Shown here piece by piece: positions 1 to 64,000 of a stretch of 64,000 nt of DNA. Origin of the DNA: Nannocystales bacterium (GTDB lineage: Bacteria; Myxococcota_A; Polyangia; Nannocystales; Nannocystaceae); contig JBOEGF010000032.1 of the NCBI GenBank assembly GCA_050633305.1, positions 257,222 to 321,221 on the forward strand. The letters run 5' to 3'. The notes beneath the pieces were generated by a model, which searched no databases, was not told the DNA's origin, and worked only from the letters and a program-made list of their open reading frames with translations. Position 1 is the stretch's first letter. Every line of letters starts with the position of its first letter. A program made the translations under genes and the position numbers.

Positions 1-4
1 TGCG

Positions 5-1165
5 ATGGCGCAAGGCGAGGATGCGGAGATCGTCCTGATCACCGACGGTGTCGGGGTCTCCCTCCCGCAGATGAAGCGCGCCCCTGAGATCGTCACGGTG
101 GGCAGCCCCGGACCGAACCTCGGCATCAACGCGCTCGCGATCCGTGAGGCCGACGCCCTGGGCCTGGCCGAGGTGTTCCTGTCCGTCTCCTCGAACGTCG
201 GCTCCGATCGCGAGGTGGAGCTCGTCCTCGAGGTCGATGACACCGTCGTGGACGTTCTGCCGTTGACCGTTCCCAGCCGGAGCGCCGTGGAGAGCTTGCA
301 CCGCGTCGCGCTTCCGGAGGGGGAGCGGGTCAAAGCCACCCTGCAAAACCACGGAGACGACGTACTCGCGGTCGACGACGTCGCAAGCACGCCGCGCAAC
401 GAGGGGGAGCGAGTCAGCGTCGTTCTCGTCACCAGGACTCGGGTGTCCTTCACCGCGGAGGCACTTCGCCTCCACCCGCGGGTCGACCTTCGCATCCTCG
501 GCCCCTTCGACGCCGCGCCGACGGAAACGGCCGACCTCCTGTTGCTCGAGTCCGACTACCGTGCCGGCCCCCTACCTCCCGCACGCGCCGTGCTCGCCAT
601 GGGCGTCGACCCAACCGCGTTGGGCGTCGAACTCGGTCCATCGGTCCCTGCACCCGACATCATGCGCTGGAGCTTCGACGACCCCCTGTTCCGCTTCGTG
701 GACCTGGAGTCGATCGAGTTGCCGCGTGCCAACACCCTCCGACTTCGCGAGGGCATGCGCTCCCTGCTCGACAGCGAACAAGGCCCGCTCGCGATCCACG
801 TGCGAGAACCCAAGCGAGACGTCGTCGTGTTCGGATTTGCGCCCCACGACTCGGACCTGGTGTTGCGGGTGGGCTTCGTGAACCTGATTGCCAACGCCGT
901 TGAATGGGCCGCCCCGGCCGCCCCGGACGACCCGGGGGCCCTGCCCGCGCAGGTGCTGCCCGCCACGGAATCCCAACTCGATCCCGTCCGGGCGATTCCA
1001 GGCGCGCTCCAGGGACACTTCGCCGAGCACACCGCACCGCAACGTCCGCTGTGGCGCACGCTCGCGTGGCTCGCCTTGGCGCTGCTCGTTCTCGAGGGAC
1101 TGCTGCCGTGGGGGACACGCGGCTGGACGTGGGTCCGGAGCCGAATGCGCAGGGGCACCGCATGA
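5..1165 (+). CDS. BatA/VWA-type membrane-anchored protein, 3' part (gene starts before the window)
   Basis: End of a VWA domain (IVLITDG) at the window edge, Ig-like segment (NLGI...DDVA), GATase-like segment, C-terminal TM (LWRTLAWLALALLVLE). Stop overlaps the next ATG (ATGA). Confidence 0.7.
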   Translation: MAQGEDAEIVLITDGVGVSLPQMKRAPEIVTVGSPGPNLGINALAIREADALGLAEVFLSVSSNVGSDREVELVLEVDDTVVDVLPLTVPSRSAVESLHRVALPEGERVKATLQNHGDDVLAVDDVASTPRNEGERVSVVLVTRTRVSFTAEALRLHPRVDLRILGPFDAAPTETADLLLLESDYRAGPLPPARAVLAMGVDPTALGVELGPSVPAPDIMRWSFDDPLFRFVDLESIELPRANTLRLREGMRSLLDSEQGPLAIHVREPKRDVVVFGFAPHDSDLVLRVGFVNLIANAVEWAAPAAPDDPGALPAQVLPATESQLDPVRAIPGALQGHFAEHTAPQRPLWRTLAWLALALLVLEGLLPWGTRGWTWVRSRMRRGTA

Positions 1166-3798
1166 GCGCCCTTTCGACATGGTTTCTCAGTCCCGGCTGG
1201 CTGCTGCTGCTGCTGCTTGCGCTCCTCTTTGTCGTCGCCGACGCGGTACGCAGCTGGGGCACAACGCCGCCGCTCGCCCGGGTCGGCGCTGGGGCGCTCC
1301 GTTTCCTGGCGCTCGCAGGCGTCGTCGTGGCGCTGGCCGACCCGCGGTGGCACGAGCGCGAGGACGTTGCCCATGTTGTCTTTGTCGTGGATCGCTCGGC
1401 GTCGATTCCCGACGCGGTGCTCGACGAAGCCCTGGCCCGCGCGGACGAGCTCGCACGAGCCGTGCCCGACGGCACCCGGACGGCCCTCGTTCTGTTCGAC
1501 TCGACGGCAGAGGTTGTCCTGGCGCCTGGCCAACCATGGTCGGTCCCCGGCCCGCCGCGGACCCAAGCCGTGGACGCGACCGATGTGGATGCTGCCCTTC
1601 GCCTCGCACTCGGGCTCATCCCAGCCGCCGACGGCGGAGAGGTCGTCCTGCTCACCGACGGCCGACGCACCCAGCGCGACACTTCGGGCGCCGTGGCCCA
1701 AGCCAAGGCGCGCGGCGTCGCCATCCACACGATCGCCATCGAGCCGTCCAAGGGCGACCCAGCGGTCGGCGCAGTGGTGTTGGCGAGTGAAGAGGCCCGG
1801 CCGGGCTCGTCCGTCTCCGGAACGATCGAAGTCGACGGCGCGAGCGAAGCCGTCCGGGGCACGTTGAAGGTCAGTGTTGGCGGCAAGCTCGTGCAAACCT
1901 CCTCGGTCGAGCTCCCCGCGGGGACCACGACCGCGGTGCCCTTCTCGCACGACCTCGATGCGAAAACCGACCCCGGACCCCTCGAGGTTTCCGCCGAGTT
2001 CATACCCAACCGCGCCGACGCGGATCCAGCCAACAACGTCTCCAGCGCAACCGTCCTCGTCGGCGACCCGCCTCTGGTCCGGGTCTTCACAGGCGAAGAG
2101 CACGATGGAACCGCACTCGCCCGCGCCTTGAGAGCCGAGCGCATGGACGTCCAGGTCGTCCCCCTTCAAACACTTCAGCCCCAGCACGAGAAGCTCGACG
2201 ACGTCGATCTGGTCGTGTTGGCCAATGCCCCGGCGGCATCGATCGGCGGCGCAGCGGCGCTGCAGCCCCCGTTTCTGCGCGAACTGGCCCGCTATGTCGA
2301 CAACGGCGGAGGCCTACTCGTCCTCGGCGGGCCCCAAGCGTACGACATGGGGGGCTACGGACAATCCGAGCTCGACCGTGTCCTTCCCGTCAAGATCGAC
2401 CCGATCGACCCCGAGATCCAAGCCGGCGCCACCATCATCATCATCCTCGATCGCTCCGGGTCGATGTCCGCGATGGTGGGCTGGTCGAAGACCAAGATGG
2501 AGCTCGCCGACGAAGGTGCAGCGGCATCGATCAACCTCCTGCGCCCGTTCGACAGCGTGGGCGTGATGTCCGTGACGGAGACCGTCCGGTGGGAGATCAA
2601 GACCCAGCCGGTCCGCGATCCATCCGCCCTCAAGCGCAAGGTCATGCGCATCCGGGCCGACGGCGGCGGCATCTTCGTCTACACCGCGCTCGACGCCGCG
2701 TACGAGGCGATGCGCAAGACGAATACCCCGCTCAAGCACGTCATCTTGTTCTCCGACGCCGCCGACAGCGAGGAGAAGGTTAAAGGCGTTCCCTTTGGCA
2801 CCGGCCCGGGCACCACGTCCCAAGACCTCGCCAAGCGGTTCAAGGCGGCGGGTATCACCACCTCGGTCATCGGCATCGGCACGGACGACGACGTCGACAC
2901 CCCCTTCCTCAAAGACCTGGCCAAGGCCGGCGGGGGCCGCTTCTATCTCACCGCCGACGCAACGAAGCTGAGGGGATTGTTCGTCGAGGAGACCGAACGA
3001 CTGGTGGATACCTCCCTTCACGAGGACCCCTTCCGCCCCGTCGCCGACCGCGGGCACCCGATCATCGAAGGCATCGACTACGGTCGCGCGCCCAAACTTG
3101 GCGGTTACCAAGAGGTCGAAGCACGGCCCACCGCCGAGGTGGTGCTCCGTGGACCCGAGGACCACCCCATTCTCACGACCTGGCGATACGGACTGGGGCA
3201 CGTCGTCGCGTGGGCCTCCGACGCAGGACCGCGGTGGTCCGAGTCTTGGCTAACCTGGCCTGGCTTCGCCAAGCAGTGGACACAGGCCGCTCGGTTCGCG
3301 CTGCGCTCGCGTGCCGGGGACGAGACCGCCGTGGAGGTGGAAGTCGCCGGAGGCCAGGCCCAGCTCCGCATCGCGCGACGCGACACCGCGGGTCTGAGCC
3401 TGGACGAAGGCTCCATCCGGGCCCGCATCAAGGGTCGGTCCCCCGCAACCCCCGTGCCGCTGCACAGCCTCGAGCCAGGCCTGTGGGGGGGCCATGCTCC
3501 CGTCGAACCGGGTGAGGTCTACACCGTCGAGGTCCTTGGAGACGACGACGAAGTCTTGGCAACACACACGTTCACGCCGCCCCCGTCCTCCGAACGTCGG
3601 TTCCGAACCGCCGACCGAGCGTGGCTGAGCGCGGTCTCCGAGGCCACCGCAGGGAACATCGATCCGCAGGCGGTTGCGCCGACGGCGACGGCGGGAGTGA
3701 CGACCGACGTCCACCGCCTGTGGCCCTGGGCCCTCGTGTTCTCGCTGCTGGTCCTGCCCTTCGACGCACTTCTCCGCAGAACCGCGCGGACCGTGTAG
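1162..3798 (+). CDS. VWA-domain membrane protein with two VWA domains and a glutamine-amidotransferase-like domain
   Basis: ATG at 1162 coupled to the upstream stop. Two N-terminal TMs, MIDAS motifs DRSAS and DRSGS, LLTDG and LFSD, GGGLLVLGG GATase-like motif, C-terminal TM. Typical partner of MoxR/DUF58 loci. Confidence 0.85.
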   Translation: MSALSTWFLSPGWLLLLLLALLFVVADAVRSWGTTPPLARVGAGALRFLALAGVVVALADPRWHEREDVAHVVFVVDRSASIPDAVLDEALARADELARAVPDGTRTALVLFDSTAEVVLAPGQPWSVPGPPRTQAVDATDVDAALRLALGLIPAADGGEVVLLTDGRRTQRDTSGAVAQAKARGVAIHTIAIEPSKGDPAVGAVVLASEEARPGSSVSGTIEVDGASEAVRGTLKVSVGGKLVQTSSVELPAGTTTAVPFSHDLDAKTDPGPLEVSAEFIPNRADADPANNVSSATVLVGDPPLVRVFTGEEHDGTALARALRAERMDVQVVPLQTLQPQHEKLDDVDLVVLANAPAASIGGAAALQPPFLRELARYVDNGGGLLVLGGPQAYDMGGYGQSELDRVLPVKIDPIDPEIQAGATIIIILDRSGSMSAMVGWSKTKMELADEGAAASINLLRPFDSVGVMSVTETVRWEIKTQPVRDPSALKRKVMRIRADGGGIFVYTALDAAYEAMRKTNTPLKHVILFSDAADSEEKVKGVPFGTGPGTTSQDLAKRFKAAGITTSVIGIGTDDDVDTPFLKDLAKAGGGRFYLTADATKLRGLFVEETERLVDTSLHEDPFRPVADRGHPIIEGIDYGRAPKLGGYQEVEARPTAEVVLRGPEDHPILTTWRYGLGHVVAWASDAGPRWSESWLTWPGFAKQWTQAARFALRSRAGDETAVEVEVAGGQAQLRIARRDTAGLSLDEGSIRARIKGRSPATPVPLHSLEPGLWGGHAPVEPGEVYTVEVLGDDDEVLATHTFTPPPSSERRFRTADRAWLSAVSEATAGNIDPQAVAPTATAGVTTDVHRLWPWALVFSLLVLPFDALLRRTARTV

Positions 3799-4020
3799 CC
3801 GACGCCCCTGTGACGTCTAGGCGCCGCGCTCGGGCGGCGTCGGCACCCCTCTCGAGCGTGCTCCGCTCTCGCTGCGGAGTTCGGCACGCGACCCAACGCG
3901 GCATGCACCGCGGTCTGCCGAGCCGCCGGAACCTGGCTCGGAGGTGCCAATCTGGGAAGGGAATGGGCCAACGCGCGACCCAATCGGCGCAAGCCCGCTG
4001 CGCTGGGATTCGGGTTTTCG

Positions 4021-4037
4021 TTGGCCCGAGACTTGCT
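4021..4037 (+). promoter_or_regulatory. sigma-54 (-24/-12) promoter
   Basis: TTGGCCCGAGACTTGCT matches TGGCACG-N4-TTGC(T/A) with exact GG-N10-GC spacing. It ends 13 nt before ATG 4051. Confidence 0.65.
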
Positions 4038-4050
4038 CAGTCAGGCAAGC

Positions 4051-4818
4051 ATGGCGCACTGCCACCGCCCGCCGCTCACACTCCTACTCGTCGCTTGGAC
4101 TGCCTGCGGGGGTCCCAACGTCGATGGGGAGCCCAACCCGACGGAGGGCACCGCCGACACGACCCCGCAAGACCCCGATTCGAACGGTGGCAGCTCGGAG
4201 TCCGGGACGCCCGCGACGGGAAGCTCCGGCGCCGAGACGAGTACGAGTACGAGTACCGGCATGGGCGCGCACGAGGGGACCAGCACCGGCACACAGGACA
4301 GCGGCAGCAGCGGAGATGAGCCCCCGCCCGACTATGTGACGCCGCACTTTCCGTTGCAGGTCGGTCTCCAATGGTCCTACCGACTGACGCGCACCGACGG
4401 CACACTCGGCGTCGACTGCCTCGACAACGGCGACATCCATCTGATGACCATCGCCACCGAGAACGCCGGTGTGTTCACCCGAACCGAAGCGCCCACGTGT
4501 TACTTCGACGTCCTCGAGTTCCGCATCGACCCACCGTACGTCGACGTGAACAGCGGCGCGTGGTACCGGCAACTCCTGCTCCCGCCTGCAGACGGGGCGA
4601 CGTGGGCCGCGGGCGGAGCTTCCGGCGCCACATACATTTGGGATGAGCACCACCCAAGCTACAGCGTCGAGGCGGGCACGTTCGACGACTGCTGGCGACG
4701 CAAACAGCAGGGCTACGACGTCTGGGAGATCTACTGCCGAGACGTCGGCATGGTCGAGTCCTACTACGACGCCTGGGGCAGCAACTCCCGCAGCGAGTTG
4801 GTGAGCTTCGCAGGCTGA
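4051..4818 (+). CDS. hypothetical lipoprotein (Ser/Thr/Gly-rich linker plus beta-rich domain)
   Basis: Signal peptide ending WTAC, low-complexity S/T/G linker, then FPLQVG..W.Y, VEAGTFDDC and YCRDVGMV motifs. Confidence 0.7.
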   Translation: MAHCHRPPLTLLLVAWTACGGPNVDGEPNPTEGTADTTPQDPDSNGGSSESGTPATGSSGAETSTSTSTGMGAHEGTSTGTQDSGSSGDEPPPDYVTPHFPLQVGLQWSYRLTRTDGTLGVDCLDNGDIHLMTIATENAGVFTRTEAPTCYFDVLEFRIDPPYVDVNSGAWYRQLLLPPADGATWAAGGASGATYIWDEHHPSYSVEAGTFDDCWRRKQQGYDVWEIYCRDVGMVESYYDAWGSNSRSELVSFAG

Positions 4819-4858
4819 GTGTTCGACCCACGCCGGCGCTTGGGGTAGCCTGCTCCGA

Positions 4859-6352
4859 ATGGACTGCGTGACGTTTCACGTCAACGGTCGGGAAACCACG
4901 CTTCGCGACGTTTCCCCTACCACGACGCTGTTGCAGTACCTGCGCGGGCCCATGCGGCTGCCGGGTACCAAGGAGGGTTGTGCCGAGGGGGACTGTGGAG
5001 CGTGCACCGTCGTCGTCCTCGACGGCCAAGCTCCCGGCGGACCCCGATGGCGAGCCGTGAACAGCTGCCTGCTGCTCGTGCCGCTGCTGCACGGCAAACA
5101 GATTTTCACGGTCGAGGGGCTTCGGGACAAGCCCGGGGACGAGGGTCTTCATCCTGTACAGCGCGCGCTCGTCGATGCCCTGGGCTCGCAGTGTGGCTAC
5201 TGCACCCCCGGCGTGGTGATGTCGATGGTCGAGGCCTGTCATCGCCCTGATCTCGATGCCGACTGGAAGCTCGACGATCAGATGTGCGGCAACCTCTGCC
5301 GCTGCACCGGCTACCGCCCCATCCTGGAGGCCACCCGCAACGTCGCAGGCCTCAGCCCAAGCGATCGCCTCAGCGCTGCACGGGATGAGACGCCCAAGAC
5401 CCAGCCTGCGCTCGACTACGGCACGGACAGTGCCCGAGGCGCACAACGGTTCTGGATTCCGACGTCCTGGGAGGCGCTGTTCGGGATCATCAGCGCGCAC
5501 CCAGGAGGCCCCGAGAAGGTTCGTTTCATCCAAGGCGCCACCGATCTTGGCCTCGACGTCACCAAACACGGCACCCACTTCGAGGCGTTGATCTCCCTGC
5601 AGGGGATCGAGGAACTGCGAACGCTCGAGGTCGTCGGTACCCGATGGTCCGTGGGCGCCGGGGTCAAGCTGGCCGACCTCGAAGACGCCACCGACGACAC
5701 ACTGCCTCCGCTGTCTCGGATGCTGCGGTTCTTCGGGTCGCGGCAGATCAAGAACAGCGCAACCGTGGGAGGCAACGTGTGCAATGCGTCGCCGATCGGC
5801 GACCTGGCCCCGGTCTTCCTCGCGCTCAACGCCACATTCATCGCGCGAGGGGTCACCGGAGAGCGCCCCATCGCGGCGGACGATTTCTTCACCGGGTACC
5901 GTACGACAGCACTGCAGCGTGGAGAGCTTCTGGCGCGGATCGAGTTCGACGCCCCGACGACATCATCGCGTTTCGCCTCCTACAAGGTCAGTAAACGGCG
6001 CGAGATGGACATCAGCGCGGTCGCGGCCGCGCTTCGTGTCGAAGTGGACGAGGACGACATCATCACGGACGCCCGGTTTGTCTACGGCGGCATGGCGGCA
6101 ACACCGGCCCGAGCCCACAGCGCCGAAGCTGCCGCGATCGGCAGTCCATTCGTCGAGGCCACGTTCGAGGCGTGCGCCGCTGCCATGACCTCGGACTTCA
6201 CCCCGATGAGCGATCACCGTGGCTCCGCCTGGTACCGCAGCACCGTCGCGGCGAACCTGATGCGCGGGTTCTATCTCGAGGTCTGCGGCACCCCGATGCC
6301 CCGCCTCAGCGACCGCCCCAGCGGCACTGTGCTCGGAGGGTCCCCCTCATGA
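4859..6352 (+). CDS. xdhA: xanthine dehydrogenase small subunit (2Fe-2S + FAD)
   Basis: GTKEGCAEGDCGACT, SQCGYCTPG, GNLCRCTGYRPI, GATDLGL, QIKNSATVGGN, YKVSKRREMDIS. Confidence 0.95.
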   Translation: MDCVTFHVNGRETTLRDVSPTTTLLQYLRGPMRLPGTKEGCAEGDCGACTVVVLDGQAPGGPRWRAVNSCLLLVPLLHGKQIFTVEGLRDKPGDEGLHPVQRALVDALGSQCGYCTPGVVMSMVEACHRPDLDADWKLDDQMCGNLCRCTGYRPILEATRNVAGLSPSDRLSAARDETPKTQPALDYGTDSARGAQRFWIPTSWEALFGIISAHPGGPEKVRFIQGATDLGLDVTKHGTHFEALISLQGIEELRTLEVVGTRWSVGAGVKLADLEDATDDTLPPLSRMLRFFGSRQIKNSATVGGNVCNASPIGDLAPVFLALNATFIARGVTGERPIAADDFFTGYRTTALQRGELLARIEFDAPTTSSRFASYKVSKRREMDISAVAAALRVEVDEDDIITDARFVYGGMAATPARAHSAEAAAIGSPFVEATFEACAAAMTSDFTPMSDHRGSAWYRSTVAANLMRGFYLEVCGTPMPRLSDRPSGTVLGGSPS

Positions 6353-8661
6353 AGACACAACCGAATCCCAGCTCCCCGTTGCACCAGCCCGCGCTGCACG
6401 AGAGCGGGGTCCGCCACGTCACCGGGGAGGCACGCTATGTCGACGACTGGCCGCTGCCCCCCGGAGCCCTACACGGTGCGGTCGTCACCTCCGCCCATGC
6501 CCACGGCCGCATCATCCGGCGCGACGCGGCTGCAGCGCGCGCAGTGGAAGGAGTCGCCGCCGTGTTCTTCGCCGAGGATATCCCGGGCACCAACCTCATC
6601 GGTCCCATCGTCCATGACGAGGAACTCCTCGCGTCCGCCAGCGTCCACTACGTGGGTCAACCGGTGGCCGTCGTGTTTGCAGCCGACCTGGAGACCGCGC
6701 AGCGAGCCGCAGCCTTGGTCGAGGTTGAAGTCGACCCCCTCCCCTCGCTCCAGAGCATCGACGCCGCGATCGAAGCCGAGAGCTACCTCGCGCCGCCGCA
6801 TGTCATCGCGCGCGGCGACGTGGACACCGCACTCGGAGCATCGCACGCGTGTGTTCGCGGTGAAGTTCGGGTCGGCGGTCAGGACCACTTCTACCTGGAG
6901 ACGCAGGCGGCCCTCGCCCTTCCGGAGGAGAACGGTTGCGTGACGGTCCTCAGCTCCACGCAACACCCGACAGAGGTGCAGAACGAGGTCGCGACGATCC
7001 TCGGCGTCGGCTCCCACGCCGTGGTCTGCGAGGTCCCGCGCATGGGCGGAGGCTTTGGCGGAAAGGAGTCCCAGGCCACGCCCATGGCCTGCATGGCTGC
7101 GCTCGGCGTTCATCACACCGGGGCTGCCTGCAAGGTTTGGCTCGACCGCGACGCCGACATGCGTATCACCGGAAAGCGACACCCCTTCCTGGGTCGCTAC
7201 GAGGCGGGCTTCACCGAAGACGGGCAACTCACCGGCCTGAAGGTGGAGCTGTACTCGGACGCAGGCTGGTCTGCGGACCTCTCGCTCCCGGTCCTCGATC
7301 GAGCCCTGTTCCACCTCGACAACGCCTACTTCGTTCCCACGCTGCGTTTTCAGGGCTTGGCCTGCCGTACGCATCGTCCGTCCAACACCGCCTTCCGGGG
7401 CTTTGGCGGCCCGCAGGGCATGGTCGTGTTGGAGGAGGCGATGAACCACGGCGCCCGCGAGCTTGGGCTGGACCCCGCCCACCTGCGAGCCCAGAACTTC
7501 TACGGCGCCGCGCCGCGGGACCGCGCGCCCTATGGCCAAGAGGTCCCCTCCGAGCACAATCGCCTGCAAACGATCCACGACTCGTTGATGGACACCAGCG
7601 ACTACGCTGCCCGCAGAGCCGAGATCGAGGCGTTCAACGCCGGGTCCCGGTGGGTCAAGCGCGGCTTGGGCTACCAACCGATCAAGTTCGGCATCTCGTT
7701 CACCAAGAGCATCCTCAACCAGGCCGGCGCCCTGGTGCTCATCTACGCCGATGGCACGGTTCAGCTCAACCACGGCGGCACCGAGATGGGACAAGGCCTG
7801 CACACCAAGATGCTCACCGTGTGCGCGCACGAGCTCGGCGTCACACCACAGAGCGTACGGGTGATGACGACCGCGACCGACAAGGTGCCCAACACCTCGG
7901 CCACCGCGGCCAGCAGTGGCTCCGACCTCAACGGTCAAGCCGTCGCCTCCGCATCGGCACAGCTTCGAGAGCGCATGCGCCCGGTCGCCGCTGGCTTGCT
8001 CAAGCTCGACGCAACCGAGGCTGCCGAGCTTCGCTTCGAGGGCGGCGTCGTCACGCATCCCCCGAGCGCCAAGAGTGTGCCATTCGCCGAAGTCGCGACT
8101 CAGGCCTGGGTCGAGCGCGTCTCACTCTCGGCGACGGGGTTCTACGCGACCCCCGGCGTGGGCTACGACCACGCGACGGGATCCGGAACCCCGTTCTACT
8201 ACTACGCGTACGGCGCCGTGGTGTGTGAAGTCGAGGTCAACGGGCTGACCGGCGAGCACCGCATGACCCGAGCGGACATCCTCCATGATGTCGGGACTTC
8301 GCTCGTCCCGACGATCGACCGCGGCCAGGTCGAGGGCGGGTTCGTGCAGGGCGTGGGGTGGTTGACGTGCGAAGAGGTCCTCTTCCGCGACGATGGAAGC
8401 CCGGTGACCACGGGACCGAGCACCTACAAGATCCCGGCCGTGGGCGACGTCCCGCTCGACTTGCGTGTCGACCTCTTGCCCAAGGCACCGCAACCCGGCG
8501 TCGTCCACGGCAGCAAAGCCGTGGGAGAGCCACCGTTCATGCTCGCGATCGGGGTCGTCACCGCGCTCCGGCATGCTCTTGGTGGATTTGGCCGCGCCGA
8601 CGCGACGCTCGTCCTCCCCGCCACACCCGAGTCCATCCTCAGAGCGGTCAGCGGAGCCTAG
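6349..8661 (+). CDS. xdhB: xanthine dehydrogenase molybdopterin-binding subunit
   Basis: ATGA overlap with xdhA. HESG..HVTGEARYVDD, QDHFYLE, RMGGGFGGKESQ, AFRGFGGPQG, GTEMGQGLHTK, SKAVGEPPFML. Confidence 0.95.
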   Translation: MKTQPNPSSPLHQPALHESGVRHVTGEARYVDDWPLPPGALHGAVVTSAHAHGRIIRRDAAAARAVEGVAAVFFAEDIPGTNLIGPIVHDEELLASASVHYVGQPVAVVFAADLETAQRAAALVEVEVDPLPSLQSIDAAIEAESYLAPPHVIARGDVDTALGASHACVRGEVRVGGQDHFYLETQAALALPEENGCVTVLSSTQHPTEVQNEVATILGVGSHAVVCEVPRMGGGFGGKESQATPMACMAALGVHHTGAACKVWLDRDADMRITGKRHPFLGRYEAGFTEDGQLTGLKVELYSDAGWSADLSLPVLDRALFHLDNAYFVPTLRFQGLACRTHRPSNTAFRGFGGPQGMVVLEEAMNHGARELGLDPAHLRAQNFYGAAPRDRAPYGQEVPSEHNRLQTIHDSLMDTSDYAARRAEIEAFNAGSRWVKRGLGYQPIKFGISFTKSILNQAGALVLIYADGTVQLNHGGTEMGQGLHTKMLTVCAHELGVTPQSVRVMTTATDKVPNTSATAASSGSDLNGQAVASASAQLRERMRPVAAGLLKLDATEAAELRFEGGVVTHPPSAKSVPFAEVATQAWVERVSLSATGFYATPGVGYDHATGSGTPFYYYAYGAVVCEVEVNGLTGEHRMTRADILHDVGTSLVPTIDRGQVEGGFVQGVGWLTCEEVLFRDDGSPVTTGPSTYKIPAVGDVPLDLRVDLLPKAPQPGVVHGSKAVGEPPFMLAIGVVTALRHALGGFGRADATLVLPATPESILRAVSGA

Positions 8662-8745
8662 TGTCCCTGTCACCAGCAGCCCCCGCTCGGGGTCACGCAC
8701 GACGGCGCGCGTTCGGTCGCTGCCCGTGCGCGTCCTAGAGCGGGC

Positions 8746-10407
8746 TCAGCTCGAGCTCGACTGCTGAGCCCGGCACAGGGCCTCGGCGACGGCCCGGCCG
8801 CCGCGAAGAGGGTCGGAGGCGAGCGCGTCCCCGCATCCGCTGGCCTCGAGCGCGGCCAGGACGGTCGCCCGTCGCAGGGGTGCACCCCGTCGAGCGAGTT
8901 GTCCGAGGGCGTGCTCAACCACACTCACGCTCGCGTTCCGGGTGGGGACAGCCTCGAATCCTTGCAGACTGGCACCCGCACGCTGGACGAGTTGGTCGTC
9001 GCCTGGCCAAGGCTCGGCGGCCTCCGGCTGGGAGACGCGTGGGTCTCCGGATCTTCGGGGCAGCGGTGCAGACTCGGACGCGGTCCACACATCATCGTCC
9101 TGGAGCCCGGCGACAAAGGCTTCGTAGCTCTCGTTCGCGAACACTTCGAGGACGTTGATGCTCGCCTCAGGGACGCGTCGCCCGTCTTGGTCAACGCACA
9201 GTCGGATGCCCCGACCGATCTCCTGTCGTTTGCGAACCGCAGAGTCCGAGCGCCCGAGCGTGCAGATCTGAAACACGTTGGGGTTGTCCCAGCCTTCGCG
9301 TAGGGCGGAGTGAGAGAAGACGAACGAAACCGGCTCGTCAAATGAGAGCAAGCGAGGCTTGTCGCGTAGGATCAGCTCGTACGCCTCGGCATCGGCGACC
9401 GCCCGGCCTGTCTTGGTGTCGACGGCTCGGCCAGCGCGGGTCGCAAAGTATCCCGACCGCACCGCGCTCGCGGGCAAGGCCGCGAACTCGGGCACCGCGT
9501 GCTTGAGTTCGTCGAAGTGTTGGTCGAAGAGGTTGCGAGCCAGGCCGTCCTCCTCCGCGTACGCCGAAACGCGATCGAGGAAGAATAGGGAGAGGACCTT
9601 GATCCCCAGCGGGCGAAGCGCGGCCGCGCGCTCCAGATGGGCCGCGATCGTACTGCGGATCTGCGAGGCGTACCCATCACCGCCCCCCGCCGCCCGAACG
9701 ATGATCGACTTCACCAAGCCGAGCCGGTGTGCTTCCGCGGGCGTCAGACGGTGCACGACGGGCCCCTCCCACCGTCCCAGCGTCGCGCCATACCCCAGCA
9801 CCATCCCAGGGCACAGATCCGCCAGCGCGCCGGCCCGGAGTCCCGTCTGCATACGGTGCGGCTCGTCGACGATGACCACAGCACGGGTGGCCGCGACCGC
9901 CGCGAGCGGGGACTGTCCTCCGAACGCATCGCAGGGCCGGCGAAGCACGTTGGTGTCTTTGGTGAACGCATCGATGGTCACCACCATGAACTCCACCGTC
10001 GTCGCCCGCACGAACTGCCGCAGCCGCCCGAGGCGGTCCCGCTGGTAGGCAAAGAAGCGCGGCGACAGCCTCGGGAACAGCCGGGCGAAGTGCTCCCGAG
10101 TTCCTCGAAGGGTGGCCATGACCCCTTCCCGAATCGCGACCGAGGGCACCACGATGATGAACTTTCTGACCCCATGCAGGGCCGCCAGCTCGAGGGCGGT
10201 TCGCAAGAACACATACGTCTTGCCGGTACCCGTCTCCATCTCGACGGCCACTCGCGCGGGCAGCCCTATGGGGTTCGCATGGGCGACAAGTCCCTGGGCA
10301 TCGATACGCATCCCCGCCTCGCGTACCGAACCTGGTTCGACCGATCGAAGCACCGCGTCGATCGCAGCGCGCTGATGCGGCAGGTCCGACTCGAATCGAA
10401 GCTTCAC
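8746..10407 (-). CDS. type III restriction-modification Res-like DEAD/DEAH ATPase, short form without a recognisable C-terminal nuclease
   Basis: EMETGTGKTY, KFIIVVPSVAIREG, VDEPH, IKVLSLFFLD, FSHSALREGWDNPNVFQICTL, RQEIGRGIRL. Only 553 aa. Confidence 0.85.
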   Translation of the reverse strand: MKLRFESDLPHQRAAIDAVLRSVEPGSVREAGMRIDAQGLVAHANPIGLPARVAVEMETGTGKTYVFLRTALELAALHGVRKFIIVVPSVAIREGVMATLRGTREHFARLFPRLSPRFFAYQRDRLGRLRQFVRATTVEFMVVTIDAFTKDTNVLRRPCDAFGGQSPLAAVAATRAVVIVDEPHRMQTGLRAGALADLCPGMVLGYGATLGRWEGPVVHRLTPAEAHRLGLVKSIIVRAAGGGDGYASQIRSTIAAHLERAAALRPLGIKVLSLFFLDRVSAYAEEDGLARNLFDQHFDELKHAVPEFAALPASAVRSGYFATRAGRAVDTKTGRAVADAEAYELILRDKPRLLSFDEPVSFVFSHSALREGWDNPNVFQICTLGRSDSAVRKRQEIGRGIRLCVDQDGRRVPEASINVLEVFANESYEAFVAGLQDDDVWTASESAPLPRRSGDPRVSQPEAAEPWPGDDQLVQRAGASLQGFEAVPTRNASVSVVEHALGQLARRGAPLRRATVLAALEASGCGDALASDPLRGGRAVAEALCRAQQSSSS

Positions 10408-10440
10408 CCCTGGCGCCTCCCCATCGTGAACCGGAGCGTA

Positions 10441-12078
10441 TCAGGCGGACTCGACACGAAAACGGGCCGCCAGCTCGATCCTCTGCGCGTTGGACCACGC
10501 ATCGTCCGGTACCACGATCGCCGCTCCTTCGGGCAAGCCCAACGCCTCGACGGCGACCGGATCACCGGGTTCCATCGACCACGCGAATGCCTGCGATCCG
10601 TCTCGCAGAACCTTCCAGCTCCCGGCCCGTTCGAGCCGAGCGTGGAGCCCGACCCCGCACAGAAGCGCCCGAACAAACGGGTCGAACACCTTGTGACGGT
10701 TCGCCTCCGCCGCGCGAACCGCCTCCAGCGTTCCAACCTCAGCGTGCAGCGCAGCCTCCAAGGAGAACACCCGCACCCCGCCGCATTGCTGCGACACGCG
10801 GGTCCGGGTCACATCGCAGATCGTCTCGAACTCAGGGTCGTCGAGCGGCTCGGGCCACTGACCCAGCACACATGCCCGGTCACCGCCGTCCGACTCGTTC
10901 GCGCGGCCCACCGCCTCCGCAGTGGTCCCCGATCCGGCGAATGGGTCGAGCACGAGGCCGCTTCGGTCCGTCGCAAGCTGGACACAGCGTTGGACCAACG
11001 CCACAGGCTTGGGATGGTCGAACACTGGACGACCCAGCGCCTCGCGGAGATCGATGGTCCCCTGCTCGGTCCGCATCTGCGGCTCGTCCCACAGCCCTTT
11101 GGCCTTGGACGTATCCTTGCGGTGTTTCTCGTAGACGTTGAAACCACCGTCGCGGCGACGCTTGGCGACGACCTGAGACAGCACCGGGTCATCGTCCACG
11201 ACGGCGCCCTCGGCCTTGGGCTGCCCCCAGCGCCACACGCTGCCCGCCCCTGCCGCGTTCCGCGGCTCGACCACGACGTCGTATCCCGGACGCGGCTTCA
11301 GACTCACCGCGAGTCCGCCGTTGCCGTCCTCCCGCGAGGGATCCACGTAGAACGGATAGTACAGGTTGGGGCGATTGCCCGGGTGAAACCGCGGGTTTCG
11401 GTTGCGAAGCTCCCGCAAGACGTACGGACCGATCGCATCGCATCGCGCGTCCTTCGGCGGCGGCTTGGGCAGCTCCCGTATCCGCGCCTGCGGGGTGGCC
11501 CCGTACACGAGCAAGTACTCGTGCCCGGTCGCGATGCGCAGGTAGTCACGCCCGCCGCGGTTGGTCACGACGACCACCTGCGCGATGAAGCAGTCCTCTC
11601 CAAAGACTTCATCGAGCAGCAGTCGAAGGTGATGCACCTCGTGGTCATCGATGCTCACGCACAACACCCCCTCAGGGGCGAGCAACGAGCGTGCGTGCCA
11701 CAGCCGCGGGTACATCATCGACAGCCACGCGGAGTGGTAGCGCCCCTCCGAGCGCGGGTTGGCCCGCAGCGGTGTGCCCGTGTCGTCGACCTGCCCGGTC
11801 CTTCGCAAGAACCCGTCGTGCGTCTCGCCGAACCGGTCCCGATACACAAAGTCGCGCCCGGTGTTGTAGGGCGGATCCATGTAGATGAGCTGTGCACGCT
11901 CGGCGTACCCCGGGCGAAGCAACTTGAGCATGTCGAGGTTGTCGCCCTCGACGAGTACGGTCCGCGCAGCGTCGAATCCCACGCTCCGGTCGAGTTGGGT
12001 ACGCAGGCAGGTCTGCGGGGGCGCCCCCAGCGAGGCGAGCACCTGCGGCTTGTCGGTGAACTGCAGGCCGAAGCTCAT
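10441..12078 (-). CDS. type III R-M Mod-like adenine DNA methyltransferase (beta class)
   Basis: EGDNLDMLKLL, IYMDPPYNTG, HSAWLSMMYPRL, FDHPKP, LDPFAGSGTT. Immediately upstream of the Res-like gene. Confidence 0.9.
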   Translation of the reverse strand: MSFGLQFTDKPQVLASLGAPPQTCLRTQLDRSVGFDAARTVLVEGDNLDMLKLLRPGYAERAQLIYMDPPYNTGRDFVYRDRFGETHDGFLRRTGQVDDTGTPLRANPRSEGRYHSAWLSMMYPRLWHARSLLAPEGVLCVSIDDHEVHHLRLLLDEVFGEDCFIAQVVVVTNRGGRDYLRIATGHEYLLVYGATPQARIRELPKPPPKDARCDAIGPYVLRELRNRNPRFHPGNRPNLYYPFYVDPSREDGNGGLAVSLKPRPGYDVVVEPRNAAGAGSVWRWGQPKAEGAVVDDDPVLSQVVAKRRRDGGFNVYEKHRKDTSKAKGLWDEPQMRTEQGTIDLREALGRPVFDHPKPVALVQRCVQLATDRSGLVLDPFAGSGTTAEAVGRANESDGGDRACVLGQWPEPLDDPEFETICDVTRTRVSQQCGGVRVFSLEAALHAEVGTLEAVRAAEANRHKVFDPFVRALLCGVGLHARLERAGSWKVLRDGSQAFAWSMEPGDPVAVEALGLPEGAAIVVPDDAWSNAQRIELAARFRVESA

Positions 12079-13379
12079 GCCACGCCCACGCGCTGCCCAC
12101 CCTCGCGCAAGACGCTGATCCGCCCGCGCTGCCCGACCTCGAGGTCACCGCGCACCAGGGGCACGCGCACGTAGTTGTCGGCGAGCGCCATCGGATGCTC
12201 ATGCCGGCCATGCTCGATCACCGCGTCCAGCGTCTCACCCACGACGCTCTCCGAGAATGCTTCGGTCTGGGCGTGGGACAGATCGCGAAGCGCCTTGTTG
12301 CGGGCAGCCTTGACCTGCGGCGGCACCTGGTCCGGCATGCTCGCCGCGCTGGTGCCCTTGCGAATCGAGTACGTGAAGACGTGGTGGTAGGCCACCGGAG
12401 CATCCCGCAACAGCGCGTAGGTGTTCTCAAACGCGGCGTCGGTCTCCCCGGGGAACCCGACGATCACGTCCGTGCCCAAGCCGACGCCGGGGACGCGTGC
12501 AGCCAGCTTTGCGGTGAGTTCTGCGAAGTCATCCGCCGTGTGCCCGCGCCGCATCGCGCGGAGCACATCGGGGTCTCCGCTCTGTACGGGCAGGTGCAGA
12601 TAGCGGCAGAGCTTCGGCGCGTTCTCCGCCATCAGGGTGATGAGGTCGTCGTCGACTTCGTGCGGATCGAGGGAGCTGAGCCGAAGTCGAGCGTCCCCCA
12701 ACACGGGAAGGACCGCCTCCACCAGATCGGCGAGCCGGACGCGCGGACGCAGGTCCCGCCCGAAGGTTCCAAGGTGGATTCCGGTGAGCACCACCTCCGG
12801 CGCTCCGGCGTCGACCAGGCCACGCGCCTGAGAGACAACATCGGCCACGGCGAGGCTGCGCGACCCCCCACGGACCTGGGGGACGATGCAGAACGAGCAC
12901 CGGTAGTTGCAGCCGTCTTGCACCTTGAGCAACGAACGTGTGCGTTGCCGGGGCGCGGCCGCGGTCAACGGCGTGAAGCTCTTGCGTCGCTTGAGCGCCG
13001 TCACCTGGACAAAGGGTGCCGTCGGTGCTGCGCCGGGATTGGGCGTCATCCCCTCGAGGACGCTCTGCAGCTCGCCCTTCTCGCCGTTGCCGAGCACCGC
13101 ATCCACCTCGGGCATCGCCGCGACCAGCTCGGGCTCGGCGTTCGCGTAGCACCCGGTGACGAGCACGCGCACCGCGGGATTGCGACGCTTGGCGCGACGG
13201 ATCTGGGCCCGAGCGTCGGCGTCGGCCTGGTGGGTGATCGTGCACGAGTTGAGCACGAACACCTCGGCATCCTCGGGGCCCGACGCGATGTCGTGACCCG
13301 AGGCGACCAGGGCAGCCTCCATCGCATCCGTCTCCGACTGGTTGAGCCGGCAGCCGTGCGTGGCCAGAGCAACGCGCAT
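12075..13379 (-). CDS. mtaB: tRNA t6A37 methylthiotransferase (radical SAM)
   Basis: THGCRLNQSE, NSCTIT, VTGCYA, RSLLKVQDGCNYRCSFCIVP, LHLPVQSG, DVIVGFPGET. Confidence 0.9.
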   Translation of the reverse strand: MRVALATHGCRLNQSETDAMEAALVASGHDIASGPEDAEVFVLNSCTITHQADADARAQIRRAKRRNPAVRVLVTGCYANAEPELVAAMPEVDAVLGNGEKGELQSVLEGMTPNPGAAPTAPFVQVTALKRRKSFTPLTAAAPRQRTRSLLKVQDGCNYRCSFCIVPQVRGGSRSLAVADVVSQARGLVDAGAPEVVLTGIHLGTFGRDLRPRVRLADLVEAVLPVLGDARLRLSSLDPHEVDDDLITLMAENAPKLCRYLHLPVQSGDPDVLRAMRRGHTADDFAELTAKLAARVPGVGLGTDVIVGFPGETDAAFENTYALLRDAPVAYHHVFTYSIRKGTSAASMPDQVPPQVKAARNKALRDLSHAQTEAFSESVVGETLDAVIEHGRHEHPMALADNYVRVPLVRGDLEVGQRGRISVLREGGQRVGVA

Positions 13380-13472
13380 CGGCTGGAGATATCACAGCCG
13401 TGCAAGGCCGGCCACGGGCGACCGCGGTGGGTGTGAGCTGAAGATGCGACCGCTGCGCGCCCCGCCCCGGGC

Positions 13473-14897
13473 TCAGGGTTCAGGCCGGGCGTTCGAACTC
13501 GCCCCCCACCACGCGAGGGCGAACGCGAGCGCAAACGGAGCGACCCGCTCCCAGGCGGTCCCCGCGGTCGCAGGTACGGAGTAGGCCGCCACCGCCGTGC
13601 CAAACCCCACGACGATGGAAGCGAGCCGCTGCTGCCAACGAACCGAGCCGCGCAGGACGTGGACCAGCAGCACGGGACCGAACGCTGCGCCCATGGCCGT
13701 CCAAGCGAACAACACCTTGTCGAAAATAGACTTGTCCCCGACGAGCGCGGCGAGCACCGCGACCGCGCTGAGGACCACGACGACGATCCGGGAGCGCCGA
13801 ACCATCCGTTTGGGATCGCCATCCTCTTCGTCGGGAAGATCGTGGACCACCGCCGAGGCCGCGACGAGCAGCTGCGAGTCCGCCGTCGACATGATCGCCG
13901 AGAGCACCGAAGCGAGCACCACTCCGGCAACCACCGGAGGCAACAGGTGACGAGCTGCGGCGACGAAGGCGACCTCTCCATCTCCCAGCGCTGGCAGCAA
14001 CGCGCGTGCGCTCAAGCCGAGGATGATCATCCCCGTGTACAAGACGACGGCCCAACCCATCGCGATCACACGCGCCTGCCGAAGCGCCGCATCGTCCCGC
14101 ACGGCCATGAAACGGTTGACGACGTGCGGCTGTCCTGGATACCCCAGGCCGATTCCAAGCAAGCCGAAGACGAACCCCAGCGCCGCCGCAGCGGGCATGT
14201 CTTGAGTGAGGCTGTTGAAGCCCGGGGTCGAAACGGCGGAGAGACGCTCGAGGAGCGCGCCGGGCCCCCCCACGGCGAGGAGCGCCGCCACCGGGAGGAT
14301 GACCGAGGCGAGCGCCATCACGAACCCTTGCAACGTGTCCGTGAGACTGACAGCCAGGAACCCGCCCAACATCGTGTAGACGACCACCACCGCGCTGCCC
14401 AGCAACACAGCTTCGGTCATCGGCATCGCGAACGTCTCCGCGAACGTCTTGCCGGCCCCCTGGAACTGGGAGGCCACGTAGGCCATCAACGACACCAACA
14501 CGATCGCGGTGCACACCCGGCGGATCACTGCCGAGCCCGGCGCATCTCGGGTGCCCGCGAGCATCCCGGTCACCGTGAGCGCCCCGTCGGCGAGACTCCG
14601 TCGCCGCAACGCGGGCGCGAGGACATACCAGTTGAGCCAAAACCCCCCGACACACGCAGGGAAGAGCCACAGCGCGCTGATGCCCTTCGCATACGCGAAC
14701 CCGCTGACACCCAGGAGCGACCACGCCGAACTGCTGGACGCCGACGCGGAAAGGCCCGCGACCCACGGCCCGAGCGTCCGGCCCCCCAGGAAGAAATCGT
14801 CCGCGCCCTGGGTCCGGCGCTGCGCGACGAACCCGATGCCCAGGAGCGCCACCTTGTACAAGACGAGCGTGACGACGATGGCGGTGGTTTCCGACAT
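13473..14897 (-). CDS. putP: sodium/proline (SSS family) symporter
   Basis: DFFLGGRTLGPWV.GLSASAS, YTMLGGFLAVSLTD..QG, GLGYPGQPHVVNRFMA, AIMSTADSQLL; many TM helices. Confidence 0.85.
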   Translation of the reverse strand: MSETTAIVVTLVLYKVALLGIGFVAQRRTQGADDFFLGGRTLGPWVAGLSASASSSSAWSLLGVSGFAYAKGISALWLFPACVGGFWLNWYVLAPALRRRSLADGALTVTGMLAGTRDAPGSAVIRRVCTAIVLVSLMAYVASQFQGAGKTFAETFAMPMTEAVLLGSAVVVVYTMLGGFLAVSLTDTLQGFVMALASVILPVAALLAVGGPGALLERLSAVSTPGFNSLTQDMPAAAALGFVFGLLGIGLGYPGQPHVVNRFMAVRDDAALRQARVIAMGWAVVLYTGMIILGLSARALLPALGDGEVAFVAAARHLLPPVVAGVVLASVLSAIMSTADSQLLVAASAVVHDLPDEEDGDPKRMVRRSRIVVVVLSAVAVLAALVGDKSIFDKVLFAWTAMGAAFGPVLLVHVLRGSVRWQQRLASIVVGFGTAVAAYSVPATAGTAWERVAPFALAFALAWWGASSNARPEP

Positions 14898-14912
14898 GGG
14901 CAGGGCGCGCCG

Positions 14913-14942
14913 TTGACCCGGTGCGAGGCCGCACCATAGCCT
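14913..14942 (+). promoter_or_regulatory. sigma-70-type promoter (TTGACC-N18-TAGCCT), 6 nt before the ATG
   Basis: TTGACC at 14913-14918, TAGCCT at 14937-14942, ATG at 14949. Confidence 0.55.
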
Positions 14943-14948
14943 GAGGAC

Positions 14949-16013
14949 ATGCGCACCACGTATGCCGCCGTCGTTGCCCTGTGCGTGGCTTGCGGGACGC
15001 CCGAGGAGACCGGCGAAGAGAGCAGCCCTCCGTCATCGACCAGCGAGTCCCCGTCGGGGGCCGTGAGTACGGAAAGCTCGGCGCAGAGCACCACCGACGC
15101 CACGGAGACGACCGCGGACCCATCCAGCTCCGGAAACGCGGGGACCGCCGAAGCCACCACCGACGCCACGAACTCCACGGGCCCCACCGACTGCGCGCCG
15201 CCTCCCGATGCCAGCCCCGCGTGGCTGCGGGGTTACCTCGATGAGGTCGTCGCTCGGATGACGGGGGCGATGGAACTCTCGCCAGGTGTGACGCTTGCCG
15301 AACGCTCTACACCCGCGAACCGGGCCGCCACCGCGGACTGGCTGGACGCGGAGTTTGGTGCGCTGGGTCTCGAGGTCGAACGCCACGCCTACTCCGCACA
15401 GGGGACGAACATCGTGGGGCGATTGCCTGCGACCGAGCCCGGAGGACGGACCCTGGTCGTGGGTGCGCACTTCGACAGCGTCCCCGGATCGCCGGGCGCG
15501 AACGACAACGCCACCGGCGTCGCGTTCGTCCTCGCGCTGGCCCGCTACTCGAGTTCAATCGAGTGCCGCAGCCATGACGTGCTGTTCGTGGGTTTCGACC
15601 AAGAGGAGGTCGGGTTGGTGGGCAGCGAGGCGTACGCCGCGTTTCTCGTGGACCAGGGCGAGGACATCCTGGCGGTCCACACGATCGACCAGATGGGCTG
15701 GGACCAAGACGGGGACCGAGCGATCGAGTTGGAACGCGCCGACGAAGGCCTGTACGAGGTCTACGAAGCCGCCAACGCCTCGCTCGGCACCCCGATCACC
15801 CTGCACTCGACCGGGACCGGCTTCACCGACCACGTGTCCTTTCGTCCGTACGGGTTCGCAGCCGTGGGTCTGACCGAAGAGTTCGTCAACGGTGACACCA
15901 CGCCGCACTACCACCTCTCCACCGACAGCTACGAGACGGTGAACTTCGACCTGCTCGCCTCGACCTGCGTGTTGGGCAACACCGCGTTCGCGATGCTCAT
16001 CGACGCCGGCTGA
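14949..16013 (+). CDS. M28 family metallopeptidase lipoprotein
   Basis: Lipobox CVAC, S/T-rich linker, GAHFDS, PGANDNATG, FDQEEVGLVGS, DQMG, TDH, YH..D. Confidence 0.9.
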   Translation: MRTTYAAVVALCVACGTPEETGEESSPPSSTSESPSGAVSTESSAQSTTDATETTADPSSSGNAGTAEATTDATNSTGPTDCAPPPDASPAWLRGYLDEVVARMTGAMELSPGVTLAERSTPANRAATADWLDAEFGALGLEVERHAYSAQGTNIVGRLPATEPGGRTLVVGAHFDSVPGSPGANDNATGVAFVLALARYSSSIECRSHDVLFVGFDQEEVGLVGSEAYAAFLVDQGEDILAVHTIDQMGWDQDGDRAIELERADEGLYEVYEAANASLGTPITLHSTGTGFTDHVSFRPYGFAAVGLTEEFVNGDTTPHYHLSTDSYETVNFDLLASTCVLGNTAFAMLIDAG

Positions 16014-16353
16014 TCCGTCGACGCAAGCGCCGGCCGATGCTCCGCAACGAGGGGCGAGTCGGCGCGTCCGACTCTCTGGCTGGGAGCTCGCCGCGCGGTG
16101 GCCGAAGAAGCAACGGGAGCGACACCAGGCTCCGTGTGAGCTTGCCCAGCAAGGCGGCGGGGGACTCCGCTTCGACAGAGATCGCCACGTCCTGCCCGGC
16201 CACCGCGTCCTCCAGCGCTCCTCGCGCGACCGTTCTCGTGCCGTCGGAGCGGATCTCCACCACCAATCGCGCCACAACCGGGGGAAGTGCTTCCGCCCCT
16301 TTCGGCGCCACAGGCTCACCAAGGGCCGGCTTGGGGGCGTCGGAGTCGTCCAC
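15997..16353 (-). CDS. hypothetical protein
   Basis: 118 aa ORF (GTG start) with a globular-looking core (PPVVARLVVEIRSDGTRTVARGALED); fills the gap convergent with the M28 gene. Confidence 0.6.
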   Translation of the reverse strand: MDDSDAPKPALGEPVAPKGAEALPPVVARLVVEIRSDGTRTVARGALEDAVAGQDVAISVEAESPAALLGKLTRSLVSLPLLLRPPRGELPARESDAPTRPSLRSIGRRLRRRISRRR

Positions 16354-16504
16354 AGCGTCAGGGTGCCCTCGTAGGGACCTTTCGTCACGCCCGTTCCCCG
16401 TCGATGGAAAATATCGATATAGTCCGCCGACTCAAACCGTTGAGTCGATGCCGGGCATCCGCTTGGCTTTCCGGCACAACCACTAGGTAGGAGAAACCAT
16501 TCAC

Positions 16505-17347
16505 ATGACACGGAAACGACCGAGCCTCCCAGGGCTTGGCGCAGCCGCCATGGCAGCCCTCATGATTGTGGGTTGTCAGGGGTCCGGGTCCTTCGCGCAG
16601 ATGCAAGAGCAGCTCGCAGCGATCGACCAGAAGCAGGACAACATCTTGGCCAAGCTCGGTGAGCTTGAAGGCAAGATTGGCAAAGCAGGCCCCGCCGCGC
16701 CCCCCTCGAAAGCAAAAGGCCCTCGTCCGGGCCGTCCCGACCCGAAAGCCACCTACAAAGTGGCGGTTGCCCCCGACGACGCGGCCAAAGGCCCCGCCGA
16801 CGCCAAGGTGACCATCGTCGAGTGGTCGGACTTTCAATGACCCTTCTGTAAGAGAGTCGGTCCGACTCTCGCCAAAATCTCAGAGACGTACAAAGACGAC
16901 GTACGCATCATCTTCAAACAGAACCCTCTGCCGATGCACAACCGTGCGATGCCGGCAGCGATGGCCTCCGAGGCCGCCGGCAAGCAGGGCAAGTTCTGGG
17001 AGATGCATGACAAGCTCTTCCAAGATCCCCGCGCACTCACCGATGAGAACATCGAGAAGTACGCGACGGAAATTGGCCTCGACATGGCCAAGTTCAAGGA
17101 AGATCTCAAAGACAAGAAGCTCGAAGCCAAGATCAAGAAGCAGCAGTCGCAGGGTTCCACCCTCGGCGCTCGGGGTACCCCGGCATTCTTCGTGAACGGT
17201 CGCTTCCTGTCCGGCGCTCAGCCCTTCGAGGCCTTCAAGGCCATCATCGACGAAGAGATGAAGAAGGCCGACGCGTTGCTCGCCAAGGGCACGCCGAAGG
17301 ACAAGCTGTACGACGCGATCATCGCCAAGGGCAAAACCAAGCCCTAG
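16505..17347 (+). CDS. DsbA/DsbG-like thioredoxin-fold lipoprotein, selenoprotein (Sec at codon 112, UPFC motif), 280 aa
   Basis: ORFs 16505-16840 and 16934-17347 are one frame joined through TGA 16838-16840: KVTIVEWSDFQ-U-PFCKRV...FKQNPLPMH...GKFWEMHDKLF...GTPAFFVNG...GAQPFEAF. Lipobox IVGC, SD AGGAGA. Confidence 0.92.
16852..16870 (+). promoter_or_regulatory. bacterial SECIS element
   Basis: GAGAGTCGG-T-CCGACTCTC inverted repeat (7-bp stem with GGUCC loop) starting 11 nt after the in-frame UGA. Confidence 0.85.
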
Positions 17348-17487
17348 CTGACAGCTCCAGCTCGCGCTGGAACTTGCCGTCCTAGACGGCTTGCAGGCCG
17401 CGTTCCGGACCCCCGGAGCGCGGCTTTGTCGTCGGCGAAGACCCTGCCCACGGCGCGCAAGGAGATGCGATGAACGGGAGCCGTGGC

Positions 17488-18582
17488 TCACCCCGCCTCG
17501 GGTGCGGCTGCGGCCTCGCCCGCCGTGTCGTCCCCCGTCAGCGACCCCGCGCTGGTCAGCGCCTGAGCTTGTTCCACCGTTGCAGCACAGCGGAACCCGA
17601 AGTGGTGAAAGTGCGGTCCGTTGCTGGGGAAGTGCGCGCGTCGGTACGTCCCCGTCGCCCGCGTCTCGTCCCAGTACCAGGAGCCTCCCCGGATGATCTT
17701 TTGCGAGTGGCCTTTGCAGGTCTCGTCTCCGTCGCATGGACCGCGCGGGTCGACGCCGACGCACGCGTCGCCGCACGCCTCATAGCTCCGGCTGTACCAA
17801 TCGTAGACCCACTCCCACGAGTTCCCGACCATGTCGTACAGCCCGTAGCGTCCGACCGGTCGGGAGCCGACGTCCCACGGCCGACCAGTCTCCGGCTTGC
17901 TGATCGCTTTTTTGAGCCCGCAACTCCGCCCACTGCCGTCCTTGATGATGGCCTTGTCGCAGTCGGCGGGGTCATCGCCCCAGGGGTAGATCTCTCCGTC
18001 GGGACCGCGGGCTGCTTTTTCCCACTGCGCCTCGGTGGGCAACGTCTTCCCGTGGGCTTCGCAGTAGGCCAGCGAGTCGAACCAGCTCACCCCTTGGATC
18101 GGCATGTCGGGATGGTCGAAATCGGTGTAGCGGGGACCTGAGCGTGGGCAGCGTTTCTCTTTTTGACAGGCCTTGTACTCGGCGTACGTCACCTCGTACT
18201 GGTCCATGTAGAAGGTCTGGGCCCAGATCGTCGCCGAGGGCATCTCGTTGCTGCGTTCCGCCTCATCCCGCCCCCGGACGAACGGGCCGGCCGGGATACA
18301 AGACATCCGCTCGGGTGCCGAGGCACACGCGATCGCCTCGGTCCCGTCGGGTGCGCTTTCGAGGGCCGGCGGCGGCGCGGGTTCCGGCTTGGGCTTGGTA
18401 TCGGGGGCTTTTGTGCCGCCCTCTGCAGCATCCTCCGACGGGGCATCTTGCACCGCCTCCGGGGCCGGCTCCAGGGCCGCTGACTCGAAGTTAGACGTTT
18501 TTTGGGTCTCGGGGGCCGGAGGCGACGGGTTGCCGGCGCAACCAAGGAAACACGTACTCACAAGGAGCGCTCGCGACCGCAT
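17488..18582 (-). CDS. SUMF1/formylglycine-generating-enzyme family lipoprotein
   Basis: Lipobox FLGC; FYMDQYEVT, P..GVSWFD, LPTEAQWEKAARG, YGLYDMVGNSWEW, RGGSW, FGFRC. Confidence 0.9.
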   Translation of the reverse strand: MRSRALLVSTCFLGCAGNPSPPAPETQKTSNFESAALEPAPEAVQDAPSEDAAEGGTKAPDTKPKPEPAPPPALESAPDGTEAIACASAPERMSCIPAGPFVRGRDEAERSNEMPSATIWAQTFYMDQYEVTYAEYKACQKEKRCPRSGPRYTDFDHPDMPIQGVSWFDSLAYCEAHGKTLPTEAQWEKAARGPDGEIYPWGDDPADCDKAIIKDGSGRSCGLKKAISKPETGRPWDVGSRPVGRYGLYDMVGNSWEWVYDWYSRSYEACGDACVGVDPRGPCDGDETCKGHSQKIIRGGSWYWDETRATGTYRRAHFPSNGPHFHHFGFRCAATVEQAQALTSAGSLTGDDTAGEAAAAPEAG

Positions 18583-18815
18583 GCGGGCTTGATACCTGGT
18601 CATTCGGCAACCGCCAAGCGACCGATCTCGGGCCGTAGGGCGTGAGCGGACCCTTCCGAGCAGACGGCAGCTCCACGGCGTGCGGCGTACGCCCATAAGC
18701 CGGCGACTTCCGTGCAATGCGAACAACCGTCGAAGCGTTTGGGGTTGAGGTAGGAGCCAGGTACACTTCTCCATCCCCGCTGGGGTCGTCGAGCGACGAC
18801 GACGCCCGTGCCTTC

Positions 18816-20342
18816 ATGTCTGAACGACCCACAGGGATTCCCAAGACCCGCCGGCTCGACACCGGACAGTCCCGCGAAGAGCGGGGCGCATCCGCACCGT
18901 CGAGCCCGACGTCGCCCCCCGCACCGTCCGCGTCCGCGTCCGATATGGAGCTGACGTTCACGCGTGACGTGGGGAAGAAAATCGCGGGCCGCTACAAGAT
19001 CACCGACGTCATCGGTGAGGGCGGAATGGGCGTGGTCTACGAGGCGTGGGACACCCAGGTCGAGCGCAAGGTCGCGATCAAGCTCGTCCGCTCGGACACC
19101 ACCGACCGCAAGTTCCTCAGTCGCTTCCGGCGCGAGCTCGAGATCACGAGCAAGCTGCGACACCCCTCGACGATCCGCGTGTTCGAACACGGGGAGACCA
19201 AGGACGGCCGGCCGTACATGGTCATGGAGCTCCTCACGGGGGAGAGCCTGGCCGACCGCCTCGAGCAAGGGCCGCTCGACGAGATGGAAGCCCTGCAGAT
19301 CGCCCGACAGGCGGCCGAGTCGCTGTCCGAGGCGCACGAGCACGGCGTCTTCCACCGAGATCTCAAGCCGGACAACATCTTCATCGAGACCGTCGGCGTC
19401 TCCAAAGTCGTCAAGGTCCTCGACTTCGGCATCGCCGGTGGTGTCGACGCGACCCGGCTGACGCAAGCCGGCGAGGTGTTCGGGACGCCGCAGTACATGT
19501 CTCCCGAGCAGTGCAACGGTCTGCCGCTCGACCACCGCACCGACATCTACTCGCTCGGGTGCATCCTCTACGAAATGCTCGAGGGTCGCCCGCCCTTCGC
19601 AGCCGAGACCCCGATGGCCACGATGCTCAAGCACGTGCGCGCCAAGGTCCCCACCCCGCGACATGCCTCGAAGGAGACGGCCAAAGTCGTGCTGATGGGG
19701 CTCCGCAAGGATCGCTCCAAGCGCATCCAGACCGCGGGACGGCTGGCGGAACTCGTCGGTCAGTGCATCGGATACCTGCGGACCGGCGGCGACAGCCGCA
19801 GCAACCGTCTGGACTCTGGGCCCTCCAGCGCCCAACTCGTCGCCTCGGGCGCCGTGTCGACGGGGCACTCGGCGATCGCCCGCGGCGGTCTCTCGGGCGG
19901 AACCTCCACGTTGCCCTCGACCACCGGCCCCGTTCCGGGGTTTGCGGAGGACAGCCGGGGACGCACGATCGCGATCGGGTTGGGCCTGCTCGCGATCGGC
20001 CTGGTCATCGCCATGTTCTTTGGCGACATGAGCTCTGGCCCCAGCGGCGAAGCGGACAACGACAGCAAGGCGAGCGAATCGGGCTCGGGCTCCAGCGCGA
20101 GCAGCCCCGAGAAGCTGCCGATGAACCGCGCGCTGGTGCAGACCAACGTCGAGGGTGCCCAAGTCTACGTCGACGAGAAGTACCAGTGCGACACCCCGTG
20201 TGAGGTCAAGGTCCCCGTTGGCGACGGCCTCTCCCATGAGATTCGGGCCAAGAAAGAGGGCTACATAGACCTGGTGAAGGTCTGGAAGCCCAAGAGCGTT
20301 GCCGAGCCGCTGCCCAAGCTCGCACCGATGGAAAAGCTATGA
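18816..20342 (+). CDS. membrane Ser/Thr protein kinase with C-terminal PEGA-like domain
   Basis: GEGGMGVVY, VAIK, HRDLKPDN, DFGIA, GTPQYMSPEQ, one TM, then TNVEGAQVYVD...TP...KKEGY. Confidence 0.92.
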   Translation: MSERPTGIPKTRRLDTGQSREERGASAPSSPTSPPAPSASASDMELTFTRDVGKKIAGRYKITDVIGEGGMGVVYEAWDTQVERKVAIKLVRSDTTDRKFLSRFRRELEITSKLRHPSTIRVFEHGETKDGRPYMVMELLTGESLADRLEQGPLDEMEALQIARQAAESLSEAHEHGVFHRDLKPDNIFIETVGVSKVVKVLDFGIAGGVDATRLTQAGEVFGTPQYMSPEQCNGLPLDHRTDIYSLGCILYEMLEGRPPFAAETPMATMLKHVRAKVPTPRHASKETAKVVLMGLRKDRSKRIQTAGRLAELVGQCIGYLRTGGDSRSNRLDSGPSSAQLVASGAVSTGHSAIARGGLSGGTSTLPSTTGPVPGFAEDSRGRTIAIGLGLLAIGLVIAMFFGDMSSGPSGEADNDSKASESGSGSSASSPEKLPMNRALVQTNVEGAQVYVDEKYQCDTPCEVKVPVGDGLSHEIRAKKEGYIDLVKVWKPKSVAEPLPKLAPMEKL

Positions 20343-21595
20343 GTCAAGACGAGTCCTTCTCCGCCCTGTTCGAATCAAACACCTCCGGACAGGGTGGGCA
20401 GCGTACGGAACTTCGCGCGGGTCAGCGCATCACAGGCACTGTCGTCGCCATCACCGCCGATACGGTCTTTGTCGACGTCGGCGGTCGTGTCGAGGGGCAC
20501 CTTGCCCGCAACGAGATCCTCGGAGACGACGGTGAGCCCAAGCTGTCCATCGGGGACAGTGTCAAGGCGACGGTCGTCCAAGCCGGCCGCGGTGCGCCTG
20601 TGCTCCGTGTTGCCTTGGGCCGCGGCGAAGCTGGCACCGCCGAACTCGAGCTGGCCGCCGAGAGCGGAACCCCGGTCGAGGGAACCTTCAGCAAAGCGGT
20701 CAAGGCTGGCCTCGAGGTCGACATCTCGGGCAAGCGTGCGTTCTGCCCCGCGTCCCAAGTCGACGTCCAGTTCGTGCAAGACCTGGAAACGTTCGTTGGA
20801 CAGACGAACTTCTTCAAGGTGCTCGAGGTTCGTGACAACGGGCGCTCGATCGTCGTCAGTCGACGCGCCCTGCTCGAGGCGGAGCGGGCCGAAAAAGCCC
20901 AGGAGCTGCTGGGCCGCCTCGAAGCTGGCGCTGAGCTCGAAGGCATCGTGCAGTCGCTGCAAGCCTACGGCGCGTTTGTCGACATCGGCGGGATCCAAGG
21001 CCTGCTGCACGTCTCCGAGATCAGCACCGCGCGCGTCACCAGTCCTTCGGACGTCCTGTCCGTCGGCGAGAGCGTCCGGGTCTTGGTCAAGAGCATCGAG
21101 TCCCAGGCCGACGGCAAACCGCCGAAGATCAGCCTGTCGATGAAGGCGCTGATGCAGGGCGGCGATGCACCTGCCCCCAAGCAGAACGAGGTCGTCACGG
21201 CCACCGTCGACAAGATCGAAAACTTCGGCGTGCTGGTCACCACCGAGGGCGGCTCGGGCCTCATCCCCACCTCCGAACTCGACCTCCCCCTCAACTCCGA
21301 CCCGCGTCGGCGCTACAAAGTGGGCTCCGAGGTCGAGGTTGTTCAGATGCGTGGCGGCGCCCAGGGCAAGCTGCGGTTCTCGGTCCGCGCCGTCGCCCAG
21401 GCTGAGGAGCGCAACGCGTTTGCGAACTTCCGGCAGTCCCAAGGCAAGGGCAAAGGCGGCGGAAAGCAGAAGGCGGGCAAGCTTGGCTCGCTCGGCGACC
21501 TGCTCGCCGGGATCGATCTCGGCGGGGGCGGCTCCCAATCCCAATCCCAATCCAAGTCCAAGCCCAAGTCCAAGTCCAAGTCCAAGTCCAAGTAG
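20339..21595 (+). CDS. multi-S1-domain RNA-binding protein (short RpsA paralogue)
   Basis: About four S1 repeats (VFVDVG, RAFCPASQVD, YGAFVDIGGIQGLLHVSEIS, FGVLV). ATGA overlap with the kinase. Confidence 0.88.
   Translation: MSQDESFSALFESNTSGQGGQRTELRAGQRITGTVVAITADTVFVDVGGRVEGHLARNEILGDDGEPKLSIGDSVKATVVQAGRGAPVLRVALGRGEAGTAELELAAESGTPVEGTFSKAVKAGLEVDISGKRAFCPASQVDVQFVQDLETFVGQTNFFKVLEVRDNGRSIVVSRRALLEAERAEKAQELLGRLEAGAELEGIVQSLQAYGAFVDIGGIQGLLHVSEISTARVTSPSDVLSVGESVRVLVKSIESQADGKPPKISLSMKALMQGGDAPAPKQNEVVTATVDKIENFGVLVTTEGGSGLIPTSELDLPLNSDPRRRYKVGSEVEVVQMRGGAQGKLRFSVRAVAQAEERNAFANFRQSQGKGKGGGKQKAGKLGSLGDLLAGIDLGGGGSQSQSQSKSKPKSKSKSKSK
21533..21592 (+). repeat. coding hexamer microsatellite (TCCCAA x3, then TCCAAG-type x7)
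   Basis: Encodes SQSQSQSKSKPKSKSKSKSK at the C-terminus of the S1 protein. Confidence 0.9.
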
Positions 21596-21711
21596 GCCGT
21601 CTGCCTGTGTGGCGAGGCCAGCGGCGATGCTGGCCCAAAAGACCCTCTGCTGCACTCGCAGTCGAGGGTCTTTGTGATCCCGCAGCTGGCCCACCGCCGC
21701 CGCGCAACACC

Positions 21712-22575
21712 TCAGAACTGAAACTGGACGCTCAGACTCCCCGCAACGTTGAAGTCGCGCTTGGGGGTGACGGGGAGCTGCAGGTTCGCTGCGAGCAGAC
21801 CCCAGGAGGCGAAGCTATAGCTGACGCCGCTGAGGTGTGCGATGCGAACCGAGCCAACCTGACGCTCGGTCTCCGTCGCACGGTTGCCGCTGCAATACGA
21901 CGACCCGCCGCCAACCTCAGCACACAGGTTCGCTACCCGCACGTCGGCAAGCGCCCCGAGGCTCAACCCCAGCTTGCCGAACGCCCGGTACCCGACTTGG
22001 CCGCTGGCCGTCACGTCGAACGCCGTCCCGGCGGGACGATGCTCGGCCGTCCCCAAGAGCATCACCTGCCAATACGTCCGCAGGTGCGTCCGCGTGAACA
22101 TGACCATCGGAGACACGGTCCAGCCCCGGCCGGGGTCGGCCTCGAACCGAAGCGAACGTGTGGGCACGGAGATGTTGACGCCCGTGGTGACGACGCGGTG
22201 GATCAGCTTGTCCGCGTGGGGGGTCAGCCGGAAAAATGCCCTCGTGTCGCCGTACCCGACCTTGCGCGGTGCGGAGTCCTCATCGACGATAAGCACTGGG
22301 GCCTGCGCACCCAACGAAATCCACGGATGCGGCGCGTACTCGCCGAGCAACGACGTGTTGTACGTGGTCGCCGGGTTGAGACTGGTGGAGTTGCGGCTGT
22401 ACTCCTGGAGGAGCATGAGCCGGGAAGTCGCCTGGCCAGAACCGCCACCAAGACTGTTCAGGTTGCGAACTCCCTCCGAGGCCCCATGCCCCGGGACATG
22501 GTGGGCCCGTGCGAGACCCGGGGCCGCCACGCATGTGCACAGCGCGGCGAGGGCCGAGGCGCGAACGGCCTTCAT
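21712..22575 (-). CDS. predicted outer-membrane beta-barrel protein with His-rich N-terminus (COG4313/transporter-like)
   Basis: Signal peptide ending ARA, mature start HHVPGHG, amphipathic beta strands, GYGD and GVNISVPT motifs, C-terminal Phe (SLSVQFQF). Confidence 0.65.
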   Translation of the reverse strand: MKAVRASALAALCTCVAAPGLARAHHVPGHGASEGVRNLNSLGGGSGQATSRLMLLQEYSRNSTSLNPATTYNTSLLGEYAPHPWISLGAQAPVLIVDEDSAPRKVGYGDTRAFFRLTPHADKLIHRVVTTGVNISVPTRSLRFEADPGRGWTVSPMVMFTRTHLRTYWQVMLLGTAEHRPAGTAFDVTASGQVGYRAFGKLGLSLGALADVRVANLCAEVGGGSSYCSGNRATETERQVGSVRIAHLSGVSYSFASWGLLAANLQLPVTPKRDFNVAGSLSVQFQF

Positions 22576-22895
22576 CGAAGCCCCCGTCGGGGGACATGGC
22601 ATCCCACGCAAGTCCGTTCGTCATCCAGCATCCACTGGGCGACGAGCGACGCTCCCCCACCCTGCATCCGTTGATGAATCGACGCTTCCCGCCTCCGCGG
22701 CGACATCGCGGCCAACCCGTCGAGCACGCGTTGTTCGGCCTCGTGACAACTCATGCACGTGTCATCGCCAGCGGTTTCGGTCAGCCCCGCGTGGTGCTGA
22801 ACCGGCCGAATCCCAGGTGCCAACGCCGGCAAGCAGGCACCCAGCGTCGCCGCCATCAGGGGCGCGAACGCCAGTGATCGGACGCGGAAAGACAC
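22572..22895 (-). CDS. small diheme c-type cytochrome lipoprotein
   Basis: 107 aa; lipobox LGAC; two heme motifs CMSCH and CVGCH; stop overlaps the ATG of the barrel gene. Confidence 0.75.
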   Translation of the reverse strand: MSFRVRSLAFAPLMAATLGACLPALAPGIRPVQHHAGLTETAGDDTCMSCHEAEQRVLDGLAAMSPRRREASIHQRMQGGGASLVAQWMLDDERTCVGCHVPRRGLR

Positions 22896-22928
22896 GCCCC
22901 TGGACTACGGGATGGCCTCTGCGCGTGC

Positions 22929-22964
22929 TGCGACCGACCGTCGCAGTCGCGACACCCTGTCGCA
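22929..22964. promoter_or_regulatory. two tandem RegA/PrrA-type binding boxes
   Basis: TGCGAC-cgacc-GTCGCA (22929-22945) and CGCGAC-accct-GTCGCA (22948-22964) in the divergent intergenic region. Confidence 0.7.
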
Positions 22965-23003
22965 CGTGGCCGAGCACGATGCTCGTGGCACACTGCCCTC
23001 GCG

Positions 23004-24296
23004 TTGAGCGCTCCCAAACCCAGCCTCGCTCCGGCCGCCCTGACCCAACGGGGACTCGTCACCGCGCGGTGGGTGACGGTCGCCTTGATGGGTGCTGCCG
23101 CCTCTCTAATGGCGTTCGCGCCGCAGTTGGTGGCCCCCGTGCTGAGCTGGGTGCCCACGTCGGGAACGATCGCCGGGTTCGTCGCGATCCTCGTCGCACT
23201 CGCGATGTTCAACGTCTACGTCGCTCGTGTGGTCCTGCCGACCGGCCGCGCAACCGTCACGTTCGCGGGCCTCCAGCTGCTCGCCGACTCCGCCGCGCTC
23301 ACATTGCTGCTTGGCCTGACCGGAGGCGCGACCAACCCGTTCACGACGCTGTACTTCGTCCCGATCACGCTCGCGACGCAGGTCTCGCCCCGCTGGACGT
23401 GGGCCGTCGCCGGGGCATCCCTCGCGGGCTTCGGTCTGCTGTACCTCCTGGGGCCGCTCCCCCAGGGACCGCCTGGCCATGAGCACCACTTCGCAGGGCA
23501 CCTGCAGGGGATGTGGTTCTCGTTCGGAGTCACCGGTGCGCTCATCACCTACTTTGTGCACAGCATCGCGATGTCCGTCGCCCGACAGCGGGCCGAGCTC
23601 ACGCGGCTGCGAGACCAGGCGCTCGAAGACCGACACCTCGCAAGCTTGGGGAGCCTCGCAGCCGGGGCTGCCCACGAGCTCGGAACCCCGCTGGGTACGA
23701 TCGCGGTGCTCGCCTCCGAACTCCCGCACATGGAAGACGCGGAGCGGGACGATGCATCCGACTCGATTCGGCACGAGGTCTCGCGCTGCAAGAAGATCGT
23801 CCAGCGGATGTCGACCCCGGACGCCCGCGTGCACGCGCTCGGGGCCGATGCGGAGCCATGGGCCCTGCATGATCTCCACAGCGAGCAACATGCCGCGGGC
23901 GAGGTCCCGGTCGAGGTCAGCTTCGACGGGGCCAGTGCAGACGCCGCATGCGACCTGCCCCGCGACGCTCTCGGGCAGATCCTCCGCGAACTGTTGGCGA
24001 ACGCCGCCGAGGCCTGCCGACGCCGGAAAGGAGAGCATGGCATCCGCGTCAGAATCTCAGCCGCCGACGCGATGGCCCACGTCCAGGTCGAAGACGACGG
24101 AGAAGGCATGGACGCCGCCCTCGCGGGCGCCGCGTTCGATCCCTTCTTCTCCACCAAACCCGAAGGGTCCGGAATGGGCCTGGGCCTGTACCTCACCCGC
24201 GCCCAACTCCGTCAGCTCGGCGGTAGCATATCGGCAGAGTCCGAACCCGGCCGCGGCACAACCGTCACCATCACCTTCCCGCTCGCCTCGACATGA
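23004..24296 (+). CDS. regB: RegB/PrrB/ActS-family redox sensor histidine kinase
   Basis: About six TMs, quinone-binding TGGATNPF, H-box AAHELGTPL, N/G boxes (ELLANA, DDGEG, PFFSTK, GMGLGL). Start codon uncertain. Confidence 0.85.
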   Translation: MSAPKPSLAPAALTQRGLVTARWVTVALMGAAASLMAFAPQLVAPVLSWVPTSGTIAGFVAILVALAMFNVYVARVVLPTGRATVTFAGLQLLADSAALTLLLGLTGGATNPFTTLYFVPITLATQVSPRWTWAVAGASLAGFGLLYLLGPLPQGPPGHEHHFAGHLQGMWFSFGVTGALITYFVHSIAMSVARQRAELTRLRDQALEDRHLASLGSLAAGAAHELGTPLGTIAVLASELPHMEDAERDDASDSIRHEVSRCKKIVQRMSTPDARVHALGADAEPWALHDLHSEQHAAGEVPVEVSFDGASADAACDLPRDALGQILRELLANAAEACRRRKGEHGIRVRISAADAMAHVQVEDDGEGMDAALAGAAFDPFFSTKPEGSGMGLGLYLTRAQLRQLGGSISAESEPGRGTTVTITFPLAST

Positions 24297-24874
24297 ACAG
24301 CCCCAGCGACATCAACCCGGACGGCGAAACCATCCTCATCACCGACGATGACAAGGCGTTCTGTGCCGCGCTCACCGGAGCGTTCCGGCGGCGGGGCTTC
24401 AAGGTGGTCGTGGCGCACGACTACGATGACGCGATTACGGAGGCCGAGGCGTGGAGTCCAGGACGCGCCGTGGTCGACCTGCGCATGCCCGGCCGCGGTG
24501 GACTCGAGGTCGTGGGCGAACTCCACGGCAAACACCCGAACATGAAGATCGTGGTGCTCACGGGGTACGGCAGTATCGCGACCGCCGTCGAAGCGATGAA
24601 GCTCGGTGCGGTCCACTACCTGACCAAACCCGCAGAGCCCGACGAGGTCCTCGCCGCGTTCGAGCGTACCGAGCCGGCCACCGATGTCACCGAGGAGTCG
24701 GCCAACCCTCGCTCGCTCGAAGAGGTGGAGTGGGAGCACCTGCAACGGGTGCTCACCGACTGCGCTGGCAACATCTCGGAGGCCGCGAGGCGACTCGGCA
24801 TGCACCGGCGGAGCTTGCAACGGAAACTCGCACGCGGTCGGCCGGGCGAAGGCCTTGGGCCGGCCGAAGAGTGA
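24293..24874 (+). CDS. regA: RegA/PrrA/ActR-family response regulator
   Basis: AVVDLRMP, LTGYGSIATAVEAMKLGA, VEWEHLQRVL..C.GNISEAARRLGMHRRSLQRKL. Confidence 0.92.
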   Translation: MNSPSDINPDGETILITDDDKAFCAALTGAFRRRGFKVVVAHDYDDAITEAEAWSPGRAVVDLRMPGRGGLEVVGELHGKHPNMKIVVLTGYGSIATAVEAMKLGAVHYLTKPAEPDEVLAAFERTEPATDVTEESANPRSLEEVEWEHLQRVLTDCAGNISEAARRLGMHRRSLQRKLARGRPGEGLGPAEE

Positions 24875-25422
24875 TGTCCTCAAAGACCAGCCGCCTGTTC
24901 GTCGGACTCCCGCTCCCGCCGATGCTCGCCCAGCAACTGGCGCTGCTCGGCGGCGGGATTGAAGGCGCTCGGTGGGAGGCCCCTGAGAAGCTCCATCTCA
25001 CGCTTCGGTACCTGGGGGACGTGGACGGAGGACAGCGTGCCGCACTCGACGAATGCCTCCGCTCGGTTCGTGCGCCTTCGTTCTCGCTCACGGTCCGTGG
25101 CTGCGGTCACTTTCCACCGCGGGGAGAACCGCGGTCGCTGTGGCTCGGGCTCGCGGATTCACCCGCCCTCCAACGCCTTCACGATCAGTTGGAGAGCGCG
25201 ATACGCAGCGCGGGCTTCGAGGCGGATGCTCGGGGGTTCGTGCCACACATCACCCTGGCGCGACTCAAACGCTCGCCCAGCAAGAAGGTCGCCGCGTGGC
25301 TGGGAATGCACGCGTTGTGGGACGCGCCCCCTTTCGAGGTCGAGTCCTTCACCCTGTACTCGAGCATCCTCCGCGCCACCGGTTCCCGCTACACGCCCGA
25401 GGCGCACTATCCTCTGGCCTGA
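24874..25422 (+). CDS. thpR: RNA 2',3'-cyclic phosphodiesterase (2H family)
   Basis: RLFVGL, two HxT motifs (LHLTLRYLG, PHITLAR), YSS.L. Confidence 0.9.
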   Translation: MSSKTSRLFVGLPLPPMLAQQLALLGGGIEGARWEAPEKLHLTLRYLGDVDGGQRAALDECLRSVRAPSFSLTVRGCGHFPPRGEPRSLWLGLADSPALQRLHDQLESAIRSAGFEADARGFVPHITLARLKRSPSKKVAAWLGMHALWDAPPFEVESFTLYSSILRATGSRYTPEAHYPLA

Positions 25423-25502
25423 GCCCGACACCCCCGACACCCGCCGGGTTTCTTTTTCTTCGCGGAATGCGGCGCCCGGCAGCACGGTCCAACCTGCCGA
25501 CC

Positions 25503-25724
25503 ATGTCACGGCTCTACCGTTCCAACGACCAGCGCATCTTTCTCGGCGTCTGCGGCGGCCTCGCCCAACGCTACGGCTGGGACCCGGTGTGGGTCCGACT
25601 CGCCTTTGTCGCTGGCGTCCTGTTGGGCGGCCCCGGAATTCTGGCCTACGCGGTGATGGCACTGGTCGTCCCTCGAAATCCCGCCCTGAGCGGTCGGACG
25701 ATGCGTGCGCTCGACTCCGCGTAG
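25503..25724 (+). CDS. PspC domain protein
   Basis: RLYRSNDQRIFLGVCGGLAQRYGWDPVWVRL...Y..M.LVVP. Confidence 0.9.
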   Translation: MSRLYRSNDQRIFLGVCGGLAQRYGWDPVWVRLAFVAGVLLGGPGILAYAVMALVVPRNPALSGRTMRALDSA

Positions 25725-25754
25725 GCCGGCGACCTCGAGGGCCGCTCGCCGGGT

Positions 25755-26156
25755 TCAGGCGGTGACGCGACGCTTCGGGCCGGCCACTTCGGACAACGCG
25801 GGGTCGACGATATCGTTGTCGTCGTTGACCAGTACCACCGTCGGACTCCAGCCCTCAGCCTCCTCGGCGGGGACCTCGGCAAACGTCGCCACGATCACGC
25901 GGTCGCCGGGCTTCATGAGATGGGCCGCCGCCCCGTTCATGCACATGATCTTGGAGTCGCGCTCGCCCCGAAGGGCGTAGGTGGTGAGCCGGGTTCCGCG
26001 AGTCACATTCCAGACGTGAATCTGCTCGTGCTCGTGGATGCCGGCCGCGTCCATGAGGGTGCCGCAGATGGTCATGCTTCCCTCGTACTCGAGGTCGGCG
26101 TGCGTGACGATGGCGCGATGGATCTTGGATTTGAAGAGATGAAGTCGAACGGACAT
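25755..26156 (-). CDS. panD: aspartate 1-decarboxylase
   Basis: KSKIHRA.VT.ADL.YEGS.TI (Gly-Ser autocleavage), G.RLTTYA, NGAAAH. Confidence 0.95.
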
Positions 26157-26292
26157 GACGAACCTCGTCCCGGCCCCGCGCTGCGAGGTCCAGGCGACGC
26201 CGCGACGCTACCGGAGCGTGCGCAGAGATCAAGCCGAACGATCGCAGTCCAGCGCCGCAAGGCACCGGCCGACAACGGGACTCGCGCGCGAC

Positions 26293-27246
26293 TCAGGTCG
26301 AGGGCGCTGGCGGAGGCGCGTAGATCCACCCATCGGTGACCCAAGCGTCGCCCAGCGCGACCGCTGCATCGGTCAGCGGAATGCCCGACGCGGTGTCCGC
26401 TTGTTCGAACTCCCGCGGGCCCCGCCAGCCGGCTCGGCTCCACAGGAACCCGGTGTAGGCGCAAAGCACCGCGCCAAAGACATGTGTGTTGCGGACGACG
26501 ACCTCGGGCCACACGTACGCGTAGTCGATGCCTTCACGGAGGCCGGCGAGCACCTCTTTTCGGGTGTCCCACACACGTTGGGTTTCGCCATGCCGAGTCC
26601 GTCTCTCCGTGGTGCTCCCGAAGAGTTGCGTGAGCGTGGCACGCGGGTAAACCTCGAGCAGATTCTCGTGGAGGCGAAGCTGCGGGGAGAGCACGCGCCG
26701 CAGATAGGTTGCTCGTGCCGCCAACGGCCCTGTGCCCTGCCCCAACGCCTCGCGCGGGCGCGCGCCCAGAGAGGTCCAGAGCACCTCGGTGGCCCGCTGT
26801 GTATACGGGGTGACAGCGGGTTTGGACGGATCGCTCTTGCCACGGGGTAGCAACCGCGGTGCCCACGTCCGCATCCAAGCCACAGAGGGTACGTCGCACA
26901 CCGTCAGTCCGGGGCACGGCAGCGTGCACCGAACACACGGCGGCAGCGTGAGGGGAGCATTGATTGCGACGACGGTCTCATCGTCAGTCCACCGACGCAG
27001 ATACTCCACGAGCACCTCGTCACGAAACAGCGCGTCGCCTTCGTGGTTGCCCGTCCCGCGATGTCCCTGGCGGATCGTGGCCTCGGCCACAGTGAGACCC
27101 GCCCCCCCCTCGGGAAGCTCGAGCCGAGCGATTGCCGTGTTCTTGCCGCGACCGCCGCCGAGGTCCACGCCGATGAAGCGCCGAAAGGGCCGCGCAGCTG
27201 CGGGCCCTTTCGTGTCGGAAGCTTCCGGTTGTTGCGCGTCGCTCAC
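26293..27246 (-). CDS. DUF429-like RNase H-fold protein (predicted nuclease)
   Basis: FIGVDLGG, VAINAPLTLP, Cys cluster CVRCTLPCPG..C, PYTQR.TE, LEVYP. GTGA overlap with the upstream gene. Confidence 0.7.
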   Translation of the reverse strand: MSDAQQPEASDTKGPAAARPFRRFIGVDLGGGRGKNTAIARLELPEGGAGLTVAEATIRQGHRGTGNHEGDALFRDEVLVEYLRRWTDDETVVAINAPLTLPPCVRCTLPCPGLTVCDVPSVAWMRTWAPRLLPRGKSDPSKPAVTPYTQRATEVLWTSLGARPREALGQGTGPLAARATYLRRVLSPQLRLHENLLEVYPRATLTQLFGSTTERRTRHGETQRVWDTRKEVLAGLREGIDYAYVWPEVVVRNTHVFGAVLCAYTGFLWSRAGWRGPREFEQADTASGIPLTDAAVALGDAWVTDGWIYAPPPAPST

Positions 27247-27908
27247 TCGGTCGCGGGGGATTCGAGATCGTCGGGGTGGTGCACCGGCGGCGATTTTTCC
27301 CGGAGGAAGTTGAGGTACGCGATCAGCGAGGGCAACTCGAGGGCAGGCATCGAGTCGATGAGCTCGCGGGCTTGGCGACGCAGCGCCTCCGTTGGTCCCT
27401 CGCCCCGAGTCCCGGTGGGTTTCTCCAACGGGATGTCGGGCTCTTGCGGTTGGTCGGGGTCGCCCCACGGCGGCTCCTCCCCAAGCTCGAAGTCGTGCGC
27501 GGTGAGCCACCCATTGATGTAGATGTGCAGCAGGTTGGATCGGTATTGGAACCACCGGTCCCGCTCGACGGGGTAGGACAGCAACACGTCCTTGAAGCGG
27601 CGAAACGCGCCCTTACCGTCGATTGCCAACACCAGACGCTCGGAGAGCGAAGGGTCTTCGACCGACTGAACGAAGCGCTCCATCCACCGGTACTGCTCCC
27701 GCGAAGACGCGGGATCGAGATGCACGTACCGCCCGGTGGTGGTGCGGATCTGCCGGCGCTTTTCGTCGTCCTCGGGACGCGAGTCCACGATGGTCAGCAC
27801 TTGGCCGGTGTGAAGGTCGAGATAACTGTGAGTTTCGGGGGCGTTGTGCTCGAAAGCAGTTTCCAAGGCCGGCCAATCCGGCTTGGACGCAGTGGGTGAG
27901 ACTCGCAT
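27243..27908 (-). CDS. UPF0158 family protein
   Basis: SYLDL.TG.V, SREQYRWMERFV, L..AIDGKGAFRRFKDVL, W..Y; SD AGGAG. Confidence 0.85.
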   Translation of the reverse strand: MRVSPTASKPDWPALETAFEHNAPETHSYLDLHTGQVLTIVDSRPEDDEKRRQIRTTTGRYVHLDPASSREQYRWMERFVQSVEDPSLSERLVLAIDGKGAFRRFKDVLLSYPVERDRWFQYRSNLLHIYINGWLTAHDFELGEEPPWGDPDQPQEPDIPLEKPTGTRGEGPTEALRRQARELIDSMPALELPSLIAYLNFLREKSPPVHHPDDLESPATE

Positions 27909-28182
27909 GGAGCGCTCCTAGGTTTTTAGCCATCCGCAGGGTTCGCCCGGGCCTGGTCAGGGCTCGAGTCCGGTGGTCAGCCGGGCTGTGGACGGGGTCG
28001 ATGAACAAGTACAGCTTTTGAATGAGGCACCTGGGTAGGGTGCCGGGTGCAACCATTCTAGTCCGCCGCGCCAGTCCCCGGCAAGCACGACCGGCGCGGG
28101 CCATCGTCTCGCCCCATTCGACGGGTGTGTACATCCGTCGAGTGCGAGCCGAAACGCGCCCCCGGCTCGGGATGAGACCGCG

Positions 28183-29580
28183 CTAACTCGGGGGCGTGCG
28201 GAGCCGGCGGGCGACGCTCGCGAGCGCCCGGCGGAGCGCCAGAACGCCGATACCGCCCCGTTCGAGCCGTTGCACCAACCCATTGAGCTGGGCTGCGAGC
28301 ACCCGATCCCGGGCCTCATCGGCGACCACGAGGACGACCGATTCTTCGGGGACCTCGTCCGAGGGGCTCGGTCGCGGCGAACCCGGAGCTTCTGGCAGTG
28401 CCTCCGGCGATGGCTCCATCTGCGCGGCGGAGGCCGATTCCTGCGCGGAGATGCCCGCTTCAAAGTCACCGGAGATCGGTGCCTGGGAGGGCGGCGGGAG
28501 CATGGAGAGCCGGGCCACCTCGGCTTCGAGGTCCTCGACGGGTCTCGCCACGGCCTTGCTGAGTTGGTGCTCGAGACCCGTGACCTTCCACTTCAAGGCC
28601 TGCTCCCGCGCCATCGAAGCCTCGAGCGCCTCGTCCCGGGCCAGCGCGTCGAAGGGGTCGGGGCCCGCTTCGACGGCCTCGCGAAGCTCCCGATTCTCGC
28701 GCTGCAGGGCGTCGAGGCGATCGAGCAACCGCTGCTGTTCGACCTCCGACCGCTGTGCCCGCTGCTGGGCGGAGTGCAGCTGCGCCCGCAACCCCGACGG
28801 CTGGCCCGACGCGGCGGGGGGAAGCTCGATGAGGCCGAGGCCCTCGGGCAGCGGTGCGGCAGAGCACACGCCGATCAGCTCGTCGATCGGAGGTTCCTGC
28901 GCCCCAAGGCTGTTGTCGAAGTACAGCGGAACGTCTTGCTCTTCATCGTCGTCGCGAAGCTCGCTCGGACGAACGCTGATCGTGATCTCCAGGTCCGCCT
29001 CGGCGCCATCGATCTCGAGTGACTCGCCGAAGTCGACGATCGCGGCCATCGGTGGGCGGTACAAGCCGAAGATTCGCTGCGTGCAGCCGCGGGTCCCAAG
29101 CTGCTCGAGCATCGCCTCGGCGAGGTCTTCGTAGCCGAGGCCCTCGTCTCCCGAAGCACCCCACAACACGATGCTTCGCGCGATGCTGGGTTTGAGGTTC
29201 AACCCCGCGATCGCATCGAGTGCTTCGTTGTCGTGGCTCCCCGATCGCGGCGCGGCGTCGAGATCGATCAGCGCGACCTCCCAAGCATCCTGACTGAGGA
29301 CCTCGGCGAGACGCGAGCGCGCGACGAAGCTCGTCCCGGGGCGAAGCCGACTCAAGCGTGCGGCGACCGAGTCGTCGGAGACCCCAACCCACACCGATGC
29401 ATCATCGCCGGGCCGGGCCGGGAGCAGCGCGTCCACGAGTTCACGCAGCGACTCCGCGTCTTCGCCGACGGGAATTCCCGACAGCAACGCGTCTTCGAGC
29501 GCCGGGTCGAGGACCACGCGGGCTCTCGAACGCCAGAGATCCTCCGAGAAGGCATAGCGGGCAGCCCAGCGCAGGCTCAT
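28183..29580 (-). CDS. hypothetical protein with C-terminal coiled coil
   Basis: Long ORF with host-like codon bias; heptad-like E/Q/R region (LRAQLHSAQQRAQRSEVEQQRLL...). Confidence 0.7.
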   Translation of the reverse strand: MSLRWAARYAFSEDLWRSRARVVLDPALEDALLSGIPVGEDAESLRELVDALLPARPGDDASVWVGVSDDSVAARLSRLRPGTSFVARSRLAEVLSQDAWEVALIDLDAAPRSGSHDNEALDAIAGLNLKPSIARSIVLWGASGDEGLGYEDLAEAMLEQLGTRGCTQRIFGLYRPPMAAIVDFGESLEIDGAEADLEITISVRPSELRDDDEEQDVPLYFDNSLGAQEPPIDELIGVCSAAPLPEGLGLIELPPAASGQPSGLRAQLHSAQQRAQRSEVEQQRLLDRLDALQRENRELREAVEAGPDPFDALARDEALEASMAREQALKWKVTGLEHQLSKAVARPVEDLEAEVARLSMLPPPSQAPISGDFEAGISAQESASAAQMEPSPEALPEAPGSPRPSPSDEVPEESVVLVVADEARDRVLAAQLNGLVQRLERGGIGVLALRRALASVARRLRTPPS

Positions 29581-29693
29581 CGCCGCGAGTCTTATCCCGC
29601 CCTGGTGCCGGCCGCAATGACCGGCGCCCTTGTTTCGTCTACACTGCGCGCTTTGGGTAAGGCCCTGTGGGCCGCGCAAGCCCGAGGAACCCC

Positions 29694-30812
29694 ATGGAAG
29701 CCTCCATCCGCGCCAAGCTCGAGACCCTCAGCGAGCGATACGAAGAACTCGGCGACATGCTGTGTGACCCCGAAATTACGGGGAACAAGAACGAGTTTCT
29801 CAAACTCTCGCGCGAACACGCCGAGATCAAGCCCGTCGTCGACGCCTGGACTCAGTTCCAGGAGCTTCACACCGCCCTCGAAGAGGCCCGGGAGCTTCTG
29901 GACGATCCCGACATGAAGGAGCTCGCCCAGGACGACATCGGACGGCTCCAAGGCGAGCTGGCTGAACTCGAGGTCAGCCTACAAAAGCTCCTGCTGCCGA
30001 AGGACCCCAACGACTCCAAGAACGTCATCTTGGAGATCCGCGGCGGGACGGGCGGCGAAGAAGCTGCGCTGTTCGCAGGCGACCTGTGGCGCATGTACTC
30101 CCGTTTCGCCGAGCGGCGGGGCTGGAAGCTCACGCCGATGTCGATGAACGAAGCCGACGCCGGGGGACTCAAGGAGGTCAGCGGGTTGCTCGAGGGTAAG
30201 GACGTGTACGCGATGCTCAAGTTCGAGAGTGGCGTGCACCGCGTCCAGCGCGTCCCCGCCACCGAATCCCAAGGCCGCATCCACACCTCGGCCGCGACCG
30301 TCGCGATCATGCCGGAGGCCGAGGAGATCGATTTCGAGATCCGCGACGCCGACATCAAGTTCGAGAAGATGCGGGCCTCGGGCGCAGGTGGGCAACACGT
30401 CAACACCACCGACTCCAAGGTCCGGCTGACCCACATCCCAACCGGTCTCGCCGTCGAATCGCAGCAAGAGAAGTCGCAGACCAAGAACCGCGACATCGCG
30501 ATGGCGCTTCTGCGCTCGCGCCTGCTCGACCGCGAGATCCAAAAGGCCGAGAAGGCCCGCTCCGCCGAGCGTAAGTCGCAGGTCGGCAGCGGTGATCGCT
30601 CGGAGAAGATCCGGACCTACAACTACCCGCAGGACCGTGTGAGCGACCACCGCATCAAGCTCACGCGCCACAACCTGGACGGCTTCATGGACGGCGACAT
30701 CGAGGATGTCATCCAAGCGTTGCGTGCGCACGACGAGGCCGAGCGACTCAACGACCTCGAGCGGCGCGACGACGACGACGACGGGGACAAGGGCAAGGGC
30801 AAGGGCAAGTGA
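29694..30812 (+). CDS. prfA: peptide chain release factor 1
   Basis: EIRGGTGGEEAALF, ESGVHRVQRVPATE (PxT), GAGGQHVN, GDRSEKIRTYN. Confidence 0.97.
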   Translation: MEASIRAKLETLSERYEELGDMLCDPEITGNKNEFLKLSREHAEIKPVVDAWTQFQELHTALEEARELLDDPDMKELAQDDIGRLQGELAELEVSLQKLLLPKDPNDSKNVILEIRGGTGGEEAALFAGDLWRMYSRFAERRGWKLTPMSMNEADAGGLKEVSGLLEGKDVYAMLKFESGVHRVQRVPATESQGRIHTSAATVAIMPEAEEIDFEIRDADIKFEKMRASGAGGQHVNTTDSKVRLTHIPTGLAVESQQEKSQTKNRDIAMALLRSRLLDREIQKAEKARSAERKSQVGSGDRSEKIRTYNYPQDRVSDHRIKLTRHNLDGFMDGDIEDVIQALRAHDEAERLNDLERRDDDDDGDKGKGKGK

Positions 30813-31171
30813 AGCAATCCGTCGAAGTCGAGCTCGCCGGCCAACGGCTGGTGATCCGGACCGACGAAGGCCCCGCGTACGTCCAGCAACTCGCCGACTA
30901 CGTCGACGCCCAGCTCAAGCAGGTCGCGGGCAACGCGGGCCGCTCCACCCTCAACGTGCAGCGCATCGCGTTGCTGGTCGCGATCGCCTTGGCCGACGAG
31001 CTGTTCCGCGAGAAAGACCTGCACCGACGGTATCGAGAGCAGATCACCGCCAAACTGCAGGCGCTGGACGCCGCGCTTGGAGAGCACGCGCGACGCGTCG
31101 ACGCGATCGAAGCACCGCCCGCGAAAGAGTCGGCACGCGCCACGGACGACACACCGGCCGCTCGCGAGTAG
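30809..31171 (+). CDS. zapA: cell division protein ZapA
   Basis: VEVELAGQ.L.I, Y..QLA.YVD, LLVA..LADEL, C-terminal coiled coil. Confidence 0.85.
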   Translation: MKQSVEVELAGQRLVIRTDEGPAYVQQLADYVDAQLKQVAGNAGRSTLNVQRIALLVAIALADELFREKDLHRRYREQITAKLQALDAALGEHARRVDAIEAPPAKESARATDDTPAARE

Positions 31172-31183
31172 ACTCGCCGCCTC

Positions 31184-32446
31184 GTGTCCGAGTTCACGCC
31201 CCAATCCCCTGCCCTCAAAGCTCTCCAAGAGCGCGGCTTCATCGATGCGATGACCGATGCAAAGGCGATCGACGACGCCTTCGCAGCGGGGATGGTGACG
31301 TTCTATGTCGGTTACGACCCGACCGCGTCATCCCTGCACGCCGGGTCGCTGACCTGCATCATGGTCCAGCGGCTGTTGCAGCGCTTGGGGCACAAGCCTG
31401 TGGTGTTGCTCGGTGGCGGCACGGCCCGGGTGGGCGATCCGACCGGGCGCACCGAGAGCCGCAAGATGCTCGACGACGCGACGCTGTCCAACAACGTGGC
31501 CGGCATCCGTCGCAACTTCGACGGCTACTTGCACTTCGAGCGCGGCAAGGACAACGACGCGGTGCTCGTCGACAACGCTGACTGGCTGTGTGGGCTGCAC
31601 TACTTGCAGTTCCTTCGCGAGATCGGCTCACAGTTCACCGTCAACCGGATGATCTCGGCGAAGACGTACCGCGACCGGCTAGACAACGAACAGCCGCTGT
31701 CGTTCCTCGAATTCAACTACCAGCTGCTCCAAGCCTACGACTTCCTCCACCTGTACCGCGAGCAAGGCTGCACGATGCAGCTGGGCGGCAGCGACCAGTG
31801 GGGCAACATGGTCGCCGGAACGGAGCTGATCCGCCGAGTCGTCGAAGGGCCGTCCAGCGCTCAGGCGCTCACCTGGCCGCTGCTGCTGACCGCTGACGGC
31901 CGCAAGATGGGCAAGTCCGCCGATGGTGCGGTCTGGCTCGATCCCGCGCAGTGTCCCCCGTTCGACTACTACCAATACTGGCTCAACTGCCATGACAACG
32001 ATGTCCGCAACCACCTGCTGAAATACACCGACGTTGCGGTCGATGAGATCGAGACCCTGTGCAAGGCCGAGGGCTCCGCGCTGCGAGAGGTGAAAGCCCG
32101 GCTCGCGAAGGAGGCCACCACGCTTGCCCATGGGGAGGAGTCCGCGGAAGCGGCCGCAAAGGCCTCGAAACAGGCGTTTGGCGGAGGAGACGACTGGAGC
32201 GCAGTTCCGGCCGTGGAGCTGGGCGTCGAGCAAATCGCGTTGCTCGACCTCGTCGTTGACCCTCGAATCGCGGCATTCAAATCGAAACGCGAAGCACGGG
32301 CCCGCATCGAGGCCGGTGCCGTGAAGCTCGACGGCGTGCCGGTCAAGGACCTGAGCCTCCAGCTCGAGGCTGCGGGGTTCGAAAACGGGACCGTCCGCCT
32401 TCAGGCCGGCAAGAAGAAGCGCTTTCGCGTCGTGCTTGGTGCGTAG
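31184..32446 (+). CDS. tyrS: tyrosine--tRNA ligase
   Basis: YVGYDPTA.SLHAGS, EFNYQLLQAYDF, GGSDQWGN, KMGKS, C-terminal S4-like domain ending GKKK. Confidence 0.96.
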   Translation: MSEFTPQSPALKALQERGFIDAMTDAKAIDDAFAAGMVTFYVGYDPTASSLHAGSLTCIMVQRLLQRLGHKPVVLLGGGTARVGDPTGRTESRKMLDDATLSNNVAGIRRNFDGYLHFERGKDNDAVLVDNADWLCGLHYLQFLREIGSQFTVNRMISAKTYRDRLDNEQPLSFLEFNYQLLQAYDFLHLYREQGCTMQLGGSDQWGNMVAGTELIRRVVEGPSSAQALTWPLLLTADGRKMGKSADGAVWLDPAQCPPFDYYQYWLNCHDNDVRNHLLKYTDVAVDEIETLCKAEGSALREVKARLAKEATTLAHGEESAEAAAKASKQAFGGGDDWSAVPAVELGVEQIALLDLVVDPRIAAFKSKREARARIEAGAVKLDGVPVKDLSLQLEAAGFENGTVRLQAGKKKRFRVVLGA

Positions 32447-32475
32447 CCGTCGGCCGGTGATACGGTCCGCGCTCG

Positions 32476-33138
32476 ATGACGATCTCGGACCGACTTCACA
32501 CCTCAGTCTTCGCCCTCACGATGGCCGCCGCGCTGTCCCTCACGTCCGCTTGCGACAGCAAGGATGGCGGGGACGAGAAAGCCGCGGACAAGAAGGAGGC
32601 TGGCGCCTCCGAGCAGGCCAAGTCCGCCGAAAAAGACGTCGCGGAGATGACGGCCGAGCTCGGGAAAGGCGAGGACATCAAGTACTCCTGCGCCGGCAAC
32701 ATGGCCAAGTACAAGGCGCTCGCCGCATCCAAAGACGAGTCCGAGAAGAAGGCCCACGCTGCGTTGGCCAAGGTCTGTTACGTCGACATGCCCACCGCGC
32801 AGATCAAGACGATCCGCGAGCAGATCAAGGCCGGCAAGGTCGAGTCCATGGCGATCATCAACCTCAAGACCACGATCGAGGGGGATGAGTTCCCCAAAGA
32901 TGGGGACGCTGCCAAAGTGGCCGCCGAGGCGAAGACCGTGATGGAAGTCGAGGTTCCGCTGTCCAACCTCAACACGCATCTCGAGACCGCCAAGAAAGAG
33001 AAGGAAGAGGGCAAGAGCGTGTCGATGGGATGCATCAAGGCCAAGCAGGTGGTCGACAAGAGCGGCGAGGCGCTGGGCGCCGACGACAAGGGCAAAGCGG
33101 CCGTCGCGTCCTTCAACGAGACCTGTCCCGCCAAGTAG
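32476..33138 (+). CDS. hypothetical Lys/Glu/Ala-rich lipoprotein
   Basis: Lipobox TSAC, helical K/E/A-rich body, four further Cys. Confidence 0.75.
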   Translation: MTISDRLHTSVFALTMAAALSLTSACDSKDGGDEKAADKKEAGASEQAKSAEKDVAEMTAELGKGEDIKYSCAGNMAKYKALAASKDESEKKAHAALAKVCYVDMPTAQIKTIREQIKAGKVESMAIINLKTTIEGDEFPKDGDAAKVAAEAKTVMEVEVPLSNLNTHLETAKKEKEEGKSVSMGCIKAKQVVDKSGEALGADDKGKAAVASFNETCPAK

Positions 33139-33239
33139 AGGCCCTGCACGCCTGCCCCCGGCTGCGCACAACCGCGCGCGTCGGGGGTTGTTTCGTGGTT
33201 CGGTGAAACACCTGGGGGGCGGCCGGTACCACCGTCGCG

Positions 33240-35609
33240 ATGAACCGCTTCGGCTCGCCCTTCCTTGCTGCGCTGCTCCTCGTCGCCGCCCCGTTCGCCA
33301 ACGCGGCCGCCCAGACCCAGGACGTCCGCGCACGATCCACAGCGGTATCGATGGAAGACCTCGCGGTGGAGCTGGCGAGCCTTCCGATCGCGCTTCATCG
33401 ACGCGCGGCCGATACGTTGGAACTCGAGCGCGAGCGGAGCGAATCCCCGTGGGCCGACGCTCAGCTCTCGACGCACGTCATCCCGATGTTCCGCCCGGGC
33501 GAGACGCACCCCACCCACTACGAGGTCGGCGTGCTCGGGCCCTACGGAGAAGCGCGTGGCTTCATGGTCCTGTCCAGCGGAGAGCACGACTACCCGGTCG
33601 TGCTCTCGACCGCGACCGGTCCGCGAAGAACCGCAGAACTCGCGGCCGCGATGCCCCCTGGCGAGCGGCCGAGCCGCGTCTACTTTCTCTCTCCGGTTTC
33701 GATGGTGGCCGAGGCCGCGGACGGGCACATGCTCGCCAACCTCGGCGGGCTCCCGCCCAAGGTCGAGCATGCGCAGATGGCCTGGCTCGACGCCGCGACA
33801 TCCACCCGGCAAGGCCACACCCATCACGACGCGCAGACCGGGCAGACCTTGGTGCAGCAGCCCGAGCACCGGATCGAGCTCGGCACCTGGGCGTCGTGGA
33901 GCGAACTGCGTGAGGGCTATGCGGACAACATGGCCGTCCTTCACGAGGTGCTGCGACGCGGCGCGCGGGACGACTGGGCCGCGGACGACGACTTCCGGAC
34001 ATCAGGTGAGGGGCTGCAGTCCGGGTGGTTTCGGGAGGTGCCGCTGCTCTCTCGCGGCGATGCCCAACTCGAGGTCAGTGGCCCCGGCGCATCGTTTGTG
34101 CGCACCCAGATCGACGAGCGTCCCTACGAGGGCGACAACGCCCTGCGCGTATTCGTGGAAGACATCCCCGGCGACGACGTCCACCCCCTCGACGTCACCA
34201 TCCGCTACGGCGATGGTTCCTCGGAGGTGCACCGCTTCGACGTCACCCGAACGATCAACCTCTCCGGCGAGGCCGATCCCGACGGAGCTCCGCCCGCCCT
34301 TCCCCACGGCGCACTCGCGGCGCCCAGCGCAACCGCGGCCCCAGAGTGTCGCAAGGCAGTGCTGCGCTCCAACTGGGACACCTACGTCTACGCGCGGGAT
34401 GGCGGAGGCTCGACGCTCGAAGCACGTGGAGGCTGGGTCGGCGGATGGGAGGTCTTCAAGATCCACCGGGTCGGAGCTCACAATGTGCAGCTCCAGGCGA
34501 GCAACGGCGAGTGGGTCTACGCCAGCGGCACCACCGTGCGCGCGGATGGACTCAACGCAGGAGGCGATGCCGTGTTCCAGCGCAGAACGTTCCGGGACGG
34601 ACGGGTCGCATTCCGAGCCCGCAATCGCCGGTACCTCCGTGCGAACCGATTTGGAGAGATCAACGCGAAGGCCCGACGCGCCACCAACAACGAGAAGTTC
34701 CAGCTCAAGTATTGCGAGCCCAGTCGCATCGAAGGCCGCTGGGCGGGGAACGACCCGATCGATGCCTATCGAAAGGTTCGAAAGTACGACCAAGTCGACG
34801 GGAAGCTGGGCCCGAACACCTCCGGGTGCGCCTCGGGATGTGGTGCGACCGTGTGGGCCATGGTCTTCGGCTGGGCGGACCACATGGCCAAGCTCGGAGA
34901 CAGTCGGTGGTCCGGAGCCGCGAACCTGTACCGAAGCAACGGAAAGAAAAACGGCACACCCGCCGGCGCCCCGGAGTGGATGTGGAACGACGTCCCCGGG
35001 CGACTCCGCAGCATCGGGGGCAGCTCGAATCTACTCTCGGGGCCGGCCAACATCGTGCTCGAGATTCGCGACCTACTCGGCGATTGGGGAGCATCGGGAT
35101 GCACGGTCACCGGGAGCCGTTTCACCGCCCCCCACATCATGGGCCAGGCCACCAAGTTCCTTCACGGAAGGGTCTCCACGGACCTGACCGCCGACTACGA
35201 CGGAGCGAGTGTAATGACCCATGAGGGCAAGACGAAGGCGAAGAGACGACTCGAGGACAAGCAGGTCGTCGCGATCGGCATCGGCCACTTCAGTCACTAT
35301 CCGCTCGCATACGGCTTCGAAGACGCACGATTCGCGAAGTGGGACGCGTCGAAGCGACGCTGGGCTCGGGTATCGCGGCACCAGCGCTTCGTGGTGCACA
35401 TGGGATGGGGGCACCCCGGCTCGACGAACGTCCCCTACGACACCTGGTTTCAGGGATGGATCGACCCCCCGCAGGTCGTCTCCCAGAGTTCAAACGAAGC
35501 CAACGACTCCGCCTCCGCGCCGGTCGCTCCCCTGCCCCGGGCCAACAAACCGCTCAATCCGCAGCAAAACCTGCCCGGCAACCTCCCACCACCGACGTTT
35601 CCCCATTGA
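33240..35609 (+). CDS. secreted papain-fold cysteine protease (C10/streptopain-like) with fascin-like beta-trefoil domain
   Basis: Signal peptide; prodomain-like GFMVLSSGEHDYPV; three fascin-like repeats; catalytic-like SGCGATVWAM, SHYPLAYG, FVVHMGWG. Confidence 0.65.
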   Translation: MNRFGSPFLAALLLVAAPFANAAAQTQDVRARSTAVSMEDLAVELASLPIALHRRAADTLELERERSESPWADAQLSTHVIPMFRPGETHPTHYEVGVLGPYGEARGFMVLSSGEHDYPVVLSTATGPRRTAELAAAMPPGERPSRVYFLSPVSMVAEAADGHMLANLGGLPPKVEHAQMAWLDAATSTRQGHTHHDAQTGQTLVQQPEHRIELGTWASWSELREGYADNMAVLHEVLRRGARDDWAADDDFRTSGEGLQSGWFREVPLLSRGDAQLEVSGPGASFVRTQIDERPYEGDNALRVFVEDIPGDDVHPLDVTIRYGDGSSEVHRFDVTRTINLSGEADPDGAPPALPHGALAAPSATAAPECRKAVLRSNWDTYVYARDGGGSTLEARGGWVGGWEVFKIHRVGAHNVQLQASNGEWVYASGTTVRADGLNAGGDAVFQRRTFRDGRVAFRARNRRYLRANRFGEINAKARRATNNEKFQLKYCEPSRIEGRWAGNDPIDAYRKVRKYDQVDGKLGPNTSGCASGCGATVWAMVFGWADHMAKLGDSRWSGAANLYRSNGKKNGTPAGAPEWMWNDVPGRLRSIGGSSNLLSGPANIVLEIRDLLGDWGASGCTVTGSRFTAPHIMGQATKFLHGRVSTDLTADYDGASVMTHEGKTKAKRRLEDKQVVAIGIGHFSHYPLAYGFEDARFAKWDASKRRWARVSRHQRFVVHMGWGHPGSTNVPYDTWFQGWIDPPQVVSQSSNEANDSASAPVAPLPRANKPLNPQQNLPGNLPPPTFPH

Positions 35610-35662
35610 TTCGAGGGGTTGCTGGTGCAATCCGGCGGGCGACGCGGGGGCCACAAACGGTG

Positions 35663-35691
35663 TTGACCGCGCCCGCGCAGCCCGCGACACT
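35663..35691 (+). promoter_or_regulatory. sigma-70-type promoter (TTGACC-N17-GACACT), 7 nt before the ATG
   Basis: -35 at 35663-35668, -10 at 35686-35691, ATG at 35699, no SD. Confidence 0.5.
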
Positions 35692-35698
35692 CCCGCCC

Positions 35699-36757
35699 AT
35701 GAAGCGTTTGGCGATCGGTATCGCGCTCGGACTCGTGGCAGCCCCCTTCACCGGCTGTGACAAAGGCGAAGACAAAAAAGAAGCCTCCGGCGAGAAGGGC
35801 AAGGAAGGCGAAAAGGGCGAGAAGGGCAAAGATGGCGACAAAGCTGGCGACAAGAAAGCCGCTGCTGGGTCCACCGTTGCCGACGCCATGAAGTACATCC
35901 CCGACGGGGCAAACCTTCTCATCGGACTCGACGCGGCCAAGGTCGCCGGATCCGCGATGATGAAGGACAACCAGGACATGCTCAAGCAGGGCGAAGCGGG
36001 CGAGATGATCGCAGCCGCCGACGCTTGCAAGGTGGGCATGGCGACCTGGAAGTACGCCGTCGTGGGTGGAAACACCGACAAGGATAAAGAGGTCGTGGTT
36101 GTCGTCTCGGCGACCGGCGTGGGCAAGAAAGACACGCTCGACTGCATCGGCAAGAAGATCAAAGAGAAGAAGCCCGAAGAGAAGTTCGAGGTCGGCGAAG
36201 AAGACGGCCGTGTGGTGGTGACCGGCGGCGAAGACGGTCAGAAGCTTTTCTCCGTCTCCGACGACGTCATCGCCCTCGTCGGCGCTGACTCCGAGGAAGC
36301 CTTCAAGGGTCTGCTCGGCGGCAAAGGCAAGACCGCCGTCGACGGCTCGCTCAAGGACGTCCTCGGCTCGGTCGACCAGAGCAAGCACATCTACTTCGGC
36401 ATGGTCGCCACCGCTGAGATGCAGGAAGGACCCACCGCGGGCCTCAAGCACGTGACCGGCACCGTCGACCTCTCGGCAGGCCTCGCGGTCGCTGCCTCCG
36501 GCGTGTTCGGCGATGCCGCCAAAGCGACCGAGCTCGCGGGCATGGCCAACAAGCAGTTCGGTGAGATGAAGGGCATGGCAGGCATGTTCGGCATCCCCGC
36601 CGGCGTGGTGGAGAGCGTCAAGATCGAAGCCAAGGGCGAAGCAGTTTCGCTCTCGGCCGCCGCTTCGGCTGACGACCTGAAGAAGATCTCCGAGACCATG
36701 AAGAAGCAGCTCGCCGGTCCCGGCGGCGCTCCTGGTGGCGCAGCCGCCCCCAAGTGA
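35699..36757 (+). CDS. hypothetical lipoprotein
   Basis: Lipobox FTGC, G/E/K-rich linker, alpha/beta body, strong codon bias, followed by a terminator. Confidence 0.8.
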   Translation: MKRLAIGIALGLVAAPFTGCDKGEDKKEASGEKGKEGEKGEKGKDGDKAGDKKAAAGSTVADAMKYIPDGANLLIGLDAAKVAGSAMMKDNQDMLKQGEAGEMIAAADACKVGMATWKYAVVGGNTDKDKEVVVVVSATGVGKKDTLDCIGKKIKEKKPEEKFEVGEEDGRVVVTGGEDGQKLFSVSDDVIALVGADSEEAFKGLLGGKGKTAVDGSLKDVLGSVDQSKHIYFGMVATAEMQEGPTAGLKHVTGTVDLSAGLAVAASGVFGDAAKATELAGMANKQFGEMKGMAGMFGIPAGVVESVKIEAKGEAVSLSAAASADDLKKISETMKKQLAGPGGAPGGAAAPK

Positions 36758-36778
36758 TCCGGACCTTCTAGTCCCTCG

Positions 36779-36812
36779 AACGCCCTCGCTCCGACGGAGT
36801 GAGGGCGTTTTT
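36779..36812 (+). terminator. intrinsic terminator
   Basis: AACGCCCTCGCTCC-GAC-GGAGTGAGGGCGTT stem followed by TTT. Confidence 0.8.
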
Positions 36813-37059
36813 GCGTCCATCGCCTGCGTGCGTTCCGTTCCACACCGAAACGGCACCGTTCCAGTCGAAGGCCGGAGCTGTTCCAAACTGAGTCAGCGGC
36901 CGAGCGCCGAGCAGGTTCCCCGCGGCGAGCCCGCGGCGGAACAATCCGCGCCCTGCCCCTCCGAAGGGAGCGTGTCACTCCGAAACACCGGCCGCGCCGC
37001 ATCGAACCAGACCGTGCCAAGACCATCCGGATCGGCGCTTGCACAAGTCTCGCAGCACG

Positions 37060-38493
37060 ATGTCGCTCTCACCGATTCGAGCTCGCACGGGGCACGGCGA
37101 GCCCCCCTTGGTCCTCGTCGTCGACGCCAACCCCGCTCCCGTTGTCCTGCAGTGGCTCCGACAGGCTGACTTCCGAGCACGGTTGGTGTCGAAAGCCGAG
37201 GCGTTGCTCGACGCGCTGTCCACTTCATTGCCGGACTTGGTACTGCTGAGCCCAGAGCTCCCCGGGCTCAGTGGTGTTGATGCGATCCGGGAGATTCGCG
37301 CTCGTCACGGCACGGTCCCCATCGTCATGCTCGCGGGCGAGGCCCCCGTCCCCGACCTCATGCTCGCGGGTGCGTATGACTTCGTCACCGACCCGACCGA
37401 CCGCACCAAGCTGCTGACCACAGCGCGCAACGCCTGCGAGCGGCACCGACTCACCGTCAAGCTCGCAGACCTCGAACGACAAGCCCGCGATGACGGTTTT
37501 GCTGGCATCGCAGGCCGATCGCCAAAGATGCGTCGACTGTTCGGACAGATGAGCAAGCTCGCGCTGAGTGATATCTCGCTGCTGATCCACGGGGAGCGCG
37601 GGACCGGCAAGGAGTTGATCGCCCGGGCCCTTCACGACGCGAGTGCACGCGCGACCGGTCCGTACGTGGCCTTCAACTGCGCGTGGGTCCCCGAATCGCG
37701 AGGAGGCGCGGAGTTGTTCGGCCAACAAAAGGAGCCACTCGTGGCGGCGACCGAAACCTTGCTCGAGCGCTTCGAGCAGGCAAACGGAGGCACCTTGTTC
37801 CTCGACGGGGTTGCCGAACTCTCCTCGAGTCTGCAGACGAAGCTGCTCCACGCCCTGCACAGACGCCGGCTGGACGGCGTAGGCCCCGTGCACCCGGACT
37901 TCCGGATCATCGTCTCTACACACCGCGATCTGCGGGCCATGGTCGCGCGCGGCGAGTTCCGGGAGGACCTGTATGCACGGCTCGCTGGGTTCGAGTTGGA
38001 GGTCCCGCCCCTACGCGAGCGGGTCGGCGACGTTGGGCTTCTCGCCCAGCACGTGCTCAGGCGCGAGGTGGGGTCCGATGGAGTCCTCCCGCGCTTCGAT
38101 GATGCCTCGTTGAGCATGCTCCGCAACCACCGATGGCCCGGCAACGTCCGTGAACTCCGAGAGGTCGTTCGGTACGCGGCGAGCAGCAGCGAGGATGGAT
38201 GTGTCCGCCCCCACCACCTCCCGGAGAGCTTGCACGGGGGGACTTCCGAGGAAGCTGCCAACGGTATCCCGCATGCGCCGGAGGTGTCCGGACGGAACTT
38301 TGAAGCGCCCGGCGGGCACAACGAGCAACCCGCCAACGCCCCGAGTTTCTTCGGCACGCTCGCCGAACTCGAACGCGAGGCCATCGAGCGCGAGCTCGAG
38401 CGGTGGAACGGAAACGTGACGGCGGTCGGGAAAGCCTTGGGAATCGGCCGGACGACGCTGTACCGACGCCTCAAGGCGTACGGGCTTCGGTGA
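37060..38493 (+). CDS. NtrC-like (REC-AAA+-HTH) regulator with degenerate motifs
   Basis: GERGTGKE, FREDLYARL, WPGNVREL and Fis-type HTH present; no GAFTGA, Walker B is LFLDG, receiver Asp replaced by Ser. Confidence 0.85.
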   Translation: MSLSPIRARTGHGEPPLVLVVDANPAPVVLQWLRQADFRARLVSKAEALLDALSTSLPDLVLLSPELPGLSGVDAIREIRARHGTVPIVMLAGEAPVPDLMLAGAYDFVTDPTDRTKLLTTARNACERHRLTVKLADLERQARDDGFAGIAGRSPKMRRLFGQMSKLALSDISLLIHGERGTGKELIARALHDASARATGPYVAFNCAWVPESRGGAELFGQQKEPLVAATETLLERFEQANGGTLFLDGVAELSSSLQTKLLHALHRRRLDGVGPVHPDFRIIVSTHRDLRAMVARGEFREDLYARLAGFELEVPPLRERVGDVGLLAQHVLRREVGSDGVLPRFDDASLSMLRNHRWPGNVRELREVVRYAASSSEDGCVRPHHLPESLHGGTSEEAANGIPHAPEVSGRNFEAPGGHNEQPANAPSFFGTLAELEREAIERELERWNGNVTAVGKALGIGRTTLYRRLKAYGLR

Positions 38494-39451
38494 GACTCGC
38501 GACAGCACGTTGAAGTGTGCCGAGGTCCGCCCCCGCCCCCGCCTCCGCCAAGACGCGTCGCGCTTTTCGACCGCCGCGCCTGCCCAAGAAGAGCCCGTGC
38601 ACATGCCGCGAAACGTCGTGAACGCGGCCGCCAGTGTCGACCCAGCGGCGCGTGTGTTGGACCATCGTCTCGAGGACCTCCTCGAGCGTCGCGACCGGAT
38701 GCGTGTCGCCGTACACACGCGCGTCCACATCGGCGAACGCCAGCGGGTCCCGATAGATCGCCCGCCCCACCATCACCCCATCGACCGGGTCTGCATGCGT
38801 GAGCGCAGCAAGCACGGCATCGGAGCTGTCGACCCCCCCGTTGAGCTCGATGCGAAGCGAGGGCCGCTCGCGTTTGAGGCGATGGATGTCCTCAGGGCGG
38901 AGCGGCGGCACGTTGCGGTTTTCTTTGGGGCTGAGGCCATGCAACCACGCCTTGCGTGCGTGCACGATGAACCCATCGCACCCCGCCTCCGTCACGATGT
39001 CGACGAAACGCAGCATGTCCTCGTAGCGGTCGAGTTCGTCGACCCCGATCCGGTGTTTGATGGTGACGGGCAACGACGTCGCCCCCTTCATCGCCGCGAC
39101 AGCATCCGCGACACGCTGCGGTTCCATCATCAACCGCGCCCCGAAAGCCCCGTCGCGGACCGCGGACGAGGGGCATCCGCAGTTGAGGTTGAGTTCGGTG
39201 AACCCGCGCTCCTGAGCCACCCGCGCGCACTGGACCAGGCGCCGGGGGTCGTTGTCGCCCACCTGTAGCGCCAGCGGGAGCTCCGAGGCGTCGAACCCTA
39301 GGTCTCGCTCCGCGCGACCATTGAGGATCGCGCGACCCATGACCATCTCGGTGTACAGCAGACACCGCCGCGAGACGGCCCGGGCCAGCACCCGGAAGTG
39401 CCGGTCGGTGCGCTCCATCATGGGCGCCACGCTGAAGCGGTACGCGTGCAC
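38471..39451 (-). CDS. dusA: tRNA dihydrouridine(20/20a) synthase
   Basis: FSVAPMM..TDRHFR, LYTEM, NLNCGCPS, VTIKHRIG, IVHARKAWL.GLSPKENR.VPPL. Confidence 0.95.
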   Translation of the reverse strand: MHAYRFSVAPMMERTDRHFRVLARAVSRRCLLYTEMVMGRAILNGRAERDLGFDASELPLALQVGDNDPRRLVQCARVAQERGFTELNLNCGCPSSAVRDGAFGARLMMEPQRVADAVAAMKGATSLPVTIKHRIGVDELDRYEDMLRFVDIVTEAGCDGFIVHARKAWLHGLSPKENRNVPPLRPEDIHRLKRERPSLRIELNGGVDSSDAVLAALTHADPVDGVMVGRAIYRDPLAFADVDARVYGDTHPVATLEEVLETMVQHTRRWVDTGGRVHDVSRHVHGLFLGRRGGRKARRVLAEAGAGADLGTLQRAVASLTEARTP

Positions 39452-39503
39452 GCGCGGAGGATGAAGCAGCCGAGGCGGGTTGTCGAACCGCGGCGCGGGT
39501 CCC

Positions 39504-40337
39504 ATGCTCGCCCCTGTGAAGGTGGGGCTCGTCGGTGGCGGTTTTCTGGGGATGGCGCTCGCGCGGACGCTGGGTCCGGGCACGGTTGTCGCGACCCGTT
39601 CTGGAACCTGGCGCGAAGACGAGCCTCCACGAGGCGTCAACATGCACGCGCTCGACCTCACTTCGGACACGCTCGAGCTCGGACCGCTCGCCGAGTGCGA
39701 CGCCGTACACATCGCGGTCGCCCCAGGAAGCCGGGCCTCGGATCGCCGAGCGCTGTACGTCGAGGGCACTCGGCGGCTGCTCGAGCAGAGCCCCCGCGCC
39801 GGCTGGAAGCGCATCGTGTACGTCAGCTCCACCTCCGCCCTCCCCAACGTCGACGGCTGGGTGTTCGAATCCGACACCCGGCGCCCCGACGCGGAGCGCG
39901 GCCAGGTGCAAAGAGATGCCGAAGACCACGTGCTCGCATACGGACGCGAACACGGCATCCCAACCCTTGTCCTTCGGCTCGGTGGTTTGTATGGCCCCGG
40001 AAGGGCGCTTGGGCGGCTGTACCGCAAGCGCCGTGACGGACCCCTGCCCGGGGACGGCAACGCGCCCACCAACCTCATCCACCTCGATGACGCGGTCCAG
40101 TCCAGCCTCGCCGCCTTGGCAGCGCCTGCCCACGTGGGCGGGATTGTCCACGCGGTCGACGATGATCACGCCCCGCGGCGACTGATGTACGAGGCCGTCG
40201 CAAAAACCCACGGGCTCGATCCGCTGCAATGGGAGCGACCCGTCGACCCCGTAAACCCTCCTGTGGGCAAGCGCGTGTCGAATCTGAGGCTAAAGCTCGA
40301 ACTTGGAGTCCGACTGAAGCATCCCACGCATCGGTGA
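39504..40337 (+). CDS. NAD-dependent epimerase/dehydratase (atypical SDR, YeeZ-like)
   Basis: GGGFLG Rossmann motif, YVSSTS, LRLGGLYGPGR, NLIHLDD, KRVSN. Confidence 0.85.
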   Translation: MLAPVKVGLVGGGFLGMALARTLGPGTVVATRSGTWREDEPPRGVNMHALDLTSDTLELGPLAECDAVHIAVAPGSRASDRRALYVEGTRRLLEQSPRAGWKRIVYVSSTSALPNVDGWVFESDTRRPDAERGQVQRDAEDHVLAYGREHGIPTLVLRLGGLYGPGRALGRLYRKRRDGPLPGDGNAPTNLIHLDDAVQSSLAALAAPAHVGGIVHAVDDDHAPRRLMYEAVAKTHGLDPLQWERPVDPVNPPVGKRVSNLRLKLELGVRLKHPTHR

Positions 40338-40408
40338 CGTTTGAAGGGGTGGGGCTTGCGGGTGCGCATCACGTGCTTAAACCCAGCCAGTCGCCTTCGG
40401 AGCTCGCC

Positions 40409-41353
40409 ATGAACCCAGCCAACGTCACCGACGCCGTCTCGTCCGCCCTCGTCCCCACCCAGCTCGGCTCCGTTCAGACGGGCCCGGCTGGCGGCGGAAT
40501 CGACGAGAGTGAGCTGCGAGAGGAACTCGAAGCTGTGTCCGCCGAGGCGCTCCAGGCGCGAAGCGAGGGGCTTGGGTTGGCGGAGGCGACACGCGACCCA
40601 CGCTTCACGGCGCTTCACCAGTTTCACCAAGACCTCCGCGACGCCATGTTCGTGGAGATCCCCAAGGAGCTGCAGCCCTGGGTCGACGGGCTGCGCGAAC
40701 CATCGGGAGCCCAGGGAACCGCGACGCTGGGCCGAGCGCTCACCGCCGTCGCCCACCCCGCTGACGAGGACTCCGACCTCGACCCGCTGGCGTCCGCGCA
40801 ACAACAGGCGTTGGCAGAGTTGCTCGTCTTCGAAGCGATCCGACTCCGGCTGCTCGTCGCGTCGTGGTCCAGCCAGACCTTCGAACAACTCGGCGGCGAG
40901 GAGTCCGACGTCGACGACATCGCATGGGAAGAAGTCGAGGCGCTCCTGAGCGATCCGGCCGTCTTGCTGCCCGAGGTTCGCCCCCTCCAGCTCATGTTCG
41001 CGTCCGCTTCGGTCAGCCTCGCCCGCGACGCGGCGGAGCGCGCGGACGCTCTCAATCATGTCGGGGACGACCTGCGTGAGGAGCTGAGCATGCGGGCCAA
41101 GCTCCGCTCGGCGCTTCGCGAGTTGCGGCTGCCCGAGTCGGTCCTTCTGGAGAATGCACTCTCCGGTTTGCTCGGTGGAGATCGGATGGGCCTGGTCGAG
41201 CTTCAAGAGGACCGCCCGGTCGCGCTCGAAGGCATGTCCCGTCAAGCGATGGACCAGCGCGTCTCTCGAGGGCGACGGGCCCTGGCGCGAACCGAGTCCG
41301 CGTGGCCCCGGCGCCGCCGCCCGGCGTTGTACGACTTGCTCCGCACCTCCTGA
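40409..41353 (+). CDS. hypothetical helical protein with C-terminal sigma-region-4-like HTH
   Basis: ALRELRLPESVLL...GMSRQAMDQRVSRGRRAL resembles a sigma-70 region 4 helix-turn-helix. Confidence 0.6.
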   Translation: MNPANVTDAVSSALVPTQLGSVQTGPAGGGIDESELREELEAVSAEALQARSEGLGLAEATRDPRFTALHQFHQDLRDAMFVEIPKELQPWVDGLREPSGAQGTATLGRALTAVAHPADEDSDLDPLASAQQQALAELLVFEAIRLRLLVASWSSQTFEQLGGEESDVDDIAWEEVEALLSDPAVLLPEVRPLQLMFASASVSLARDAAERADALNHVGDDLREELSMRAKLRSALRELRLPESVLLENALSGLLGGDRMGLVELQEDRPVALEGMSRQAMDQRVSRGRRALARTESAWPRRRRPALYDLLRTS

Positions 41354-41400
41354 TCTCGTCGGCCGCCGAGACCGGTGGCCTGCGCTATGCTCCGCTCCTC

Positions 41401-41931
41401 GTGTCGTCTCCCCCGTCACGGGCCCGACGGGTCGCCCTCGCCGCTGCGCTTTGCGTGGCGGCGCTTGCGTTGGATCTGGGCAGCAAGGCTTGGGTTTGGG
41501 AACACCTGCGGCACCAGCGACCGCAGGTGGTGCTCGAAGGGTGGTTGCGCTTCGAGTTTGCCTTCAACACGGGGTCGGCGTTCGGACTCGCCAACGATGT
41601 CGGCTCCGCTCGGCTCGTCTTCATCGCCATCACGCTCGGGGTGCTGCTCTACCTCGCCCGGATGCTGCGCCGCCTCCCCACAGACGCCCCCGTGTCGTTC
41701 GCAGCGGTCGGACTCTTTGCCGGAGGCGCCCTGGGCAACCTTCACGATCGGTTCGTACGCCACATGTGGTTCTTCGACCGCGGCGACCAGTACGGTGTCG
41801 TCGACTTCATCGTGGTCTCGTGGGGCGAGCGATCGTGGCCCGCATTCAACGTGGCTGACATCGCGTTGGCCACCGGTGTCGCGTTGCTGTTGCTTGGGCT
41901 CCGAGGACGGCTGAGGGCGGAGCGCAGCTGA
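41401..41931 (+). CDS. lspA: lipoprotein signal peptidase II (copy 1)
   Basis: DLGSK, FNTGSAFG, GGALGNLHDR, VVDFI, WPAFNVAD. Confidence 0.92.
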   Translation: MSSPPSRARRVALAAALCVAALALDLGSKAWVWEHLRHQRPQVVLEGWLRFEFAFNTGSAFGLANDVGSARLVFIAITLGVLLYLARMLRRLPTDAPVSFAAVGLFAGGALGNLHDRFVRHMWFFDRGDQYGVVDFIVVSWGERSWPAFNVADIALATGVALLLLGLRGRLRAERS

Positions 41932-42815
41932 TGCATCCACACCTCTTCACGCTGCCCTGGGGTACGGAGGTCAACGCCTACGGCACCCTCATCATGCTCG
42001 GGGGGCTTCTCTGCCTGCCGATGACGGTTTGGGACGCCGCAAGCCGGGGTATCCCACGAGCTCGGCGTCTGTCGTTCCTGGTCGACATGTGGCTCGTCAT
42101 CGTCCTTGGCGCATTCTTCGGCGGCCGCTTGCTGCACGTCGTCACGGTCCCGGGCGTCTATGCCGAGGACCCGAGCAAGCTGTTCGCAATCGACAGCACC
42201 GGCTTCGTGTTCTTCGGCAGCCTGCTCGCCGTCGCGGGGGGCTGGATCGGACTGGCCCGCCGCTACGACCTGCGCGTCGGCTCCGTGTGGGACATGGGCC
42301 TGACCTGGCTCCCCCTCGGACACGCCGCAGGTCGCTTCGGCTGTTTTCTCGCCGGCTGCTGCTGGGGCGGGGTGCATACCGGGGGCAGAGGGCTGCGGTT
42401 CGGTCCGGACTCGATCGTCGTCCTCACTTCGGGCGCCCCGGTGGTCGGAGGCGGCGACACGCTCACCACCCTCCCCCTACACCCGACCCAGCTCTACGAA
42501 GCGTTCGGATTGCTGACGTTGCTCGCGCTCACCTGGGCGATTCGGGTCCGCCGCGGTGTGGAGCCTCCATGGCGAATGGCCAGCCGCTACGCGCTCGCCT
42601 ACGGACTCCTTCGCGCGTGCGTCGAAGTGTTCCGCGGGGACGCCTCGCGTGGGTTCGTCTTCGAGTGCACAGCACCCAGCCTGTCTCGGGCGCTGTCCCT
42701 TGCCCCCGAGCATCCCCTCCTGCTTTCGATCTCCCAGGTCACCGCCCTTGGAATGGTCGCGCTGGGTGCGTGGGGGCTCTGGAAAACGCGCCAAGCCCCT
42801 GAGATCGAAGCATAA
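41931..42815 (+). CDS. lgt: prolipoprotein diacylglyceryl transferase
   Basis: YG, GGRL.HV, G.VFFG, GRFGCFLAGCCWG, HPTQLYE, R..VE.FRGD. Confidence 0.9.
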   Translation: MHPHLFTLPWGTEVNAYGTLIMLGGLLCLPMTVWDAASRGIPRARRLSFLVDMWLVIVLGAFFGGRLLHVVTVPGVYAEDPSKLFAIDSTGFVFFGSLLAVAGGWIGLARRYDLRVGSVWDMGLTWLPLGHAAGRFGCFLAGCCWGGVHTGGRGLRFGPDSIVVLTSGAPVVGGGDTLTTLPLHPTQLYEAFGLLTLLALTWAIRVRRGVEPPWRMASRYALAYGLLRACVEVFRGDASRGFVFECTAPSLSRALSLAPEHPLLLSISQVTALGMVALGAWGLWKTRQAPEIEA

Positions 42816-42864
42816 AACCATCTCCTGCGCCCGCCGAGGTGGTGCGCTATGCTCCCGCTCCGCC

Positions 42865-43524
42865 ATGACCGACGCCTCATCCCCCAGCGCGGCCGCCCCT
42901 TCTCGAAAGCAACGCCTCATCGAGACGGTCGTCGTCATGGTGATCACCCTCGGCCTCGACCTGTGGTCCAAGGCCTGGGCGTGGGAGAACCTCCGGAACC
43001 CTTCGGTCAAGAAGGAGATCATCAAGGACTGGTTCGAGTTCGAGTTCGGCTTCAACACCGGTGCCGCGTTCAGCTTCCTTCGGGATGCTTCGTACGCCCG
43101 CATGGTGTTCATCGGCGTCACCATCCTCGCGCTTCTCTACATGGCTCGTCTTGCGTGGACGATGCCCACCAAGTTCCGGACCGCGTTCATGGCAGTCGCA
43201 CTGGTCGCCGGCGGCGCGCTGGGCAACCTGCACGACCGGTTGGTCCGGCAACTCGAGATCCGCGGCGAGATGCACTACGGCGTGGTGGACTTCATCAAGG
43301 TCCACTACTGGGAAGGCAAGGTCTGGCCGACGTTCAACATCGCCGACGTGGCCTTGGTCGTAGGCGTGGGCTTGCTGTTCATCTTCCTCACGCGCCACGG
43401 CGACGCGCTCGATGGCAAGAAGACCGCCGACGCTGACGCTACCGATGACGGCCCCACCGACGATGACGGCCCATCCGAAGACGACGCAGGGAAGAAGCCC
43501 GACGATGCCGTTGCGGACGCCTGA
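42865..43524 (+). CDS. lspA: lipoprotein signal peptidase II (copy 2) with acidic tail
   Basis: DLWSK, FNTGAAFS, GGALGNLHDR, VVDFI, WPTFNIAD. Confidence 0.93.
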   Translation: MTDASSPSAAAPSRKQRLIETVVVMVITLGLDLWSKAWAWENLRNPSVKKEIIKDWFEFEFGFNTGAAFSFLRDASYARMVFIGVTILALLYMARLAWTMPTKFRTAFMAVALVAGGALGNLHDRLVRQLEIRGEMHYGVVDFIKVHYWEGKVWPTFNIADVALVVGVGLLFIFLTRHGDALDGKKTADADATDDGPTDDDGPSEDDAGKKPDDAVADA

Positions 43525-43551
43525 GTCCACTCGCACCACGGTACGTGCCGA

Positions 43552-44781
43552 CTAGGCTTCGCGGTCGAACGCGCGGACCTTGGCGATCGACTCGAGTCGC
43601 TCGCCCTCGGGGTCACTGTCGAGCACGATGCCCCCGCCGCCGTGCACCGTGAGCCCGTCCTGGTCGCACTGACCGCTGCGGATGGCGATGTTGACGCTGA
43701 CACGCTCGGGCGTGATCAGCACGAGGCCCCCACAATACAATCCTCTGGGGACGGTCTCGAGACGCTCGATGATGCCAAGCGTGGCGATCTTGGGAGCACC
43801 GGTGATCGAGCCCCCGGGGAACAACGCGGCCAGGAGAGCACCCAGCCCCAACCCTTCCGCGAGCCGGGCGTGCACGTCGGTGACCAGGTGATGCACCGTG
43901 GGCAAGGTGACCAACGCTGGCCGTGCCGATGCGCGCACGGTCCCCGGCGCTGCGATGCGGCCCAAGTCGTTGCGAACGAGATCGACGATCATCACGTGTT
44001 CCGCCGCGTCCTTGGCGCTGGCCAACAGCGCGTCGATGTTCGCCTGGTCTTCGTGCGGCGTCGCCCCGCGGGGGCGCGTCCCCTTGATCGGACTCGACGT
44101 CACGACACCGTCCTTCCAGTGCACCAGAGTCTCCGGTGCGTTGGACACGAGCGCCCCAGCCCCATCGAAGAGCAGCCCCCCCAGCGGCGCAGGCGTATCC
44201 GTGCGAAGCCGGTGGTACAGCGTCGCCACGGCGTCGGACCACGGCCGAGCCCGGGCCGCTTCTGTGAACGAGGCGTGAAACGGCTGAGAGAGGTTGACCT
44301 GGTACGTGTGTCCGGCGCGAATCTCCTCGAGCACCGCCTCGACACGCCGACGGTACTCGGCCGGTTCAACGCCGGACTGCAGCCGTCCCAACGGCCACGC
44401 GCCGGGGGTCCATGGCGGTGCCGACTCCAGGTGTCCAGCGATCGCCAACGCCGCCCTCTCGTCCCCAAGTCGCTCGACGCCGCCGGGTCCCCAGGCGAGC
44501 AGTCCATCGAACCGGCGAAGACAAACCCCCGGGAGGGCTCGGGACCGCGGCGCGCGTCCCAACGTCGCGTCGACACCTGCCTCGTAGGTCAGCCAGCCCA
44601 GCCAGTAGCCGGGGGGTAGCTCCGCAACACATGCGAGGTCGTCACTGCGAACCTCCTCCATGGGATGGAGACCCAACACGCTGCGGCCCTGCGGTCCTCC
44701 ATCGAGCCAGGAGAGCTGTGGGTAGGCACCCGTGCTCGCACAGGCCAGGACCTGCCGGCCCCAATCGTCTGCGCTGGGCAC
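43552..44781 (-). CDS. aminodeoxychorismate synthase component I / anthranilate synthase component I family
   Basis: TYQVNLSQ, SPIKGTRPRG, KDAAEHVMIVDLVRNDLG, FPGGSITGAPK, NIAIRS, GGGIV.DS. Confidence 0.88.
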   Translation of the reverse strand: MPSADDWGRQVLACASTGAYPQLSWLDGGPQGRSVLGLHPMEEVRSDDLACVAELPPGYWLGWLTYEAGVDATLGRAPRSRALPGVCLRRFDGLLAWGPGGVERLGDERAALAIAGHLESAPPWTPGAWPLGRLQSGVEPAEYRRRVEAVLEEIRAGHTYQVNLSQPFHASFTEAARARPWSDAVATLYHRLRTDTPAPLGGLLFDGAGALVSNAPETLVHWKDGVVTSSPIKGTRPRGATPHEDQANIDALLASAKDAAEHVMIVDLVRNDLGRIAAPGTVRASARPALVTLPTVHHLVTDVHARLAEGLGLGALLAALFPGGSITGAPKIATLGIIERLETVPRGLYCGGLVLITPERVSVNIAIRSGQCDQDGLTVHGGGGIVLDSDPEGERLESIAKVRAFDREA

Positions 44782-44788
44782 GACCGCG

Positions 44789-45385
44789 TCAGTCCGCGTT
44801 GGCGCGCAGGCCGTCTCGGAAGGCGCCGGTGTACGTCACCGCCGACAGCAGCGAGAGCGCCAGCGCCAAGTACAGGAACAACATCCCCACGGCGTGAAAG
44901 TCGAAGGGCGCGTCGAAGAACGGCAGGCGATAGGGATACCGCACCAGGACGCAGCAGATGCCGACCAGCTGAAACACGGTCTTCATCTTCCCGCCCTCAC
45001 CAGCGGCGATCACGATGCCCCGTTCAGCGGCGATCTGGCGGATCCCGTTGATGTAGAGGTCTCGACCCAGCATCACAACGACCAACCATGCCGGGAGCAG
45101 GTTCACGACGACGAGGTAGATCATCGCCGACATCGCCATGAGCTTGTCGGCGAGCGGGTCGACGAACTTGCCGAACACCGTCACCAACCCCTGCTTCCGG
45201 GCGAGATACCCATCGAGGATATCGAGCAGCGAAGCGGCGGCGAAGATCAGGCTGGCGTACAGGTTCCGCACCGGGTCGGTGGGATCGATCAGCCAGATCA
45301 CCGGCGGGATCAAAAAGAGCCGGCCGAGCGTGATCATGTTTGGGAGATTCAGCATCTCCCGCTTGAGGCTCTCGTACGCGCTCAC
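44789..45385 (-). CDS. pgsA: CDP-diacylglycerol--glycerol-3-phosphate 3-phosphatidyltransferase
   Basis: NLPNMIT..R, D.LDGYLARK...VT.FGKFVDPLADK, GK.KT..Q. GTGA overlap with the upstream gene. Confidence 0.92.
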   Translation of the reverse strand: MSAYESLKREMLNLPNMITLGRLFLIPPVIWLIDPTDPVRNLYASLIFAAASLLDILDGYLARKQGLVTVFGKFVDPLADKLMAMSAMIYLVVVNLLPAWLVVVMLGRDLYINGIRQIAAERGIVIAAGEGGKMKTVFQLVGICCVLVRYPYRLPFFDAPFDFHAVGMLFLYLALALSLLSAVTYTGAFRDGLRANAD

Positions 45386-46047
45386 GTGTTTTGGTGACTC
45401 CCAGGGAGGCTGACCAAGACGGCCCCCTCTCCTTCGCAGACCAAGAAATCGGGGTCTCGACCGAGGTCGACCCGGGGGACGACGTTGCCGACCCAGCCGA
45501 TGAACCCTTCGGTACGCACCCGGTAGGGCCGACGCGGTGCGATCTTCACCGCGACCAACTCGCCATGGATCCGCAGCGCGACAGCCCCCTCCCCTGCCAC
45601 ACGAACCAGCGACATGGGGTTGTGCAGCCGAGTGCCCGGCAGACGGCCGACGTCCCACATCAGCGTAGACTCGAGCGCCCAAATATAGTTCTCGACGAAG
45701 AAGCACAGGTCTCGCTGCAACCGCAGCGGGTAGAAGCGCTCCTCCCCCCGCGAGAGCACCATGTGCCCCTGCCCCTCGAGCGAGACAAGCCGCTGGAAGA
45801 CCTCTGGAACCGCGCGCCCTTGCATGCGCCGATTGAGCGGACGCGCGTCGAGGTTCTCCGAGCAAAGCAGCAGGTCGTCCGTCCGCGACATGACCTCACC
45901 CGACACGGTCACCATCAGGTGGCCGTCGCTGGTCAGGGAGAGTGCCGCGGCGTCGGGCGTCGGGTTGAGAAGGCGGGCGAACGCAAACGCGGTCACGCCG
46001 GGGATCTCTCCGCGGTCACCGCTGGTGTGCTGTTGTCCGGCCGTCAT
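45382..46047 (-). CDS. AIM24-family-like protein
   Basis: Beta-rich repeats (LEGQGHMVL, VAGEGAVAL, CEGEGAVLV). Confidence 0.6.
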   Translation of the reverse strand: MTAGQQHTSGDRGEIPGVTAFAFARLLNPTPDAAALSLTSDGHLMVTVSGEVMSRTDDLLLCSENLDARPLNRRMQGRAVPEVFQRLVSLEGQGHMVLSRGEERFYPLRLQRDLCFFVENYIWALESTLMWDVGRLPGTRLHNPMSLVRVAGEGAVALRIHGELVAVKIAPRRPYRVRTEGFIGWVGNVVPRVDLGRDPDFLVCEGEGAVLVSLPGSHQNT

Positions 46048-46109
46048 GCTCCGTTGCACCATACCAGCCGGGGCCGAAGCGCCCTCGCGAGGATCCTCGC
46101 TCAGCGACG

Positions 46110-46853
46110 CTACGGCGCGATGTTCCGGGCTGGACCGCGACGCTGCGTCCCCACGCCCAGCTGCGCCTGCCGCTCGTAGGCGTAGAAGCGACGGAGCACC
46201 GCACGCACGTACGCCCGCGTCTCGGCAAACGGGGGCACACCGCCGTACTTCTGCACGTTCCCTGCCCCGGCGTTGTAGGCCGCGAGCACCAGGACCATGT
46301 CGCCGTTGTAGCGGTTCGCGAGCAACCGCAGATAGCGAGATCCCCCGAAGATGTTTTGCTTGGGGTCGTACGAATCGTTGACGCCCAAGGCCTGAGCGGT
46401 CTTCGGCATCAGCTGCATCAAGCCGGACGCGCCCGCGCGCGACGTGGCGCGAGGATGGTAGTTGCTCTCCGTGTGCACCACCGCCCGGATCAACGACTCG
46501 GGCAGCTGGTATCGAGACGCAGCGCCTCGAATGAACGTGTCGTAGCGGTGGAAGCGCTCGGAACCCAGCTTGACGGTGCTCGAGCGGCCCACGCCCGAGG
46601 GCGCTCGCCGCCCATGGGAGGCCCGGGATTCGGGACCACCCTCGAGGCTCTTCCACAACGTCCACGAGCCACGGCTGCGGCTGGGTACGTTGGTGACGTG
46701 GAGCGTGCCGCCTTCGTCCGTGTAGCTGTAGTAGTTGTTTCGCGAGGTGGCGGGGCGAGCGGAAGCCGCCGCGCCGAGGCCCAGGGCAGCGACGATCGCC
46801 GCCGCGCTGAACAACCAGCCAGTCTGACGGGCGCTGAGGAGCCGAAACCGCAC
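46110..46853 (-). CDS. lytic transglycosylase (SLT domain) with DUF4124-like N-terminal domain
   Basis: YSYTDEGG.LH.TN.P, AVVHTESNY, GASGLMQLMP.TA, AAYNAG, GVPPFAETR.YV. Confidence 0.92.
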   Translation of the reverse strand: MRFRLLSARQTGWLFSAAAIVAALGLGAAASARPATSRNNYYSYTDEGGTLHVTNVPSRSRGSWTLWKSLEGGPESRASHGRRAPSGVGRSSTVKLGSERFHRYDTFIRGAASRYQLPESLIRAVVHTESNYHPRATSRAGASGLMQLMPKTAQALGVNDSYDPKQNIFGGSRYLRLLANRYNGDMVLVLAAYNAGAGNVQKYGGVPPFAETRAYVRAVLRRFYAYERQAQLGVGTQRRGPARNIAP

Positions 46854-46938
46854 GAGCACCAGTGTACCGCAGCGTCTCCGGCGCCCAAGAAAACCGGCAC
46901 GTGTCGGGTTGACCCGGGGCTGCTAGCCTGCGGCGACG

Positions 46939-48537
46939 GTGCGCCAGGCCACTCCCATCGTTCGTGCCCAGTACCTCGTGATCGGTAGCGGTCTCGCTGG
47001 GCTGTACTTCGCGCTGCAAGCCGCCGAGCGCGGCAAGGTCACCATCCTGACCAAGGCCGCTCCGCTCGACTCCAACACCCGGTGGGCCCAGGGCGGCATC
47101 TCAGCGGTGTTGGGCGACGACGACTCGCTGCAGTCCCACGTCGAGGACACCCTGCGCGTCGGCGCAGGCCTGTGCAACGAGGCGATGGTCGAGCGTTGCG
47201 TGGAGATGGCCCCCGGCCTGGTCCGCCGGCTCGCGAGCGACTACGGCGCAGCCTTCGACCGCCAGGACGACGGCGACTTCAAGCTCGGACGCGAGGGCGG
47301 CCACTCGCATCGACGCGTTGTGCACCACCTCGACACGACGGGCGCAGAGATCATGCGCTCGCTGCTTGCCGCGGCCCGCCAACACCCCAACATCACGATC
47401 ATTCCGCGGCAGATGGTGGTCGACCTGCTGAGCTGGTCCAAAGTCGACGGCACGCGTGGCTGCTTCGGCGCCTACAGCCTCGACCTCGACTCCGACACGA
47501 TCAGCGTCCACGTCGCGCCTGTGACGGTCCTGGCCAGCGGGGGGGCAGGCAAGGTGTACCGCTACACCTCCAACCCCGACGTGGCGACGGCCGACGGCGT
47601 CGCGATGGCCTACCGACTCGGGGCGAAGGTCGCCAACCTCGAGTTCATGCAATTCCATCCCACCTGCCTGTTCCACCCCGGCGCCAAGAGCTTCCTGGTG
47701 TCCGAGGCGGTTCGCGGCGAGGGCGGGATCCTGCGGCGGGTCGATGGGAGCGAGCTCATGGAGGGCAAGCACCCCATGAAGAGCCTGGCCCCCAGAGACA
47801 TCGTCGCCCGAGAGATCGACGGAGAGCTCAAGCGCTCGGGCACCGAGTTCGTGCATCTCGATGTGACACACCTGTCCGGAGATTTCATCGTCGAGCGTTT
47901 CCCGGGCATCTACAACCGTTGCCTCGAGCTCGGCCTCGACATGCGGACCGACCCTCTCCCGGTGGTGCCAGCGGCCCACTACATGTGCGGGGGCGTTGTG
48001 GTCGATCGTTTCGGCCGAACCGACATGCCCGGACTCATGGCCATCGGCGAAGTGGCGATGTCCGGGATGCACGGCGCTTGCCGCTTGGCCAGCAACAGCT
48101 TGCTCGAGGCGCTGGTTCTGGCCACGGGCGCCAACGAAGTCTGCGACGCGTTCGGTCGCGAACCGCCCGAACACGTCAACCACTGGAACAGCAGCGACAC
48201 CGTCCACTCCGACGAAGCGATCATGGTCAGCGCCAACTGGCAGGAGGTCCGCGCGCTGATGTGGAACTTCGCCAGCATCGTGCGCAGCAACAAACGGCTT
48301 CGCCGAGCCGAGCGCCGGATCGAACTCATCCGCGAAGAGATTCGCCAGTACTACACGCGTTTTCGGATCACCAAGGACATGCTCGAGCTGCGGAACATCG
48401 CCTTGACCGGGCATCTCATCATCGAATGCGCGACGCGGAGGCGGGAGAGCCGAGGCTTGCATCACACCCTCGACTACCCCGACACCGACCCGTCCCAAGC
48501 GCACGACACCATCCTCAACCGTTGGGAGGGGCCATGA
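46939..48537 (+). CDS. nadB: L-aspartate oxidase
   Basis: IGSGLAG, WAQGGI, REGGHS.RR, QFHPT, SEAVRGEG, LAPRDIVAR, AHYMCGG, HGACRLASNSLLE. Confidence 0.96.
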   Translation: MRQATPIVRAQYLVIGSGLAGLYFALQAAERGKVTILTKAAPLDSNTRWAQGGISAVLGDDDSLQSHVEDTLRVGAGLCNEAMVERCVEMAPGLVRRLASDYGAAFDRQDDGDFKLGREGGHSHRRVVHHLDTTGAEIMRSLLAAARQHPNITIIPRQMVVDLLSWSKVDGTRGCFGAYSLDLDSDTISVHVAPVTVLASGGAGKVYRYTSNPDVATADGVAMAYRLGAKVANLEFMQFHPTCLFHPGAKSFLVSEAVRGEGGILRRVDGSELMEGKHPMKSLAPRDIVAREIDGELKRSGTEFVHLDVTHLSGDFIVERFPGIYNRCLELGLDMRTDPLPVVPAAHYMCGGVVVDRFGRTDMPGLMAIGEVAMSGMHGACRLASNSLLEALVLATGANEVCDAFGREPPEHVNHWNSSDTVHSDEAIMVSANWQEVRALMWNFASIVRSNKRLRRAERRIELIREEIRQYYTRFRITKDMLELRNIALTGHLIIECATRRRESRGLHHTLDYPDTDPSQAHDTILNRWEGP

Positions 48538-49178
48538 CATTTTGCAGACTCGGCACGCTCGCGGTGACAGCCCTGCTGGCCGCGTGCTCGTCTGCACAGC
48601 ACCGCAGCCCCGAGCAGCTCCGCGAATCCTACGTCGATGCACTCGCGGAAGCAGACGCCAAGACGGCATACGCGATGCTCAGCCCCCAGGCGCAAGCGCA
48701 GGTCTCCCTCGAGGACTTCGAGGCGCGATGGAAGGCCGACGCCGCCGAGCGCAAAGCCCGTGCTCAGACGGCTCGCGCCCTGTCCCCTGAAGACGCAGTG
48801 GGATTGCGCGGCGGGACGACGGCACACGACGGGGGCAAGGTACTCACCTGGTCCGAACTCGATGGCGTCTACTACGTCACCTCCGGACTGCCCGGGACCC
48901 CGCAGTCGACCACACCGACCCAGACGGTTCATGCGCTCATCGCCGCCGTTCGAGAGGCCGACCTCACGGGGGTACGTGCGCTGCTCGACGACAGCTTGGC
49001 CGAGGCGCTCTCCGAGGACTGGCAGGCGCGGGTCGATGCAATCGAGGAAGCCCTCGATCGTCCCGGCAGCATCGAGCTGAGCCCAGACCTCCGACAAGCC
49101 GAGCTCCGCTACGACACTGGCAAGGCGCTCACACTCGAGCAGACGCCGCGTGGCTGGCGGATCACAGCGTTGGAGTAA
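48534..49178 (+). CDS. hypothetical lipoprotein
   Basis: ATGA overlap with nadB; lipobox LAAC; two NTF2-like-looking halves. Confidence 0.7.
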   Translation: MTFCRLGTLAVTALLAACSSAQHRSPEQLRESYVDALAEADAKTAYAMLSPQAQAQVSLEDFEARWKADAAERKARAQTARALSPEDAVGLRGGTTAHDGGKVLTWSELDGVYYVTSGLPGTPQSTTPTQTVHALIAAVREADLTGVRALLDDSLAEALSEDWQARVDAIEEALDRPGSIELSPDLRQAELRYDTGKALTLEQTPRGWRITALE

Positions 49179-49201
49179 CCGTCCTCGGAGCGCTGAACCA
49201 C

Positions 49202-50062
49202 GTGCAGCGGCTCCTTCATTCTGCCCAGCAACTGGTCAAGGTCGCCCGCCCCGGGTTCTGGCCGACGACGCTGTGGTTTTTCATTCTCCCGTTCGCCGGC
49301 CTCGACATGTTCGGGACACCGGCGTTCTGGCTGGGTGCGGCGTACGTCTGTTTTCCGCTCGGCCTGCTGCTGTATGGGTGGAACGACATCGGCGACGCGC
49401 AGACCGACGCCAACAACCCACGTAAGGACAGCTGGATCTTCGGCGCTCGACCCGACGACGCGCTACGCCAGCGACTGCCGTGGATCATCGCGGCCGTCCA
49501 ACTGCCGTTCCTCATCGCCTTCGTGGCGGTCGCGGGCATCAAGATGTTGGCTTGGTTTGCCGCGGTCCTGCTGACCAACGCGACGTACAACAACCTGGGC
49601 TTCAAGGCCCGGCCAGTCCTGGATGTCCTCAACCAAGCCGGCTACGTCTTGGTGTTCGTCTTGGCGAGCTGGTTGTGCGACGTCCCACAGCTCAACCCTG
49701 CCGCCGTCGCCTTCAGTGCCCTGTTCGCGATGCTGAGCCACGTGTTCGGTCAACTCATGGACCTCGACCAAGACCGCGATGCCGGACGCCGCTCGACCGC
49801 GGTCGTGCTCGGGCATCGGGGAACCAAGGCACTTCTGGTCCTGCTGTTGGCCGTCGAGGCTGGCGTCGCCTGGCGCTGGTTCTCGGGCTGGTACGTCGCT
49901 GCGTTCATGGGTGCAGGCGCGGTCTTCTTCACCGTCGACACACTCGCCGGACCGCCCCGCTACCCTGTGTCGTTCACCAAGGTGTTCTTCGTCGGGTGGA
50001 ACCTGGTGGTGCTGACGACGATGCACTTCGTCTGGCGGCTGGGCGTCTTCCAGCTCTCGTAG
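49202..50062 (+). CDS. UbiA-family prenyltransferase
   Basis: RP.FW, YGWNDIGD..TD..NPRK, D.D.DR.AG.RSTAV.LG; multiple TMs. Confidence 0.85.
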   Translation: MQRLLHSAQQLVKVARPGFWPTTLWFFILPFAGLDMFGTPAFWLGAAYVCFPLGLLLYGWNDIGDAQTDANNPRKDSWIFGARPDDALRQRLPWIIAAVQLPFLIAFVAVAGIKMLAWFAAVLLTNATYNNLGFKARPVLDVLNQAGYVLVFVLASWLCDVPQLNPAAVAFSALFAMLSHVFGQLMDLDQDRDAGRRSTAVVLGHRGTKALLVLLLAVEAGVAWRWFSGWYVAAFMGAGAVFFTVDTLAGPPRYPVSFTKVFFVGWNLVVLTTMHFVWRLGVFQLS

Positions 50063-50272
50063 CGACCCTCGCCCAAGGCCGCGCGCGTTGTCGCGCCCCG
50101 ACCGCCGCGGCATGGCGAGTCGCGTAGCCGGAACGAGGGCCGACTGGCTACCCGACTCGCCACCGCGGTCCGGGCGCACACATGGAAGCACCTGAAGTCA
50201 GGCAACCGACATGTAAGGCACGTCGCTTGCGTACCGGACCCAAGCGTTCACCCGCTGCCCGGAGGCTCATCG

Positions 50273-50764
50273 ATGCAAGCGTCATTCAACGTCGGAGACA
50301 AAGCTGTTTACCCCGCCCGCGGAGTTGCAGAGGTCGTCGGCATGGAGAGCAAGACGATCGGCGAGCACGCCATCGACTGCTACCACCTCCAGGTCTGCGG
50401 GAGCGGCCTGAAGATCATCGTCCCCGTTCACAAAGCCCAAGAGAACGGCATGCGCCCGGTCTCCGATCGCAGCGCGTTGGACCAGCTCTACTCGCTGTTG
50501 CAGGACCACGACGTGCCTGCCGACCGGCAGACGTGGAACCGCCGCCACCGCGCCTTCATGGAGAAGATTCGCACCGGTTCCCTGTTCGAAGTCGGAGAGG
50601 TCTACCGCGACCTGGCACTGCTTCGCCTCAGCAAGAACCTCAGCCATGGCGAGCGCCAGATGCTCTACACGGCCAAGGAACTCCTGGTGAAGGAAGTCGC
50701 CTGCGTGCAAGACAAGAGTGAAGAAGACGTCGAGTCCGAACTCGAGTCTTTCTTCCAGAATTGA
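50273..50764 (+). CDS. CarD/CdnL family RNA polymerase-binding regulator
   Basis: F.VGDKAVYP..GV, I.VPV, GMR, WNRR.R, K..TG; 163 aa with no HMGA tail, so CdnL-like. Confidence 0.92.
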   Translation: MQASFNVGDKAVYPARGVAEVVGMESKTIGEHAIDCYHLQVCGSGLKIIVPVHKAQENGMRPVSDRSALDQLYSLLQDHDVPADRQTWNRRHRAFMEKIRTGSLFEVGEVYRDLALLRLSKNLSHGERQMLYTAKELLVKEVACVQDKSEEDVESELESFFQN

Positions 50765-50941
50765 ACGATGGGAGGGCCGCGCACGCCCTCGCCCGCTCGC
50801 GACACGCCGCGAACTGCGGGGCCCCCTCCTTCGCAGGCACCCTCTCGGGCTACCTTCCTACGGCGCCGTGCGCGCCACTCTGGGGGCGCGGCCAAGTCCG
50901 GCATTGACCCCTCGCCCCGATCCCGGCTACTCAAGCCGACC

Positions 50942-51466
50942 GTGGCCGTCGACTCCAGCCAGCAGCTCGCAATTACGATCTCCACCGACCCTTGGGGCGA
51001 AGTCGAGGTCGATGCGTTCGTGTGCCCGACCAACTCCGAAGGCCGGATGACGCACTACCCAGCGTCCAAAGTCCGCGACCTCGCCGGCCCCCAAGTCGAA
51101 ACCCAGGTCCGGGCGCACACGCCGCTGGCGGTGGGTGCAGCACTGGTCACGCCCGGCGGCGGCATGAAAGCCCGGCACGTCATTCACGTGCCCAACACCG
51201 ACAAGCCCGGCGGCAAGGTTCAGGTCGAGGACGTGCTGCGTGCGACGGCGGCTGTGATCATCGCCGCCGACACCAAAGGCTTCTCGTCGTTGGCGATCCC
51301 GCTCATGGGAGCGTTCGAGCGTGGGATCCCGGCGGAGGAAGCGGCACGAGCGATCCACAGTGAACTGCGTTCTTACAAGGGCGGACGGGCTCTTTCGGTC
51401 CTGCTGATGGCCAAAGATGCGGACGAGGTCGAAGTCTTCGAGCTCGCCATCGAAGGCAACGGCTGA
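50942..51466 (+). CDS. macro domain protein (divergent)
   Basis: VDAFVCPTN, PLAVGAALVTPGG.M.ARHVIHVP, SLAIP.MG. Start uncertain. Confidence 0.75.
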   Translation: MAVDSSQQLAITISTDPWGEVEVDAFVCPTNSEGRMTHYPASKVRDLAGPQVETQVRAHTPLAVGAALVTPGGGMKARHVIHVPNTDKPGGKVQVEDVLRATAAVIIAADTKGFSSLAIPLMGAFERGIPAEEAARAIHSELRSYKGGRALSVLLMAKDADEVEVFELAIEGNG

Positions 51467-51563
51467 AAACGTAAAAAAAGGGGCCTGTAGGGTCCAAGAC
51501 GCTTGCGCAACCCTATGCTAAGACCGGGCCGGACGCGGGGTTTGCACCCGTGGTTTCGCTTCG

Positions 51564-51968
51564 ATGGCTGAGTCATACCTGCCAGCGCTATTTTTTGTGA
51601 TCTTCGCCCTCGGTTTCGCGGGCGCCAACCTCGGCATCGCAATGGTGCTGGGGCCCAAGCGGACCTCGGCGATCAAGGACGAACCGTTCGAGTGTGGCAG
51701 CGAGCCCATCGGCAGTCCGAGGGTCAAGTTCAGCGTCAAATTCTACCAGGTCGCGATCCTCTTCCTGGTGTTCGATATTGAGGTGGCGTTCCTCTACCCA
51801 TGGGCTTCGCTGTTCCGCGAGCTTTCCTGCGAAGGCACGCTCAACGCCGCGGGAGTCTGCGTGGGAACCCCGACCCTGTTCGGGCTGGTGGAGATGTTCG
51901 TCTTCATCGGTATCCTGACGCTGGGCCTCGCCTACGTGTGGCGTAAACGAGCGCTGGACTGGGCCTAG
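51564..51968 (+). CDS. nuoA: NADH-quinone oxidoreductase subunit A
   Basis: K.EPFECG, KFYQVAILFLVFDIEVAFLYPW, W.K.ALDW. Confidence 0.95.
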   Translation: MAESYLPALFFVIFALGFAGANLGIAMVLGPKRTSAIKDEPFECGSEPIGSPRVKFSVKFYQVAILFLVFDIEVAFLYPWASLFRELSCEGTLNAAGVCVGTPTLFGLVEMFVFIGILTLGLAYVWRKRALDWA

Positions 51969-52003
51969 ACACGGCACCCCGAGCGAAGCAAAGGACCGAG
52001 CCC

Positions 52004-52591
52004 ATGGCAGACCATCCCGGATACGTCCCGACGAAGCTTCAAGACGCCATCAACTGGGCGCAGAAGTACTCGTTGTTCACCTACCCGTTCGCGACGGCGT
52101 GCTGCGCCATGGAGTTCATGGCGACGATGGCGGGCAAGTACGACATCGCCCGGTTCGGTGCCGAGTTCCCCCGCTTCTCGCCGCGGCAAGCCGATCTGCT
52201 GCTGATCGTCGGCACGGTGACCGAGCGTCAAGGACCCATCCTCCGGCGCATCTACGATCAGATGGCGGACCCCAAATGGGTGATGGCCTTTGGCGTCTGC
52301 GCCAGCACGGGCGGCTTCTATCAGAACTACACTGTCATGCCCGGTGCCGATCAGGTGGTCCCCGTCGACGTCTACGTTCCGGGGTGTCCGCCGCGTCCGG
52401 AGCAGGTCCTCGATGGCCTGATGACGCTTCAGCGAAGGATTCAGGACCACCGTGGGCACAGCCAGCGCGAGCTCGGCAACACCGCCGCCTTCACCCCACA
52501 GGACCGCCGTCGCCTGCCCATCGTGCCTGACGGCACGAGCATGACGCTGGACGAAGACGAGCGCATGCCCAAAGACGGCCGCGTCCTGTAG
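52004..52591 (+). CDS. nuoB: NADH-quinone oxidoreductase subunit B
   Basis: TACCAME, SPRQADL, G.CAS.GG, VDVYVPGCPPRPE. Confidence 0.96.
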   Translation: MADHPGYVPTKLQDAINWAQKYSLFTYPFATACCAMEFMATMAGKYDIARFGAEFPRFSPRQADLLLIVGTVTERQGPILRRIYDQMADPKWVMAFGVCASTGGFYQNYTVMPGADQVVPVDVYVPGCPPRPEQVLDGLMTLQRRIQDHRGHSQRELGNTAAFTPQDRRRLPIVPDGTSMTLDEDERMPKDGRVL

Positions 52592-52635
52592 CCGCCCGAC
52601 TCCTCACCGCCCCGCGACTGACTCCGAAGGTATCG

Positions 52636-53187
52636 ATGGCCGAATCCGTCCTCACCGCCCTGTGCGAACGCTTCGGCGACGCCATCCTCGAGACCGGCAC
52701 CTACGTCGGGGACGAGATCGCCATCGTCGCGCGTGAGCGACTCGTCGAAGTCCTCACCTTCCTGAGGGACGACCCGGACATGGCCTTCGCCATGCTCACC
52801 GACCTCACCGTCGTTGACTACCTCACCCAAACGCCGCGCTTCGAAGTCGTCTACCAGCTGTACAGCTTGTCGAAGAAACACCGGGTCCGGCTCAAGGTGC
52901 ACGTCGACGAGGCCACGGAAGAGTGCTGGGTGCCCACCGCGACGGCACTATGGCACGCCGCGAACTGGGCCGAGCGCGAAGCCTGGGACCTGTACGGGGT
53001 TCGATTCGAGGGGCATCCGGACATGCGCAGAATCCTGATGTACGACGAGTTTGTGGGGCACCCGCTGCGAAAAGACTACCCACAGAACGCTCGGCAGCCC
53101 CTGCTGCGGCGCCCCGACGCCACCCCCACCGACGACCAGACCACCCGGCTGCTCGAAGACAGCCACGACCGCCGCACCTCCGGCTGA
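52636..53187 (+). CDS. nuoC: NADH-quinone oxidoreductase subunit C
   Basis: RFEVVYQL.S, ANWAEREAWDLYG..F.GHP..RRIL, GHPLRKDYP. Confidence 0.95.
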   Translation: MAESVLTALCERFGDAILETGTYVGDEIAIVARERLVEVLTFLRDDPDMAFAMLTDLTVVDYLTQTPRFEVVYQLYSLSKKHRVRLKVHVDEATEECWVPTATALWHAANWAEREAWDLYGVRFEGHPDMRRILMYDEFVGHPLRKDYPQNARQPLLRRPDATPTDDQTTRLLEDSHDRRTSG

Positions 53188-53195
53188 GCCTCACG

Positions 53196-54521
53196 ATGGT
53201 TGCCACTCCTCACAAGGACGTCACCGTCCCCGGCGCCAAACCGGTCGCCCACTCCTTGGCCGAGACGTTCGAGCCCTCCGGACGGCAAGCGGGCGAGAAC
53301 CGCCTGTCCCCTTCGATGGAAGCCTTCGCCGAGCAGGCCAAGCGCCTGCCCACTGACGAGGTCATCATCAACATGGGGCCCTCCCACCCCGCGATGCACG
53401 GCACCGTCCGCGTGGTGCTTCGCATCGACGGCGAGACGATCAAGGACGCCGACGTGCAGATCGGCTACCTGCACCGCGGATTCGAGAAAGAGTCCGAGAA
53501 CGCCACGTACGGACAGATTTTCCCGTACGTCGACCGGCTCAACTACGTCTCGCCGATGCTCAACAACGTGGGCTACGCGATGGCGGTCGAGAAGCTGCTG
53601 GGCATCACCGAGCGCATCCCGGAGCGAGCGGAGTACATCCGCGTCATCGCCGGGGAGCTTGCCCGCGTCTGCGACCACCTCACCTGCATCGTCGCCAGCT
53701 TGGCCGAGCTCGGAGGATTCACGGCGTTCTTCTATGGCATTCGGGCACGCGAGCATTTCTGGGAGCTGCTCGAGGACATCTCCGGTGCCCGAATGACGCA
53801 CAGCTACTGCCGCATCGGTGGCGTGGCGTGGGACCTGACCGACGACTTCATCCCCAAGTGTCGGGAGAAGATCACCAAGGTCCGCAAGCTCATCGACGAC
53901 ACGCGCACACTCGTGGAGCGCAACCGCATCTTCCTCGATCGGATGGAAGGGGTCGGCACCCTCTGTGGCGAGGATGCCGTCAGCTACGGCATCACCGGGC
54001 CGGTGCTCCGCGCCAGCGGTGTCGACTACGACGTCCGCAAAGACAAGCCCTACTCCGTCTACGACCACTTCGACTTCGCGATCCCGATCGCCGATGGCGG
54101 AGACAACCTCGCGCGGTATCTGGTGCGCATCGAGGAGATGGAGCAGAGCATGCAGATCATCGAGCAGGCGATGGTCCAGATCCCACCGGGCGCAGTGATC
54201 ATCGACGACCCCGCGATCGCCCTTCCCGCGAAGCGCGAGGTCTACAACTCGATCGAGGGCATGATCGCCCACTTCAAGCACATCATGGACGGCCTTCGGG
54301 TTCCGCCGGGTGAGGCCTACAGTTTCACCGAGGCCGGCAACGGCGAGCTCGGTTTCTACATCGTCTCCGATGGCACCGGGCGCCCGTTCAAGTGTCGCTG
54401 TCGTCCGCCCTCGTTCTACACGACGGCCGCGCTTCGCCAGCTCATCATCGGAGCCAACCTCGCCGACGTCGTGCCGATCTTCGGCGGTATCAACATGATT
54501 GGAGGCGAGTGCGACCGCTGA
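53196..54521 (+). CDS. nuoD: NADH-quinone oxidoreductase subunit D
   Basis: NMGPSHPAMHG, GYLHRGFEK, DRLNY, GP.LRASG, GELG.Y, GECDR. Confidence 0.96.
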   Translation: MVATPHKDVTVPGAKPVAHSLAETFEPSGRQAGENRLSPSMEAFAEQAKRLPTDEVIINMGPSHPAMHGTVRVVLRIDGETIKDADVQIGYLHRGFEKESENATYGQIFPYVDRLNYVSPMLNNVGYAMAVEKLLGITERIPERAEYIRVIAGELARVCDHLTCIVASLAELGGFTAFFYGIRAREHFWELLEDISGARMTHSYCRIGGVAWDLTDDFIPKCREKITKVRKLIDDTRTLVERNRIFLDRMEGVGTLCGEDAVSYGITGPVLRASGVDYDVRKDKPYSVYDHFDFAIPIADGGDNLARYLVRIEEMEQSMQIIEQAMVQIPPGAVIIDDPAIALPAKREVYNSIEGMIAHFKHIMDGLRVPPGEAYSFTEAGNGELGFYIVSDGTGRPFKCRCRPPSFYTTAALRQLIIGANLADVVPIFGGINMIGGECDR

Positions 54522-54551
54522 TGCGGTCCGCGCTCCCGTCTGGGCTTTCGC

Positions 54552-56320
<1,769 letters not shown>

Positions 56321-56324
<4 letters not shown>

Positions 56325-58219
56325 CCTCCGGAGCCCGCATGATCATCACACTCCTCGCGAACCTCAGGCGTGCACTCGGACCTTGGGCGGCGCTCCTGCT
56401 GCTTCCCTCCCTGCTCAGCCTCTCCGCGTGTGCTCCCGACCCCAGCGCCGCGGCTGAAGTCCGGGTTTTGGTCGAGCCTGGCGAACTCGTGTTCCATCCA
56501 GACACGGCACCCATCCGCGTCACGGTTCTCAACGAAGGCCAACGACCAGTGCCGGTGCAAGGCTTTCGGATCTCGGGCAACGACTGGGCCAGCTTCTCGA
56601 TTGTCGAACCCCTCAACCCGCTGATGCTGATGCCCGGCCGCGGGCTGACATTCACCGTGGCCGCCGACGCCACGACTTTTCAGGGCGCCGCCGCACCCAG
56701 CGTCGTCCAAGCCGAGGCCCAAGCCCAGGCCGCCGAGGAGATCGACCCGGACGCCTACCGCGAGGGTCAGGCCGTGTTGGAGCTCAACGTCGCAGGTGAG
56801 GAACGCACCGTGCCGCTTCGCTTCGAAGACCCCTCGTGGCTGGTCACCACCGTGTTCCCTGGGGTCCTCAAGGTCATGCTGCTGGTGATGGGCTTCATCA
56901 TGCCTCTGGCGTCGTTGCTGCTGTGGCAGGAGCGAAAGCAGAGCGCGATGATGCAGGACCGCGTCGGACCCAACATGGCCCGCATCACGCTGGGCGGCAT
57001 CACGGTCCGCCTGTGGGGACTGCTTCACATCGCGACCGACGGGTTGAAGATGTTCTTCAAGGAGGATTTCATCCCCCGCCGAGCGCACCGGGCCCTGTAC
57101 ACGCTGGCCCCGGTGATGGCGCTCATGCCCGCCTTGGTGGTGTTCGCGATCGTGCCGTTCGGCGATGCGCTGTGCTACGGGCACCTCTTCGACGTCCTTC
57201 ACCAAGCCGACGTCGATCAGTGCGCGGCCGGACGCGGCGGCACCCCGTTGCAGGTCGCCCACATCGACATCGGCCTGTTGTTCTACTTCGCGATCGCCTC
57301 GTTGGCGACGTGGGGCGCAACGCTGGCCGGATGGGCGAGCTACAACAAGTGGGCGATTCTCGGCGCGCTTCGAGCTTCGGCTCAGATGGTGTCCTACGAG
57401 GTCGCCATCGGGCTGACCATCGTCGGCGCCCTGCTCGTGTACGGCACGCTCGAGCCCCACGCGCTGGTGCATGCGCAGCTGGAGAGTTCCTGGGGCATCC
57501 TCCTGCAGCCGGTCGCGTTCATTCTGTTCTTCACCGCCGCCATCGCAGAGACCAAGCGTGCGCCGTTCGACCTTCCCGAGGGCGAATCGGAGATTCTCGG
57601 GTACTTCGTCGAGTACTCGGGGATGCGCTTCGGGCTGTTCTTCCTCGCCGAGTTCATCGAAGTCGTCTTCGTCTCGGCGCTGGTCACCACCCTGTTCCTC
57701 GGAGGCTGGGCGCTGCCGCTGGACATGTTCGGTGCCTCCGGCTTCGCTGCCCCTTGGGTCGCGCAGCTGTTCTTCACCGTGGCAGGTGCCGTCATCGCGG
57801 CCACCGGTGTTGCGGTGTGGCGTGCCTCAAAGCACGCGCAGTTCGTTGGTGCGACCATGCTGGCGGTCGGCGTGTTGCACATCTGCGTCGCGATCTACTC
57901 GGTGTTCACGGGCTGGGGCGCTGAGTTACCCCACATCATGGTCGTCGTCGTCGGCATGCTGACGTGGGGACTCAAGGTGTTCGCCTTGTGCTGGGTGCAG
58001 TTGCTCATTCGCTGGACCCTGCCCCGCTTCCGCTACGACCAACTCATGAGCCTGGGTTGGAAGGGCCTGCTGCCGTTGTCGCTGGCCAACATCGCGGTGA
58101 CCGCCGTCGTCGTCTACGCCCTGTCCGCAGCGAACGCCATCACCCCACTCCCGGCCGAGCCCGCCCAGGAGCGTCCCGCTCCCGCCGCCGCCCCCGTGCA
58201 ACTCGGAGTCGTGCCATGA
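56321..58219 (+). CDS. nuoH: NADH-quinone oxidoreductase subunit H with N-terminal lipoprotein/Ig-like extension
   Basis: ERK..A.MQDR.GPN, DGLKMFFKED, LRASAQMVSYE, AET.RAPFDLPEGESE, EYSG.RF, RWTLPRFRYDQLM; about 170 aa extra at the N-terminus. Confidence 0.92.
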
Positions 58220-58803
58220 CCATCACCGTCAAGAAAGTCTCCCTGCAGCGGACCGCCGCCGACCAAGTCTTCCTGCCGGCGATCCTTCGCGGCCTGGTCA
58301 CCACCGCCCGTCACTTCTTCAAGAACACGCTCACCAAAGGCATGGGCGACGTCGACACCATTCGCTACGGCGAGCCCGATGTGCACGTCGAGGACTACTA
58401 CCCGGAACGATTTCGCGGCGTGCATCGCCTGATGCATCGCGACGACGGGTCCGTCCGCTGCGTGGCCTGCATGTGTTGCTCGACCGTATGCCCTGCACGA
58501 TGCATCTACATCCACGCCGAAGACCGGGGCGGCGACGAAGAGAAAGCGCCCAAGTCGTTCGTCATCGACGAACTCAAGTGCGTGGTCTGTGGATTCTGCG
58601 TCGAGGCGTGTCCGTGCGATGCCATCCGCATGGACACCAAGCGACACATGCACCCCACCGAGACGCGGGCAGACGCGGTCCTGGGGAAGATCGACTTGAT
58701 GAAGCGCGGCACGGCCAGCGTCGCTCAGCAAGGCGGCGTCGGGGCCGACTATCGAAGCACCTCGCCCAAGTCAGACCCGCGCTTCGACCACGACAAGCGT
58801 TGA
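58216..58803 (+). CDS. nuoI: NADH-quinone oxidoreductase subunit I
   Basis: RFRG.H.L, CVACMCCSTVCP, CVVCGFCVEACPCDAI. Confidence 0.95.
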   Translation: MTITVKKVSLQRTAADQVFLPAILRGLVTTARHFFKNTLTKGMGDVDTIRYGEPDVHVEDYYPERFRGVHRLMHRDDGSVRCVACMCCSTVCPARCIYIHAEDRGGDEEKAPKSFVIDELKCVVCGFCVEACPCDAIRMDTKRHMHPTETRADAVLGKIDLMKRGTASVAQQGGVGADYRSTSPKSDPRFDHDKR

Positions 58804-58913
58804 GCGTCACCACGCGCCAAGACACTCGGTCAAGCGGTCGAGCAGGCTATTGATGGCCCGTGATGGGGCTCGAATCAGCCGAGCGCAGGCGAGTTTTCAT
58901 GCTAGGATGATCA

Positions 58914-59084
58914 GCGGTGGGCGGGGGTTTGTGCCTTCGTGTTCTGCCTACTTTTTTCATCCCAGGGAGCCGTCTCTGTTCGTAGGTGTGCAGGCCCGTC
59001 CGGCGGGAAGCCCGAAGCGATTATCGTGGCACCCACCTGCAAAGGTAGGGGGTTGAACTAAAAAAGCCGGCCCCGGTCCACCGT
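58914..59084 (+). ncRNA. ssrS: 6S RNA
   Basis: About 171 nt rod: 5' GCGGTGGGC pairs with 3' GTCCACCGT. Conserved 6S-type blocks GGGAGCC (58965-58971) and GGCACCCACCTGC (59028-59040). Extended -10 TGcTAGGAT ends at 58908. Confidence 0.8.
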
Positions 59085-59294
59085 CCTATTCGCGCCCTCA
59101 CGGGTGCCCCGAGCCACTCTCAGGGCTTGGACAACTTCAGACCAGCACGACGGCCTGCCGAGGCCTCAAGCCGCCCTCGTCAGGTCGCCCGGAATCGTGG
59201 GAAGCAGCCGGGAACCCAGCGGAACGCAGCCAGCGCCAAGCCGCACACGGGCCCGGCATTGGGTGACGGCCAGCCCGGCCGCACCGAACGGACG

Positions 59295-60353
59295 ATGCAA
59301 GGACGCCCTGTGGTCCGTGTGGCCGGCCGTGGTCCGCTCCAAGCCTGCGATGCTGCGCAGAGCACCGCAGGGGTTGCGCGCCACGAGGGACGGCCGAATA
59401 CGGACTGCGTGGACGTCCGAAGCCGTATCCTTGAGGCCCTGCTCACGTCCGCCGTCAAGGCTCGCCCGCGCCGAGCGCTGGACCTGACCCGGCAGGGCTT
59501 CGCCGCGCAGACGCTCGTCTCGCTGGGTGTGGACTGTCGGCGGATCCCGATCGCCCAGGAGATGTACGGCCTCATCGTGTGCACGATGGACTCACTTCGT
59601 CGCATGCGCCCCCTCGTTGCTGCGGAAGGATCGTTGGTCGTCCATACCAAGCCCGGGCAGCACGGCGAGCTTCTTGGCCTCGCAGGAGAGTTTGAGCTGG
59701 TCGCATCGGCTCGTACCCCCGCCGGCGCCTGGTTGCAGCTCCGCCGTGTGGCCGGCCGCAGCGCGGTTGCGCCTCGGGTGTCACTCGTCGTCACGACCCG
59801 CAACGAAGCAGGCGTCCTCGCCCAACTCTTGACCTCACTCGAAGACCAGCCGACCGACCCGGCGTGGGAGTTGGTCCTCGTCGACAGAGGCTCGACAGAT
59901 GCGACCACCGACCTGCTGGAGCGCGTCACGGGCGACGTCCGAAGGATCCGTGTGCCGCGAGACACGAACCCGATCGACGCGATCTTCGCGGGCCTGCGGG
60001 TCGCCCAAGGCGATCTGCTGCTGCCGATGCCGGCGGGACTGGCACCGGGCTGTGGCTTCGTGTCGGCGCTGCTACGACACGAAGGACGCCACCAGATTAC
60101 GGACGCGCCCTTGGTCGGCACGATCGTCGCCCCCGACACCCGGACACTTTGCGGATCGATTCGCGCCATGGGCCGGACCGCCGCCCCGAACACACCGCGT
60201 CGTCTCGCGCGGTGGTTCGAACGAACCGACGGTGTTGTTGTCCCCGGGTTCCGAGTCCGACAGCTACTGCGCGGCCCAACGCCGTCAGTCTGCGACGCGC
60301 CGGAGAGCCTCGATCGCGGAGCGCAACCGAAGCCGAACGCGGTCCTTGCCTAG
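59295..60353 (+). CDS. protein with a degenerate glycosyltransferase family 2 domain
   Basis: [37 protein letters not shown]; DxD absent. Start uncertain; 3' end overlaps gltX. Confidence 0.55.
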
Positions 60354-61766
60354 GGCGGCGAGCGTTTCGAACAGCGAGGGGGACGCGGTTCGTCCGGTGG
60401 CCGCGGCACGCAGCAGCGGGTACAGCTCCTTGGGCTTCCACCCCTGGGCTGCCGCGAACTCCTTGGAGAACTCCCCAAGCCCCTCCACCGTAAACGCTCG
60501 TGCAGCCTCGCTGCGCTCGATGCCCTCGAGGTAGGCCTTGAGCAGCTTGATCGTCTCCTTCTTCTCGCGCTTCTTCGGCACCATCTTGCCGATGACGCTC
60601 GAGTAGTCGACCTCGCCTCCGAAGAAGAACGAAATGTAGGGGAGGAAATCGTCGAGCCGACTGATGCGCTCGCGACTCAGCTCGACCAGCGTATCGAGCC
60701 GTCCACCGAACGCATGTTCGACAAGCACGTCCTTGAGCGTGTCCGGATCCATGGCCCGGATATCGTCACCGCAGAACGCATCGAGCTTGACGCCGTCGAA
60801 CACGGGGCCGCCGGTCTTGACGTGAGACCAGTCGAACGCCTCGACCATCTCGTCGAGCGTGAAGCGCTCTCGGTCCTCGCCCATCGAGAACCCCATCGTC
60901 GCCAAGAAGTTCAGGAACGTGGCGGGCAAGTAGCCCAACGATCGATAGTGGTCGATCGAGACCGGGTTCTTCCGCTTCGAGAGCTTGGACTTGTCCGCGT
61001 TACGCAGCAGGCCCATGTGGAAGAACAGCGGCGGCTCCCACCCAAAGCCCTGATACAGCAGGACGTGTTTCGGACCGGAGGTGATCCAGTCCTCGCCGCG
61101 GATCACATGGGTGATGCCCATGAGGTGGTCGTCGACAACGTTGGCCAAGTGGTACGTCGGAAAACCGTCGGACTTGAGCAACACCTGGTCATCCACCTCG
61201 GCGTTGGAGAACCGAATCTCTCCCCGCAGCTCGTCCACGATGACGGTCTCCCCCTCTTCGGGGACCCGCAGTCGGATGACGTGGGGCTCGCCCGCCTCGG
61301 CTCGTGCAGCGGCCTCCGGGGGGTCGATGCCGCGGCACAGACCGTCATAGCCGGGGTTTTGCTTGTTGGCCTCCTGCTCGGCGCGCATCGCCGCGAGCCG
61401 CTCCGAGGTGCAGAAGCACCGATAGGCGCTGCCATTGTCCAGCAGCGTCTGCACGTGCTCGCGGTAGATCGCGGTACGCTCTGACTGCCGGTACGGACCC
61501 CGGTCTCCGCCGACGTCCGGCCCCTCGTCCCAGTCCAGACCGAGCCACCGCAGCGCATCGAAGATGGCCGTCTCGCTGCTCTGGGTGCTCCGCTGCTGAT
61601 CGGTGTCCTCGATCCGCAGAATGAAGGATCCTCCGTGTTTCTTCGCGAAGGCGTAGTTGAACAAGGCGATGTAGGCGGTCCCCACATGGGGGTCACCCGT
61701 GGGGCTTGGCGCAATGCGTACGCGCGGTGGCATCGTCCCGACCCTGGCCGACTTGGACTCGGACAT
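60285..61766 (-). CDS. gltX: glutamate--tRNA ligase
   Basis: [53 protein letters not shown]. Confidence 0.97.
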
Positions 61767-61814
61767 GGCGAGGAACTACCACAAGCGGTCGGGCCCCGTT
61801 ACACTGGGCGCGCG

Positions 61815-62639
61815 TTGGCCATCGAGCACAGCATTCCTGAGATTCAGAACGCGGTCTGGCCGGTGATCGCCCAACGGGTGTCCGATCGCGCGGCGTCAGC
61901 GGTCGACCTGCTCGACGAGCACCTGCGGGCCGAGGGGCAATTGCGACGCCGCGATGACGAACTCGTCGCCGGAGATCGCGTGCTCAACGGAGATCGTGAA
62001 CTGCTCGCACGCATCGCCCGTGCAACCGGCCTGGGGCTCTCGCTGTACTTGGGCAACCGGCGCGTCGCGTCGTTCTGCACGCTTGCAGCCGGTGCCGCCC
62101 ACGACCTCGGAGGCTACGCGGACGCGCAGCTGGTGGAGACCGTCCTACGCAAAGGGGAGTCGTTTCGCGGGGTCCTGGAGATCGAGGGCCGCCAACACGT
62201 CGTGGCGTCTCGGCCCCTGGTTGCGGGCTCGAGCGGCGAAGACTACGGCCCGATCGGGATGATCGAGGCCTACCAGGACATCGACATCATCCGGGGGCAA
62301 CTCGCGTCCGCCCTCGACGAAGGGTTGGACACCACCGAACGCTCGGCAACCGAGCAACAGGCGGACCGTATGGAGGCGGTCATGGTGTTCATCGACGACG
62401 TCGCACGTCGTCTCCAGCTGCTTGCGCTCAACGGCAACATCCTCGCCGCGCAGGCCGGAGACCATGGCCGCGCATTCCGCGTAGTCTGCCGAGAACTGAG
62501 TTCTCTGGCCGATCAGGCCAAGGGTGCGGTGGCTGAGGTTCGAAGCGTGACCGAGGAGATGGGGCTGCGTCCCATCGACGAGACGGACGCCGATGTGGAG
62601 GACTCCGCTCCACCGCTGCAGCTCAGCTCCGACCGCTGA
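61815..62639 (+). CDS. soluble chemoreceptor-like protein (Cache-like domain plus short MCP signalling tip)
   Basis: No TM; LQLLALNGNILAAQAGDHGRAFRVVCRELSSLA is the MCP hairpin-tip motif. TTG start inferred. Confidence 0.7.
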   Translation: MAIEHSIPEIQNAVWPVIAQRVSDRAASAVDLLDEHLRAEGQLRRRDDELVAGDRVLNGDRELLARIARATGLGLSLYLGNRRVASFCTLAAGAAHDLGGYADAQLVETVLRKGESFRGVLEIEGRQHVVASRPLVAGSSGEDYGPIGMIEAYQDIDIIRGQLASALDEGLDTTERSATEQQADRMEAVMVFIDDVARRLQLLALNGNILAAQAGDHGRAFRVVCRELSSLADQAKGAVAEVRSVTEEMGLRPIDETDADVEDSAPPLQLSSDR

Positions 62640-62886
62640 GCGGATGGCCCGAGCGGGATCCAAGGTCCCTGGGTTGGGACCGCTTCGAGATCTGGCATGG
62701 CCGAAAGGGACATGGTGCCCCAAAGCGACAGTCCCCGACTTTGACTTGTGTTTCTAGGGGGTTAGCGACCCCCTCATTGAAGTCGACACAGGCCGGCGGA
62801 CCGCGAATTCCACGCTTTTTCCGCGTTGTGAGGCTTGTTGCTACGATCGGGCCGTGTTAGCAAAGCACAAGGTCGAGGCCTGACGC

Positions 62887-64000
62887 ATGGACCAGATCTT
62901 CGAGAGTCACTTCGGCGGGAACTCGGGCTCGAGCAACGGTGGTGAAACCGTGGGCTACTGCCCCAAGTGCCGGACCGACACCCAGCACATCATCCTCGAG
63001 AGCTACGGCGAAGAAATTCGGCGTGTGCAGTGCGCGGTATGCGGAGATACGCACGCGTTCAAGCCCCCTCGAGGCGGTGATGACGACAACCCCGAGCCCT
63101 TGGTGGCAAAGAAGCGTGGAGCGCAACGCAAAATGAAATGGCTCGAAGGCGTCAATAACGCCGATCGCGGTAATGCGGCTCGGTATGCCCCTAAAACCCT
63201 GTTTGCTGTCGGTCAGCTGATCGTGCACCCGCACTTCGGCGTGGGCTTCGTCGCGGACCTGACCGGGGACCGGAAGGTCGAGGTCATGTTCCGCAACGAC
63301 CTCGCGCGCGTGTTGGTGCACGGCCGAGGCCAAAACGACGAAGAACTCCGCGGAGATCGGGTCCCCGAGGAAGAGGTGCAGCAGCTCCTCGGCATCGAGA
63401 TGGGCCCCTCCCCCGAAGAGATCGCCGAAGAGCGCGAGCGCAAGCACGCCGCCGAAGAGGCCGAGAAGCAGCGCGTCGCGGAGGAGAAGCGACTCGCCGC
63501 CGAGCGAGAGCGACAAGCCGCGATCGAGCGACGCGAAGCCGAACGCCGGGCCCGAGAAGAAGAGCGCGAGAACAAGCGCAAAGAGCGAGAAGAAGAGCGC
63601 GAGCGCAAGCGCAAGGAGAAAGAGGCCGAGCGTCAGCGTCGGGCCGAAGAGCGTCGCCTCGAGCAAGAGCGTCGCCGTCTCGAAGCTCTTCGCAAGCGCG
63701 AGGAAGAGAAACAGCGCCGCGAGGAAGAACGCGAACGCAAGCGCCTGGAGAAGGAAGCCGAGCGGGAGCGCAAGCGACAAGAGCGTGAGGCCGAGAAGGC
63801 CCGCAAGAACGCTGAGCGCGAGAAAGAGCGTCTGGCCAAAGAGAAGGAGCGCGAGAAAGAGCGCCAGGCCAAAGAGCGCGAGAAAGAGCGTCTGGCCAAA
63901 GAGAAGGAGCGCGAGAAAGAGCGCCAGGCCAAAGAGCGCGAGAAGGAGCGCCAGGCCAAGGAGCGCGAGAAGGAAAAACTCGCCAAGCAGCGCGAGAAGG
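62887..64000 (+). CDS. zinc-ribbon + small beta (DUF3553/Tudor-like) domain + long E/R/K helix protein, runs off the window end
   Basis: Open frame from ATG 62887, absent from the ORF track: CPKC...H...CAVC...H, GQLIVHPHFGVGFV...KVEVMF, then >150 aa E/R/K/A. Confidence 0.85.
   Translation, partial: MDQIFESHFGGNSGSSNGGETVGYCPKCRTDTQHIILESYGEEIRRVQCAVCGDTHAFKPPRGGDDDNPEPLVAKKRGAQRKMKWLEGVNNADRGNAARYAPKTLFAVGQLIVHPHFGVGFVADLTGDRKVEVMFRNDLARVLVHGRGQNDEELRGDRVPEEEVQQLLGIEMGPSPEEIAEERERKHAAEEAEKQRVAEEKRLAAERERQAAIERREAERRAREEERENKRKEREEERERKRKEKEAERQRRAEERRLEQERRRLEALRKREEEKQRREEERERKRLEKEAERERKRQEREAEKARKNAEREKERLAKEKEREKERQAKEREKERLAKEKEREKERQAKEREKERQAKEREKEKLAKQREK
63814..64000 (+). repeat. 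coding tandem repeat, 60-nt period built of 27/33-nt units
   Basis: Lines 63841 and 63901 are nearly identical; encodes (EK)EREKER(L/Q)AK repeats. Confidence 0.85.

Follow-up and report, generated by a model that had tools for sequence, protein, structure and literature searches.

The window, a 64-kb stretch of genomic DNA, contains four genes arranged as two divergent units with two palindromes between them (Table 1). On the minus strand, a gene for a diheme c-type cytochrome lipoprotein overlaps the gene for a predicted outer-membrane barrel by ATGA (TCAT on the plus strand), and on the plus strand a RegB-like sensor kinase gene is followed by a RegA-like response regulator gene. The spacing from the first palindromic box to the second is 19 nt. 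The preliminary description of this DNA had reported a 107-aa lipoprotein with two CXXCH motifs and its ATGA coupling to the barrel gene at 22572 to 22575; ORF and motif reading confirmed the lipoprotein, and the coupling was confirmed as well. A search of largely open-access literature found no paper describing this gene layout.

Table 1. Genes and putative regulatory sites of the locus (positions in the window)
Feature	Position	Strand	Details
Predicted outer-membrane channel gene (barrel)	21712-22575	-	287 aa counted from ATG
Diheme c-type cytochrome lipoprotein gene, unnamed family	22572-22895	-	107 aa, GTG start
Palindrome 1 (RegA-type)	22929-22945		Perfect TGCGAC-N5-GTCGCA; core GCGACCGACCGTCGC at 22930-22944
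Palindrome 2 (RegA-type)	22948-22964		1 mismatch; core GCGACACCCTGTCGC at 22949-22963
regB, RegB/PrrB/ActS-like sensor kinase	23004-24296	+	GGATNPF, His-rich loop, H-box, RC cysteine
regA, RegA/PrrA/ActR-like response regulator	24293-24874	+	Receiver and Fis-type HTH

A synteny search for the four genes, whose co-occurrence elsewhere had been left to be checked, showed a real conserved module. The cytochrome gene lies immediately 5′ of the barrel gene in 40 of 42 related loci, and the remaining two stop at contig edges. Both genes are under purifying selection, with dN/dS values of 0.26 to 0.32 for the cytochrome and 0.07 to 0.11 for the barrel against four congeneric loci, and regA is present as a single copy in the 11-Mb genome. 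In two loci (L076 and L106), the cytochrome-barrel pair is physically linked to mbnPH. A TonB-ExbB-ExbD-ExbD-receptor cluster was rejected as a part of the module, as it was found downstream of the barrel gene in just 5 of the 42 loci. In most other genera, a gene for a His-tailed lipoprotein, overlooked in the preliminary description, lies between the box and regB; in this genome it lies beside mbnPH.

The cytochrome has a lipobox (LGA|C) with the lipidation cysteine at C21 and heme motifs CMSCH at residues 47 to 51 and CVGCH at residues 96 to 100. C21, both CXXCH motifs, H35, W88, and M89 are invariant among 24 cytochrome sequences, and two CXXCH motifs are present in 39 of 40 cytochrome loci. 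H35 and W88-M89 are candidate distal heme ligands. The structure model, computed without hemes (pLDDT, 87.3; pTM, 0.63), gave no Foldseek match in the PDB.

The partner protein had been described as an exported beta-strand protein starting with HHVPGHG and ending in Phe. Both ends were confirmed (ARA|HHVPGHG), which gives a predicted mature N terminus of HHVPGHG, with the cleavage site inferred from the AxA motif, and ~265 mature residues. Structure prediction agrees with an outer-membrane barrel: the AF2 model has 12 long strands at a pLDDT of 90.8, with residues 21 to 30 at low confidence. The position of the His tip is not predicted because its pLDDT is below 50. In the structure search (VIA), the best match was the COG4313 channel 4RL8 (Z, 22.4; root mean square deviation, 2.9 Å; 231 residues aligned), tied with the secretion channel FapF (Z, 21.6). 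Residue 38 onward pairs with 4RL8 residue 2 onward, and residues 38 to 51 align with the COG4313 plug. The protein had no Pfam or NCBIfam match, and its family profile had no sequence match in the PDB. PF13557 was found in 1 of 102 close homologs, weakly (E, 0.042), and not in the window protein; several remoter matches of the barrel profile exceed the PF13557 cut-off, and 37 to 48% of the members of the Atlas neighbors carry PF13557. The barrel is predicted to be a distant COG4313/PF13557-like channel with an N-terminal plug segment. A metagenome scan with a distant barrel as the query returned one 1-kb contig. Within the family, the C218/C228 pair and eight Arg residues are invariant; Asp takes the place of mature His1 in 14 of 120 homologs, and the His at position 2 is invariant. 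Judged from the alignment, such an Arg set would be unusual in a pore that simply conducts cations. The characterized COG4313 channels carry hydrophobic compounds (PMC4493636).

A c-type cytochrome lipoprotein translationally coupled to an outer-membrane barrel, with a redox-type regulator above, would suit an MtrAB-like porin-cytochrome conduit, one of the two roles originally proposed. However, such a conduit is very unlikely because the barrel as predicted is too narrow for a cytochrome to pass through. First, the predicted barrel has 12 strands and a putative plug of its own, and the lumen of the matching COG4313 channel is ~10 to 12 Å even without the plug (PMC4493636). Second, the cytochrome has only two hemes. 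Third, the neighbors recurring in at least 3 of the 42 loci include no second multiheme partner. Finally, in other Myxococcota families RegBA adjoins relatives of the barrel and mbnPH without this cytochrome.

The palindrome presumably resembles the RegA/PrrA consensus, as had been suggested. The loose form GCGNC-N5-GNCGC is not enriched within the 64-kb window (14 seen versus 14.1 expected). Across the 11-Mb genome, 58 copies of the strict form GCGAC-N5-GTCGC were counted, and the pair at this locus is the only one within 100 nt. The palindromes upstream of the cytochrome gene proved to be conserved: a box with at most one mismatch to TGCGAC-N5-GTCGCA was present in 27 of 39 loci, compared to 4 of 1,823 control windows, where the related genomes are not independent samples. 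At the one-mismatch level, the box is absent in 12 of the 39 loci. Because the box consensus was read from the same loci, the positional controls alone are independent. All six perfect 17-mer boxes in the genome are intergenic (by our own gene calls; 84% coding), and the top sites of a matrix trained without this genus were intergenic in 10 of 11 cases, where the reversed control gave 0 of 5.

The same box marks a putative regulon. Among Nannocystaceae, it lies upstream of mbnP in 16 of 29 loci, compared to 0 of 29 in-gene controls, and for the actA/ACIII-oxidase operon the corresponding count is 7 of 30 loci. Boxes are also found in this genome ahead of a multicopper oxidase gene, the unnamed His-tailed lipoprotein gene, the ACIII-oxidase operon, and two cusCBA operons, one of which includes a Cu-ATPase gene. 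The assignments are supported by family matches: MbnP and MbnH both exceed their NCBIfam cut-offs, the two boxed RND operons are of the CusA/CzcA type, and the Cu P1B ATPase exceeds TIGR01511.

The sensor has GGATNPF at 107, the H-box AHELGTP at 223, and EVSRCKK, with the post-H-box Cys, at 258. As described before, the pair beside the module is of the RegBA type, and RegB and RegA have their top NCBIfam matches in NF033792 at 171 (cut-off, 350) and NF033791 at 182 (cut-off, 250), both below the equivalog cut-offs. Plasmid searches with RegB as the query gave no matches. The His-rich loop of the sensor (GHEHHFAGH, ending in HLQGMW) is present as reported, but sequence comparison indicates that it characterizes the RegB group of Myxococcota rather than this locus, the loop end reading HxxGM[W/F] in 16 of 17 other RegBs. 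In RegB, R31 and Q38 of TM1 take part in quinone binding (PMC3000548). The R31-equivalent Arg is retained here, and the +7 position, the equivalent of R. capsulatus Q38 as located by spacing from the Arg and not by alignment with R. capsulatus RegB, is Met. At this position, a residue other than Gln is found in 15 of the 17 Nannocystaceae RegBs that could be read, and NSF replaces NPF in 5 of 18.

These features bear on an explanation in which RegBA is an ordinary quinone-pool regulator with a broad redox regulon that simply includes the copper genes, and the module functions in the handling of Ni, Zn, Co, or Fe or in respiration at low oxygen. The sensor retains both GGxxNPF and the post-H-box Cys (PMC3000548); His tips are not copper specific, and the boxed ACIII-oxidase operons would also fit. 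Relatives of the pair have broad targets: copCAB is among many RegR-controlled genes (PMC4064962), cadmium tolerance requires RoxSR (PMC12041740), and iron uptake is tied to RegB/A (PMC13274454). Nevertheless, we consider this explanation improbable: the top-scoring and most conserved of the predicted box targets are copper genes, and the Q38 and NPF replacements also speak against it.

The association with copper genes extends beyond the family. In phylum regions picked by RegB alone, a barrel-like gene is adjacent in 7 of 13 and mbnPH in 2 of 13, and in regions picked by the barrel, regA and mbnP are present in 5 of 7; the barrels of those regions start with HH, CC, or CxxC-type tips. Copper binding by MbnP follows its modification by MbnH (PMC11951088), and mbnPH pairs have been described near MbnT-like TonB-dependent transporters (PMC3621798). 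Another explanation is that the barrel, as a channel or surface translocon of the copper regulon, passes a partner lipoprotein or an anionic chelate of copper and that the cytochrome, instead of reducing metal, serves as a small electron carrier for the diheme enzyme MbnH or another periplasmic redox enzyme. The tie of FapF with the COG4313 channel as the top structural match would fit this explanation, as would the small lipoproteins (YtkA-like, His-rich, or cytochrome) nearly always found beside module barrels; an anionic cargo would suit the invariant Arg set, and mbnH is co-regulated and sometimes linked. However, in 40 of 42 loci the cytochrome gene is coupled to the barrel gene and not to mbnH, and mbnPH-barrel modules occur in other families without this cytochrome. 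On balance, this explanation seems unlikely.

The module is best read as the form that a RegBA-controlled copper module of the envelope takes in Nannocystaceae, with the addition of a diheme lipoprotein that is likely a redox partner. The channel and the coupled lipoprotein likely form a joint envelope copper gate, likely switched by RegBA (probability, roughly 55%). A copper gate is favored over an electron wire because the upstream box is common to the module and copper-handling genes. In such a gate, RegA would bind both boxes and control both divergent units within a copper regulon, and the free N-terminal Xaa-His...His segment of the barrel would bind Cu(II) at the plug. The membrane-anchored cytochrome would dock on the barrel and not be threaded through it, and tentatively, it might alter the redox state of copper and so release it. 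The co-regulated His-tailed lipoprotein and MbnP would receive the copper, plausibly for a heme-copper oxidase.

Reductive uptake of Cu, Ni, or Fe was the other role originally proposed. A metal unit is supported and the box-defined regulon narrows the metal to copper, but import is only slightly favored over export, as the putative regulon mixes acquisition-type genes (mbnPH and exbBD) with detoxification genes (cus, Cu-ATPase, and oxidase). A more specific version, which we regard as rather doubtful, is a TonB-independent redox-gated importer in which the diheme protein reduces plug-held Cu(II) to Cu(I) for periplasmic carriers and RegB, shifted from quinone toward copper sensing via its His-rich loop, is the main copper regulator.

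The passage of ionic copper over the Gram-negative outer membrane is poorly characterized, and it is not settled which physiological function MbnP/MbnH serve in organisms other than methanotrophs. The module offers a concrete channel candidate with partners from two unnamed protein families, as well as a predicted regulon, and it is present in the cultured strains Nannocystis exedens DSM 71, Enhygromyxa salina, and Plesiocystis pacifica. If the copper gate is true, COG4313-type channels would have a metal-related role and RegBA a copper-centered regulon.

The locus shares features with several known systems. The MtrAB and OmbB-OmaB-OmcB conduits also have a cytochrome gene adjoining a barrel gene, but their far larger barrels enclose multiheme wires, whereas here a two-heme cytochrome accompanies a barrel that is predicted to have 12 strands and its own plug. 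The RegB/RegA family (PrrBA, ActSR, RegSR, and RoxSR) has GGxxNPF, the H-box, the post-H-box Cys, and the Fis-type HTH in common with the pair here; this RegB differs in the replaced Q38 equivalent and the His-rich loop, and the predicted regulon appears to be centered on copper genes. The invariant mature His1 of His-brace copper proteins is not a feature of the barrel family, given the Asp variants. The mbnPH genes bear the same box and are sometimes linked to the module, but the linked outer-membrane protein, compared to described MbnP/MbnH loci, is a small, predicted 12-strand channel with a diheme lipoprotein. Finally, the COG4313/PF13557 channels (Pput2725 [PDB 4RL8], SphA, and TcpY) resemble the barrel in the predicted 12-strand fold and plug-like N-terminal segment at 12% identity and with no direct Pfam match, whereas the barrel has a His-tipped N terminus, a loop disulfide pair, and an invariant Arg set, and its linked genes are those of a cytochrome and of copper handling instead of aromatic or lipid catabolism.

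All features of the preliminary description, namely the diheme lipoprotein, its ATGA overlap with an exported partner, the two palindromes, and the divergent regB-regA pair, were found at the coordinates tabulated below. The cytochrome, barrel, regB, and regA each occur once in the 11-Mb genome. Both the cytochrome gene and the barrel gene are under purifying selection, with dN/dS values of 0.26-0.32 and 0.07-0.11, respectively, against four congeneric loci. The pair also recurs elsewhere: the cytochrome gene lies directly upstream of the barrel gene in 40 of 42 related loci, and in the other two the contig breaks off at the barrel. regA shares the locus in 18 of the 42; among 72 Nannocystaceae genomes searched, the barrel was present in 43 and RegA in 62. 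A LigT-like gene adjoins regA in 10 of the 42 loci, and in 5 (L079, L090, L092, L098, and L103) the barrel is followed by co-directional genes for TonB-ExbB-ExbD-ExbD and a TonB-dependent receptor.

Coordinates of genes and sites (window positions unless a contig or locus is named; G000, genome of the window)
Feature	Position	Strand	Remarks
Tail of S1-domain protein	21530-21595		C-terminal (Ser-Lys/Gln)n tail from a short 6-nt repeat
Barrel gene	21712-22575	-	ORF; exported protein, 287 aa
Cytochrome gene	22572-22895	-	ORF; lipoprotein, 107 aa, two CXXCH
Palindromes 1 and 2	22930-22944, 22949-22963		Upstream of cytochrome gene
regB	23004-24296	+	By layout, divergent from cytochrome-barrel
regA	24293-24874	+	By layout, divergent from cytochrome-barrel
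2H-phosphoesterase (LigT-like)	24874-25422		Abuts regA
His lipoprotein gene	G000:C8:285198-285806 (= L113:7199-7807)	-	Relocated from cytochrome-barrel locus
cusCBA-type operon	G000:C36:94460-104509		Directly behind perfect box; copper P1B ATPase at its end
cusCBA-type operon	G000:C24:375780-383395		Directly behind perfect box
Alternative complex III-oxidase operon	G000:C7:257003-270970		Heme O synthase, SCO-like gene (by eye), and cytochrome c come first; 1-mismatch box kept in 4/4 genomes of genus
L169 region	G458:C1:9750648-9755664		Second barrel-like gene, small CXXCH protein, His-rich lipoprotein, mbnP-mbnH co-directional; perfect box

Both CXXCH motifs were invariant in 24 aligned cytochromes, as were C21 (lipobox), P27, H35, V85, W88, and M89; their invariance makes H35 and M89 candidate distal heme ligands. 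The predicted cytochrome model is mostly helical and had no Foldseek match, and in the Atlas the protein resembles small unnamed proteins and a PF09699 cluster. Its profile matched 2 of 301 Myxococcota genomes searched, both Nannocystaceae. The window barrel protein had no sequence match in Pfam, NCBIfam, or the PDB; more distant profile matches reached PF13557, with concordant Atlas neighbors. An AlphaFold2 model (69-sequence alignment, pLDDT 90.8) predicts 12 long strands and a short helix at 34-42, bearing out the proposed outer-membrane barrel, with low confidence at the His tip. Among the best 120 of 143 homologs, the predicted mature N terminus was HHVPGH in 87, an HH variant in 10, DH in 14, and unread in 9, and 113 ended in Phe. 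H26, C218, C228, and eight Arg were invariant across 102 sequences.

The top structural match was 4RL8, a COG4313 channel (Z 22.4, rmsd 2.9, 231 aligned, running from residue 38 of the model and residue 2 of the chain), with FapF tied (Z 21.6). According to PMC4493636, the N-terminal segment of 4RL8 plugs a lumen of about 10-12 Å from the periplasmic side. Such a lumen would be too small to thread a folded cytochrome, which counts against an MtrAB-like arrangement. The suggestion that barrel and cytochrome form an electron conduit found no backing in the predicted model, and we consider it highly improbable.

The preliminary four-gene layout stood, but it overlooked a fifth gene, a small lipoprotein divergent from the cytochrome and ≤700 nt away in 26 of 40 cytochrome-bearing loci. 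Outside the clade of G000's genus, it is usually just before regB where regBA is adjacent. Its invariant residues are four Cys past the lipid Cys, D, H, and HxH. The G000 protein, which bears no family name, is Cys-knotted and His-tailed (CxxxxDC...CDxH..G.CQ..HxH) and has repeats rich in His as well as a Cys-rich domain at the C terminus. The G000 gene lies behind its own tandem box (box consensus, TGCGAC-N5-GTCGCA) and tail-to-tail with mbnP-mbnH; its product had no Pfam or NCBIfam match. At locus L106, it is fused to a YtkA-like domain.

RegB and RegA best matched NF033792 and NF033791, respectively, both below cutoff. The window RegB retains GGxxNPF and the Cys after the H-box, both described for Rhodobacter capsulatus RegB in PMC3000548. 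Of 17 readable family RegBs, 15 have another residue at the Q38-equivalent position, and NSF takes the place of NPF in 5 of 18. The His-rich loop noted earlier is present but not locus specific, as 16 of the 17 further Myxococcota RegBs have one ending HxxGM[W/F]. One genus (L208 = G015:C12, L106, and L107) has a second, divergent type of RegBA that retains the TM1 Gln; in L106 and L107 it is the type linked to cytochrome-barrel, and the best-matching site before the cytochrome is 3-4 mismatches from the box consensus.

The loose pattern GCGNC-N5-GNCGC occurred at chance frequency in the window. Because the box consensus was drawn from the same loci and the genomes are related, the following counts reflect positional conservation, not independent replicates: a box with ≤1 mismatch was found in the 260 nt preceding the cytochrome in 27 of the 39 loci with enough upstream sequence, compared to 4 of 1823 control windows; before mbnP in 16 of 29 loci (excluding a further locus with too short a flank), compared to 0/29 for the in-gene control; and before actA in 7 of 30, four from G000's genus, compared to 0/30. 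The cytochrome box is retained where regBA lies elsewhere, for instance, in Nannocystis. In G000, 6/6 perfect boxes are intergenic by our gene calls, and a matrix trained without its genus gave 11 sites scoring ≥18, 10 intergenic, compared to 5 and 0 for the reversed control. Behind high-scoring sites lie two TolC-CusB-CusA operons, a multicopper oxidase, mbnP-mbnH, the His lipoprotein, an exbB/tolQ-exbD cluster, and the alternative complex III-oxidase operon; several sites (C1, C13, C40, and C50) precede unrelated or uncharacterized genes. At the head of each cusCBA-type operon is a small Cys-rich ORF that has an RGPP/RAPP-like tail and lacks a Pfam match. In five other genomes, perfect boxes numbered 19 and sites of the reversed control 12, only a modest excess; of 15 with surroundings fetched, 4 precede mbnP operons, 2 precede multicopper oxidases, 2 are at cus loci, and the others lie before genes lacking annotation. 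A regulon for redox control in general or for another metal, to which PMC4064962, PMC12041740, and PMC13274454 lend support, seems rather unlikely.

Twenty further regions were fetched, 19 from families other than Nannocystaceae. Of the 13 chosen on RegB match (from 98 genomes with one), a barrel-like gene was adjacent in 7 and mbnPH was present in 2, and regA plus mbnP occurred in 5 of the 7 chosen on weak barrel match. The Nannocystaceae diheme cytochrome was found in 0/20 and the box in 7/20. Their barrels have HH, CC, or CxxC-type N-terminal tips, with profile probabilities against the window barrel of 98 (HH), 95 (CxxC), and only 60 (CC), compared to <1 for shuffles, and their lipoprotein partners are often YtkA-like. 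Genome G438 has a closer barrel relative and the His lipoprotein without the cytochrome. In L106, mbnP, mbnH, and the His lipoprotein directly follow regA, opposite cytochrome-barrel; in L076, mbnPH lies 2.5 kb past the barrel. The shared core is thus RegBA, metal-ligand-tipped barrel, lipoprotein, and mbnPH, the diheme lipoprotein being a Nannocystaceae addition. L169 may be a parallel module in which another cytochrome takes part.

We favor, at a probability of about 0.55, an envelope copper gate controlled by RegBA. First, copper would bind at the plug, on the His segment of the barrel's N terminus; peptides that begin with Xaa-His bind Cu(II). Second, the docked diheme lipoprotein would alter its redox state. 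Third, copper would pass to the His lipoprotein and MbnP; MbnP binds copper after modification by MbnH (PMC11951088). Points against a copper gate are that the box precedes uptake and efflux genes alike, which would suit either direction of flux, and that the barrel has an invariant Arg set for which this reading offers no account. An unlikely alternative is that the barrel is a translocon or a channel for a chelate and that the cytochrome serves MbnH.

The literature search found no paper describing this layout, although each part falls within a known family or is similar to one. What PMC3107203 says on copper regulation in Myxococcus xanthus concerns CorE, PMC7563307 offered nothing further, and the mbnPH pairs described in PMC3621798 lie near TonB-dependent transporters. 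Known COG4313 channels carry hydrophobic compounds, a point against the copper gate. In MtrAB-like conduits the cytochrome is threaded in the barrel, whereas the barrel here is predicted to be too narrow for threading.
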